NCBI GenBank assembly: GCA_020891255.1
Contig: BQFW01000013.1
Coordinates: 1,922,001-1,986,000 of the forward strand
Origin: Entomortierella parvispora E1425
Lineage: Eukaryota > Fungi > Mortierellomycota
DNA length: 64,000 nucleotides
Reading direction: 5' to 3'
The position numbers and the translations under genes are program-made. Position 1 is the stretch's first letter, and each line of letters starts with the position of its first letter. Positions 1-64,000 of this stretch are shown piece by piece. The notes beneath the pieces were generated by a model. The model saw only the letters and a list, made by a program, of their open reading frames with translations, was not told where the DNA came from and did no database searches.

Positions 1-1844
1 TATCTACTAACGCCAGAGTTTCCATCCTCAGCGTCCTCCTCATCCTCGTCCTCCTCTTTGCGGCCTCTGCCCCAAAAGCGACTCTCCGACCTTCGCACAA
101 ACCTGACCTTTGGCAGCAACTGCTCCACGAATTCCTTCATGGCCAGCTTCTCGTCCTCGTAGGTTGCCTGTGGCATCAGGTTTCCTCCCAACTCTCTCAA
201 CCCCGACCAATGTCGACCCATCCACTCGTACTCGGCAGCACCCATCAGATGCTTTACAGAGCCAAAATGGAACGACCGGAGACGAGACAAGGTCGCGAGC
301 TCATCCAGTCCAGCCTGGAGCGAAAAGTGCAAGGAGGTCTTGTTGGTTCGAGTCCCGACTTCTCTGTTCAAAGTGGTCGACTCGATAGAGAGTGCTCGAA
401 GATGGTGAAGCCTTCCAATCTGGGCCATGATGGCGCGCTGTTGGTCTTCGATCTTTGTCAGCGCTGGGACATCCACAATGTTGATATGTAGCATCTCGAG
501 CTTGGTGCATGCCCAATCCCTGATCTCCAGAGCACCGGCCGCAGGAGCAGCATCGTTCGCGTTCAAAGGAGGGTCAAAGAGATCTCTAGCCGCAACAACA
601 GTAGCACGCAGATCCTTCAGTTCAGAACAGTGCCAAAGGATCGACCGGACCTGGTGGCTCGTGACAAGAAGGCAATCGATAATGTCGAGCGAGACAAGCT
701 TGTTCCGCAGCCCATGCAGCCCATGGTCTCCCACAGCATGGCTTACAAAGACAACAGGACCTGCTCCGGCCAGAGCCTGTCCAACCTCATCGTCTGCGTC
801 TTCCAACATTCCGGGGCCTACGATTCGCTCAATGGTATGCCTGCCGATTAGGGTCTTATTCAAGTTGAGGTGGGTGACCTGGGGGGTTCTGGCCAACAAG
901 TCTGCGATATCAGCATCAGAGAGCTGGGTCCAGAAGAGGTCCAAATGGGTCAGTTTCTGAAAACGGAAATGCATGTCTGCACCCAGATTATTCACAAGGT
1001 TAGTGAAGTTCAAGATGGACCAGGAAAGCGATTGGAGCTGATCGCAATGATGGAGCAGTCGTGTTTGGTCCAGCAGGTTCATGCGACTGCCAAAGAGGAC
1101 CAACGTCTCGAGTTTTGGAAGCGACGGTTCAAAGTTGGAAGAGGCATAGGGCGAAATCGAAAAGCCTTCGGTCGTGAGCGGGTCAATCTGGACAATTGGC
1201 ACATACTCGCCTACTACTTCTTCTTGATCCTTGAGGACCGGCAGGGGCGGCTCCATAAAGTTGACATTGTGGAGTTCAAGATGGGGGACACGTTTGAGGA
1301 ACTTGTAAAAGTCTTGCGCCACGTTCGACTCTGCGCCGTCGCGGTCGTCGCGGGGTTTGATCAGGAAATCGTTGAGAACGAGGCGTTCAAGATTCTCGCA
1401 CTTTTGGAGTGCCTGGATGATCTCGTCGGTGAAGTCCTCGCCATTGTCCTGGAGCGAGTCTCTGCGGAGATAGACCTCCTTGAGCGTCTTTTGGCTCTGT
1501 AGCAAGAGCTGACAGACTTGAGGGCCCAGGCAGCGCATGACCAGCTTTTCGAGGCGACAGCACCCTGGGATCAGTTGGTCCACCAGGTACAAGTCCAGGC
1601 AGGTGAGCTCAAAGATATGGTTGGCATTTCGATGGAGGGTTTCGGTAGAGGGGCAGAGGGACGGGTCCTTGCTGATCTTCCATCGCTGAGGCAGTGGCAC
1701 CTTGCTCCAGAGCAATGGGTTGAGGGCACTATTCCACGTGCTGCAGACACAGAGGCAGACGAGGAGCTCGTTCCTTGAGAGCAGAGGACCGACAAGTATT
1801 AGAATTTCGGGGAGTAACAGCGGGTTCTTTCCTGGCAGAGTCAT
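1..1844 (-). CDS. F-box domain / LRR-like protein, 3'-partial (runs off window start)
   Basis: ATG at 1844 reads MTLPGKNPLLLPEILILVGPLLSRNELLVCLCVCSTWNSALNPLLWSKV (F-box pattern LPEIL..V...L....L..C..V...W). Frame spot-checked open at ~1499 (QSQKTLKEVYLRRDSL) and at 59-3 (KEEDEDEEDAEDGNSGVSR). It is absent from the ORF track because no stop lies inside the window; the + strand ORFs here are its antisense shadows. Confidence 0.8.
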   Translation of the reverse strand, partial: MTLPGKNPLLLPEILILVGPLLSRNELLVCLCVCSTWNSALNPLLWSKVPLPQRWKISKDPSLCPSTETLHRNANHIFELTCLDLYLVDQLIPGCCRLEKLVMRCLGPQVCQLLLQSQKTLKEVYLRRDSLQDNGEDFTDEIIQALQKCENLERLVLNDFLIKPRDDRDGAESNVAQDFYKFLKRVPHLELHNVNFMEPPLPVLKDQEEVVGEYVPIVQIDPLTTEGFSISPYASSNFEPSLPKLETLVLFGSRMNLLDQTRLLHHCDQLQSLSWSILNFTNLVNNLGADMHFRFQKLTHLDLFWTQLSDADIADLLARTPQVTHLNLNKTLIGRHTIERIVGPGMLEDADDEVGQALAGAGPVVFVSHAVGDHGLHGLRNKLVSLDIIDCLLVTSHQVRSILWHCSELKDLRATVVAARDLFDPPLNANDAAPAAGALEIRDWACTKLEMLHINIVDVPALTKIEDQQRAIMAQIGRLHHLRALSIESTTLNREVGTRTNKTSLHFSLQAGLDELATLSRLRSFHFGSVKHLMGAAEYEWMGRHWSGLRELGGNLMPQATYEDEKLAMKEFVEQLLPKVRFVRRSESRFWGRGRKEEDEDEEDAEDGNSGVSR

Positions 1845-2107
1845 GGCGGAGAAGGGGAATCAACTCTGGACGAGATGAAGAAAGGATGCATTGCGAAGAG
1901 GAGGGGGGTCAAGGGAGGAGGGATGATGAGCCGATGGCAGAGTCATCAACAGTGAATCTATTTTGGGCGCAAAGACTTTCCGTCGTGGACTCTCTTGGTG
2001 GCACAGAGTCAGGACCCTTGAGATCCCATGCCGTGGTTAAATTGGAGATGAAGGGATAAATCGTGGGTAAATAAACAAGGCGCGCTACGGATCAGGGACC
2101 TTCCCAG

Positions 2108-3491
2108 TTACAGCTTCTCGCTCTTCTCGCTGCTGCAGATGCTCGACGCCCGCGATCGGCCGGGGGATGTGGCGCTGACCATCTCGGGCGAGGCTCGACC
2201 TAGGATAATTGAACCCAGCGTGTTGATACTGTGCATGCTCCGGATACTCATCGTCTCAGGGTTTGCGCGGCTGGCCCGACTAGCCCACACGTTCTCTAGA
2301 TCCTCATCAAGGGTGCTTTCTCGGTAAAACATTCCCAGAGAGGACAGAGATGAGAATGATGGGTTCTGCGATGTGAGTGCGGGCAGAGAAGTATTACTAC
2401 CGTTACTACTGTTGTTGTCGCAGCTGCTGAGGCCTTGGTAAGGGTTCGTGCCCGCTCTCCATCGTCCTCTGCCTCCCCACCTAGTTTCCCGGAACCACTT
2501 CCAGGCGCGGCTCACAACCGTGCTTGGCCTTGGCTGGTTCCTCAGGTCACGAATCAGCACCAACAGGGACCACCCGTGCACCAGTGCCACGACCAGCTCC
2601 AGGACTGTCACAGCCACCATTGAGTGACCCTTTGCTGTATCACCCAACTCTGCTGCGGACCCTCCATTGCTACCCACCTCTACATCCAAAGGCAGTCTCT
2701 TCCGAACTTCTGTGCTCAACACCAGCATGAAGAGCACCGAGACCAAGGACAGGATGCGAAAGATGAACCGAAGGCACCAAATCGCAAACGCCACCTGCGT
2801 CAACCGAAGAGAACGACGGGTGGCCACCATGAGTCCCACACCATTGTCGATGATGGACAAGGAGGAGATGACCAAGAGTGTGTAGATAGCGGCCGCCTCT
2901 GCCTGTCCATCTCTATCTACTTCTGGGTTGCGCACAAGTCGGATCTGGCCAAAGAGGGGGAGGGTCGCGCGAGGGATCTTTCTCAGAAGCAGTTTGTTGT
3001 TGTTCTTCTCTTTGGTCACGTTTTTTTGGGGGTCACGGACGTTGTTGTTGTTGTCCTTGCTATCCTTGGCATTGTTGTCACTCTTCAGGCGGCTGTGCGG
3101 CAAGGTGAGCTGTCCAAACGAGTTTTCAGCACTAAATGTGAGTTGTGGAGGCTCTGAGGCAGGGATGGCGTTTCCTGATAGTATAGGAAGCGCCGTGATG
3201 GGATTGCCTAAGTTGCAAAAGGGAGTAGGTTAGAGAAGGAGATGGTTTTGAAGGTCAGAAATAAGGAAGAGAAAGAAAAAGAGGGCGAGCTAACAAACAA
3301 GGCAGGGGTATGGCTGTACTTGGTGCGCTGAGGGAGAGGGATTTGATCTCTTGGCTTGTCGACTGGATGATGTTGAGTGCATAGTAAGCCCCGTAGAGCG
3401 AGACCAGTGCAACGACGAGGCGGGGCCAATTGTAGGCCAACCTCCTCCAGTATCTACTTGCTTCTGTGGTCTCATATGCTGGCGAGGGCAT
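2108..3491 (-). CDS. Hypothetical multi-pass membrane protein (2 exons: 3491-3320, 3207-2108)
   Basis: ATG at 3491 (MPSPAYETTEASRYWRRLAYNWPRLVVALVSLYGAYYAL), a phase-1 GT..CTAAC..TAG intron at 3319-3208, and an in-frame join to ORF 2108-3103, which has several hydrophobic helices. No family recognised. Confidence 0.65.
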
Positions 3492-3691
3492 GGTGAGGAT
3501 GCCGGAGGGAGGTGTGAGGTGTCGTCCCTGAAGACACTGAAGAAGGCCAAAAAAAAAAAAAATGCTTGAGTGAGAAAGAGACAGAGAAAAGAGAAGGATA
3601 AAAGACAAAAGGGGACAAAAGACGAAGGTCGTTAGTGCGGGAGGCGGGAGGCAGGAGACGGTAACGAAGGAAGGGCGGAAGGAGAGAAAAC

Positions 3692-3722
<31 letters not shown>

Positions 3723-3866
3723 TGGGGGTGTGGGCTGTTTCTTTTCTCAATTGCATGGGGCGACTGTGCCCATCCTTCTTCTCCCTAATTTGATTTTGCA
3801 TCACAGCCACGATGAGCAATAGTCCAATTATCAAAATAAGCAACAGCTTCCATGGAAGAACTGTTT

Positions 3867-6800
3867 TTATTGTCCCGCCTTCAAAAAGCAAGGGATACCA
3901 TAAACTACAGACGCGGCGCCTACTAGGTACTTCAGCCTGCAAGTGTCCCTTGCACCCTTCACAGCCTCTACCAGCGACAGCCTCAAAGGGCCTTGCATTG
4001 GCACATCCGCTACGATGCCACCAGCGATCGTTGAGTTTGCAGCGCTTAGGGAGGAGCTGCGAGCTTGTTCAACCTCGTTCGTTGCGCGTCCGTCCCGGTT
4101 CGAATCCAGTCCCCAAAGAGTAAACATGGACTTGCTGAATCGATCCAAGTCCCGGTCTGTCACGTCCCAGAGGTTAGCCACTAACGTGGGACTTCCAGCA
4201 AGAAGGTAGTGAATCACAGAGCCAGAGGGATCAAATTCGCCTTTGCCTTTCAGCGATCCAGAGCTGCAGCCAAGAAGCAGGGCCACGGCACAGTTGCCTA
4301 CACCCCGAATTTGCTGCGACCGAATGTACTGCTCTCCGCCAGAGTGACCAAAGTAGCTATAGAAGGTGCGGAGGTAAAAGGTGGTGTCACTATAAGTAAA
4401 TGCATGCATATTTAGCACGGTAGAAACCCGCAGGGTTGCAACCTACACATAGAGCTCATGCTGGGACAGTCCTCGTTCACATTCCAGGCTCATTGGCTCC
4501 CGTCCAATAACACCCTCCCACCCCTGCTGACTCTCCACATATTCCTTGAATTCTGCCTCCGTGTTCTTAAGATCGCCTCCAGGGTTGAGAACGTAAAACG
4601 TTTTCTTTGGGTCCACTTCGACATCCTTCCAAGGGACGGACAAAGTCAAAGCTGTTGGGTCCATGTCGATCTGTCTCTGCCATTGACTTCCTCCCATTGA
4701 CGATCCGATTGCATGTCTCTGTTGCAGGATACGATCCCGAAGCATCCAAATGGACGGCATCCTTGACACTGCCTCATCCCTCAAAACAGGGCAGGACTCC
4801 CATGGGAAGACCTGTAAATGTTTGTCGAGGATGAGGATGACATGGGCACCGTCATCAAAGCCGCCATTGTGGGCGGCAGCTTCAACTTCCCAGTATTGTC
4901 GAATGGCTTCATCAATTCTTGAGGCAATCCACTCAAATTTGCCTTCTGTATACTCGACGGACGACTGCATTGGTGAGGAATCAGGGGATGAGCATGCGGT
5001 GCCCTTGAGGAGGTAGGCGTCCATAAGCAAGTATATAATATCCTTGATCTCTGTCAAGGACGGCTTGTCTCCTAGGTTGAGGAATACCGCGCATAGATCG
5101 ATGTTGATTTCCAAGTGAAAGTCTGAACTTGATTGAGTCTTGACAGCCTCGAACATGATGGCTTCCAGGGAACTCTTGAATGCCCAGAGGTTCTTCTCTT
5201 GTGCAGGCGTATTGTGAGACTGAATAAGTCCTTTCAAACCGCAAAGCCATTGATCCTCCATGCTGTCCAACAGTTGACGTAACCGGTCATTCAGGTGCTG
5301 CCTTCGACTCCACCACTCTGCCTTCTCCTGCAGGGTCAACTCTGGATTCTGTGTTGATTCATGTTGTTTTCCATTGCCTGACACGGATGAAGTTACAGAC
5401 AGTGTTTCCTGACTTTCTTTCAATATATCCTGTAACTCGTCGTAGGCTTCCTTGAAGGAGAGGTAGTGCACACTGTCACCTCCATTAGGATTATTCAATC
5501 CGAGATTCGATTCGTCGCTCTCACGAAGCATGATGCGATTGAGAGGCAAGCGAATGACAATGGGCATGGCCTTTGCTCGCAGTCGTGTTACCAATAGGCA
5601 GTCGTTTTCAACATCCATCGACATGGAGACAACAACCCAATTGGAAGGGATGATGTCCACAACTTCCTCTTGGAATCCGCCGCGTCTCTCCTCCAACGAC
5701 GCATCACGAGCGTACGCGTCGTCCAGAATCTCCAGAAGCGGCCGCTCGTTACCCTTTGAGGTGGAGGGACGGAGGGCGTCATGACGGGACAGGAATTCCC
5801 GTTTGCCACGTCGGGTTTGCAAGTCGCTGGGCTTCATCCCGACCTCCAAAATGTCGAAGTTGGTTTCGTCGACTTCAGACATATCCAAATCCATTAATTC
5901 CGCAGAGTCGCTTGCCTTTAGTAGCCTCATGTTCAAGGGTCGGGGCTTCTGCAGAATATGGCCTCCAAAATTGTCTGGCCTATGCAAGCCTGTTGTAGGA
6001 GCCTTCAGGAGTTTGCTAGGACAGATATCTTGAGGCCAAGACTGGTCTCCCCGCGAAAGGGCCGGGTTCAGCTTGTGCTTGATCAAGCCGCGCATCTCTC
6101 GCCGCTGTGTGATCGCCTTTGCCATTTCAAGGTTGAACGCGGCGTTAATAGCGGCTGCCCAAGGCCCTCCCAAAGACTTGGTCTCCAAAAGTATACTGGA
6201 TTCCATCAAGTCTAGTTGAGATTGCCACGTACAAATATCGGCCACTACATGGGGCGGGTTTGTATCAAGTGAAAGACGGTAGGCCTGCTTCAGGTGACTC
6301 TTGGCCTCATAGATTACTTCCAAGAACTTGTCGGACGACTGCGCAACCTCAACCCCACTTGACTCTCGCAGTCCGTTGGCCACAGGACTAAGTAGCGCCG
6401 CCTGACGTGCTGATCGGCGCCGAGCGGTTTTCGTCATTCGAACTGAGGGTGATAGATCCTGAGCATCTGGAAAGAGAAATGCTCGACTGGCATGCATGCT
6501 GGCAGAAGGAATAGGCGTCTTCTCGAGAAGACCCACTGATAGGACAGACTCTGGCAGCATATGGTATACAACATGGACAGACATCAGATCCTTCAGATAC
6601 ATCATCAACAGCTTTGCCATGGCCGTGTGGTATTCCGCAGAGGTAAGTGCAACGGGGTCCTGTTTCCTTGCTTTTTCCACCATGTCCATGGCTCCAGGCT
6701 CACCCATCTCGCCCATCAACAGGCCCATTCGATATCCCAATGATGCCTTCATTTCGCTGAGAGCAAGACACTCAAGATCTCCCTGATCTGGAGTCATTGA

Positions 6801-9800
6801 CGATAAAAGAGGAAGACCGATGTCGGAGCGAATGCGCGAAAGATTCAGGTTTGCAGAAACTGGACGTCGATCGTAAATCTGGACCATCTTCTTCTCTCTT
6901 GGTGTCTGTGGCTCACGAATGACGAGTTCTTCCAGCGCAGATATGAACTTCTTGTCCATCAGATGGGTAAGGACACCGTCCGTCTTGAAATAATCCTTCA
7001 CTGCCAGATCGTTGACGCCCATGGCCATGCGAAGGTCCCCTTGGACCATCCGCACTTTCGCATCCTGGATCTCCCATACCAGAGCTTTGCTTGTGCCTGA
7101 CGCAGTCTCTTGCTCCTTTAGGATAAGTTCCTTGAGGAGCAGTTCACTTTCCTGCCATTCGTGTTCCCGAATGCAAAACTCGACGTGGTCCAGAGTAAAT
7201 TGGTCCACTGACTTGCCTGCTTTGGAAAGAAGAGCGATATGCTTCCCTTCCTCTCTGAAATACTGAGCCTCCCGAGCGCAGCCTTGAATCAAATAAAGTG
7301 ATGCGAGCTGATGATAGGCGTCAACTAGGAGCCTGAAGACAGGCCACTGGTATCTCAGGCTCGCTAGATTTTCTAACCCTTGACGCAGCTTTCTAGTCTC
7401 ACTTTGTGATTCGTCCTCTGAATGCTGCTTGGTCCGATCGGTCGGTTCTTCTGGGTCCAAGAAAGGATTTTCCATAGGTTGGTGTGCAATAATATCTTTG
7501 TCTCTATGGGCCGCTTCAACCGCCGCAGACACTGTAGCAATAATGCTACTAAGTTGTCGAACAGCACGAATGGCATCCAGGATTGCTTCAGAAACATTGC
7601 CTTCGCCATGAAGCAGTCGTGATCTAGCTAATGAGGCTTCTGCAAGTGCCAGAGTTTTGCGAGCCATCATGTCTGCTTTTCTCGATAGTAATCCACCTTT
7701 GGAGTTGCGGTCGGATGTATTGGTTTTTCCAGATTGATGTTCAGATGCAGCCCTTCGTTCAAACTCGGACATATCCTTCCGTGCGTAGTTGAAAACTTCG
7801 ACGCCCTCTGCCCTTCGTCCAATGGCCATGAGATAAAGACTTCGCGAAAGCGACCAGGTGACTCCAACCTCGCTTTCCAAGGCTGTCGGCCGTTCAGATA
7901 TCCGCCTTATTTCATCCAAGATCCGCCTACTGTGTCCAAGTGCTGCCTTGGCTTTGCCTGTGTAACCCAAGGCAAGGTAGCCTTGGGCCATCCTTGAATA
8001 TATCCGAGCAGCATCTAAGAATACAATACCGCTTATTAGTGTTTAAAATAATAGTAAGATGTGGTCCAGAGCATGCGGATCAAAACATACCTAGACAGGT
8101 CGCCTCAGAAACAGGAAGTACTCCATTGCAAAGGCGAAGCATGAGCCAATGGATCTGAACCTGCATGATTTTGTAATCAATCACGCCCAGACAGTCCGCA
8201 AGCATCTGTAAATGCTCGTAGAGAAATTCGGGGTCTGGTATCTTCACTAGGACCTTTTCGACTTTCGCCCGATGGTCTGGCACGTTGGCGTCTTGAACCG
8301 AGTAAAAGCACTCCACTTCTGAAAGTATTATCTCCCAGAGCTTAAGGGCGATTTGAAAAGGCTTTGATTTCCTCCTGAGGCCATCGTCTCTGTTACGATC
8401 CAAGATGCCATACCAAGTATACGCCATAGCCAAGTTGTGGTTCAGGACGTGGACCAACTCAGAGTCAGCCTTCAAATCTCTTTCCTTCAAGATATCGATC
8501 GCTTCATCCACATATCCCATAGCTTCCTGTTGTATTGTCCTGTCCGGGTTGGCCTGAGAGAGTGCCGCGAGCTGGATCAGAACTCGAGCTCTGCGAACAG
8601 GATGTGCCAAAGCGCGACCGCCTACGAATACATGTTTCCGCAGATGGGTCAAAATTTCGATTTGCTCCTGATTCCGTTGCCCAATTCGACTGGCTTTGAT
8701 CCCAAGAATAGACAAAAGTCCACACTCAAACTCTTGAATGGCACCTCGATAAAATAGAGGCATGCATGGCTGGGCCATTTTGTCCATGAATGTTGGCGCG
8801 GATGTCACCACCGATTCAAATCGAGATCCCTCCTTTGTTAAAATGGCCCTTGCTCGACGATTGAGTAACTTGGCAATAAGTGTGGTGGGATTCCTCATGT
8901 CATCTAGTGTAAGACCATCGACAAGACGAAGTTCTTTCAATGGTAAGACACAGAGACCGGCATTGAAACTCTCCACAGCCCGGTTTGGTTTGTCGACAGC
9001 CAGAAAACAAACACCAAGGACTTCATATCTGTTCGCTAGGGCCGTCCTTGCTTTGACCTGATCTCCACTTTGAGGTCTATCATCACTTGTAGCAGCTTTG
9101 TCGTGAGGATCGTCTTTGCATATCCAATCTCGATATGCAGAAATTGAAAATTCCAATGGACCAATCGCGGCGATCTGGTTGCCGGCTTTGAAAAGAGAAC
9201 CGCCATAGTTGTACATGGCATTGGAAATATAAGGCAGCGATTCGTAATCGCCCATCTCTTTTGCTATAACAACTGCAGAGTCCAGTAGGGTCAAGATATT
9301 GCTGGGTGCCACATATCTGGGCCTAAGTGTCAAGTGACTCAATAGTCGGAAAAGGAGCAAAAGTGCATCCACTCTGGCGCCGGATAGTTTCACAGGCGAT
9401 GGACAGGATTTTGGATCTGAGGTATACCATGACTATGATCAAAATGGCGGGAGTTCAGTTTCACAGTCAACATTATCAACAAATTTAAAGCTATCATGAC
9501 GACCGCCTACCAAATAAGATGTGTGTCCTTGCCGCCACAGTCCTGCCGTGACGTCGGACAAGAGTTCTAATACTGGCTCAATTGACTGTAGGAGCTGTAC
9601 ATATTTAGTTGCGCCGATTTGACTTTGTGAAGTGGGGCAAAGGTCATCTCTGGAAGCCACAGCTTTGCTGCATGCAATCTTCTCATAGCTGTCCATGCCC
9701 TTGGAGCCGATTGTTCGTAGCGTATCCATCGATCGAAATATCCTTGCAATATTTTGTAATGTTGCCAATGCGATCTGCTCCTTCGGAAATGCGGAAAGCG

Positions 9801-12114
9801 ATTGTTCCAATGATGTGAGCACTGTCTTGGTGTTTTCGACACACGTCTCAAGCTCAGAAGCTGCAGTAGATGTAAGATTCAAGTGTTTGTTTGGGAGCAC
9901 AATTAGTTGATATTCCATAGCAGAGGCTCATCAGCACGGAAGACTGTATTAATTACCTGTTCTTGACTGTGAAAGCCAATCCTGTAAACACTCTTCGTAT
10001 TTTCGCAACGTTTTGACCGCTTCATCCAAACAAGCCACGACTTTCTCACTTGCTTGTGCATCGACTGGGACCACATTGTCGCCCAACGATGAAGGAGGAC
10101 TAGGGGCAGAGACAGAGATAGTTGATGTAGGCAAATTGCGAGAATATTCAGATGATGAATTATTGAGCAGAGGTTCAGGATCCTTCATATCGCAATCATC
10201 CTGAGGTGACCGAATGCTTTGAACAAATTGTGCGGCTGTAATATCTTTGGTCTAGAAAGCGAGGAGAACGTAAGTCGACCGGATTATGCCGATCGTTCTT
10301 AATTTTGATATAAAAAGTTTCGTTACCTTTCGGGCTAGGTATGCGAAATGGTCGCACCATGATTGAAAGCAAGGGTTCTTCAAATCAACCCTCCATTGAC
10401 CTCGGATAAATTCGAAGATGGATGTGTACTCTTGGACAATGACAGCACCGTCCTGCGGATTCTTGTCATCTTTGGTCTCTTTATCACACTCCACTCCACA
10501 TCTCAAAAGTTTTTCCCAGACCGTCCCATTGATAATTCCAGAAGCGTTGCTGAAGGTAGCGAAGTATCGCATAGCGAGTATTCGAAGCAAGAAAGCTTGT
10601 CGGTGACCCTCTATAGGAGGCAAACTCAAGTAAACTTAGAATAATGTCCACTTGATGTTTCATATCCCTGGGGCATATGTAACATACCACTCGAACGATT
10701 TGCCTCTACAACCTTGCCAGCTGCAATAAAAAGAAGTCGGAAAAGAGCATCCAGTGGTCTGTGCGCTGCTTGAGGTTGAATCTTTGCCAGGTACATGCAC
10801 CAGTCCAAGGGCGAGTCCCGCTGTTGCATCATTTCGTGGAGGTACTATTGAAGTCATATGTTAGATGTAGTGCTTGCAGTCATTAGACAAAAGTCATCAT
10901 CCATATGCACTTACATGGGCCAAAGCTCCGTTCCTCGCGTCGATCCAGCATCGAACTGCGTTATTATGCAATGCAAGTACTAAAAGAACAAATGTCTGGA
11001 CAGGATCGGCGCAACTCGCCGACCGCGCCACTTCTGATAGTTTTGGATTTCCCGACTTTAATGCGTGTGGGAACGGAAACCGGAGAAGGTCCCGGTATGC
11101 AGTTATAGGGCTATCGAGATCTTCACCAACGCTTCCTCGTTGACCACGCCGGACGTTGTTCTTGACCTCCTCGTCCTTGGCCACTAGGTCCGCCTCGCCC
11201 CAAATGATCTGTGCGCTCTGAAGCAAACGGTCGCGTAAAAATCCCAGCTCTTCAAATGCCCTTTTTTTCTAGAAAGACATAAAGCAGACAGTGCACATGG
11301 TCAGCATGTGCAGGCGGTGTGGTTCCCCTTTTCACCGCAACATTGTTCCCATTGATCTTACCATTCCGATCTCAATGGTTTTGGTGATGAGGTTCGATCG
11401 TGCCTTTTCTATATCAAACAAGCCAGTCGAAACACTGTCATCCATTGCTTCAAGGGTTCCAACAGCCAAAAAGCTGATCTCCACAAGCTTGGGAATATGG
11501 TCGTAGCAGGGCAGTTGAGGAACATTGGGACTTGGCGCCTCTGTGGACAGTCCAGCACTGGACGCAACCCCCAGATCCTTTTGTTTCTGGGTTAGATTTC
11601 CTTGAGTAGATGCGGATGAAGAGGGTCGCGATGCCAGTGCCTTTTTTGATCCGGTGAAGTTCATGGTCGCACGATCCGATCCGCTCGAGCCGCGGGTCCT
11701 GGGTGCTAGTCTAATTTTGGCGAGCACAGCAGATGTCGAGGGTGCTGGCAAGGCTTGATCTGTCCTTGAGGTTGCTCTTGCAACACGAGGACGAGCTGCG
11801 ATCTTTGTTGCGCCAGCGTCTACGGACGCGGCTTTTGTTGCTGAGGTTGTTTGCACAGATTTTTCAGGACTTGGGGTCTTGGTGGTGGGTGGAGCGGAGG
11901 CTGCGTTCTCATGCACCTTGGACCATTGAGTAAGTGTCGACATGCACATGTTAACTAGGCGTTTGATTTGTTTCCCCCGAGACGAGCTGTCGCCGCGTTC
12001 CTGTCGGTTTGGATCGAGTAATCGTTTTACATCCTCGACCAGGTTGTCATGGTAATGACGTGGATCAGCAAGACTATCGATGATGACATCGAGGGGATCT
12101 CGTTGTGTTGCCAT
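3867..12114 (-). CDS. ESP1: Separase (peptidase C50), multi-exon
   Basis: C-terminal catalytic motifs VYFGHSGG (His, joined across the intron near 4446-4352) and LLLGCSSG (Cys), plus LVANLWDVTDRDLDRF, LILDKHLQVFPWES and YVLNPGGDL. Long helical N-terminal exons lie in ORFs 11332-12114, 10897-11226, 10252-10832, 9949-10188, 9439-9918, 8080-9393 and 4443-7991. Confidence 0.95.
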
Positions 12115-12376
12115 TGTCCAAATGTCGAATGTCCAATGGAGACGTTGTAGTTAAGATGTAATTGTTGTTGTTGGTATTGTTGTTCTAATGAGATGTGAAT
12201 GCGCGGCCAAGGACGGGCGCATCAAGTAGTCCCAGGAGAAGGGAGCAAGTGAGGACGAAATGAAGAAGAGCAACTGAGAATGACAGATGGATAAGGTAGA
12301 TGGATGATGGCGAGTGAAGGCGAAGAATGCATGTGCCTCGGGGAGTCAACAAACATCATCAAAGCCACCGGCCGGC

Positions 12377-12435
12377 ACGCGACGCGTTTCTCGCCCCCAG
12401 GCGGGAGCCTCACCTCAAGATGGGACGCGACGCGT
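12377..12435. promoter_or_regulatory. Two copies of ACGCGACGCGTT (double MCB-like cell-cycle boxes) upstream of separase
   Basis: Exact 12-mer at 12377 and 12425, each containing ACGCGT, about 260-320 bp upstream of the ESP1 ATG. Confidence 0.55.
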
Positions 12436-13609
12436 TGAAGCAGGGGGACGTTGACAAACTGGGTCTGGAACGCCATCTTGTCGCCACTCTTTCGAAGTTG
12501 CGTTTCCCTTTATTTGTTTGTTCCAATCGCATTTCATCCGACCGTTCTCAACTCGCTTTTTTTTCTCTCCGACAGCATGGACGTCACAAGCATCTGTGTC
12601 GCAAGAGACAAACTCCGCGGATGGACGAACCTCGGTCCTCTCGTCGCTTTGAGTGTGAACAACTGTTGACGTCTTTTGTAAGATGCTGCATGGTTCCTGT
12701 ACTTCCAGATATCTCCCTCCCTCCTGTGCCTTTCAAGCTTTTGTGAGAGCTGTCAGACACAACACAGGAGGGCCTCTTTGCACCGATGGGGACCGCCCAG
12801 GGTTCGGCACCCATCAAAGTAAGCCAACAGTCAGATTCTTGCCCCGCAGCAGCGCCAATTGTCACTCGCGCGCGCTCAAAAAAATCTCTAAAACCGCGTG
12901 GCAGTGCCCACACACACTGTTCAGGGGGCGGCATAGAAGTGCTCTCAACTCCTTGGCTATCCAAGGGACGGGGCTTAGTTTGTGTTCACTTCCCTTTCTT
13001 TTACCACGAAGAGATGCTAAATTTAGTTTTTTTTTACATCACCTGCGTTGAACTACATGTACCAGGGCAGGCAGGCAGACAAACATGCAAACGGTCATTC
13101 ACGGATGAAAAGACAGCCGGACAAGCAGCGCAGCAGCACTGCAAGGGAGGGAAAAAGGGTGGGACACCAGGAGAGGATAGGAAACGATGGAAGCGATGGA
13201 AGAGATAAAAAAAGAGCAAAAAGAGAAAACTAGAGGGAGAGGCAGTGGGAAAGAGAGAGAACTTGGACCAGATGGTCAAGCATTCTGGCACTGCAAAAGG
13301 CAAGGGGCATTGTGAGGACGTCTTTTGTTCCCATCAACAACAGCCAAGTACAAATACACCTCGGGGTTTGCGTGCGCATATTTTGGTTTTTTTTCTTCTC
13401 TCTTCTCCCTCTCTTTTCTTTTTTCCTTTTTTTTCCCTCTTCTCTTCCTCTTCTTGTCCTTCAACCCACACTTCACTTCCACTCACTCTTCCGCGCTTCA
13501 TATATTTTATCACTGGGAGCTGTAGTCTTTGTCATCTTTTGCATTTTTTTCATTTTCATTTTCAAAAAAACACCTTCCCCTCTCTTTCCCGCCTTTCTTT
13601 TTCGTCTCA

Positions 13610-14155
13610 ATGCAGTCCACATCACATCTTCCTGAGCACTACTCCACACAACTGCCTCTTCTTCAACTGCCCCTCGACTACAACACGTTGGACAGTTCCT
13701 TTGCTTTCCCCGCTTTCGACCCCAGTAATGTGGCCCAGCTTCTGTCCTATTCTCCTTACGATTCCCTTGACGGCCTTGATATGCAAGGCTTACCCAGTTT
13801 GATGTCCCCCGACTCGTCCCTTCAGGATCTGCCAGATTCGATCGACGGTCGCGAGGACGACGATGAAGATGACGACTTGGATGAATACGACCTTTTCAAC
13901 ACCAACTTGCAACAAAGTGTCCAGTCGTATCTCAACAATCAACAAAGTGATAAACAAACAGCTCCCTTGCAATTCCAACAGACTCAAACAGGCTCGTTGC
14001 CACAACCTTCCATATATGGTAACTTTGCATCCATCGCTGACCTTCAGCAATTTTACGCCGCTCAGGCCTTTGGTCCTTCAGGTCTTCAAGCCACTACACA
14101 ATCATCACAACAACAGCAACAACAGCAACAACAACAGCAACAACAACAGCAACAA

Positions 14156-14190
<35 letters not shown>

Positions 14191-15205
14191 ACAGCAACAG
14201 CAACAGCAACAACAGCAACAGCAACAGCAACAGCAACACCAGCAGATACAGCAGCAGATGCAGGTTCAACAGTCATATGGTCAGGTTAAATACATGTCTT
14301 GTGGGCCACAAAGCGTGACATGTCTGCCACTAGCAGACCCTTCCATCACCCATTTTCCCGGCCAGTTTGAGTACTACCTTCAGCCTGTATCCCAGCCAGC
14401 ACCTCAACCAATGCTTCAGCAGACTGTCGTACCCATCCATCGGCCAACTCTTCAAAACACTGTTCCCGAGATTGGTATGATGATGTCTTCAGAGTTGGAC
14501 TCCCACCCGGCCCTTCTCTCTTCTGCCGCACCAACAATGATTCAATCCCAGACCCTCTCCTGGACACAAAGTGTACCCAACATGGATGACGGCGACAGCA
14601 ATAACAACTTCAACAATAACAGCAACTGCAGTAAGCGACAACAATCAGTATTACGGTCCGGTATGGGCCATTCCAGGGTCACTTCTTCCACTCTTTACGG
14701 TCGTCCCGAGTCTAACTGTCAAGCAACTGAGCCTAGTGCGAGTGTACGGAAACAAAGCGGGGGTTCCGCGGCGGAACTTCTCTCGATGGCCCACTCCACC
14801 GGTGTGACTGAAAAGGAAAAGACAGAGGACGCTCCTGCCACGCGCAAGCGCCGTGCTCGACAGATCAAGTTCAAGGTCAAGCCAAACTCGTTTGTGTGCG
14901 AATCGCCAGGGTGTGGCAAGGTCTTCTCCCGAGCCTACAACTTGACCTCGCACATGAAAACGCACTCTGAGGACCGGCCTTTCCTGTGCGATTCGTGCCC
15001 GCTTGCCTTTGCTCGCCGCCACGACCGCGAGCGACATGTGCGCCTGCACACTGGTGAGAAGCCATACAGTTGCCAGAGCTGTGGAAGTGGGTTCATGCGC
15101 AATGACGCGCTCCACCGGCACCAGCGTATCTGCGGCCAGTCCAATGCAGCCCTCATTGCGTTGCTGCAACAACAACAGCAGCAGCGACTATTTGAAAAAT
15201 TCTAG
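13610..15205 (+). CDS. C2H2 zinc-finger transcription factor with polyQ (three fingers, Crz1-like finger sequence)
   Basis: Single-exon ORF with probable ATG at 13610. Fingers: CESPGCGKVFSRAYNLTSHMKTH-SEDRPF-CDSCPLAFARRHDRERHVRLH-TGEKPY-CQSCGSGFMRNDALHRHQRIC. Confidence 0.9.
14108..14236 (+). repeat. CAA/CAG trinucleotide repeat encoding 43 Gln
   Basis: 129 nt of uninterrupted mixed CAA/CAG codons, in frame in the C2H2 ORF. Confidence 0.95.
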
Positions 15206-15618
15206 AAACAAATCTATTGTACATAGCATCCCGAATAAAAAATAAAAAATAAAAAATAAAATGAATCAGTCACGTGATGTAATGCGGGGAAGCCGGAAGA
15301 AGCTCTTTGTGCGACCCTGGTGTCCCCACCCACACCCGGCTTCTCCGGCAGCACCCGAGAAAAAAGGACTTTGTGCTCACTCCTTTTCTGTGCTCCCTTT
15401 GGTTTCGTGCGTTTTGTGTGTCCCAGCTGTTCGTACGCCGCCGTCGGTTCTTTCTCCTAGTGAAAGAAGGACAAGAGACAGAGAGAGAGGAATGAAAGAA
15501 GCAATCAACAGACACAAGGACAACTCGCCTTCTTCCTTCCATCTCTATACCCATTCCCTGATTGCATTCTTAGCTTCCTCTAACCCCTGCTTTCTGCTTG
15601 CTCTGAACCATTCGAGCC

Positions 15619-18600
15619 ATGTCCACAGGACCACCGGGCTCTCGTCCGCAACGTCTCTCTGCCTCCACTCCTCCTCCCTCCCCACCTCTTGCGGCCCTGG
15701 CCGTGGCCAAGACTATGCAACCACTCCACCGGAGCACCGACCCTCCATCGTCCCTGCAGGAGCACCATCGGGACCTTGAACAGGATCACCGTCGCCATTC
15801 GTCCGAACCTTCGGAACCTGCTTCAAAGTCGACCAACGACGATAAAGGAAGCACTCAGACATTGAAGGGTCTCCAGCCTCCATCCCCACCACTAGGAGAC
15901 GCTGGCCCCACAGCCACGGCGGCTGCAGCGGCAGCGGCAGCGTCGTACACGATGCAGGAACTGGCTATTGCGTACTCGATGGTCACGTCGACTCGCCAGC
16001 AGCAGCAGCAGGAGCAGCAGCGGCGGCAGGAGAATCAGCAAAAAAAGAGCGATAGCGACGAGGGCAAGGACAAGGAAGCCGAGGAGGAGTCTCGCTCCAC
16101 CCATGAAGGTATGTATATACGAACTTTATGATATGTCTGATAGGGCATCTTCTTGCATTTGAACACTTGTCCACGTTCACACTGCACACCTGCACACCTG
16201 CACATTTCACACCTTGTTCCGTTCTGGGCGTTCTTCTCTCTTTATTTGAGCTTTTCTTATCTTCTTTGTCTGTCTACCATTCCCAACCTCTCCACCCTCT
16301 CACTTTACTTCACTTTATCCCATGGATCCGTCCTCCGGAGAGGACAATGCTGCTGCTCATGCCGCTGCCCTTGCCCTCGTCCACCATCGTCGCCACTCCC
16401 CGCCCCCTCCTCCTTCCGACCAGCACTCGGACCACCAGCATCGTCCACAGCAACCGCTTTACCGACAACACCCTCACGACCATGACCACAACGACAATCA
16501 CAACCACAACCACGACGGTGCTCTCTTTGATGAGGATTCATCCAGAATGGACGACCCCAATCTCCACCCTGGCAGCAGAGAGCAAGGACATGGCCGCACC
16601 CAGCAGCAGCATGCCCAGATCCATCCCCCTTCCTTTCCTTCACGCGATCCTTCACGCTCGTCTGCATCTATGTCGCATCATCCTAACGCCATCAACCGCT
16701 ACCCTTTTTCGATTCCTTCCGTTTCAGCCAAACTGGATCAGCCCCACCATGCCGATGGTAGCGACGCCCTGTCCTCGCTCTGGAAGGTATACTGGTGAAA
16801 ACGATCCTCTAGGGCCCCGCCGCATAGTCAGTCATGTTAGAACCGAGCACTAATAGTCCCCTTTCTTCTCTTTCACAGAAGACGACGCCGTTGCAGGAGC
16901 CTTACTTTCAAACGCGGCACACCATTGCTTCACAACACACTCTGTCGACCCTTGGAGGAGGTACATGGCCTGCTTTACAGACTTGTTTTCGTCGTCCTCA
17001 CATTAACTGGAGGTTCACACCGGAGATGGATTTTGCATCCGAGTGAATGATAATCTAACCTTTTGTTTTTGTGTGCGTTTTTGCGTCTAGTTCTCTTTTC
17101 CTTGGACGAAGTGCCTTTGGAGTTCAACCAGGATATGTACATCGCAATGAGGAACCGTATCTTTGAGCTGGAGGCAAAATCTGTCAACTACTCTCCATTT
17201 TCTCACTCTCGGAAACGATCAATGGACAGAGCAGGCATTGAGGAAACCGTAGACCGCTTTGGAGGATATGATCGCCGTTATGAGCCAGGACATTACGCAA
17301 AGCGACCCATGCATAGTTATCGTATGGATCCTCGTGGCCCCCCTGTGAGATCATCTGCACCTTCGGATGACGAACATTTTCCTGGACCACCCCGTCATCA
17401 TCATCCTGGCTTGTCCTCCTATCCGTCATGGTACACACCAGAGGTCTACACAGGCGGTTCTCGAGCCGCTTACGCTCTTGATAGATATCCTGTAGACAGG
17501 GAATTTGATTATCCTTCAATAGACCCACGGACCGGTCATGAATTGCAACATCCATCCTCGCATCCTGGATCGCCCCACTCTAATTACCCACCTATGCGAT
17601 CAGCTCGGTCACCACCGCCACAAGCAGGACATCCTCATCCTCACAGTCGCCAGCAAGGGCCAGGAGCCACGGAAGAAAGATATGCCATGGATGAGAGGTT
17701 ACATGTGCCTCCTTCCGCCGCCGACAGTGCTCATTCGTCTAATAGTCACCACCCTCACCCGTTGGCGCACCGTCCATCGAACCAAGGAGCACCAGCTCGA
17801 GGAGGACCCATGCACCCTGGCCAGCATCCACAGAAACAACCGTCCGGTGCTCCCTCTCAGACGTACCCTCATCCGAGCCAAGGCCATGCACACCCGCATC
17901 CCCAGTCTCAGCCTCAACCAGGACCTCAGTCCATTGCACCCCGACCTTTGCTCCCTAATGGCAATTCTTCAGCGGCATTAACAGAGCAACAACAGCGTCA
18001 GTCCATCCACCAGCAGAGACATCGCGCTCAGCAGCAGGCCCAATCGGCTCATTCCCGGTCGTATCATTTACACAAACATATGCGCATGCTTGATCAACAA
18101 CGCGCAGCACAGCTGGCAGCAAAGCAGCAGCACTTTCAGCAACAGCAGCATGAGCAACAGCAACAACACCAGCAGCAACAGCATATCCAAAAGCAACAGC
18201 AGCTGCAACTCAAACAGCATCCACAAAATGGTACCCATGGTTTCCGAGCTATCCAGCGGCATTACCAACCTCATCAGCAAATGTACCCAGTCCACCAACA
18301 GCCCATCCCCATCAAGCCTCATCCAGGACCACAGCAGGCTCAAACTCTGCGACCAGGGCAACAGCCTCAAGGGCAGCTTTCCCAACAACAGCTGATGATG
18401 CAAAGGTACCAGCAGCACCGTCAACTACAACAAAAACAGTTGCAGTTACGACAACTGCAATATCTGAGAAACAAGTCTTCTGCTCAATACCCCACCCAAG
18501 CCAATTCGTCCCCGTCGGCCTTGGCAGCAGCGGCGGCGGCGTCTTCCACCCCAGGTTCCCACTCGCCCACACCACCCCGTGTCTTTGGATCGCAAGTGGA

Positions 18601-19758
18601 TCAACCCATCAAAAAGTCAACACGACCATTGGAATGTGCAAACTGTATGTCTTTGGATTCATTGTCATGGAAACCAAAGTCAGACTCGACTGGCAAGGCG
18701 ACAGACCATGAACCGACGGTAGAAGAAAGGAGCACGATTCTTTGCCCAGCTTGCACACAGTACCTGCAAACCCATGGAAAGCCTCGACCTGTACCGCCTT
18801 TCCGGACAAACTTTTTGAAAAAGATCCATACGCGGTTCAAGCGGGAACTTCAAGAAGTTCGGTTCCAGGGATGGCAGGATGCACAGGTGCTCGAGATTGA
18901 GGACAGGATGGACGAAAGAGAGTTTCAGATGGTGTTCAATGGACTCGACGAAGCAGATGCCGCTGTCTTGCAACGTCCAGCTGCTTCAACAACAACGGCG
19001 GCCGCGGCAGACGCCTCGTCATTACCAGCCACCTCTCCACCCTCGTCGTCATCACCCAAGGCTGCTGGCAGCCCTCACCCTGCTTCTGACAAGGCATCAG
19101 ACACTACTTTAACGGCTCCCGGGCCCGCCAAAGTCAGTATCCCTGAGGACCTTGTCATCAAAATTGAGGATGACGATGATGACGGCGTTCTACCTAAAAG
19201 CGACCCCAAGAACGATGACTTAGATATCCGGACATACCAGAGCGAGGCCTCTGTGGGCGAATTGTTTGGCCACAGATGGAGAACCGAGCCCGTTGTCGGA
19301 TATACGTTGGTGCACTTTGGGGGATCAGACCGCACTCGAATGGTGCCAATGAACCCAACGGTACCTTCATTAAGTATGTGCCTCTTTATTTACCCTCCAT
19401 GCGGTATATCGGTAGTTTCACCCTCCTTGATTATTTTGCTAACCAACACACCTTTTTCTTCTTTGTCACAATAGCTGTAACCTTTAATCGCACCGCAGAG
19501 TCCATTACATTTGCCTTCAGGGTTCTCGTTAATGGACTGTGTCTATTGTCGACAGGCGGCGGTCCCCCCGCTCTCCATATGCCCGAAACAGTAGATGACG
19601 AAGATGAGGAAGAGGAGGAGGAAGAGGTGGTCGTCATTCCAGACAATGACAAGGAAGGAGCCAGTGCCTCTCCCGTTCCTGACACAAAGACACCTGATCA
19701 ACCTGACTCTGTAAAGCAGACCAAATCCTCCCTACCGGAATCATCTGGAGCAGAATAA
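15619..19758 (+). CDS. Gln/His/Pro-rich protein with atypical GATA-like zinc finger (approx. 5 exons)
   Basis: ORFs 15619-16131, 16322-16798, 16879-16960, 17063-19474 and 19474-19758 can be joined by GT-AG introns in consistent phase; the first junction needs a GAG acceptor and is uncertain. Contains CANC-X32-CPAC followed by YLQTHGKPRP. Confidence 0.7.
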
Positions 19759-19810
19759 CATTCCTTTGTAATATCCTTTTAATGTATAATAGAAAGAAAG
19801 AAAAAACCAT

Positions 19811-20037
19811 CTAGACTTTGACACGTTTGGCCAACTTCTTGTCGGGCACAGAGGGAGGTCCCATCGACCCTGCTGCCTCCACATTTGAACTGGATGCTGT
19901 GGCAGCCTCTACGCGGCGAGCGACCGGTGGATGTTTTGGGGCAGTGCGTTGATTTTGTGCATTACGCTAAAAAGAGTTGGAGAGAGAGCAGACACGAGTT
20001 GGTACGGGGTTTGTGGTTAACATTCTGGTTATTCATC

Positions 20038-20073
<36 letters not shown>

Positions 20074-23000
20074 AGAAAACTTACGTCAACAATAGAGATT
20101 CCATCCCTGAACCTGGCTCGGAACAGGACGTTGGCGTTGTTGAACATGCCCTCCTTCAATGAGACAACAATGAATTGCGAGCCCTTGAATCGCGTGCGGA
20201 GAAGCTGACCAATATTTTGTGTGTGAGACAGATCTAGGGCTGCGTCCACCTCATCCAAAATGTACATGGGCGCCGGCTTGAATTGCAGCAAAGAGAGAAT
20301 CAAGGAGAGGGCGATCAAGGAGCGTTGACCACCACTCAGCTCTGTCAAACTTGCCTTCCACACACCTCCCAAACAGACCTTGACTTCCAATCCGCCTGTG
20401 ACACCTTGTCCTTCAAGTGGCTGCAGTTTGGCGTTGTTGCCTGGCAAAAGATCACCAAAAATCGCCCCGAAATCGCCATTGACCTTGGAGTAGGTCCTCT
20501 CCAGTGCCTCGTTTTTGTAGTCATCTAGAGAGGCGATCGTATCTTCGATTTTGGTCTTGTCCCTCTGCACGGTAGCAAGCATTTGTTTCAATGATGCCTC
20601 TCGCTTTTCCTGGTTTTCCAACATGGTCATGACCTTGGGATTGACCTTGTTCTTCATCGCAGAATGCTTCTCATCCAATTGTTTGAGCTTCTTGCGACTC
20701 TCGGACGGATTTTGAGAATTAAAGTCGTAGGGTCCACCAGCTTGGCCAAATAGACTAGAATGATTGAGAAAAGTAAAACAGGTCAGTGTCGACAAAAAAA
20801 TCAAAAATGTTGTTTCCATCATATCTTGGAGCCCTTTCTTACTGTTTCTGGTCCTCGATCCAGTCGTGAGCATCTTCCAGGTCCTTCATGGCATTCGATA
20901 AGGACTGGTATTCCTTTGAAAGTCGTTCTGTCTCATGTGTCAAGTTTTGAAGCTCCAGCTGACTCTCGGCCACAGTCTTGGATTGTTGCTTAGAAAGTGC
21001 CTCCAATTCTTTCAGCTCCTCGTCATATGCTGAAAGCTGAGCCTTTTCACGTTCAAGCTCGGCTTGGGCCTTCTCAAGCGATGTTTCCAACACTGTGATT
21101 TCTGACTGAAGATCATTCTGGTCCTGTCGAAGTTTGGAGATCAAGGAATCGCTCTCTGTCAATTCTTGGTTTGCAGTCTTGAGATCCTTTTCCAATTGCT
21201 CTGTTGTATAGGTGAAAACAGAACCATCAATTAGTCAGTGTCATGTCACTCCTGACTGCAAACATCGTTGGTCTCCATTTCATTTCTATACCTAGCTCCA
21301 ACTGCAATGTTTGGAATTCGCGCTGCATAGCCTTCACCCGCGGGGCATTCTTGGTCATCTCTGCTTTAGCTTTCGCGTGTTTGACCTAAGATAAATACAA
21401 ATCGTCATGAGTATCGTACAATTCAATCATTCAGTGGCCTTAAAGAAAGTCACATTCACAATATGAAGGCGACAAACCAACTTACTGTCAACTCCTGGAG
21501 TTTACCGTCCTTGTTGTTTTTAAAGTCGTTCATCTCCCGCTCAATTTCCTCGCATCGCTTGGAGGCCTCTGATCTCTTAAGATGTCCCTCCTGAATGGCC
21601 AGTTTGAGTGCCTCAATATCCTTTTCCAGTTTTTCGGCGTGCTCGGTCAGTCGTACATGTTCACTCGCAGAGACCTGCTGCTCACATAAGCGAAGTTCAT
21701 GCATCTTGAGCTCCAACTTTTGTCGCAGTTCCGTGTAGGCGCGACCTTCCTGAGACAAGCTTGAGAGCTGTTCGTTTACATTCTGAAGATTTTTTCTGTG
21801 AATAGCCAACTGCTCCTTGAGTCCATGCATCTCCTGCAAACTCGTAAGGATTCCTCCTCCGGAAGGCCGAGATCCACCCTGAAGGGTTCCACTAGGATCG
21901 TATACATCGCCATCGAGGGTTACAGATTTCATCCGCACTTCCTGGTGAAAGGTCACACGCTTGGCAGATTCTGCATCCGCACAGATAAGTGTGTTTCCAA
22001 AGATGTACGCCATAGCAGTTTCCAGATGGTCCTCAAAGCCAATCAGACTCAAGGCAAGATTGACTTTACCGGGGGCCAATTTCTGTGCTGTAGCGATTTT
22101 CTTGTAACACAAACAGTAGAAAATTTTGTTAGTTAAAGAACACCTTAGTATAACACTCATAGCGATGACTAGTCACAAAAAAAAAATACCTGCGCATGTG
22201 CCCTAAAAGCCGAAATCTTGTTGAGCGGGATGATGGTCACTCTCTTTCTGAGTTTTCCATTCTGTAACAGTTGAGCTCCTACCACCTCATTATCGACGAC
22301 AACCTAATATAGTAAAGGGAGACAAAAGTTATAGTATTTAAGTCAATAATCAAAGAAGGTAAGTGCCACTCCAAGTCCAACAAAAAGCAAAGTAGTCTTA
22401 CATTGTACAGGCGACCACCAGCACAGATCTCAAGCGCAGTAGCAGCATTCGAGTTCTCAGCAGGCACTGTGAACAGCTCCGCGACGAGACCCTTAACTGT
22501 AGAGCGGTCGAAATTTGGAATGGGGTTGTAATATTGAAAGTCAAGGCCGGCCACCTTTCTGGACTTGTATTCGATTTGCTCCGAGATCTTTACAATAGCC
22601 TCCGACTCTGATGCCTTTTCAAGCAACAAAACACGTTCCTTCTCGGGGTCAAAGGTCTGTTTCTTCAAAGAGTCTTCCAATTGTTTCACCTGTCGCTTGG
22701 CTGTCTCAATTCCTGCGCTGAGGCTATGGCTCTGTTGTTGAGCCGCTGTTGCCTGCTTCTTTGTGTCGACCAATTCTGTCTCTAAATGCTTCATCTTGAG
22801 CTTCGATTGTTCAATCATGGTAGCGGCCTGGGCAACTGTAGCCTTCATCCTTTGAATCTGCTCCATGTAACCGTTCTCATGTCCCTCCTCTGCGGCAAGT
22901 CCTGTAGAAAGAGTTTGAATCAACTCTTCGTTCATTCGAACTTGCTCTTCCTGTGCATCATGCTTCCTCTTGAGGTCCATGTATGTCCCTTGAAGTGCTT

Positions 23001-24433
23001 GGACTTGAGCACGCTTTTCCTGCATGCTTTTATCGGTCTGTCATATTTATAAGAATACTAAGTTAGTTTCCGTTTTGTCTCTCTTATTCGACACCTATGC
23101 CAATACTTGCAGATAGTGTTGAAAATGGGTACCTCTTTTTGCGTTGAAAGCAGATTTGTTCTGTTCAGCGCTTCCTCCTCGGACTCTTTCCCTTTGAGGT
23201 CCCGCTGAGTCTTGACCTTGACTAGATTCTTTGACAACTCTTTCACACTGCTGTCGAGAGTCTGGAATCGACCTCCTTGTGTCATTTCCTTCAATCGGCT
23301 GGCTGTAATTTTCTCGATATCCTGGGAAATGTTGGAAATGGCCGATTGAAGTTGTTGAATCTGCGCTGTTTTGCGTTCCGTGAGGGACAGTTTCAAATCC
23401 AACTCAGCCTTTGACTTCGAATGCCGTTCCTAAAAATTGCATAGATTTCCAGAGGAATGCGTCAGTCGGCTGTACAGTAGACGGATCAAGTCAACGTCCA
23501 AGACCTCTCCTGAAATATTATCCGTTCCTAGTCTTACCTCGTAACGAGAATAATCAAAAGATATGACAATTCTAGAAAGGCGTTCAATTTCGGTCTGTGT
23601 TTTTTGAAACTCAAGGTAGGCTCGCTTCTCGCTCCTGAGCTTGTCCAGCTTCGGTACGATTTCCTCTGAAAGCAGTTGGGTGATTTCACCCACTTTTTTC
23701 TCTTTCTTGGCAATCGTCTTCAGGGCCTTTTCCTTTCTCTCTTCGAACATGCGTGTTCCAGCAGCCTCTTCGATCATTGATAGAATCTCTGGGGGCTTCA
23801 TGTTGAGGACTTTGGTGATTCTTCCTTGCATGATCAGAAAGTGGGGGTTGTTGATATTGAGTTGCACAGACTGGAAGAGTGTCTGGACGACCTGTTGTTG
23901 TGCTGTATGTCCATTAACAAGGAATTTGCTCCGCCCTCCAATCAAGATCTGTTGACAAGAGTGTTAGCATTTGCGGTAAATTCCTCGGGAGAAAAAAAAA
24001 CACTCGGCAAACAGTACTATACCTGACGAGTAATGGTGATCTGCTTGCTGCTTTCAAATCCAACTGGACTTTGCTCCCGATCCTGATTGTTGAAAACCAC
24101 TGTCACAGATGCCTTGGTCACACCTGCTTGGCCACGTTTGTAAATCAGGTCCTGGATACTGCTTGCTCGAACCTGAATAGAAACAAACGCGTAACATTAA
24201 GTACAACACTACAAGAACAAACAGCCCTCACACATACGCCAGCTTAAGCCATTGTTTCTCATTACCTGCGACCAATTGGTGATTCCCAGAACAAAGCAGA
24301 TGGCGTCTAGGATGTTTGATTTCCCGGAGCCATTGAGACCTGTGATGGCATTGAATTCTGGATCCCAGCCGGTGATGGACGTGCGAGTCGCATAACTCTT
24401 GAAGCCGTCAATGATGAGCTCCTCGATGCGCAT
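19811..24433 (-). CDS. SMC2: Condensin subunit SMC2, multi-exon
   Basis: N-terminus [14 protein letters not shown], Walker [40 protein letters not shown], hinge VKGLVAELF and [12 protein letters not shown], signature LSGGQRS, Walker [12 protein letters not shown]. The last exon follows a poly(T)-rich intron and ends at TAG 19811-19813. Confidence 0.97.
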
Positions 24434-24564
24434 TCCTGTATTCCTGCTGCGTCCTGATGAGTCCTTTGATGACAATGGTGAAGGCAAAAGCTAACAAAGG
24501 GGATGTTGTCAGCAATCAGCGCTGCAAGCGCGTTTGGGCACGTGACAGCTTTTTATTTCAAAAT

Positions 24565-25903
24565 TTATTTTTGGAGGTGCACCAGCGGACAGTTCGGCAA
24601 GTGGCCCCTGTGCGTCAAAAAGCTCCTGATGCGTTGTTGCCTCTCCAAGACTTGCTCGCAGCTTGCCTCAACCTCGGCGACCAGCGCCGATTCGGGTGGG
24701 CTGCGTTGCTGTGATTCCAACATCTCAATCCTCCGCCTTGCTTCTTCAATGGATTTTGCCCGCACCTGATAGCGCAGTAGGATGGGTAAAAGTTTCCAGA
24801 ACGTAAACTCGGGCCAGTAACAGTCAATGAACTCGACATGACAAGCGCGAGAGGTCTGCCAGCACATAAAGTCGCTCAAGCGAATCTCACCCGAGGTTCT
24901 GATCAAAATGTCCATTGGGGGACAAGATCTGGTATACAGGCTGCTTTCAAAAACTCCTGTTGTAATGTCACTAAGAGAGGGAAAAAAAGCTGTCGGTGTC
25001 AACAATGTAATAGAAATAGGACACTGCCCTTCGGAAATGAATGCGCCGTCTAGTACCTGAGATTAAGATCATTTGTCTTGATTCCTTCTACAAGAGACCG
25101 TGTCGCCATGGCCATTTCATCTCGGGATGTGTAAGGAAAACACATATTAAGAACCGCCCTGTTGTTGCATTTCGTCAGCTCCACTGCCCTCGCGACCACC
25201 TCCTGTACGTCTGGTGATAGCAATGAAACATCGCCGAGAACACGGATCGCAATTCCATATTGTCGAACAAGCTCACTATCGTAATGCAGAATTGTTCATC
25301 AGTCCCATTGCTTAGAGCCGAAGTTTACCGAATGGAGCGTAGAAGAGAGCGCCCAACGCCCAACGGTATTGCATGCGCGTAATGATCGCTCCGCCATCGA
25401 AACAGGGAGCCCGTTCCTCAGAAAATGGACACGTTTGTTTTTTTCATGTGCAAATCGACGCTTTCTTTTTGAACCTCAACCGACACTTGGCCTTTACTTG
25501 CCTGTTTTCGCAAAGCTCTGCAAGCTTGTCCTTGGCCAGTTGCATCAGAGTCTCAACCTGATCAGGTGGCCGCTTGAAGTTCTCAATGCTGAAAGCATAG
25601 ACTGTTACGACCTTGATGCCTAACTCCATGGACACGCCCAAGATCTACCCGCATTCGCAGACCGTATGACAGAAAAGAAAGTAAGGAATGTGTGCAAAGG
25701 ATGATGTTGACGGGCGGATCGAGACTAGGTTCCTGTAGACCTACCTCCTCCAGCGTTTCGTATCCGAGATAGTAGCCTTTTCCGTTGCCGACATGGACCT
25801 TGCGCCCATAGCGACGATTTCCATCCATAATAAAGCCAACATGCTGGGGCACGGTCCCACATTTCAATGCATTGATGACAATGCGCCGAGCTATTCCGGA
25901 CAT
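24565..25903 (-). CDS. RER2: cis-prenyltransferase (dehydrodolichyl diphosphate synthase, RER2/DHDDS family), multi-exon
   Basis: Motifs [28 protein letters not shown] and [19 protein letters not shown]. Confidence 0.92.
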
Positions 25904-26073
25904 TGGGGGAAGGATGGTCTATTCGTGCAGTAAAGAAGGTAAAGAGGGAATGTCGGGGGAGGTTCGGGAATGATGAGGAAGCAAAGGGGCCCAAAAAGCG
26001 AGTTGAACGTACGAATGGCGAAGACCCGCTGGCCCTTCATAAGTGTAAATTCAGTAGTAGGGCCGCCGTGACT

Positions 26074-26617
26074 GACTTTCCGATGTGCGTTCACCATCAA
26101 AATGCATCTCTTACGCATCCTCTCCAAAAAACGGCATTCTGAACACCACGTTTTCTCCGCTCCCGACAAACGTGAAATAAGCAACCATGGCGGCAACCAT
26201 ATTCACATTCTTTTGTCTTGTCAGTGGCGATCCACTCTCAGCAGCCTTCAATGTCGAAGTATCGTCGGATAAAACGATTATCACACTCAGAGAAGCCATC
26301 AAGAAGAGTCAAAAGGATGCACCTGAGTTCGGCATCCCCGCCAACAATTTAGTGCTTTGGCAAGCCACGATCCCCACCGACAAAAATGCGGGAAACCAGA
26401 GAATAATCGCGCTTGATGGTCTGGACGACAAGACGCAGCTTGACGACCCAAGAATAAGCCTTTCCGAGCTATTTCCCGAAGGCCTTGATGACAGCACATA
26501 CATCATTGTAGAGCGACCCAAAGGTACATTTTCCAGCCCTTTCTTGCTGACCGACTCACTTTTATCTGGTGATCAGTGTCATCGTATGCTGACAAGTACT
26601 CTGTCTTTAAAAACTAG
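26074..26617 (+). repeat. Direct repeat copy 1 of CRN promoter + header exon + intron 1 (copy 2 at 29691-30247)
   Basis: Near-identical sequence at offset 3630 in the coding part; identity ends at the AAAACTAG 3' splice site. Confidence 0.95.
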
Positions 26618-28656
26618 CTACAAGCACGCCACAGGAGAAAAGAGACCGCGAGGACGAAGGTGATTATTTCGTATAGTTTTGCTTAGCAGAGCAACGACAC
26701 CGATTCGAGATTTGGGTCTAACTGTTTGTCTTTATCCATTAAAAAATAGCCTTGGGTGGGCCGAGCAACAAGAAATTCCGTAATTCTGATCGCTGGGAAC
26801 CATATGAGGCCTCTGATGGGAAGGTTGTTGAATTGCCTTCTACATTGTTCGACATTCTTAAAAGCACTGAGTTCGAACCGAATCCACGTAGAAACTTCGC
26901 TTACCTTAAAGGTAGGCTGAAAGCTGGCGACTCGATTATTGTGCCGGAAATGGGTCAAGAACCGAAGGATTTCGGGCGTCACATTGTGCCGGAAAAAAAT
27001 CGTAAAAAACGGAAGGACTTAGGGAAGCGCGATCAAGTTAATCAGCTTTTCGTTACGGAGCAAATGTTAGAGCTTTGGCAGGAGATGTATCTCAACCAGG
27101 ATGAAACAACGTATTTGCGAGTCCTTTCTGGTCCAATGGGTGTTGGCAAGTCGTACCTCTCCTATTTCCTTGCAGCGAAGGCGTATGCGGAGGGATGGCT
27201 TGTCCTTTACTTTTCGGATGCTAGCGAACTGGACACACGAGACGAGAATGGGGCAATGCTGGAAGTAGTTAAGCGATTCCTGGGCATGAACAAAGATATT
27301 TTAACTGGTGCCGACCTGGAAAAGCTTGTCAAGAATTATAATGGCTTAATCGATGAATTAACAGCTGCCGTCTCGACAATCTTTCGAGATCTACTCAAGT
27401 CTAAGGATCGGAATACGCTGTTGCTTGTTGACGAGCATGGAAAGCTGTTCGACCAAGAACCATACGTTCCAAACAAGTTCAAGTCACTGACTCCCCTAAA
27501 ATCGTTCACATGGTGGGGACAACGCGCCAAGGGGTGTCGGGTGGTATTCACGGGCACTGCGCATGCCAGGTACGAGATGACTATCATGGAAGATGTCTTT
27601 AGAAACCGGTCAGTGGTTTTTGTTGGCCCTTTCTCACAGACGGTGTTCCTCAAGCTATTGGACACGTACCCTCGCCTGAATCGGCCAGAGATCAAGCGTG
27701 AAGTTGTGGCGAGTACGAATTGCGTTCCACGGGAGCTTCTGTATCTGTCTGAGTCTGCTCAGGGTTCGGTATCTGTGGATGACGTTAAAAAGTGGGTGGA
27801 AACCCGAGCTAAAGAATTCTTGGACGTCGCACAGAAGTTCTACGATACTCGCAGTCTTTTCAGACAAAAGCTTTTCACCAAAGCCCTCTCGCAAACGTTT
27901 CTTGGGAGCTCACGGAGGAACGAATTCGAATGGGATTTTATGGACCATGGACTTATATATCGGACCAAGGAAGGCTCCCAAACTCGAAACCACATTTTAT
28001 GCCGTCCCGCTCAGAAAGCTCTTTTGGATCTCTTTAGATCATTGTCATTACCTGAGGATATCAAACGACGAATTAATATTGGTAAACTAGGTGGAGATGA
28101 TTTCGAGACAGCACTATTTCATCAACTCATCTGCGCCGACCAACCAGTTCTGCTGAATGCAACGGATCTTAACGGCCGAAACAAGACAACCATTAAACTG
28201 GAATTCGATGACTTTGATACCCTCAAGACCGACCAGACTTCTCTCGGACCTGGCTACAACAAAGTCCTATGCCGCGGGTATCAAGGATATCCACGATTTG
28301 ACTATATGCTTGGAGAAATATTTATCCAGGTATCTATATCCGATTTTCAAGTGCACAACACCAAGAATGCCGATATCCTCGAGGCTTTTAAAAAAGGATT
28401 CAAGGGTGACCCGAGTCGGAATCAGATCGAGTATTACTTGGATGATATGTATGGTCCAACGCACACTGCTGTACTTGACAGTCGAGGCAAGTTCCTGGTT
28501 AGGAGGAATGGTTCTGAATTGACAAAATTTCGCATAGTATACATTCGAGGCAGCCCAGGCGGACCTGCTCATAACAAGTTGGTCCAGAAGTTCAAAGACG
28601 TTGCACACATCTCATTCGAGGAGCTCAAGGAGACACTTTTCAACAACATAGTTTAA
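26187..28656 (+). CDS. Crinkler (CRN) family protein CRN1: ubiquitin-like header + P-loop NTPase + restriction-endonuclease-like C-terminus
   Basis: Header FCLVSGDPLSAAFNVEV..LVLWQ..YIIVERP; phase-1 introns at 26524-26617 and about 26661-26749; Walker A SGPMGVGKS, Walker B LLLVDEHG, and C-terminal GYPRFDYMLGEIFIQVSIS. The frame is open throughout. Confidence 0.85.
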
Positions 28657-28984
28657 TGCCCACCTCCTTTCTCTCTGAGGCGCTGATTTTTGCCGCTCGT
28701 TTCAGACGGAAAGTACAGATTGGCCATGGCATCGGTGGATTTGATAGGAAAATGAAATGTAGCGTGTAAACATGTGCTGAACGATCAGAATATACTTACT
28801 GGTATCTGGAAAGGGGCTGGCGTGCTCCATTGCTATTTGAGAGAAGGGGGCAAGGGAGACGGTAGGAAGAGGGATGGATGGAATCTCCTGAGATCCGGGA
28901 CTAACCCGTTACTGACATCTCGACAGAGCCGTTTGAGTCCAAAGAACACGAAGAGTCGCTACTGAGACTTGACTAACAGCTTGA

Positions 28985-29370
28985 GTCCAGAATCAAGGCC
29001 ATCCTGCCAGACACCCTTTCGAACGAAGCAACATGCTCAGCCTACGTCTGTCGTTCCTCACGCAGGCCATGCTGATTTTCAATGGCGAGTTGACACCGGC
29101 GCTCGAGAGAAAACTTCTAGCCAGGCATGGGCACAGCAAGGTCGATGACGCGATCGAGGCGCTTGCTAAAGATGGCACGAGACACGTACTGGGAGTCACA
29201 GAGGTCAAGCACTAGGATTATCGCAAGGGGCTGGCGTGAACAGTGTGCAATTGGACTCCTCGCTGACAGCAAGAAAGCGCAAGCGTAGCTGTGACGACGA
29301 TGGAGGAGACGAGCGGGAAAACGACAGTTCCACTCTCTGAGGGCGCATGGCATCGTCGCTTTCTGGAGTG
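28985..29370 (+). pseudogene. Degenerate CRN C-terminal REase-domain fragment
   Basis: Manual translation across frameshifts and stops gives LSNEATCSAYV..FLTQAMLIF..HGHSKVDDAIE..VLGVTEVKH*DYRKGLA*..VQLDSSLTARKRKR..RAHGIV. This matches the fungal CRN REase pattern (NEA..HG.VD.AI..GVTEVK..G.AQ..VQL.S). Confidence 0.65.
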
Positions 29371-29816
29371 CGCCATCGATTAGTTACAGGCGTGGCAGGG
29401 TGCCAGTCAAATAAAGAGCGGCTGTCAATAAGAGATTTTTGAAGAATTCCGTGAGTTGTGAGAATGCGTGAGAGCGCGCAAGCGAATCTCGCGTTGTAAG
29501 TTTACGTGTCGAAGTGAGTTTTTGTACGCCGCTGATACACAAGGCTTCTGACGCCCGTCTAATGATAATTTTTGCAAGCATCCGCAGTGTGAGTGTCTCA
29601 TTTCCGATCATACCTTGGAGAAGGTGCACAAAAAAAAAAAAAAAAAAAAAGAGTAGAAGTACAAATGGGGCTCCTGCAGGGGCTTATTCAGACTTTCTGA
29701 TGAGCGTCACCATCAAAGAAAATCTTGCATCTCTTACGTATCTTCTCCAAAAACACACAGACGGCATTCTGAACACCACGTTTTCTCCGCTCCCGATAAA
29801 AGTGAAATAAGCAACC

Positions 29817-31056
29817 ATGGCGGCAACCACATTCACATTCTACTGTCTTGTCAGTGGCAACCCACTCTCAGCAGCGTTCAGTGTCGAAGTATCGTCGGAT
29901 AAAACGATTATCACACTCAGAGAAGCCATCAAGAAGAGTCAAAAGGATGCACCTGAGTTCGGCATCCTCGCCAACAATTTAGTGCTCTGGCAAGCCACGA
30001 TCCCCACCGACAAAAATGCGGGAAACCAGAGAATAATCGCGCTTGATGGTCTGGACGACAAGACGCAGCTTGACGACCCAAGAATAAGCCTTTCCGAGCT
30101 ATTTCCCGAAGGCCTTGATGACAGCACATACATCATTGTAGAGCGACCCAAAGGTACATTTTCCAGCCCTTTCTTGCTGACCGACTCACTTTTATCTGGT
30201 GATCAATGTCATCGTATGCTGACAAGTACTCTGTCTTTAAAAACTAGGTACAGCCACTGCTCAGTTAGAGATGCCTTGCCATGCTCGAAAGCCGTCGAAT
30301 GGCGACTGTGAGCCCCTTTTCCTTTGATGAAATCGGTAACTGAATAGTGGTTCGCGTGCCTTTGTTCCAGCTGAGTTTATTTTAACTGGACTGACCAACA
30401 TCGCCTGTCAACGTATTTTTGCTAGATCTCATGGACGTCATCAAGGGAATACAGGAATGTTTTCATCCACGAGGCCGAGGATCAGATTCAGAGCCTAAAG
30501 TATCAAGCCTGATGCCTATGCTGGAGCATCCCTTGGATAAAGCCGCTAACGGAGTTATTGAGAATGTCATAAACTGCTTGGATTGGCAGAAAGACGAGCA
30601 AGTTCCAAAGGCATTGAGCTCATTCCTTGTTTGCAGTGGCACAGCTGGGACTGGTATGGATGCCCATCTCTGTTATATCATATGACAGTCTTTGATTACA
30701 ATCATACTAATAACTCGCCTATGATAGGGAAAACACGTTACAGTCAGGAGTTGATCAGCTACTTGCGACGTCATCTTTCGGAAAAAGTCAAAGAGAAGGG
30801 TCTCAATTACACGCCTCTCCAATACTACATGTTACTCGATTTCTGCAGAGATGCTATATTGCGTCAGGTTGAAACCAAACTCGATGCGGAAAACATTCTT
30901 GGTTTCCGTATGGCGTATTTTCATTTCTTCCAAGGCAAATACCGAGAAGCTTATCCTGAGTTCTACCACCGAGTTGCAGACTGCCGCGGGCTTTCACCAT
31001 CACCGGGAAGATACATTCTTTGCAAAATTCTAGTCTTTATTTTTGCATCAAAGTAG
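29817..31056 (+). pseudogene. CRN2: duplicated CRN header fused to a different, truncated P-loop NTPase
   Basis: Header nearly identical to CRN1. The downstream exons are unrelated to CRN1, with Walker A SGTAGTG|KT split by an intron at about 30653-30728. The frame degenerates and stops at 31056 before any Walker B or C-terminal domain. Confidence 0.7.
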
Positions 31057-31680
31057 CGATTGGTCACGGATCCGTAACAAATGTTATGTACTCTATAGGA
31101 AATGTCCTCCGACATCAGTGGAAAAGGGTTGCAGAAGTCTTCACCGTTTATTTATTTACACAGCTCGACAACCACTCTGGCTATTAAGGTGAGAGATTGT
31201 CTATTCGTGGGATGCAGGGCCCGAAGAGGAGGCGGGCCCTCCGTAGAAGCAAAAAAAAGAGACGCGCCCTGACCTCTTTAAACGGATTAGACGCGCTCCG
31301 CCCTGCTCTCTCGGGTCTAAAATCTTATGTGTCTTGCTTGTGCTATTCTTGTCGTCAGGACAGACGACATGGTCTTGTGGGCGTTGGTTTGCATCCCTTT
31401 CCTTCTTCTTCTCTCTCCCCTCGTCTCCCTCTCTTCTATCCCCTCTCGCTGTCCTCTTTTCCTCTTCTTTGCTCTCTGCTGCATCTCCTCGTCCCTCTCA
31501 TCCTCGTCCTCATCCCACCTGACCCGCTTTGAGCTGAATCTCCCCTCTTTGCATTGAGACCTTGTGAGACTCTCCAAGGTACAAGAGACATCCATGTCCA
31601 TCCATCCATGCCCATCTGTCCACGCACTCTCAAAATAAAAACTAACGCCGCCTCTTACTGTTCTTCTCTAGAACGAACGC

Positions 31681-34600
31681 ATGGTTGACCCACGCGGATT
31701 CCAGCCACCTTTCGGGAATGGCCCACCTCCTCCAGGATACCCTATGATGCCTCGGCCAGGACAGGGACAACAGGGACAGCATGGACATGGCCAAGGGCCG
31801 ATGCATGGCCCTGGGGGCTTTAATCATCCCTCGCCACAAATGCAACATCAAATGCCACATCACCCTGGATTCATGCCTCAGCAGCCGCGCCCGAGCTTTC
31901 AAGGATCAGGCGCCCCTGGACCTGGAAGTCCTGGACGCGTTGGAGCCGGCATGCCCATGCCCATGCCAATGCCAATGCCCCCACAGCACCAACATCAAAA
32001 TCAACAGCAATCGTCAGCCCATTATCCTCATGGCAATAATACTAGCAGTAATGCCGGCTTTGGCCCCAACCAGACCTACAACAACAATGGTCACTTCAAC
32101 AACGGCAACAACAACAGTGGACACTTCAACAGTAACAATAATGGTCACTTCAGCAACAACAATAACAGTAGCAATCAGTTTGCCCCCGGATTCCGTCCAG
32201 GTCCAGGTCCAGGTCAAGGTCAAGGTCCAGGTCAAGGTCCAGGGCAAGGGCAGGGCTACCCAGGGAATGGTATGGGCCACCGACCCCCTTTCATGCCCTC
32301 TCAGCCGGGCTTCGGACCAGGTGCGCCGCCCATGCCACAACCCGTACCCTCGCCAATGATGATGGCGTCCCAGTCACCACACCCTCATAGACATCAAGAC
32401 TGGCCAACGGTCGGCCGACCCCCCGCTCCTCCGCCTGTATACCATCCCCCGCCTGCTGCAGCATCCCCCAACTTCGGTCACAGCCCCGCACTCGCACCGT
32501 CTTCTGCCTTCCCACCGCGGCACGGTGCCCCACCGGTTGCTCAGCCAGGCCAGCCTTCATTTTCGGGAGTAAGTAGTGCAGGAGGGGGGACGCCCTATAG
32601 CCCTGGAGCCAATTCTGGACTGCCCTCTCCAACACCGACATTGAAGGCTAGCGTTCCGATGCAAAACAACACCTCGCCCTCCAATCCATTGGCAAATCCA
32701 ATGTCGGCGGCATCAACATCTTACAAACCGAAGACGTCCTATCAGGCACCGCCAGCGCCATCCCCAAAGAAAGAGGCTGCCGTCCCCTCTGGAAGCCCCT
32801 CTTGGCAAAACTCGTCATCAGCATCAACGCCACCATCTAGTCACAGTGGATACCAGGCATCTCATAGCAACCATCGGCCACACCTCTATCCTGCGGAGTC
32901 GTTTGATGCCGATGATAGACCAACTGAGCTCATCCCAATTGAAGACGACCGTCTTTCTCTGGTCTCACCTCAAGCTGCGACACAGCCATTGAAAGGGGGG
33001 AATGCATCACTTCTACAGTCTCCTTCGTCCACTCCTTCAAAGCCCACATCGGCTGAGGTCTCTCCTTCGCCCTCCTTCGCCACTATCTCATATCTTCCTG
33101 CCTCACCAATTTTGTCCGACACAGCCACCCGTCCAAAAGAATCGCAGGATGCACCCGTGTTCACGCCGACACTTCCTCCAAAATCTCCTTTGGCAGCAAC
33201 ACCCTTGGGAGGGCCAGCATTCCCTGCTGCAAGTTCTTTTGTTCCATCCACGTCTTACGTCTCTGCCAAGAAAGATGTCTCAAAAGTTACTTTGGCTCAG
33301 CCTGCCACCAATGCGAGCTACGACTCGGCTGTCAAAGTGGAGGTCTCTGAATTGAGACCAAACAGCATGGGGGCAGGTATTCACGGCGACTCGATAAAAG
33401 TTGAACTAAGTGATTTGCCATCCTCCGTTCATCCAAAACCTCAGCAGAGCTCTCTGGACAGTCCAATCTCGTTCGATGGCCTTATGGAGAGTTTAGAAGC
33501 CATGACAATGCCCAGCTCAAGTCAATCTTTTGCGAGTAGCAATAACGCTCAGCCCTCGCCTCAGCCAGTGCAAGGCGGAGCGGTAGATTATTTCAAGCCC
33601 CTGCCTGCAATAAGTGAAGACGGGCTAGCTCAGAAACGATACTCGTTAAGTGACGGTCCTTCTCCACAGCCGCCACCTGTGACACGTCTAGTCCCGAAGA
33701 GACCTAATAGCGCGTATCTACCACCCCCACCTCCAACCTCGGAAAAAGCTTCCCTTCCACGGAACGACTCTTACAACCCTGCAATGCCTGAGAACACCAC
33801 GCACTCTCCTGCCCAGAGTGTGGGAATTTCTCAACCTTTCGTTCCGCCACCACAGGATAAACCTCAGCCATTCACGCAATACCAACCACGGACATCACAT
33901 CAGCCAAACCACAATCATAGCCACATTGGTGGCGAGACTTTGCAACTCTTTACACGACCCGAGTTCATGCAAACACCTATTACTTCCATGGCAGCGTTCT
34001 CGGATAAGCCGGTGCAAAAGATACCCTCTATGGTCCGCCGAGGCAAGACTTTGAAAAGAGCAGCCGGTATAACCGGGGGCGTCGCCCCTCCTATGGACAT
34101 GAACCCCTCTCTTAACTTTAATGCACAGCTAATTACTCGGGACGATCTCTATCTATATCTATTGCGGCTGGTTCTCCTTGCTCAAGCTGATGAAGTTGCC
34201 CTTCCGCCCACACCCGCATTACCCGTCACCCTCGCTGTGCATAAAGATCTCGTAAAAGCTTTGCGTGCTCGAGTTAAAGATATCCTTTCTGGAAGAGACC
34301 AAACACCGGCTTACCAGGACACGGTCGTCAAAAAAGCGCTCTCAAACATGGAGCCAAAACAGTTCAAAGCATCAACAAATGCAGAAGAGTTGATGATGGG
34401 CTTTTCTATTGAGATGTCTCGAATTCAACAGACCATGAATATACCCACCAACAACCGTGATGCACAGATAGCCATTATGGTAGGCTTAATTCGGGATGTC
34501 ATCCGCCAGGACCCATTCGTTGGTAGTGATGCCGTACTCCAGCGACTGGATAAGCAAGTGAAGACGACCGCAGTAAAGCCTGGCAACGCTGTTGCTCAAG

Positions 34601-37600
34601 CAGAAGAACTTACCAAGGTGATCAGAGACATTTTCAAATACCCTGAAAATGTTCGACAGTCTCGAATGAATGAACTTCGTCGATCTTCATCGAAGCAGGT
34701 AAACTCCCCTTACAATTTTTTGAGAAACAGCTGTCGGTTGGTTGGAACTTGGAGGCTAATCTAACCCACTCCCATCCTCTAGGCGGCGATCGATGATCTC
34801 AAAAAGTGTATTTCAAACCTTGAGCTGGACTCTTTCCCATATCCTGGACCACCTGATTATCATTCCAAAGAACACCACGACGAGTTCAAAAATCGAGAGA
34901 GGTCTGCTCTTGGGGGGCTAGTCCGCGTTCTCTCAGCGGGCAATCCCAGTGTTGCATCGGCAGATACGCCTTCAAGACAATTCAACCCCGTAAGCCTTAT
35001 TAACACTTCGTACTGATAACCTACAACGACAGATCTATTGAATGTGTGATCTAACCACCGCCTCATTAACTGAAATAGAGCGAGTTTATGTTCATCCCAC
35101 ACGATCCCAAAGCATACTACCATCTTTTGCTCAACATGTGTGTTGATCACGCATTAACCGCAAGGCGCGAGAACGACCCCGCTTCGGCCCTTATTTCCCC
35201 GGCCGTAAAGGCCATGCTGATCGACTGTGGTGTTCATTGGAGGTTAACTTCGAGCTGGAGGGAAATCATTCTTATGGAGGTCGTGAAGGAACGCTACAGA
35301 GATGGTCAGGTATCCATTGCATTCTTGCTGGACTTCCTACATACTAAATTCTACAAGGACGGCGATGTTAACCAGTGGCACATTTCTGAGGTATTTGAAG
35401 AGTTTAAAGCTGGTAGAGTGGTGCAATGCCGTCGCCACATTCACTAACTGTCGTGATTTCTATAGGTTAATATGCTCAGTGATGTATACGGAGGTTTGAA
35501 CCACATGATATTCGATAACATTAATCATGACATCAAGAACTTGGAATCCATCAACATGGACTACTTCAGACCTATGCTGGATATTCTGGATATTGTTCAC
35601 CAACAAGAAGTGTATCAGAGGATGAACATTGACCTGACTCCATTCTATGAGGATATCAAAGAGACAATCTTGCTTCAAGCCATTCAAACTTATAACTCCA
35701 AAGACGAGGAAGTGCAGAAGGAAGGATACGAGAATGAAACTGTTCCGTTGACGAAGATGGCTTTGTACATCGTGTCTGACCATGGAATTATGAAGAAGCG
35801 ATTCCCACAGCCTCTTTTTGGGTAACATCTGACTCCTTGGGATACATTTATTTCCAGTACGAGCAACGAATAATATCTAACACTATCTGTTTTGTTTTCT
35901 TTTTTTCAAAAACCCTTTTAGAAGCGTGGACGTTGCAGCCATTGTTGTCGAGAGTAATCTCAAGAACTTTGTGCCACTGATGCAAAATATGGCAAACATG
36001 GATGCAACCAAACTGCCAATGGCCGACGTCTTCCCACTCTATCAGCTGTGCAGAGAACTGGTCGCACTGTTTGAAGTATATGCGCCAAGGTACGAAAAGT
36101 CAGAACCGACCGCGCGTAATGAAGGGACTAGACCCTGCCTGGTATTGATGCCTCTTCTTTGTAAATAATTTAGTTCAAGTGCGCACTTCAACATTTCCAC
36201 GTGGTTCAGACCTTACGTGCTCAAGTACTTGGAGACATTGGATAACTCTATCAACGGATGGGTAACAGCTGCAATTGAACAAGATAGAGTAAGTGCAGTT
36301 GTTTCACTACCCGATTCTTGAACTCTATCCGTCTCATATGCTAATATTATGTATTACAGTTTGAAGAAGTTAGTGTAGGAGCTGGACACTCCTCCTCAGC
36401 AAGTGACCTCTTTGCTTTCTTCTACGAACCTTTGACTTGGGCGAAAGGACTGAATTGGCCAGATGAATATCAACGCGCCACCTTCATTTCCAAACTAGCA
36501 AAGGTCTTCTGTAAAGCTGTTGATCTTTACGCCCAGGTTATGGAGACCAAGTTTAATGGCTTGATGCCTGCAAGTGTGACAGCTGTGACTACAACGGAGG
36601 CGAAAACATTGGCTGAGCAGCTGGCATCATTTGCATTCAGGTCAGAGACAGCTGAGGCCAAAAAAGCCGATCAGTTCGTCTTTACTCCAGAGGTAAGTCT
36701 CCTTGTCGTGCGTCGTATCTGCTCTCTTTGGGATGATGCTAACTTTGTACTTGCTTTTGTCGTATAAAGATGTGTGTTCTAGTTAACAACATTGTGGCCG
36801 TCAGACAGAGGTTAGATGAACTCTATCGCAATATGGACGTTGACGAGATCGCACAAGTTCTTCAGGAACATGGGACAGAGCCGGAGACAGATCCAAACGA
36901 ACCACATCAATTCGAGATTGTATTTGTCGGGGCTGAGCGACTTCTCCCCATGGATTCAAACGATGCGAGCGACCCATTCGTGGTTCTGAGCCACGACGGC
37001 AGGGATGTGTTCAGAACACGGACCATTTATGCAAACATTAATCCCAGATGGAACGAAGTCTACAATGTTACGTTGACCAGGGAGATCAACTATCTCATCC
37101 GGATCTTTGATGCCGACAAAATGCACAAGGATAGACTCTGTGGTCGACAGGTATTGAGTATCGACCCTGCCGACTATGAGGACTACATGCCTCACGACGT
37201 GTGGCTTGACCTCGTACCAATCGGTCGTCTCTTGCTTCGTGTAACAATGAAGGGAGAGCGGGATGACATTCAGTTCTATTTTGGAAGGACATTCAGGTCA
37301 TTGAAGCGAAAGGAGGCTGATTTGAGCGGAATGATTGTTGACGCGGTACGATCCAATGAACATGATGCTGCTGATAGAACCATTTGTTCTATGTCTGTTC
37401 TGCTATATATACTGATTTTTTGCCTTGTGTTTATACGATTTAGATGGTTCCAAGTATGCAGGCTTGCTTGACTGAGAAGATTCTATTCAATAACTTCCGA
37501 TCAAAAGCAGTCTTTTCGTTTTTCAGTTCTTCTGTATCCTCATCGAAGGTCACCAAGGTGTCGGACGAGGATTGTGATAACGCTCTCGGGGCACTCATTG

Positions 37601-38294
37601 ATTACTTGGAGGCCTCACTACCCATCCTGTACGACTACCTTACCACTGAGGGAATGACGATGGTGATCACTAGACTCTGGAAGGAGATCTTGACCACAAT
37701 CGAGTCTCTTCTCATACCGCCTCTCTCGACAGAGGTTTTTGGAAAGACCCCCTTGACAGAACTTGAGATGCACGTTGTTTTCAAGATTATCGAGGTAACA
37801 CGTCAACATGGAGGTGGATCAGATTTTTTTCTTGGTCACTTCGCTAACAGTTAGTCTATTTTTTCTGCTTATAGTTTATTAAGCTTTACTTGAACGGCGG
37901 TGATGCTGGAGACGGGTTCCCGCTGAAGGTTCTAGAGATCCCCAAGTACAGGGACCTGCTCACGATTCGGCCCATCTATGATTCTTCCACCTCTGAACTC
38001 ATGACGGAATACAACCGATCTATTTCAATTCCAGGCCGAGGCCGTCTTGGACGGCAGCAGAGTGACTTTGACCGGCGATCTGCAGGAGCTGTCAGGCGCC
38101 CTGGAATCGACTCGATGACACCCAACCCCGAGACCGTGTTGAGAATCTTGCGGACGCGTGATGAGGAAGGTGTGCAGTCGTTTTTGGAGTCGGCCATCGA
38201 GACTCAGTCCAAAGCGCGTGAAGCTCGGGCCCAGGCCAAGAGGGACCAGATGGCATACCAGCGCCAGATCATGCGAGCGAACCAGATGCGTTAA
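31681..38294 (+). CDS. Munc13-homology (MHD1-C2-MHD2) protein, YOR296W/Git1-like, with very long Pro/Gly/Gln/Asn-rich N-terminus; multi-exon
   Basis: C2 domain FEIVFVGAERLLPMDSNDASDPFVV..RTRTIYANINPRWNE..IFDADK, followed by MHD2-like LIDYLEASLPILYDYL..LWKEILTTIESLL and preceded by helical MHD1-like exons. Confidence 0.8.
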
Positions 38295-39700
38295 ACAGTT
38301 TTTTCTTTGTATTGCCTTTGCAGATGAACATTTAAATATCATAAACTCCGTCTTTCGCAAAAGCAACTTTCGAAACTAGGGACTGGTGACATGCTTGCTT
38401 TCAAAATAAGACCCCTTCAAATTCGGGCTCATAACACTGCTACTCTGACCTTCGTTTGATATTTTTAGCCCGCATTCGTGATGAGCGGTCAGAAACACTC
38501 AAAGTTCTGGCAGATCGCTTTCTTCAGCCTTACATTGTCACATTGTCAGCACTGGGCTCGTGCAGGCTATGCAATATCGCTAGTGTAGGGTGTGTTTGTT
38601 CAGGATAGATCAAGGCATGGATCTTGTGCTGGCGCTTTCTGGAATTTTGGCACATTCTCCCAAGCCTTGGGGTCAAAACAGAAGGTCTCGTGGGTATAAC
38701 GAAACACATATGAGCGATTTCCAGTCTTTCGTCATCTTGGATGTGACAAACCACTAGGATGCCCCTCGATATTTTTTTTCCTTGGCCCCTTGAGAGGCCT
38801 GGACGACTACACAGCAATTACCCATAGAACTTGCGTTTTGGGGAATAAGCCCTTCCTATAGGGGCGGACACTAGAGGAATGGTTATCATTTAAATAAGAG
38901 CTCAAAATTGCTATAGAAAGAGAAGGATGAGTCGGGCAGGAAGTGCAACAACATTTTTTTTTTGTGGCTGAGCGGAAAAAGTCATCAACTCTGTATCATA
39001 TCAAGGGAATGACTCGGCAGAGCGGACCAGATGCTGCATTTGGGTCTTCTATCCGGACAATAGCATGTTTATAGTTAGCAAGCAAAATTCTAGAAAGCTA
39101 TGCTCAGTGAAAAGGGGTACCATGTATGATTACTGTCAGTAAGTGAACATTGGGGCAAGAGCAAAAGCCCGATCGCAGATAATAGCATTGAGGATTCAAA
39201 GATTTTTTTTTTGCCAAAGGCGAGATCGGGCGAGACAGTTACAGGATCGCAGCACGAGTAGATACAATACTATTGTAGGAACGTCGATTCCTCTTGATAG
39301 CTACTATTGCCACAATAGAGCTGTGCTGTAAAATATAGATCGCTAGGAGTGATACCAGGCAATCGGATTTTCGGCAATTGGATGGTCGGTTACAAGATAT
39401 TCAGTACGTACCAAGGAGCAAGTATCAAGCTGCAGACCGCCGACTAACGCAAAAAAAAAAAAAAAAAAAAAAAAAGGGCGGAGTTACTCGTAGAAGATAA
39501 CGTGGAGACGGCAGAGATAGAAGGGCGTGTAAAGAGGGGGTGACAGTGACAGTGTACAAAGGGGGGATAGTGCAGAGAGGATGGAGCAGTGTGGTGGAGT
39601 AAGAAGGAGTTTCGTTATCCTCCCAAAATTCGTTGGCTGGATGTATAAAAACCGAGCAGAATTTTCGACTCTTTCACATAAACGCTCCTCACAAACCATC

Positions 39701-41697
39701 ATGGCCTCAATCAATCACCCCCCTGAAACTGTTGTCGTTGAACCAACAATGGTAGTGAACATCCCAGGACAGGGCTCTGTTCGTGGTGTCAGGAATAAAG
39801 ATAGTGACCTGGTTCGATTCTTGAACATCCCTTATGCCACGGTCACTAAGCGTTGGCGTAACGCAAGTCCAGTGAAAGCTTGGCGCGGTATTCGAGATGC
39901 AACTCACTACGGGTAACGTTGGAGGGTTTTTTTTATCGCGCAAAACCGAGTCTAGAGTGCCAATCTGCTATTCCACTGGTAGTAACACTCGTTGGTTTCG
40001 ACTTTTCCAGCCCTATGTGCCCGCAGCAGCTTGTTGGCAAGAGCACCGACGTATCTAAGCTATTCGGCATGCCAGCGGTGAATGATGGATTCCATTACTC
40101 GTTCTCTGAACGAGACTGCTTGAACCTCGCCATCTATGTTCCCGATCTGACTCGTGCTTCGCTCCCAGTTGGTGGGATTCCGGTTGTTGTTCGCATTCAT
40201 GGAGGAAGACTTCGCAATGGCGGAAATGCTCACCCGGTGCATGGTAGGGCGCAGCGCTCATTCTTTTTTTTTTCTTTGCTTTGGTAGATATTAATACGCG
40301 CTTTCTTATTAATTCATGGTTCATATTTCATATCGTGCAATTTCTCAGATATGTCGAATTTTGTCCTTGCATCGGTGAAGGCTCAAAAACCAGTGATAGC
40401 AGTTGCGATCAATTATCGCCTTGGCTGTCTTGGTTTTTTTGCTTCCAATGAGCTCGCCTTCGAGTTTGATTCCGATCCGGATAACATTTTACACAATCGA
40501 ACACATGACCAAGACCCTGCGTTCGGAAACTGGGGTCTGGCAGATCAGAGACTTGCCTTCGAGTGGATCCGAAAGAATATCGGGGCCTTTGGAGGGGACG
40601 CTTCGAATGTGACCGCTTTGGGATACTCTGCAGGCGGGACAGCAATCATGAACCACATGATGATCCCGAGCCATCATGGATTGTTCTCTAGAGCAATCGT
40701 GCACTCGGGTGGATCTACAGTTATCCTTGCGCGATACGCGTATTTCCAGTGCCAGAAAACTTTTGACCTGCTCTATAACTATGTCAGGGCTGTAAATACC
40801 GCGATCAAGTCAGCACAAGAAGATACACCCTACAGAAGTGTCCATGAACAAGAATTGCTCCAGCGTGCACATACCCTGCGAAACGCTTCTGTAGAAACTC
40901 TGATGCAAGCTCCACAGTTCAAGGGGAATAACAGCATTCTGTATCCCAATCTCGACAACAAGTTTTTATTCCCCAGCCCCAAGTCGCTTATTGCCAGTGA
41001 CTCACCTCACTTCGATCCTGGAGTCAAGTCCATCCTCTTTTCGAGCACTGCAAATGAAGGAACCCTTTTTACGAGTTCGAATGGAGCGACTAGCCTTCAG
41101 AAGTGGCGATCTTTTCTGGACCGCTGGGTTGATCCAAAGTTGCACCAAGACGTCGAATCTCTTTATGGGAAACCTCAGACTGATGCTGACGCAATAACAT
41201 TCTCTGGAGATATTGTTGGCGACATATTGGTAGCCTACCCTACTCTTTCATCCTGTCAAGGATATCTTGCACAGAAGGACGAACATCAAGTACTTTATCG
41301 ACAATACATCGACAGGTCACTCGAGGCTGTAGACAAGTGGGGCCAAGGACTTGGTGTGCCCCATGGGACCGATATGGCCTTTACAACAATGTCCGATCTG
41401 AACCAACTATATATGACAGAACGAGAGAAGGCATTCGGGTATCGTGTGATGGAAAAGTATCTCCAGTTCGCGTATGGGCTTGGCTTCGATGGATTGGATA
41501 GGATTGGCCACGGGGAAGCAGAGATCAAAGATGGTAACGGAGCAGTTGTTTGGTCCAAGGATTTTGAGTTCCGAACTGGGGATTTTGAGAGGATGAACAA
41601 CAGAAAAATTGATCTATGGCGAAAAAATGAAGAGTGGGCAGCCAGACAACGACCACCTCAGCCTTTAGGCTCTGCGAATGCCCGTCCGAAATTGTAG
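39701..41697 (+). CDS. Type-B carboxylesterase (alpha/beta hydrolase, COesterase family)
   Basis: Motifs FLNIPYA, ERDCLNLAIY, VRIHGG, AINYRLG, GNWGLADQRLAFEWIRKNIGAFGGD, nucleophile GYSAGG, ANEG (Glu) and GVPHGTD (His). Introns at about 39914-40012 and 40245-40349. Confidence 0.93.
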
Positions 41698-41875
41698 CCA
41701 AGCTATATCATCCTGCCAGCCGAAGCATTTACGTCAAAATTATCTGTGACTTCATATAAATCTATTTTTAGATATTTAGCCTGATGCATGCATCATGTGC
41801 CCATTGCACACTTCCCTCATCTCATCTGCATCCCATCCCTCGTCTTCCCCTCGTTTACTGCATGTCTTCTACATA

Positions 41876-43543
41876 ATGTACAAGCCGCCTAACCCATCCT
41901 CCATCCTGCCTACTGCTTCCGGCATGTCCTCGCCGACATTCCGCCCCAATCACCCCATCAGCAAAGTTCTAAAGTCAAGAGTTGTCAGGACCATCTTCCT
42001 CGCCTATGTGGGGTTTTGTGCACTCTTTGCATTGAAGCATCTGTTCACCTACCAAGCACAGCCAGAGCCGACCGTATACAAGCACTATGATCTCCAGCGA
42101 ACATACGATGCAGGTATGCCCAGGGAGAGCTGACCAGACCGCAGACGAACCCTCTAGTTTGACTGATACTGTTTTCTTTTCCACTCTCCACCAGATCGGC
42201 CCTACTCTGTCGTATCGAACCTTTCCTCCAACGTGATCCTTTCAAAGATGTTCACTTTCAGCACGCCAGATATCACTGACAATATTCAGCCATTCTTCTT
42301 CCGCTCGACTTCAAGCCCACGTTCTGATGAGATCACCCTGGCAACTTTTGTGCCTCAGGGCGAGCTCTCAGAGCTCTCGGCGTTGGTAGAACGATTTTCA
42401 GGTTTGTGCACCAGACCTGGTTCTAGAGTGCGGTTGTCATACCGTGCTTATATTATCGTATTTTTTTGCGCTTGTTGCTCACACGTGCTTTTTTTTTTTT
42501 TTTGTTGTGTAGGCCCTATATCTGTAGTGATTCATGTCGACCATTCACCAGATGTTGCTATGGCCACAAGCCCTATTAAGATTCTTCAGACACTTCGAGC
42601 CAGCAATCCGAAAGTTCGCCAGCAGGTTGATGTCCACCTTATTACAACTCCTGCCACTCATCGCCAGTCGAACGTGAACCAGCAAGGAAATCTTCATCGC
42701 AATATCGCACGTTTTTTTGCACGCACTGACTATGTGCTCTTGTTGGATGCTGATGGCGCGCTGCCTGTGACGGACGTTTCAAAAAGCTTTGCACTCTATC
42801 CCGGTTGGATGGAGAAACTTCGGACTGGAAACGTGTTTGTGTTGCCAGGATTCACTGTCTCCATGACGCCGGTCGATCAGGAGAACCCAACTGCTGAGCT
42901 GGTCCCAGCATTGAATCAGGCAAACATTCCAACAGATAAGACGACGCTGTTGGAAAATGTCCGGGATGGCACTGTTGTTCTATCAGAGAAAACCTGGAAA
43001 AGAACCATCAGGAACGTCGACTACAGTACCTGGGCTACACAAACTCATCTGAGCGCTATCCAAAACTATGACCCTTATTTCAGTCCTTCGGTTGTTATTC
43101 GGCGAGACAAAATGCTCTGGTGCCCAGAACGTTTTGGAAACAACCATGCTGCTTGTATGTTCGAGCTCTATCTTAGTGGAGCAGACTTTTGGGTACTGCC
43201 CTCTGACTTCACTGTGAATGCAGGTACAAGAAAGGAAGTTGAGGTCACAGAACGCGAGGTGAGTCTAGTCGAGTCCCCGAATGATCTGCCAAAAAAAAAA
43301 TTACGAAACTGAACTTTGACATTTGCTGATCTCACACTTTAGAAAACCATCAATACCCGACTCTACCAAAAATTCCATGAGGAGTCTTGTCTCAAGCATG
43401 CTCGTGCATTTTATGCAGCTGGCGAATGGGATTCTGACCGCGCTCGTCACTGCCGTATCAGTTGTCAAAAAGGTCAGTATTGAATAATTTTCAAGTTGCA
43501 AACGATAGCCTCTTCTCCCAAATGCTTTGCTCCACCGTAGTTG
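41876..43543 (+). CDS. Glycosyltransferase family 49-like (LARGE/B4GAT1-type) type II membrane protein; 3' end uncertain
   Basis: N-terminal TM helix (TIFLAYVGFCALFALKHLF), RNIARFFARTDYVLLLDAD (DxD), WCPERF..NHAACMFELYLSGADFWVLP and a Cys-rich C-terminus. The choice of last exon is ambiguous. Confidence 0.75.
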
Positions 43544-43618
43544 AAATGCTATCGCCGTGTTGAATACTCCGTTCATGACTTCGCAACAATCATTCTCCAA
43601 AAGTCGAGCGTTAACTCA

Positions 43619-43649
<31 letters not shown>

Positions 43650-44647
43650 GTCGTGAAAATAGTTCTTGCCGTTTGGGGTCTAGTTATTCGCCAAGCGTAG
43701 TTTTGGCCATCCTGCTGTATTATTATTAATTAATAAAATTCCTCCTAGCTATGGGAGCACTTACTTCATTTTGAAGGACAGCATCGTGTGGGTAAAATCA
43801 GGCCATATTCCGATCCAGAATTTAAAAAATCTCACAATACTGGCTTTAGTACGGCCTTGGCACTGCTGACCCAAATCCAGGCTTTGCACAAGGCAAGGTT
43901 ATTCAATGTTAACTTGCCATCTATTCTTCATATTACCCTTGACCGAGTTATTTGTGTGATGTTTAGCACCAAGGTGTGGGGTTCAGGACGACAGTCCTGA
44001 GTCGCAGTCCTTTTTTACTTATCCGATGTTTAAGAGCCCTCAGTGACTGGCACCTGCTGGACTATAAAAGACCTGCTGGTGCCTGTTTTACTTCTACTGA
44101 CTGCAATTGTTTGTAAGTGAGACCCCACGAGAATATCACAGTTTGATTGCTGCTCTCATATTGCTTGTACTCTTATCTCAGAAAGTTACATAACAGGTTG
44201 TAGAGGCGGTCTCGCCCGTCCTGTGAAACTAGGCCCCGATTACCTCGACCCAACTCCTTTGATATTCATTTTTTATAGCTTTTCTCTCAAAAAAGTACTA
44301 TTATCTCCTTTGGAAAGCACATTTTCTCCTGTCCATATCCTTTTCTCTGTCCCTTTTCATGTCCTTACTCGTATTGCTTCTTCTGTGTTTGTTCTTGTTC
44401 TTGTTCTTGTTCTTGACCTTGTCATCCCAGTGCCACGAAGCAATAGACGATAATATAAAACTGGTCATTAGTAATCTGCTGCTATTGTGCCTTTGAGATA
44501 CTGACACAATTTTTTTGTTATTCGAAGAATAAAATTATTCTGACATTCGCTAGTCGGACTTATTTAGTCTCTAATCTGAATTCTCCCCGACAAATGTTTC
44601 AAACATGACTGTCGCACGAGCAGAAAAAAAAAGGACCCAACCACGCA

Positions 44648-44933
44648 ATGCCCAGCCCTCCAAAAAAGCGTATTCTCACACGACGGCAGGCAGGCCCTAA
44701 TCCTTCCCTAGTGTCCCTTCCAGACACCCCTATTATCAAGCGCACAATCAAGCGTAAAGCTCGTTCACCATCAATTGAGGAGGATGAGGATGAGGATGAG
44801 GAAGAGAATGAGCCATTGATCCGCCGCAAAAAGGCCAGTGCTCCAATAGAAAAAGTGTCTGATTCACCCGCGAAACTTGGAGTTGTTGCACCGCCCAATG
44901 AGACTAAGAGTCAAATATCAGAAGAGTCCTCGC
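44648..44933 (+). pseudogene. 5' fragment of a basic/acidic (NLS-like) coding sequence cut off by the retrotransposon nest
   Basis: MPSPPKKRILTRR..KRKARSPSIEEDEDEDEEENEPLIRRKK reads as protein-like up to 44933, where the LTR-like element starts. Confidence 0.45.
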
Positions 44934-45449
44934 TGTGGTGTAGTAGATACAGATCACACATTCGTAGAAGTCAGTTTAGATACCCTTAAAAGATTGCGTT
45001 AATATAATTTCGTGTTCAGAGCAGTAATTGCTCTGGGTCGCTTCCTTCCCTACTTTTTCGTTTGCCTTTGTTTGATCGTTACAGAACACATACACATTCC
45101 CCCCCCCCACTTCCTGCCCGATATCCCCTTTGCAGCAGCAGCAAGATCGACGCCTTAATTCCGATTGCTGAGACTATTAGTATCTAGTCTAACCTCCTCC
45201 CCCCCCCCCCCCCCTTTACCTTTGGATATCACAGACCCTGTTCTGCCGATCAAGCTTGCCTTCGTTCAAGTCTTGAGCTTCCACCCGACTGAGATCTTTA
45301 TTGATATTTGGTTCACACAGTTTAGACAGTGAGATCCTGCAACGTCTATCCTCCCCCTCGCAAGCAATCCCCTTTCCCTAGATCACTTGTGACCAGCCCC
45401 TCTCTCCTTGAGCTACGACCGATCCCCAACCCATTGTAGCAACACCACA
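44934..45449. mobile_element. LTR-like segment F (516 bp, solo or recombinant)
   Basis: Perfect 8-bp terminal inverted repeat TGTGGTGT...ACACCACA with no coding content. The right end joins directly to family A integrase sequence. The flanks (CTCGC / ACGGA) do not form a TSD. Confidence 0.65.
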
Positions 45450-48400
45450 ACGGAAGGAGCTGGTCCCAGTTAGACTGCTTGTTGTCAATAAACGCTCTCA
45501 ACATAGTCTTCAGCGTCTTGTTCATAACCTCTGTCTGCCCATCCGTCTGTGGGTGGTAGGCGGTTGACAGTGCAAGTTTGACATCCATTAGCCTGTGCAA
45601 CTCTTGCCAGAATCTACTAGTGAATCGAGTGTCGCGGTCCGAGATGATGGATGTTGGTGTGCCATGCAGCTTGAAGATGTTGTTAAAAAACTGGTGGGCG
45701 ACGTCGACGGCTGTGGCAGAGGTAGTACTGGGAACGAAGTGAGCTTGTTTGCTGAGCTTGTCGACAAACACTGTGATGGCGTCAAAATTTCTAGCTGTGG
45801 GCGGAAGAGGGCCGATGAAGTCCATGGTGAGGTTGCAAGAGTCCAGCTGGTCGATCCTGGGAGTCCTTGTTCCTTTGACACTTCTCGCAGGTTGCTACAT
45901 ACTGCTGGGTATCCTTGGCGATGTGGGGCCAATATACGAAACGGCGCAGGTTGTCGTAAGTCTTCTGAAAACCAAAGTGTCCAGCAGTGGCGGATCGGGG
46001 AGTGCCGAGGGATGGCCAGGGTGGTTGCTCCACGTCGGGTAAAGTAGAGGAGGTTGTTCTGGAATGAATATCCATTGGCAACCTTCCCATGCAGGCAATC
46101 CTTGTAGATGGGTCCAAGTCGAGGATCGTCGTTGTAGTCCTGGACAAGCTGGTCACGGACGTCCGGGGACAGGGAGACGCTTAGGTTGTATAGCTCAACA
46201 GGGTCAGGCTCGCGGTAGTCCGGTCGTCGGGAGAGAGCGTCTGGGACGATGTTGTAAAGTCAAAGTCGTATTCCTGAAGCAACTCCATCCAGCGAGCCTG
46301 TCGACGAGTGAGTTTGGGCTGTGTGGGAAAGTGGCGCCAAGTGCGGAGCGCATGGATGACAGCCAACAGTTCCTGCTCATGGACAGGGTAGTTCCGCTCA
46401 GCTGACTGCATTTTCCTGGAAGTGAATGCGATGGGATGGGTATTCCCTTCCCGGTCAGTCTGCAGCAGCACTGCACCGATGGCGAAACCGGATGCATCTG
46501 TTTCGACAAAGGTGAGAGATCGGGGTCGAAGATGCGGAGGACGGGGGCGGAGCAGATGGCGCGTTTGAGCTGAAGGAATGCAGATTGTTGTTCGTCGGTC
46601 CATTTGAAGGGAGTGTTGTTGGCGAGGAGGGAAGAGAGAGGGAGGGCAATCCCTGCAAAGCCCGATACGTACTGTTGATAAAATTGCGCAAGCCCCAAAA
46701 ATTGCTGGACGTCCTTTGTGCTCTTGGGGGTGGGCCAGTCACTGATGGCTTTGCTGAGCCCGGCCGATGTTTTGATCCCGTCCTTCGTGATGGTGTGGCC
46801 CAAAAATTCAGTTTCGTCTTGCATGAAGGAGCACTTGCTCAATTTCGCGTACAGACCATTCTTGCGGAGGAGAGCCAGGACGCTTCGGAGATGCTGCAGG
46901 TGTTCTTTCTTTGTCTTGGAGTAGATCAACAGATCGTCGAGATACACGACAACCCATTTGTCCAAGACTGGATCGAGCACTCGCAACATCATATTGGAGA
47001 ACGAAGCAGGAGCGTTAGTAAGGCCAAAGGGAACAACAGGGAACAACATTGAACTCAAAGTGACCATAGCGACAACGGAAGGCAGTCTTGTGTGTGTGTG
47101 GTTCAAAGATACGCTGCTGATGATAACCGGATAACAAGTCCAACTTGGAGTAATAGCGTGCTCCACGGAAGCGGTCAAGTAGCTCGTCGATACGGGGCAA
47201 CGGGTGTCTGTTCTTCCTGGTGATCTTGTTGAGGCCACGGTAGTCGACGCACATTCGGAGTGTGCCGTCCTTCTTCCGCACAAAGAGCACGGGGGCGCCA
47301 TAGGGAGAGGTACTGGGCTTGATAAAACCTGCTGCTAGCAATTGGTCCAGTTGTTTGCGAAGTTCGTCAAGCTCGGCGATTGAAAGTCTAATGACAGGGC
47401 GGAAGGGTGGGTCGGCTGTCGGGTCGGTCTCGATCTTCATAGCATCACCACGGTCTGGGGGCAGGCCGTCCGGGAGTTTCTCCGGAAAGACATCAGCGAA
47501 CTCTTCCATGACAATGGACCGCACCTCTGGGGTCATATCGGGAATTGTACGCGGTTGGTCAGTTTCTTCAGAGGGCTCTGGGGTGTTGCGAATAAGGGCC
47601 AGGAACACCTCCGAGCCGGGCAGGGTTGCCATGGAATGAAAGTGCATGTGTGTGAGGAGGAGTCCTTTGGTGCGGCTTTGGATGTGATCGGCCTTGAAGC
47701 CGCGGCAGCTCCATTTGAACATCGATTCCATTGTGAGTGAAATGAAGATCGTTGGTGCGCCAATTGATGCAAGGGTTAACTTTGGTGAGCCAGGGTTTGC
47801 CAAGGATGAGGTCGTACTTGTTGAGAGGATAGAGAATAGGGTTGAGCGAATCGGAGTAGTCGCTGCGGTTGAGGGTGATGGGGACGGTGTGTGATGTGAG
47901 GGAGGAAGAGCCATTGGGGAGGAGGATGGGGATGGGCAAGCATTCAGTGCGGAGGAGCTGGTGTCGCTTTTGAAAAGACGAACTGATAATATTACCTTCT
48001 GCACCACCATCAATCAGGATTCTGGCAGCGTGGCCATTGACAGAACCGATGAAAGTGAGCAGTTGGCTCTCTGCCTTTTGGACAGTGAATTCGTGTAGGC
48101 GAATCGCACGACGCTTCAACTTCTTCAACTGACTTTTTGGACAGAGGTACACTAGGTGCCGGCGGTACAGCGAGAGGGTCCGGTTCATCTGTATCGGAGG
48201 ATCTAGGTAGAGGAGCGGACAGGGCAACTGGAGCGGGCGAGGCAACAGGTTTTTTGGTTTGGTTTTGGTTTCGGTCCGATAGAACAACCAGAGCATCGTG
48301 GATGTGAGTTCGCTTGTCATGATTGGAGTCATGTTTCTGAGGTGTAGAATCAAGTGAAGTTTTATTTGAGGTACTTAGCTCAGGGTTGTTGGCTACAGTT

Positions 48401-48856
48401 TCGACAACTGGGGTCCGGACCGACCCTAGTTGCCGGAGGCTTTTCCCGAATCAGGGGATTCACCCGCGGTTACTTGATTAATTCCTCGGCTGCCGTTGCC
48501 GTACTTGGGGCAATTGGGACTGATTGAAAAGTATATGGCACACGGAGTCAGTGAGAATAAGAGAGGGATCTCTGTTTTATTGAACCGGTCAGGATATTAT
48601 CCTGACCGTTGCCTCCGTGACTGTGCCTTGCTGCCAGCAGCATCATTTGCCGCTGCGCCACCAAATTATGCGACAGAACTTCCCCTCCCATGGAGAGCGA
48701 AGCGCGGGTTGACACTGCTGGTCAGTGAGAGGGTAAAAAATAAAACCTCTATGAAAATGTTATGGTTGAGGAAAAGTGAAAAACCTCTTGTCTTTGAGGA
48801 AAACCATGTGGTAAAAAACCTCTTTGCCTGTTAGGTCTTCTTTGCGTAGTAGCGTT

Positions 48857-51800
48857 TTAGTTCCTCGTTCTCGTTTGGTATCTCTTCGATCTTTGATCCT
48901 GTGGTCGCTTATTTTCTTTGAGAAGTTGCCAGTATTCTCTGATACATTGTTTTTCAATAAAGTTTTCTTCAGGTTCCCAAGTGTAGTCATCTTTGGAGTA
49001 GCCAGCCCATTTTGCTTTGTATTCCCACTCCCCCCTTTCGAGAAGGATGAGGACGGTGGTCGAGAATGTACTCGATCTCGAATATGGGCAGCGTATTTAA
49101 ATCCTCGAGTACGAGTTTGAGCTGGGATGGGGCATAGTTGCGACTGAGCGACTCGCCTGTACCATCTCTGAGCTCATAAGATCCACCGGTCGTGCGGCGC
49201 ACTACTGTGTACGGGCCTTCATACCGTGGCGTAAGTTTATTACCGCGGATGGGATCAAGTGTCATGACTTTTGCGCCATCAGGGAATTCATTATGCAGAA
49301 CTGTGGCATTGAATCGGGCGATCATTTTCTTTTGAGTCTCTTCTGATTTCTTGTCAATCGCTGGAAAGACAATTTCAGTCATGTATGCGAGACGATCACA
49401 GAGCTGCTTGTGGGTCATGACGTTCTTGGTAGATTTGGAGTAATTTTGGAAGCCATTGGCCTTGCGAGCGAAGAAGAGAGAGAACGGTGATGAATTATGG
49501 AGAGCAACGATTCTTGTATTCATTGCAAGCTGTGCCATGGGTACATGAAGGTCCCAAGTATCTTGTTTCTGATGATGTTCTTTCTTGAGGATGTCGACTG
49601 CGACTTTGACATGTCGTTCAGCAACGCCGTTTCCTCGAGGGTGATACGGCGTAAGTAGCCGGTGGTCAACGTTAAATTCAGAGGTCATTGCAAGCATGAC
49701 TTGGTTCACAAATTCCCTGCCGTTATCGGATTGTAAAACGCGAGGAAAGCCAACGGTACAAAATATATCAAACAGGGCTTTAGCGACAGTGTTTGCTTGT
49801 TTATCAGGGAGCGCTCTTAAGAAGACGAAGCGTGTGCATACGTCGACTACGATAAGAAGGATTTCATTGCCTTTCTTTGAGAGTTTGAACGGTCCCGCTA
49901 AATCCATAGCCATATGATCTCCTGGCAGGTTTGCGTGGATAGCTTTTAATGGATGATAGCCTTTGATACTAATATTGTACTTCTGACATTCCGAGCATTT
50001 CTTAACCCAATTCAAGCAGTCATCTGTGAGATGGGGCCATGTGTATTGTTCCGCATGTATAGACCGGACCATTGCATTCGCTCCAAGGTGGCCGAGGGCG
50101 TGGGTTTTGTACAATATATCGTCCTGCTTCTTTTTGCCATGAACGACTTCTAACATTGTGTCTTTGTTTTGCATGATGTGCATGTAAGCGTTGACTATGT
50201 GCCCATGGTTGGAGTCGTAGCGAGTCTGGATGGAGGCTGGGAACAGTCTAGACAAGTGATCTGGCAACACATTCATCACTCCAGGTCGGTATTCGACCGT
50301 AAAGTCATAACTCAGGATTGTTTCATGCCAGCCAGTGAGCATGGAGTTTAACTCTTTCTGCGAGTGAATGAACGTAAGTGCTCGATGATCTGTATACAGT
50401 GTAAAGTGTCTTCCCCAGAGGTAATAGTGGAATTTCGTGAGTGCAAACACGATTCCTAGCAATTCTTTTTGTGTGGCTGAATACCGTCGTTCTCTGTCTT
50501 GTAGAGAGCGTGCCATGAAGGATATGTATCTGTTCTCCCATTTTTTCTTGGATTCATTCCTGACTTTCTGGTAAAGGACCGATGCAATGCCTACGTTGGA
50601 TGCGTCAGTGGCGACGTAGAACGGCAGACCGAAGTCAGGGAAGTGCAAGATTGGTGCATGGCTTAGCAGTTTCTTGAATGTATTGAAAGCATCGAGTTCG
50701 TCTGCATTGAGTTTGAACACTTTTGTTTCATGCCTCAACTTATCCAATGGCGCTGCCAACGTACTGAACAGCGGGATGAATTCTCGAAAGAAATTAAATG
50801 TGCCCATGTAGGACTGAATCTGATTGCCTGTGGTTGGTGGAACCCACTGGTCGATATTGGCTAGCTTGGTAGGATCTACCCGTTTGCCAGCCAAGTCAAT
50901 GACAAAGCCGAGAAGTACAATCTGTGTTGCGAAGAAGTGTGATTTTTCTGGGTTGATAATAAGCTTTGCTTCTGTTAGGCGTTCGATTACACACTTGACG
51001 TGCGCTGCATGCTCTTCCTTGGTCTTGGAGAAAATAACGATGTCGTCAATGAACACCAGGACAAAGGGCAAGTCCCCCAAGATGCGTGTCATTCCGCGTT
51101 GGAATATGCTTGACAGTGGCTTAAGTCCGAATGGAGCTCGTCGGAACATATATTGAGTTCCTCGGTGCATGAATGCAGTGAGTGGTTGATGTCCTGCTTC
51201 GATAGGTAACCGGTGATATGCTTGCGTCAAATCGAGCGTTGTATAAATCATGTGGCCACCTATCTGTTGTAAGATGTCCGATATTAATGGTACTGGATGG
51301 TTGTCATCCTTTAATAATTTGTTCAGAGGACGTGGGTCTAGGCAAACCCGCCATTTCGTTTTATTGCCGAGGAGATCTTTCTTGGCCGCGAGAGTTAGCG
51401 TGTTATTGTGCCGATTGTTGGCCGGAGCAAGTGTGATAACTCCATCTTTAAGCCATTTGTCAACTTGTTCGTCGAAAATATGCTGTTGCTGTTCAGCAAA
51501 CGTCCTTGGTCTGCGATAAATAGTCGTGCCCTCAGGAACATCCAAGAACACGTGCATCTCTGGTAGAGTGCAGTAGCTGTCTAGCGGTATCTGTGCGTTG
51601 TCCTTTATCGAGTCTTGGATTTCACTCATGAATTGTGCTTTGAGTTTCTTGAACTTGTCAGTAAGTTCTTCGATTGGTGTTTCCAATGGTAACACGGATG
51701 GCTTTTCATCTGGTGTTGGCGTTGGCAGAGTCTGTGCGTTTGCTCGTCCGTCTGCAATGCCTCCGATTGAGAACCCTAGTTTGTTAAATAGGTCCATGCC

Positions 51801-52190
51801 AATGACAAATGGGTATTGTAGGTCAAACAGTTCAAATGAGGCGAGAAGCGAATGTTCATTGCATTCTACTTCTATATGTTCTGTTACTCCTGTTCTTGCT
51901 ACATGCATTTTCTTGTGCCCGAGGAAGATGTTTCCCCGTGCTTTGCTGACCTCAATTTTCAGAGCTTCTACTAATGACTTGTCTATGAATGACTTCGTGG
52001 CTCCAGAATCAATTAGTGCTTCAAATTGAAGGCCTTCGAAGTAGATCGGTACTACAAGTCTCTTGTCATTGTCGTTCTGGTCACCCATTTCATTGTATAT
52101 AAGTGTTTCAAACATGTGTGATTGCTCATCGTTTATTGTCATGTGCTCCTGTGGTATGTCTTGTGACATTCTACTTTCCCTCCCCCGCAT
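48857..52190 (-). CDS. Element B Pol (PR-RT-RH-IN-chromodomain), with one extra G in the chromodomain
   Basis: ALIDSGAT, VFIDD, ATDAS, HALGH..CSEC, AMDLAGPF, LQSDNGREF, RYEGPY. Removing one base from the C6 run at 49030-49035 restores chromodomain EIEYILDHR..GEWEYKAKWAGYSKDDYTWEPEENF, ending at TAA 48857-48859. Confidence 0.92.
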
Positions 52191-53982
52191 GTGCCAGGAC
52201 TGAATCTGTGGAGTGAACAGACTCTATGAATTCTTTATCTGACACTGGCGACATGTCTCTAGTCTGAGAGGAGTAGGACGCAAGAGTGAGTGCGTTGAAG
52301 TTGATATCAAGATCGTGGTATGTTTGCCACACATTTTTACGAGAGCGTAGTATATGAAGAGGGTCCTTACTGTAATTGCGCTCACGAGAGTTGTGGCTAT
52401 CCCTGTTGTCTCTGCGCTGGCGATTGTCAGCTTGATATGGCCCGAAGCGGCTTGATCCGCGGTGGGAACGGTCTTGTCGATCGTCTGAGTTGTGTGAGCT
52501 ACGCTCCGAGTGTTCATTGCGTCGTCGTTCGTCGTTCTGGCGCGCACGGCAGGCGTCCTTCTTATGGCCTAGCTTGTTGCAGTAGTCGCAGCTGATATGG
52601 TCCTTGGAAACGTGGTTGCCGTTCTTGTTACATTTATCACACCACATCTGCTTCGACTCAGCCTTGGCGGCGTGAGAGTTGGTGGTGGGCATTACTGGAG
52701 CGCTAAAGTTTTCGCGAGCTCCAGCTGGTCCTGTTAGCTTGCCCAGTGCGATGCAAAAATCAGCGATAGCAATTGGAGTGTCTGGCACTGATGTTGCTTG
52801 TGGGTTGTCCAGTACGTATTGCGATTGGAATCGCGTGTTGACTGTGTCCATTTCAGATGATGCAAGTCCTTGTCGGAGCAGAGTCAAAACCACATCGTTG
52901 TTGTCTTGTACTCGGAATAGCTTTGTAGCTCTTGCGATCCGATGAGCGTAGTGACTATATGGCTCTCCTGCGAGTCGTCCAAATTTGGTGAGCGTGGTAA
53001 CAGCGTTTTCTCGCTCTTCGATTGTTAAACATGTCTCGAAGAACGTCCTCTCGAGATAGTCCACTGTCAGCACCTCCTTGGGTGCCTTGAACTTCTCTTT
53101 CAGATTGGCATGAAAGTGGTCGTTGTGGACCAGGTACAGGAGGTATTTGTCTCCATGACTTCCTATGATTTGCTCCCCCACATACGGCGCGATTTCTCGT
53201 TCGAAGTGCGCCCACCAGTCGTATGCCGATAGGGATCCTGATGATCCGAATCGAAGCCATGTGGATAGAGGCTTGACAGGAAATCCTGCCTCAGATCGCG
53301 CTTGTGGAGCATGGTTGCTTGCGCTTCGATCCTGCTCTTGATAACGGTCTACGGTGGACTGATTTGGATATGCCCATTGTGCTGGTACAGGGCGGCGAGC
53401 TGCGTGAAGAGCATTGTATGTTTGCTCCATACTGCTGAGGAAGTCCTCGTTGCGCTTATGTTCTTCCTCCATCTTGTCTGTTTCCGGTGTGAGGTCCATG
53501 GGAGCTGTACCGGCATGGGTGACTCTTTTGTTACGTGAGATATGTAAAAGGAGTCTTACATTGGTGAGCCGAGTAGCTTCCATCTGTGCGTACGTTGCCG
53601 CAATGTCTGCCTCTATTTCCGCATCTGTTATGTCAGGCAGGGCAGTATGGGTAGGTACCGCCAAGGCTCTGGTGATTGATACGACCGATGTAGGACTATC
53701 CTTTCTTGGAATAGATGGCAACTGTGACGGTGGTAGTCCTTCAAACGTCAGTCCACTTCTGGTGCCAGAGCTGGTGGATGGAATGGTTTCCTCGTCCACA
53801 TCCATCTCTTCTGTGATGGATCCTTCGTGTGTGGCTACAGTGGCCAAGTCTCCGCCATTGTTGGTGGGTTCTCCAGAGTTGGAGGCAGTGGCGCGCGCGT
53901 TGGCGGCTTGTGCAACAGGTATAACAACTGCAGCGACTCTGCTCCGAATTGGTTTGTTGTTGTTGAGATTCACTTTGCCCAT
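52171..53982 (-). CDS. Element B Gag (two zinc-knuckle-like motifs)
   Basis: 603-aa ORF containing CDKCNKNGNHVSKDH followed by CDYCNKLGHKKDAC. Confidence 0.9.
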   Translation of the reverse strand: MGKVNLNNNKPIRSRVAAVVIPVAQAANARATASNSGEPTNNGGDLATVATHEGSITEEMDVDEETIPSTSSGTRSGLTFEGLPPSQLPSIPRKDSPTSVVSITRALAVPTHTALPDITDAEIEADIAATYAQMEATRLTNVRLLLHISRNKRVTHAGTAPMDLTPETDKMEEEHKRNEDFLSSMEQTYNALHAARRPVPAQWAYPNQSTVDRYQEQDRSASNHAPQARSEAGFPVKPLSTWLRFGSSGSLSAYDWWAHFEREIAPYVGEQIIGSHGDKYLLYLVHNDHFHANLKEKFKAPKEVLTVDYLERTFFETCLTIEERENAVTTLTKFGRLAGEPYSHYAHRIARATKLFRVQDNNDVVLTLLRQGLASSEMDTVNTRFQSQYVLDNPQATSVPDTPIAIADFCIALGKLTGPAGARENFSAPVMPTTNSHAAKAESKQMWCDKCNKNGNHVSKDHISCDYCNKLGHKKDACRARQNDERRRNEHSERSSHNSDDRQDRSHRGSSRFGPYQADNRQRRDNRDSHNSRERNYSKDPLHILRSRKNVWQTYHDLDINFNALTLASYSSQTRDMSPVSDKEFIESVHSTDSVLAHAGEGK

Positions 53983-55587
53983 GTCGCGAAAAATTTTTCA
54001 AAGCTGAATTGAGTTAATGCCGGAATGAACTGAATGTCGAAAAAGTTCACCAAAAGTCCATGAGCGGTGGCTTGCGTGCAGTAAGTGGTGTTTTGGTAAC
54101 TTTCAAGGGTCCTGAAAGCGATGCTGTGTTCCGTTTAGATGGATGGGTCGGATTGACGGGTGAATTGGCGTTCCAAAGTTGATCTCAGTTAAATCGAGTG
54201 GAATTAACTTGCGGAATGTGAGATGCAGGTCAATGCTGGTGAATGTCGTCGCAGACAGTGAAGAAATGCTGTTGATCGGTCGAGTGCTGACGAGTGCGGT
54301 TGAATGGAGGTGAATGCCGGTTGTGAATGTCGGTTATGTTCCTGATCCTGCGAGATCTTCTTCTCTTCACTGAAAAAAAATGAAAAGTATATGGCACACG
54401 GAGTCAGTGAGAATAAGAGAGGGATCTCTGTTTTATTGAACCGGTCAGGATATTATCCTGACCGTTGCCTCCGTGACTGTGCCTTGCTGCCAGCAGCATC
54501 ATTTGCCGCTGCGCCACCAAATTATGCGACACTGATGTGACCCAATTCGCGGCAGCGGAAGCAGCCACCGTTACGTACAAGGTACTCTCGGTCGGCGGCG
54601 GTCAGGGGTGCGGGGCGATCTCGAGAAGGGTTGTTAGTACCGTTGGTGGGGCGGTTCTGTAAGGAGCGGTGAAGGGTGCCGAGTTGCTTGTGGATATTGT
54701 TGAGTTGGATATGAATATTGTCCACCTCCATTGCGTTGGGGTCGGTGATACCAGCAGAGGATCCCGAGGCAGCCAGTGCTTTGGCACCGAGTGATGGGTC
54801 TCCAGTGTGGAAGATACGACCGAACTCCTCCGCGGCCTTGAAGAGTCTGGGCAGATCTATGGTGTCGTTGCCTGCATTAACAATGGCCACTTCCAGCATC
54901 TGGCGAAGCTGAGTAGGTGCACCACTGAGAAAGGCAGTACGGATAGTATCGTTGAGAACTGTGTTGTCGACGTAGTAAGACTGGAGGAGTAGGTGGTATT
55001 CACGGGCTTTGATAATATAGGCCATGACGTTGGAGATGTTCAGTGGCAGTGTCATTTTCATTTGCATTGTGAGGGCGAGAATGTGCTCCTTAAACTTCGC
55101 AGGGCTGAACTCGGCGGCAAGGAGCTCGCTGAAATCCGGGAATGAGGTGTCGGATGGCTTGTTTAAGAGTGCCCACCAGCCGATAACCTCATCGCCGGCA
55201 AAGGCAAGGGTAACCCCGACCTTGCGAGATTCGGCAATTCCAGCGCCATCGAAGAAAAAGGTCATGCGTTTCAGAAAACCGAGAACAGAGAATCCGTCGC
55301 GCTTGCCGTTGAACGGTGTTGGATGAGGGAATTTGAATGACGGTGTCGCGGAGTCCATGTTGGGTGAATTGTCGAGGGAGAGTTGATCGAAGAGGGATAC
55401 GAGGGGGTCCAGGGTGTGAGTGTGTCGGAGGGTCAGTGGGTCAGTGAGGTCAGTGGATCGAAAACCTTTGCTACCATGCAATAGGAGTATCGAGGGTGGA
55501 GTGGAGACAAGAAGTGAGTTTTATTATATTGCAAGTTTCTAGCTTTTGTAGGTACACATCGCGTGATGTCACCGTATTCCTGTTACA

Positions 55588-55767
55588 TGGGCGAATTGAG
55601 TGGTCATTCATTTCTCATTGCATTTATTGATCTGAACTCAAACCTGAACTAAACTATGTGAAAAATACCAAGGAAACGTTAGTAGGGAGGGGGTAAGGTG
55701 AAACTAGATGGAGGGAATGCAAATGGCATTCATGTCGAAATCAGCAAATCATCTGATCATTTTTGCA
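55588..55767 (-). mobile_element. Putative solo LTR D (180 bp)
   Basis: Non-coding TG...CA segment with AATAAA on the minus strand, lying between the A1 5' LTR and the truncated RT of element C. No second copy in the window. Confidence 0.4.
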
Positions 55768-58472
55768 CAGCACTGTATCATCAATGAGTCTGGACGTCGT
55801 ATCGTCCCTAAAAAGGTTGCGAACATCCGCTCTTGGGCTCCACCCACTGACGGCAAGATGGTTCAACGCTATCTTGGCATGTTCAATTACTTCCGAGAGT
55901 TTATCCCTCTCTACTCCACCTTGGCTGCTCCACTAGACGAACTCCGATTTCGTAGAGGCTCGTTCGAGCTTTCACCACTTCAACTTGAATGCTTCACGCA
56001 GATCAAAGAGTTGATCAGCCGCGCACCAGTCCTCTCTTTCCCGGACTTCACTCAACCGTTCTACGTTGCTACAGACGCGTCCAATCTTGGACTTGGCACT
56101 GTCCTGTACCAACTCCAATGGCCCTGGTGACGAATCTGTGGTTAACTACATTTCATTCATGGCTCGCTCGTTAAAAAAACATGAGCGTAACTACCCTGCC
56201 TATAAGAAAGAGTTACTTGGTATAGTCTACGCCCTCAAGAAGTTTCATTACTACCTGTGGGGTCGCCACTTCACGCTGTACACAGACCACAAGCCTCTTA
56301 CTTTCATCCAGAATCAGACTGATCTACCTACAACTATTGCCAATTGGACAGAGACAATCCTCAGCCACGACTTTGAGTGTATCTATCGTCCTGGTCTGCT
56401 CAACATCATTCCTGATGCTTTATCGAGAGCATTCCCTAAGGAACTCTGGACTCACTCCTCTGAACCGTCCTCTGAACACAGAGACAAGCGTCGCAAGACA
56501 GCTGCGGTCACCACTCGTCGTGGATTCCGCCCAACAGTCCCTGAAAATAATGATCAAACTTTATCTGTCTCGTCTGAGCAATTGGGCAATAACCTCTCTG
56601 ATCCCTCAGCACCCTTCGTGCATCAGATGCAATTAGCCGAAGACGCTATGACCATCCCTAAAGAATCTGAACGATCTGATCTTCTCCAGAAGACTCATGG
56701 CGATGCTCACCTTGGAGCCAACGCCATGGTCAGCGCCCTGCATTTGCAAAAGTTAACTTGGCCAAAACTCAAAGATGCATGTCTAAACTTTATCCGAAAG
56801 TGCACGGCTTGCCAGCACTTCAACATCGCAAGAAAAGGGTACCACCCTCTCAAAGCTGTCCATGCCACCTTCCCTGGTGAACATCTAGCTATAGATCTTG
56901 CTCAATTTCAGCAGAGTTCTAACAACCACGTCTACGCCCTAGTCGTCGTTGACGTCTGCACCCGCTTTGTCTTCTTACGTCCCCTCAAGACGAAAGAGGC
57001 TTCTGTAATCGCTAGAGAGCTCTTCACGCTCTTCAGTGATATTGGCCCTCCAAAGATCGTACAGACAGACAACGGCTCGGAATTTTCTAATCTATCGTTG
57101 GACTCAGTTCTAACGCTTCTCCAAACGCAACATCGTTTGTCAACCCCTTACCACCCTCGCGGTAATGGCATTGCTGAACGACTTGTTCGCTCATCCAAGG
57201 AATTGCTGCGCAAAGTGCTCCACGGCAAAGTCCTTGACTGGGACTCGTACCTCCCAGCAGTTCAATTCTCTCTCAACACTAAAGTAGCGAGTCTACACAG
57301 TTCCACTCCATTTTCTCTATTCTATGGCCGCGCTTATTCAAGCGTCAGCAACTTCAAACAAATCAAGTCTGAACTCACTCCCGAAGATCTTGACGATCGT
57401 CTTGAGTATCTCACAAACATTGTCTTCCCCGCTATCTCTGAAAAGAGCAAAGCCAGCCAGAAACAAATGGTTGACAAGTTCAATCGCTCTCACCATATCA
57501 CAGAGTTTCCTGTTGGATCATTTGTCATGACCAAAGACATGGAAGCCACTGGCTCTCTTGATGCTACGACGGCCCTTACAAAGTTGTCGCGCGCACTTCT
57601 CATGGCACTTATACTCTGAAGGATACCACCAACACCATCCTCTCTCGCAACTTTGCACCCGAGCAATTGAAGCTCGCCCTCCGCGATGACGAAGAAGACA
57701 ACAACAGTTATGAACTCGAAAAGATCATTGGGCACCGTGATATTGCCCCCGGGGAGACGGTTTACATGGTTAAATGGAAGAACTACGATAGCTCACACAA
57801 CCAAGAGTTGCCAGAATCAGCTTTCAACTCCAAAACAATCATTCCACGCTACTATAGACAATTGCAAAAAACGAATCCTGAGCTCGTGCCCGCCAACAGG
57901 ATGCAGCCCGAACCCAAAGCTAAAATCAAGAGCACCGGTCCCGCTGCGAAAAAGAAATCTGTCACCTTCGCACAGACAACCAAGGCCGTCACGACAAGAA
58001 CAACACGCTCGACTCGACCCAGTACCAACAAATAACTCCTGTTCGAAGAATCCCGCTTCGAGGTTTTTGCACGCTTACGACCCTGGTCGTTTGAACGTTT
58101 TCCTCACCCTTTCCTTCGTACAGACATGGGTTTTTCTCATTTTCCCATTCGCACAACTTCAATTGAGGTTTATTATTTTGCCCTCTTCATTTTCTCTTCT
58201 GAGGTTTTCTTCTTTTTCTCCTCGCACAACCAAATTAATTCTTTTGAGTTTACTTCTTTCTCAAAATCTGAGGTTTTTACGTCCTTTTCCTCAACGGTCA
58301 TCCTCTCTCGAGCACCTCCCTGGACCTAAAAACTCGCCGGGGGCTTCTGTGCCGGATCAGGCCTCTGACCCTTAATTTTCAGTTGACGAAGATATATCAG
58401 CGCCTCAAGCGCTCTCTCATTGAAACAGATCTCTTCTTCCGTCTCGTCATTACTCGTACCCATACTTACTCA
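55768..58472 (+). mobile_element. 5'-truncated, frameshifted Ty3/gypsy element C (relative of B): RT end, RH, IN, chromodomain, 3' UTR, 125-bp 3' LTR (58348-58472)
   Basis: FREFIPLYSTLAAPLD (nearly the same as B), ATDAS, AIDLAQF, QTDNGSEF and chromodomain YELEKIIGHR..YMVKWKNY. Frameshifts at about 56110 and 57565. Its LTR shares CA.T.AAACAGA..TC and CCATA..CTT..CA with the B LTR, and both LTRs are preceded by TTC after a G-rich tract. Confidence 0.85.
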
Positions 58473-58577
58473 CGTTGACGGGGACCCCCTGCCCCGCACA
58501 AGGAGAATAAACAACTACGGAGGCGAACACTAGGTACCATACTAACAAATAACAACAACAAGGGAGGATTGAAGGGA

Positions 58578-58970
58578 TGTCACAGTCGGACAAGGCAGGA
58601 ACAAGAGAAAGAGGGAAGGTATGGTTTATTGGGAATTGTGAATTGCAGACTGGGGAATACAGCTATGAATCAAGGGGGTTTTTATACTAGAGAGAGGTGC
58701 GGGCCTGGACCTAGTCTGCGTGGTGTCAGGGAGGGCGCCGGGAAGTATAATCATAAGCTCGACCTATGAGTTGGGACGTAGATGGCGACAACGGTGATGA
58801 AGGAGAAGATGGAGGTCCAAATGGGTGCAGCCGACGGATATATATCAATGATAGATGGAACATCCGAAGTCTAGACCCTGGAGGACTCCAATGGGTTTGA
58901 CCCTAGGTCCTAGGTTCGGATCCTATATCAAGCAAGACGCGTTCCGACAATGGGTGGAATGGAGTGACCA
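58578..58970 (-). mobile_element. Putative LTR E (about 393 bp)
   Basis: Ends TGTCAC...GTGAC(C)A. On the minus strand there is a TATAAAA near 58680-58686 followed by AATAAA near 58626. Non-coding. Confidence 0.55.
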
Positions 58971-59081
58971 TGTAACAGGAATACGGTGACATCACGCGAT
59001 GTGTACCTACAAAAGCTAGAAACTTGCAATATAATAAAACTCACTTCTTGTCTCCACTCCACCCTCGATACTCCTATTGCA

Positions 59082-59127
59082 TGGTAGCAAAGGTTTTCGA
59101 TCCACTGACCTCACTGACCCACTGACC
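59082..59127 (+). promoter_or_regulatory. Family A primer-binding site with extended tRNA-iMet complementarity (mirror copy at 55431-55476)
   Basis: TGGTAGCAAAG-GT-TTTCGATCCACTGACCTC directly after the LTR CA, followed by two more CACTGACC repeats. Confidence 0.8.
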
Positions 59128-60098
59128 CTCCGACACACTCACACCCTGGACCCCCTCGTATCCCTCTTCGATCAACTCTCCCTCGACAATTCACCCAACA
59201 TGGACTCCGCGACACCGTCATTCAAATTCCCTCATCCAACACCGTTCAACGGCAAGCGCGACGGATTCTCTGTTCTCGGTTTTCTGAAACGCATGACCTT
59301 TTTCTTCGATGGCGCTGGAATTGCCGAATCTCGCAAGGTCGGGGTTACCCTTGCCTTTGCCGGCGATGAGGTTATCGGCTGGTGGGCACTCTTAAACAAG
59401 CCATCCGACACCTCATTCCCGGATTTCAGCGAGCTCCTTGCCGCCGAGTTCAGCCCTGCGAAGTTTAAGGAGCACATTCTCGCCCTCACAATGCAAATGA
59501 AAATGACACTGCCACTGAACATCTCCAACGTCATGGCCTATATTATCAAAGCCCGTGAATACCACCTACTCCTCCAGTCTTACTACGTCGACAACACAGT
59601 TCTCAACGATACTATCCGTACTGCCTTTCTCAGTGGTGCACCTACTCAGCTTCGCCAGATGCTGGAAGTGGCCATTGTTAATGCAGGCAACGACACCATA
59701 GATCTGCCCAGACTCTTCAAGGCCGCGGAGGAGTTCGGTCGTATCTTCCACACTGGAGACCCATCACTCGGTGCCAAAGCACTGGCTGCCTCGGGATCCT
59801 CTGCTGGTATCACCGACCCCAACGCAATGGAGGTGGACAATATTCATATCCAACTCAACAATATCCACAAGCAACTCGGCACCCTTCACCGCTCCTTACA
59901 GAACCGCCCCACCAACGGTACTAACAACCCTTCTCGAGATCGCCCCGCACCCCTGACCGCCGCCGACCGAGAGTACCTTGTACGTAACGGTGGCTGCTTC
60001 CGCTGCCGCGAATTGGGTCACATCAGTCCCAATTGCCCCAAGTACGGCAACGGCAGCCGAGGAATTAATCAAGTAACCGCGGGTGAATCCCCTGATTC

Positions 60099-60142
60099 GG
60101 GAAAAGCCTCCGGCAACTAGGGTCGGTCCGGACCCCAGTTGT
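60099..60142 (+). promoter_or_regulatory. -1 programmed ribosomal frameshift signal of family A (mirror in A1 at about 48404-48447)
   Basis: Slippery heptamer G GGA AAA in the gag frame, a 7-nt spacer, then hairpin GCAACT-A-GGGTC / GACCC-C-AGTTGT containing the gag stop. Pol is in the -1 frame. Confidence 0.85.
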
Positions 60143-61625
60143 CGAAACTGTAGCCAACAACCCTGAGCTAAGTACCTCAAATAAAACTTCACTTGATTCT
60201 ACACCTCAGAAACATGACTCCAATCATGACAAGCGAACTCACATCCACGATGCTCTGGTTGTTCTATCGGACCGAAACCAAAACCAAACCAAAAAACCTG
60301 TTGCCTCGCCCGCTCCAGTTGCCCTGTCCGCTCCTCTACCTAGATCCTCCGATACAGATGAACCGGACCCTCTCGCTGTACCGCCGGCACCTAGTGTACC
60401 TCTGTCCAAAAGTCAGTTGAAGAAGTTGAAGCGTCGTGCGATTCGCCTACACGAATTCACTGTCCAAAAGGCAGAGAGCCAACTGCTCACTTTCATCGGT
60501 TCTGTCAATGGCCACGCTGCCAGAATCCTGATTGATGGTGGTGCAGAAGGTAATATTATCAGTTCGTCTTTTCAAAAGCGACACCAGCTCCTCCGCACTG
60601 AATGCTTGCCCATCCCCATCCTCCTCCCCAATGGCTCTTCCTCCCTCACATCACACACCGTCCCCATCACCCTCAACCGCAGCGACTACTCCGATTCGCT
60701 CAACCCTATTCTCTATCCTCTCAACAAGTACGACCTCATCCTTGGCAAACCCTGGCTCACCAAAGTTAACCCTTGCATCAATTGGCGCACCAACGATCTT
60801 CATTTCACTCACAATGGAATCGATGTCAAATGGAGCTGCCGCGGCTTCAAGGCCGATCACATCCAAAGCCGCACCAAAGGACTCCTCCTCACACACATGC
60901 ACTTTCATTCCATGGCAACCCTGCCCGGCTCGGAGGTGTTCCTGGCCCTTATTCGCAACACCCCAGAGCCCTCTGAAGAAACTGACCAACCGCGTACAAT
61001 TCCCGATATGACCCCCAGAGGTGCGGTCCATTGTCATGGAAGAGTTCGCTGATGTCTTTCCGGAGAAACTCCCGGACGGCCTGCCCCCAGACCGTGGTGA
61101 TGCTATGAAGATCGAGACCGACCCGACAGCCGACCCACCCTTCCGCCCTGTCATTAGACTTTCAATCGCCGAGCTTGACGAACTTCGCAAACAACTGGAC
61201 CAATTGCTAGCAGCAGGTTTTATCAAACCCAGTACCTCTCCCTATGGCGCCCCCGTGCTCTTTGTGCGGAAGAAGGACGGCACACTCCGAATGTGCGTCG
61301 ACTACCGTGGCCTCAACAAGATCACCAGGAAGAACAGACACCCGTTGCCCCGTATCGACGAGCTACTTGACCGCTTCCGTGGAGCACGCTATTACTCCAA
61401 GTTGGACTTGTTATCCGGTTATCATCAGCAGCGTATCTTTGAACCACACACACACAAGACTGCCTTCCGTTGTCGCTATGGTCACTTTGAGTTCAATGTT
61501 GTTCCCTTTGGCCTTACTAACGCTCCTGCTTCGTTCTCCAATATGATGTTGCGAGTGCTCGATCCAGTCTTGGACAAATGGGTTGTCGTGTATCTCGACG
61601 ATCTGTTGATCTACTCCAAGACAAA

Positions 61626-64000
61626 TGCAATAGGAGTATCGAGGGTGGAGTGGAGACAAGAAGTGAGTTTTATTATATTGCAAGTTTCTAGCTTTTGTAG
61701 GTACACATCGCGTGATGTCACCGTATTCCTGTTACACCTTCCCCTTTTAAAAAATGATACCGTGCTGCTCTTTGAAGGTTGTGACCAAGTCCATGCAGTT
61801 GTCCAAGTTGCTTACTGGGAGCCATTCGTCAGCTTCTCTGCCGTAGCCTTTGAATGACACTAGGAACTGGTGTTGTCTGCGGTAGAAGCGGTACTTTAAA
61901 ATTTCGTCCACTTCATACTCCTCTTCGCCGTCAATTACAGTGGGATCCACGGGGGCAGGAGCTCGAATGCCGAGTGACTCCGGGGACGGCAAATAGGGTC
62001 GAAAAGGTATCAACGTGGAAGACGTCATGGATTTTGTAGAATGGTGGCAGCTCGACGCGGAAGGTGACAGGTGAGTGTTGCTCCAAAAGTGTGAACGGGC
62101 CAAGGAATTGAGGTCGAAGTTTATCGGCTGGTCTGATACTGTCGGCAGGGATGGTGATATTGGTGGCACGCAGCAGGACCTTATCGCCAACCTTGTACTT
62201 GTGATCCCGTCGTCGCTTGTTTGCCTGTTGCTCCTGATGATCCTGAGCACGCTGCAGAGCATCCTGGGCCAGGGCAAGGGTGGTCGCCTGCTCAGTCAGG
62301 AAGGTATCGACAGTGGGGACTGAGCTGCTGGGTTTACCGAGGAGAGCGGTGGGGAGACGAGGGTGCTGGCCAGAGTTGAGGAAGAACGGCGAGTATCCCG
62401 TGGATGCATTGACAGCGTTGTTATAGGCGAATTCCAGTGACGGAAGGAGCTGGTCCCAGTTAGACTGCTTGTTGTCAATAAACGCTCTCAACATAGTCTT
62501 CAGCGTCTTGTTCATAACCTCTGTCTGCCCATCCGTCTGTGGGTGGTAGGCGGTTGACAGTGCAAGTTTGACATCCATTAGCCTGTGCAACTCTTGCCAG
62601 AATCTACTAGTGAATCGAGTGTCGCGGTCCGAGATGATGGATGTTGGTGTGCCATGCAGCTTAAAGATGTTGTCAAAAAACTGGTGGGCGACGTCGACGG
62701 CTGTGGCAGAGGTAGTACTGGGGACGAAGTGAGCTTGCTTGGTCAGCTTGTCGACAAACACTGTGATGGCGTCAAAATTTCTAGCTGTGGGCGGAAGAGG
62801 GCCGATGAAGTCCATGGTGACTACCTCCCAACGTTGCGAAGGAATGGGTAGCGGTTGCAAGAGTCCAGCTGGTCGATCCTGTGAGTCCTTGTTCCTTTGA
62901 CACTTCTCGCAGGTTGCTACATACTGCTGGGTATCCTTGGCGATGTGGGGCCAATATACGAAACGGCGCAGGTTGTCGTAAGTCTTTTGAAAACCAAAGT
63001 GTCCAGCAGTGGCAGAGTCGTGAGCGTCGTGCAAGAGAGTGAGGCGGATCGGGGAGTGCCGAGGGATGGCCAGGGTGGTTGCTCCACGTCGGGTAAAGTA
63101 GAGGAGGTTGTTCTGGAATGAATATCCATTGGCAACCTTCCCATCCAGGCAATCCTTGTAGATGGGTCCAAGTCGAGGATCGTCGTTGTAGTCCTGGACA
63201 AGCTGGTCACGGACGTCCGGGGACAGGGAGACGCTGAGGTTGTATAGCTCAACAGGGTCAGGCTCGCGGTAGTCCGGTCGTCGGGAGAGAGCGTCTGGGA
63301 CGATGTTGTCAACTCCTCGCTTGTACTTGAAGTCAAAGTCGTATTCCTGAAGCAACTCCATCCAGCGAGCCTGTCGACGAGTGAGTTTGGGCTGTGTGGG
63401 GAAGTGGCGGAGGGTGGCGTGGTCGGTGTGGACGCTGAACTTGGTTCCATCGAGGTAGTAGCGCCAAGTGCGGAGCGCATGGATGACAGCCAACAGTTCC
63501 TGCTCATGGACAGGGTAGTTCCGCTCAGCTGACTGCATTTTCCTGGAAGTGAATGCGATAGGATGGGTATTCCCTTCCCGGTCAGTCTGCAGCAGCACTG
63601 CACCGATGGCGAAACCGGATGCATCTGTTTCGACAAAGGTGAGAGATCAGGGTCGAAGATGCGGAGGACGGGGGCGGAGCAGATGGCGCGTTTGAGCTGA
63701 AGGAATGCAGATTGTTGTTCGTCGGTCCATTTGAAGGGAGTGTTGTTGGCGAGGAGGGAAGAGAGAGGGAGGGCAATCCCTGCAAAGCCCGATACGTACT
63801 GTTGATAAAATTGCGCAAGCCCCAAAAATTGCTGGACGTCCTTTGTGCTCTTGGGGGTGGGCCAGTCACTGATGGCTTTGCTGAGCCCGGCCGATGTTTT
63901 GATCCCGTCCTTCGTGATGGTGTGGCCCAAAAATTCAGTTTCGTCTTGCATGAAGGAGCACTTGCTCAATTTCGCGTACAGACCGTTCTTGCGGAGGAGA
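61626..64000 (-). mobile_element. Ty3/gypsy chromovirus element A3 (3' part): RT end, RH, IN, chromodomain, PPT, 3' LTR 61626-61736
   Basis: PPT AAAAGGGGAAGG directly abuts the LTR. Motifs HDSATAGH..CEKC, MDFIGPLP, ISDRDTRF, FLGPF and chromodomain [23 protein letters not shown]. Frameshifts at about 63643 and 62003. Confidence 0.95.

Follow-up and report, generated by a model that had tools for sequence, protein, structure and literature searches.

Structure of Element B

The window analysed here is a stretch of 64,000 nucleotides of Entomortierella parvispora E1425 (GCA_020891255.1, contig BQFW01000013.1, positions 1,922,001 to 1,986,000 of the forward strand). A repeat search of the window identified two 151-nt copies that were 100% identical, located at 48525-48675 and 54381-54531. 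Read on the minus strand, both copies begin with TG and end with CA, and they are flanked by the same 5-bp target duplication, ATCAG. Between them, two overlapping open reading frames were found on the minus strand, encoding proteins of 603 and 1067 aa. The first ORF (gag) had no Pfam hit. The second ORF (pol) carries protease, reverse transcriptase, RNase H and integrase in the order PR-RT-RNase H-IN. The domain order, the TG..CA LTRs and the 5-bp target duplication identify the element, named element B, as a Ty3/gypsy LTR retrotransposon. No Chromo hit was found in the last 170 aa of the B pol protein even at E <= 1, and only a weak, below-cut-off match to a Tf2-1-like SH3 domain was obtained, while nearly all relatives, including one that was 87% identical, carry PF00385 in precomputed annotation. 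The features of element B are as follows, with R, U5, the poly(A) signal and the cleavage site inferred from sequence alone.

54532..54536 (minus strand): target-site duplication ATCAG, with the other copy at 48520-48524
54381..54531 (minus strand): 5' LTR, 151 nt, TG..CA
54450..54457 (minus strand): TATA-like GATAATAT in U3, 25 nt (first base to last base) upstream of the end of AATAAA
54432..54437 (minus strand): AATAAA, inferred poly(A) signal (LTR positions 95-100), with the 3' LTR copy at 48576-48581
54405..54431 (minus strand): inferred R, 27 nt, 5' copy, ending in TCACTG, bounded by the signal and the paired word
54381..54404 (minus strand): inferred U5, 24 nt, starting with A and ending in CA
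54373..54380 (minus strand): T8 tract directly after the LTR, the proposed oligo(A)-binding half of the primer site
54367..54372 (minus strand): CAGTGA, exact complement of the R 3' end TCACTG, the proposed R-binding half of the primer site
54352..54366 (minus strand): AGAGAAGAAGATCTC, imperfect inverted copy of the rest of R, ending in GATCTC, which pairs with GAGATC at the start of R
52171..53982 (minus strand): gag ORF, 603 aa, open
48987..52190 (minus strand): pol ORF, 1067 aa, open
48679..48689 (minus strand): polypurine tract GGGAGGGGAAG, 3 nt before the 3' LTR
48525..48675 (minus strand): 3' LTR, with the inferred R at 48549-48575 and predicted cleavage and polyadenylation at or just after 48549 (48549/48548)

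The 5' LTR is followed directly by T8, CAGTGA and AGAGAAGAAGATCTC, and no TGG is present. TCACTG ends 27 nt after AATAAA and is followed by A. The LTR has no run of A longer than 4. The initial annotation had described this T8-CAGTGA junction without a tRNA primer site, and this observation was confirmed. The predicted cut at 48549/48548 and the complementarity of GAGATC in the LTR with GATCTC in the leader were also as it had stated. Two details were corrected: the distance given as 28 nt is 27 nt, and T8 is the minority length of the tract, as described below. The possibility that the T run is the polypurine tract of an oppositely oriented element was rejected, since the ORFs fix the minus strand as sense and the G-rich polypurine tract GGGAGGGGAAG lies at the other end.

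Element B is inserted into the zinc-knuckle end of the gag of another gypsy element. Two copies of a different gypsy family (pol 22-32% identical to B), located at 45448-47356 and 62054-63637 on the minus strand, share segments that are 95-99% identical and about 17 kb apart, and one of them is the element whose gag was interrupted by B. A 5'-truncated copy of a further family, family C (pol 46-57% identical to B), lies next to B at 55777-57738 on the plus strand. The full copy of family C, at locus L065 of this genome, has an insertion of about 1 kb inside pol (locus positions 5279-6290). An identical 112-nt unit (TGCAATAGG...TGTTACA) occurs twice in the window, at 55476-55587 and 61625-61736. 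One copy is followed by TGGGCGAATTGAG, which looks like a TGG-type primer site. The unit abuts RT fragments, has no matching target duplications, and is itself the target of the C insertion in L065 (duplication GTAGG).

Copies of Element B in the Genome

The genome comprises 38.9 Mb in 20 contigs. Among the near-identical B copies (loci L001-L015), the junction between the 5' LTR and the leader was found 14 times at 99-100% identity. Of these 14 readable junctions, 11 have T7 and 3, including the copy in the window, have T8. Two copies lack one GAA of the GAAGAGAAGAAG that follows the tract (window positions 54352-54380). None of the 15 3'-LTR or solo-LTR ends is followed by a T run; all of them are followed by unrelated DNA. 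The tract therefore lies outside the LTR, at the position that a primer site must occupy. A TGG-starting site within 0-5 nt of the 5' LTR, as expected of a tRNA-primed element, was absent, since T7-8 and CAGTGA follow the LTR in all 14 copies.

Copies of B, C and a third family of this genome, family E (locus L082), lie in a single nested cluster per contig. With the contigs labelled C1, C2 and so on, the clusters were located on C1 at ~1.02 Mb, C2 at ~2.18-2.22 Mb, C5 at ~1.50-1.52 Mb, C6 at ~0.42-0.46 Mb, C9 at ~0.28 Mb, C10 at ~0.75-0.77 Mb, C11 at ~0.37-0.41 Mb, C13 at ~1.97-2.02 Mb (the window), C14 at ~2.01-2.03 Mb, and C15 at ~0.62-0.63 Mb. The pattern resembles centromere-type retrotransposon islands, one per chromosome, as described for Skipper and DIRS-1 in Dictyostelium.

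To determine whether a host RNA could be the primer, such as a tRNA fragment, snRNA or other small RNA that ends in or contains TCACTG followed by A's, the genome was searched with the complement of the site. Half-tRNA priming from an internal tRNA segment is known for copia and Ty5-type elements (PMC6317226). The 13-mer occurred outside B at 6 sites, compared with 6 for the control, and no tRNA was located at those sites. The 15-mer with up to 2 mismatches showed no multi-copy host match. These searches started from the site and not from the full tRNA set of the genome. A three-copy repeat (L043, L047 and L050, at C11:287351, C14:27364 and C15:21539, respectively) contains TTGTTTACA, TCACTG, A8 and TTTATCTGCC in succession and matches the complement of the B site by 14 nt. 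Two copies lie near contig ends, no tRNA is present, and the match was judged to be chance. In addition, each family described below would need a different host RNA that happens to match its own LTR, and a host primer could not follow these family-specific changes. A host RNA primer is therefore considered very unlikely.

Junctions in Related Families

The same junction was read in twelve further families, giving 13 families including B. Two more were from this genome (C and E), and the others were from soil-metagenome and Logan contigs reached through pol homologues, from Absidia glauca (L090) and from Lichtheimia corymbifera (L105). The pol proteins of the 13 families are 31-59% identical to each other. 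The set does not include family D of this genome (59-64% identical to B) or L086 (P0022), which is truncated at its 5' end and gives only a 3' LTR. The LTR ends of E, L087 and L091 rest on one LTR only, and those of L085 and L092 rest on circularly assembled contigs.

Every family showed the same order of features. There is often a clear TATA box and, about 25-30 nt later, a hexamer that is AATAAA, ATTAAA or a near variant. A word of 4-7 nt, ending 13-27 nt after the hexamer, is followed by A. A further 24-94 nt ends in CA, which is the LTR end. After a spacer of 0-3 nt there is a tract of 5-8 T, and then the exact reverse complement of the word. The clearer TATA boxes, in families E, G, J and L, lie 32-36 nt before the end of the signal. 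No related family carries a TGG site at this position. A T5-8 tract abuts the LTR in all 13 families examined, and this is not chance. The word in the LTR and the word after the T tract are listed below for each family.

B: (T)CACTG in the LTR, CAGTG(A) after the tract
C: CGTC in the LTR, GACG after the tract
E: CGTTG in the LTR, CAACG after the tract
L085: TCGCT in the LTR, AGCGA after the tract
L087 (family G): TCATT in the LTR, AATGA after the tract
L088 (family H): TCGTT in the LTR, AACGA after the tract
L089: CCTTG in the LTR, CAAGG after the tract
L090 (Absidia, family J): TCATCAT in the LTR, ATGATGA after the tract
L091 (family K): CCTT in the LTR, AAGG after the tract
L092 (family L): CGTC in the LTR, GACG after the tract
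L105 (Lichtheimia): TCAAAGG in the LTR, CCTTTGA after the tract
L106: AAGTG in the LTR, CACTT after the tract
L107 (family O, AT-rich): TCAAAG in the LTR, CTTTGA after the tract

In three families the complement is only 4 nt. Two families have C inside the tract, CTTTTCTT in one and CTTCCTTT in a diverged copy of the other. The latter is a diverged C-like copy (gag 79% identical) at locus L071 (C7:357000-360701, locus positions ~1300-1400), in which the poly(A)-signal region is replaced by A10 and the GACG/CGTC pair is kept.

Co-Variation of the LTR Word and the Word after the Tract

To test whether the two words change together, as had been proposed with the initial annotation, each family's site was paired with the LTR of every family. 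The longest complementarity anchored at the end of the tract was taken, requiring A as the next LTR base. The test was run in a ten-family and a 13-family version and was strongly positive across the 13 families. Own-family pairings summed to 65, while random re-pairings gave 31.5 +/- 4.3 with a maximum of 57, and 0 of 200,000 reached 65. Off-diagonal matches of 5 or more occurred in 2.6% of pairs. The own-family match always ended 13-27 nt after the signal hexamer (family O: 6 nt of match at a distance of 13 nt), which is the usual geometry of a cleavage site.

Beyond the anchored word, the rest of the stretch between the signal and the word also paired better with its own leader than with other leaders. 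The summed predicted energy was -76 kcal/mol compared with -53 +/- 8 kcal/mol for permuted pairings (298 of 100,000 permutations). In B, E, L085 and L090, this pairing reaches the bases just after the signal. The leader is complementary to R over its whole inferred length, and the complementarity stops where the inferred R starts. Predicted duplexes of the site with R plus A10 had 11-14 contiguous bp and energies of -12 to -28 kcal/mol, and were on average 4.9 kcal/mol more stable than those with R plus the start of U5.

Co-variation fits equally well an intramolecular stem between the 5' R and the leader that serves another purpose, such as packaging, dimerisation or presenting the tract. In that case the U tract would bind poly(A) of any RNA as primer, or would clamp the element's own tail to circularise or stabilise the RNA, and the true primer would then be something else. 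U-rich elements that clamp poly(A) tails reportedly occur in transposon RNAs of plants and fungi (Tycowski et al. 2016). However, the tract sits exactly where a primer site must be, 0-3 nt from the LTR edge, and no other candidate site exists there. The tract and the complement are always contiguous, and the LTR word is always followed by A. There is only one U strand and it lies in the 5' leader, unlike the stem-loop with two facing U-rich strands near the RNA 3' end that is typical of ENE-like clamps. The local fold was no more stable than shuffles (z = -0.32). This explanation cannot be excluded by sequence alone but is considered unlikely.

Transcripts were also sought in sequence collections. 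A metagenome scan for a conserved R motif followed by A8 returned 12 unrelated CT-rich stretches, all DNA. Logan and JGI contigs of relatives proved to be genomic, as they carry flanking DNA or are LTR-collapsed circular permutations, and no transcript-like contigs were found. A look-up of the Lichtheimia gag found only the genome record.

Proposed Priming from the Polyadenylated 3' End

The analysis demonstrates that the sequence after the T tract pairs with the stretch lying between a poly(A)-type signal and a point at the canonical cleavage distance, that this pairing is maintained by compensatory change, that a T-only tract is conserved next to it, and that no tRNA-type site exists. It is an inference that the hexamer is the poly(A) signal, that transcription starts just after it, and that R is therefore only 13-27 nt long and ends at the paired word; the start is indicated by the TATA spacing and by the end of the leader complementarity. 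The poly(A) site, the start site and the identity of the primer, and with them every step of the mechanism below, are likewise predicted from DNA sequence and not from RNA ends.

On this reading, the only RNA in which the word is followed by a run of A's is the polyadenylated 3' end, because in the 5' copy the word is followed by one or two A's and then U5. We propose that element B and a broad clade of related Ty3/gypsy elements of early-diverging fungi have replaced the tRNA primer site with a two-part site, consisting of a T5-8 tract and the complement of the last 4-7 nt of R, which together match the 3' end of the element's own polyadenylated RNA (in B, UCACUG followed by A's). Transcription would start just after AATAAA, about 30-36 nt after a TATA box, so that the signal is absent from the 5' end and acts only in the 3' LTR. 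The RNA would be cut 13-27 nt after the signal and polyadenylated. The end of R and the first 6-8 A's of the tail would pair with the site next to U5 (11-14 contiguous bp, more with the rest of R), on the same RNA or on a co-packaged one. The unpaired remainder of the tail would be removed by a host deadenylase stalling at the duplex or by an RNase H cut like the one made by Tf1, leaving a 3'-OH at the LTR edge. In families C, L087, L088, L092 and L106, synthesis would start 1-3 nt beyond the edge, and integrase would then trim those bases. Reverse transcriptase would copy U5 and R, and the short R' would anneal to a 3' R; if this is the primer's own R, a hairpin is formed. Plus-strand strong-stop DNA would copy the A's and the adjoining R bases of the primer, re-creating the T tract and the complement in each new copy. 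This last step would explain why the site always matches the family's own R, and could explain the T7/T8 variation among otherwise identical copies, although this variation could also be slippage or assembly error.

Several points weigh against this mechanism. Co-variation proves pairing with R but not with which copy of R, and the pairing of the T run with the tail is an inference from contiguity. The tail would have to be trimmed to about the tract length by an activity that is only postulated. The boundary of the leader complementarity at the start of R follows naturally if the primer runs to the capped 5' end but needs a separate reason for a 3' primer. The C inside the tract in two families, the complement of only 4 nt in three families, the LTR ends inferred from one LTR only in three families, and the judgement of Spaller et al. 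2016 (PMC5006619) that simple poly(A) priming is unlikely for the similar Skipper tract also count against it. Tf1-type self-priming was considered as an alternative, in which the capped 5' R folds back onto its complement in the leader, RNase H cuts after the paired word, synthesis reads through the T tract, and the T's and the primer copy at the cDNA end are removed before or during integration. Self-priming from the 5' end is established for Tf1 and proposed for Tj1 (PMC4600332), and the weak SH3 match at the pol C-terminus would be consistent with it. Tf1 cDNA reportedly keeps its primer (Atwood-Moore 2006), so that extra bases beyond CA are tolerated. However, this alternative gives no role to a T-only tract conserved in 13 of 13 families, and the LTR has no A run to pair with it. 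The tract would be copied into the cDNA end, yet 15 of 15 3'-LTR or solo-LTR ends lack it. If the RNA ends at the paired word, as the signal distance suggests, priming from the 5' end would leave no R complement in strong-stop DNA for the first jump, while priming from the 3' end does leave one. The published criterion of at least 10 bp of LTR complementarity starting 0-5 bp after the LTR (PMC6317226) is also not fulfilled, since the complement starts after a 6-8 nt T tract and its perfect part is 4-7 nt. Tf1-type priming from the 5' end is considered unlikely.

The mechanism suggested in the initial annotation, priming by the element's own oligo(A) end, is partly supported by our data. It remains the best-supported explanation and is somewhat more likely than not, but it rests on inferred RNA ends. 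In the incomplete literature collection searched, no paper proposing priming by the polyadenylated 3' end of the element was found.

How LTR retroelements choose their primer is a defining step of their replication, and only two solutions are established, host tRNA (whole or half) and the Tf1-type 5' self-primer. About as likely as not, a whole clade of Ty3/gypsy elements in Mortierellomycota and Mucoromycota starts minus-strand synthesis from its own polyadenylated 3' end, trimmed to the length of a U tract, and the T-rich-tract elements Skipper and Tcn1 of amoebae and lower plants may do the same. This would be a third general priming mode for LTR retroelements, and if the same RNA is used, the first strand transfer becomes an intramolecular fold-back. 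If correct, it ties retrotransposition to tail length and deadenylation. The rule that the tract is followed by the complement of the bases at the predicted poly(A) site gives a concrete and testable answer to the unexplained T-rich tracts reported in Skipper and SM-Tcn1, and would resolve this published puzzle if confirmed. It also gives annotation software a pattern to recognise, because these elements currently score as lacking a primer site. Element B is young, intact and present in about 15 copies in a culturable, non-pathogenic fungus, so it is a practical test system.

Comparison with Known Elements

SM-Tcn1 of Selaginella is a Tcn1-like chromovirus of a plant with no tRNA or self-primer site and with a conserved thymine-rich sequence after the 5' LTR, for which the mechanism was described as unclear and no link to the poly(A) site was proposed (Novikova et al. 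2010, PMC2864245). For plant Tcn1 elements, self-priming was predicted by Neumann et al. 2019 (PMC6317226) with the criterion of at least 10 bp that the fungal elements do not fulfil.

The Skipper chromoviruses of Dictyostelia carry a polypyrimidine tract directly after the left LTR in place of the primer site (Spaller et al. 2016, PMC5006619), and a tract of this type is present in element B and the 12 further families. The authors found no complementary LTR region, left the mechanism open, thought a simple poly(A) stretch unlikely because of a C at the LTR-facing end of the tract, and knew of no other organism with the feature. In families C, H and L the same C faces the LTR and is simply a one-base spacer. 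A short LTR complement adjoining the tract co-varies in the families studied here. Both Skipper and the elements described here cluster in a few genomic islands.

In the LINE elements, target-primed reverse transcription also rests on oligo(T):poly(A) pairing, but the roles are reversed, as a T-rich DNA end primes on the RNA tail, while here the RNA tail would prime on a U tract of the template. In retroviruses with a very short R and the AAUAAA in U3 (RSV and MMTV), the signal likewise lies just upstream of the start site and acts only at the 3' end, and R is about 15-21 nt, but those viruses use tRNA primers.

Tf1, Tf2 and Tj1 (the Tf1/sushi group of chromoviruses) are also Ty3/gypsy elements of fungi that use no tRNA, have a primer site complementary to the element's own LTR-derived RNA, and need a nuclease step to create the 3'-OH. 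In Tf1, the first 11 nt of the transcript pair directly after the LTR and the 5' end is the primer (PMC4600332). In the elements described here, the complement matches the last bases of a very short inferred R and is separated from the LTR by a T5-8 tract that only a poly(A) tail can pair with, which points to the 3' end as primer.
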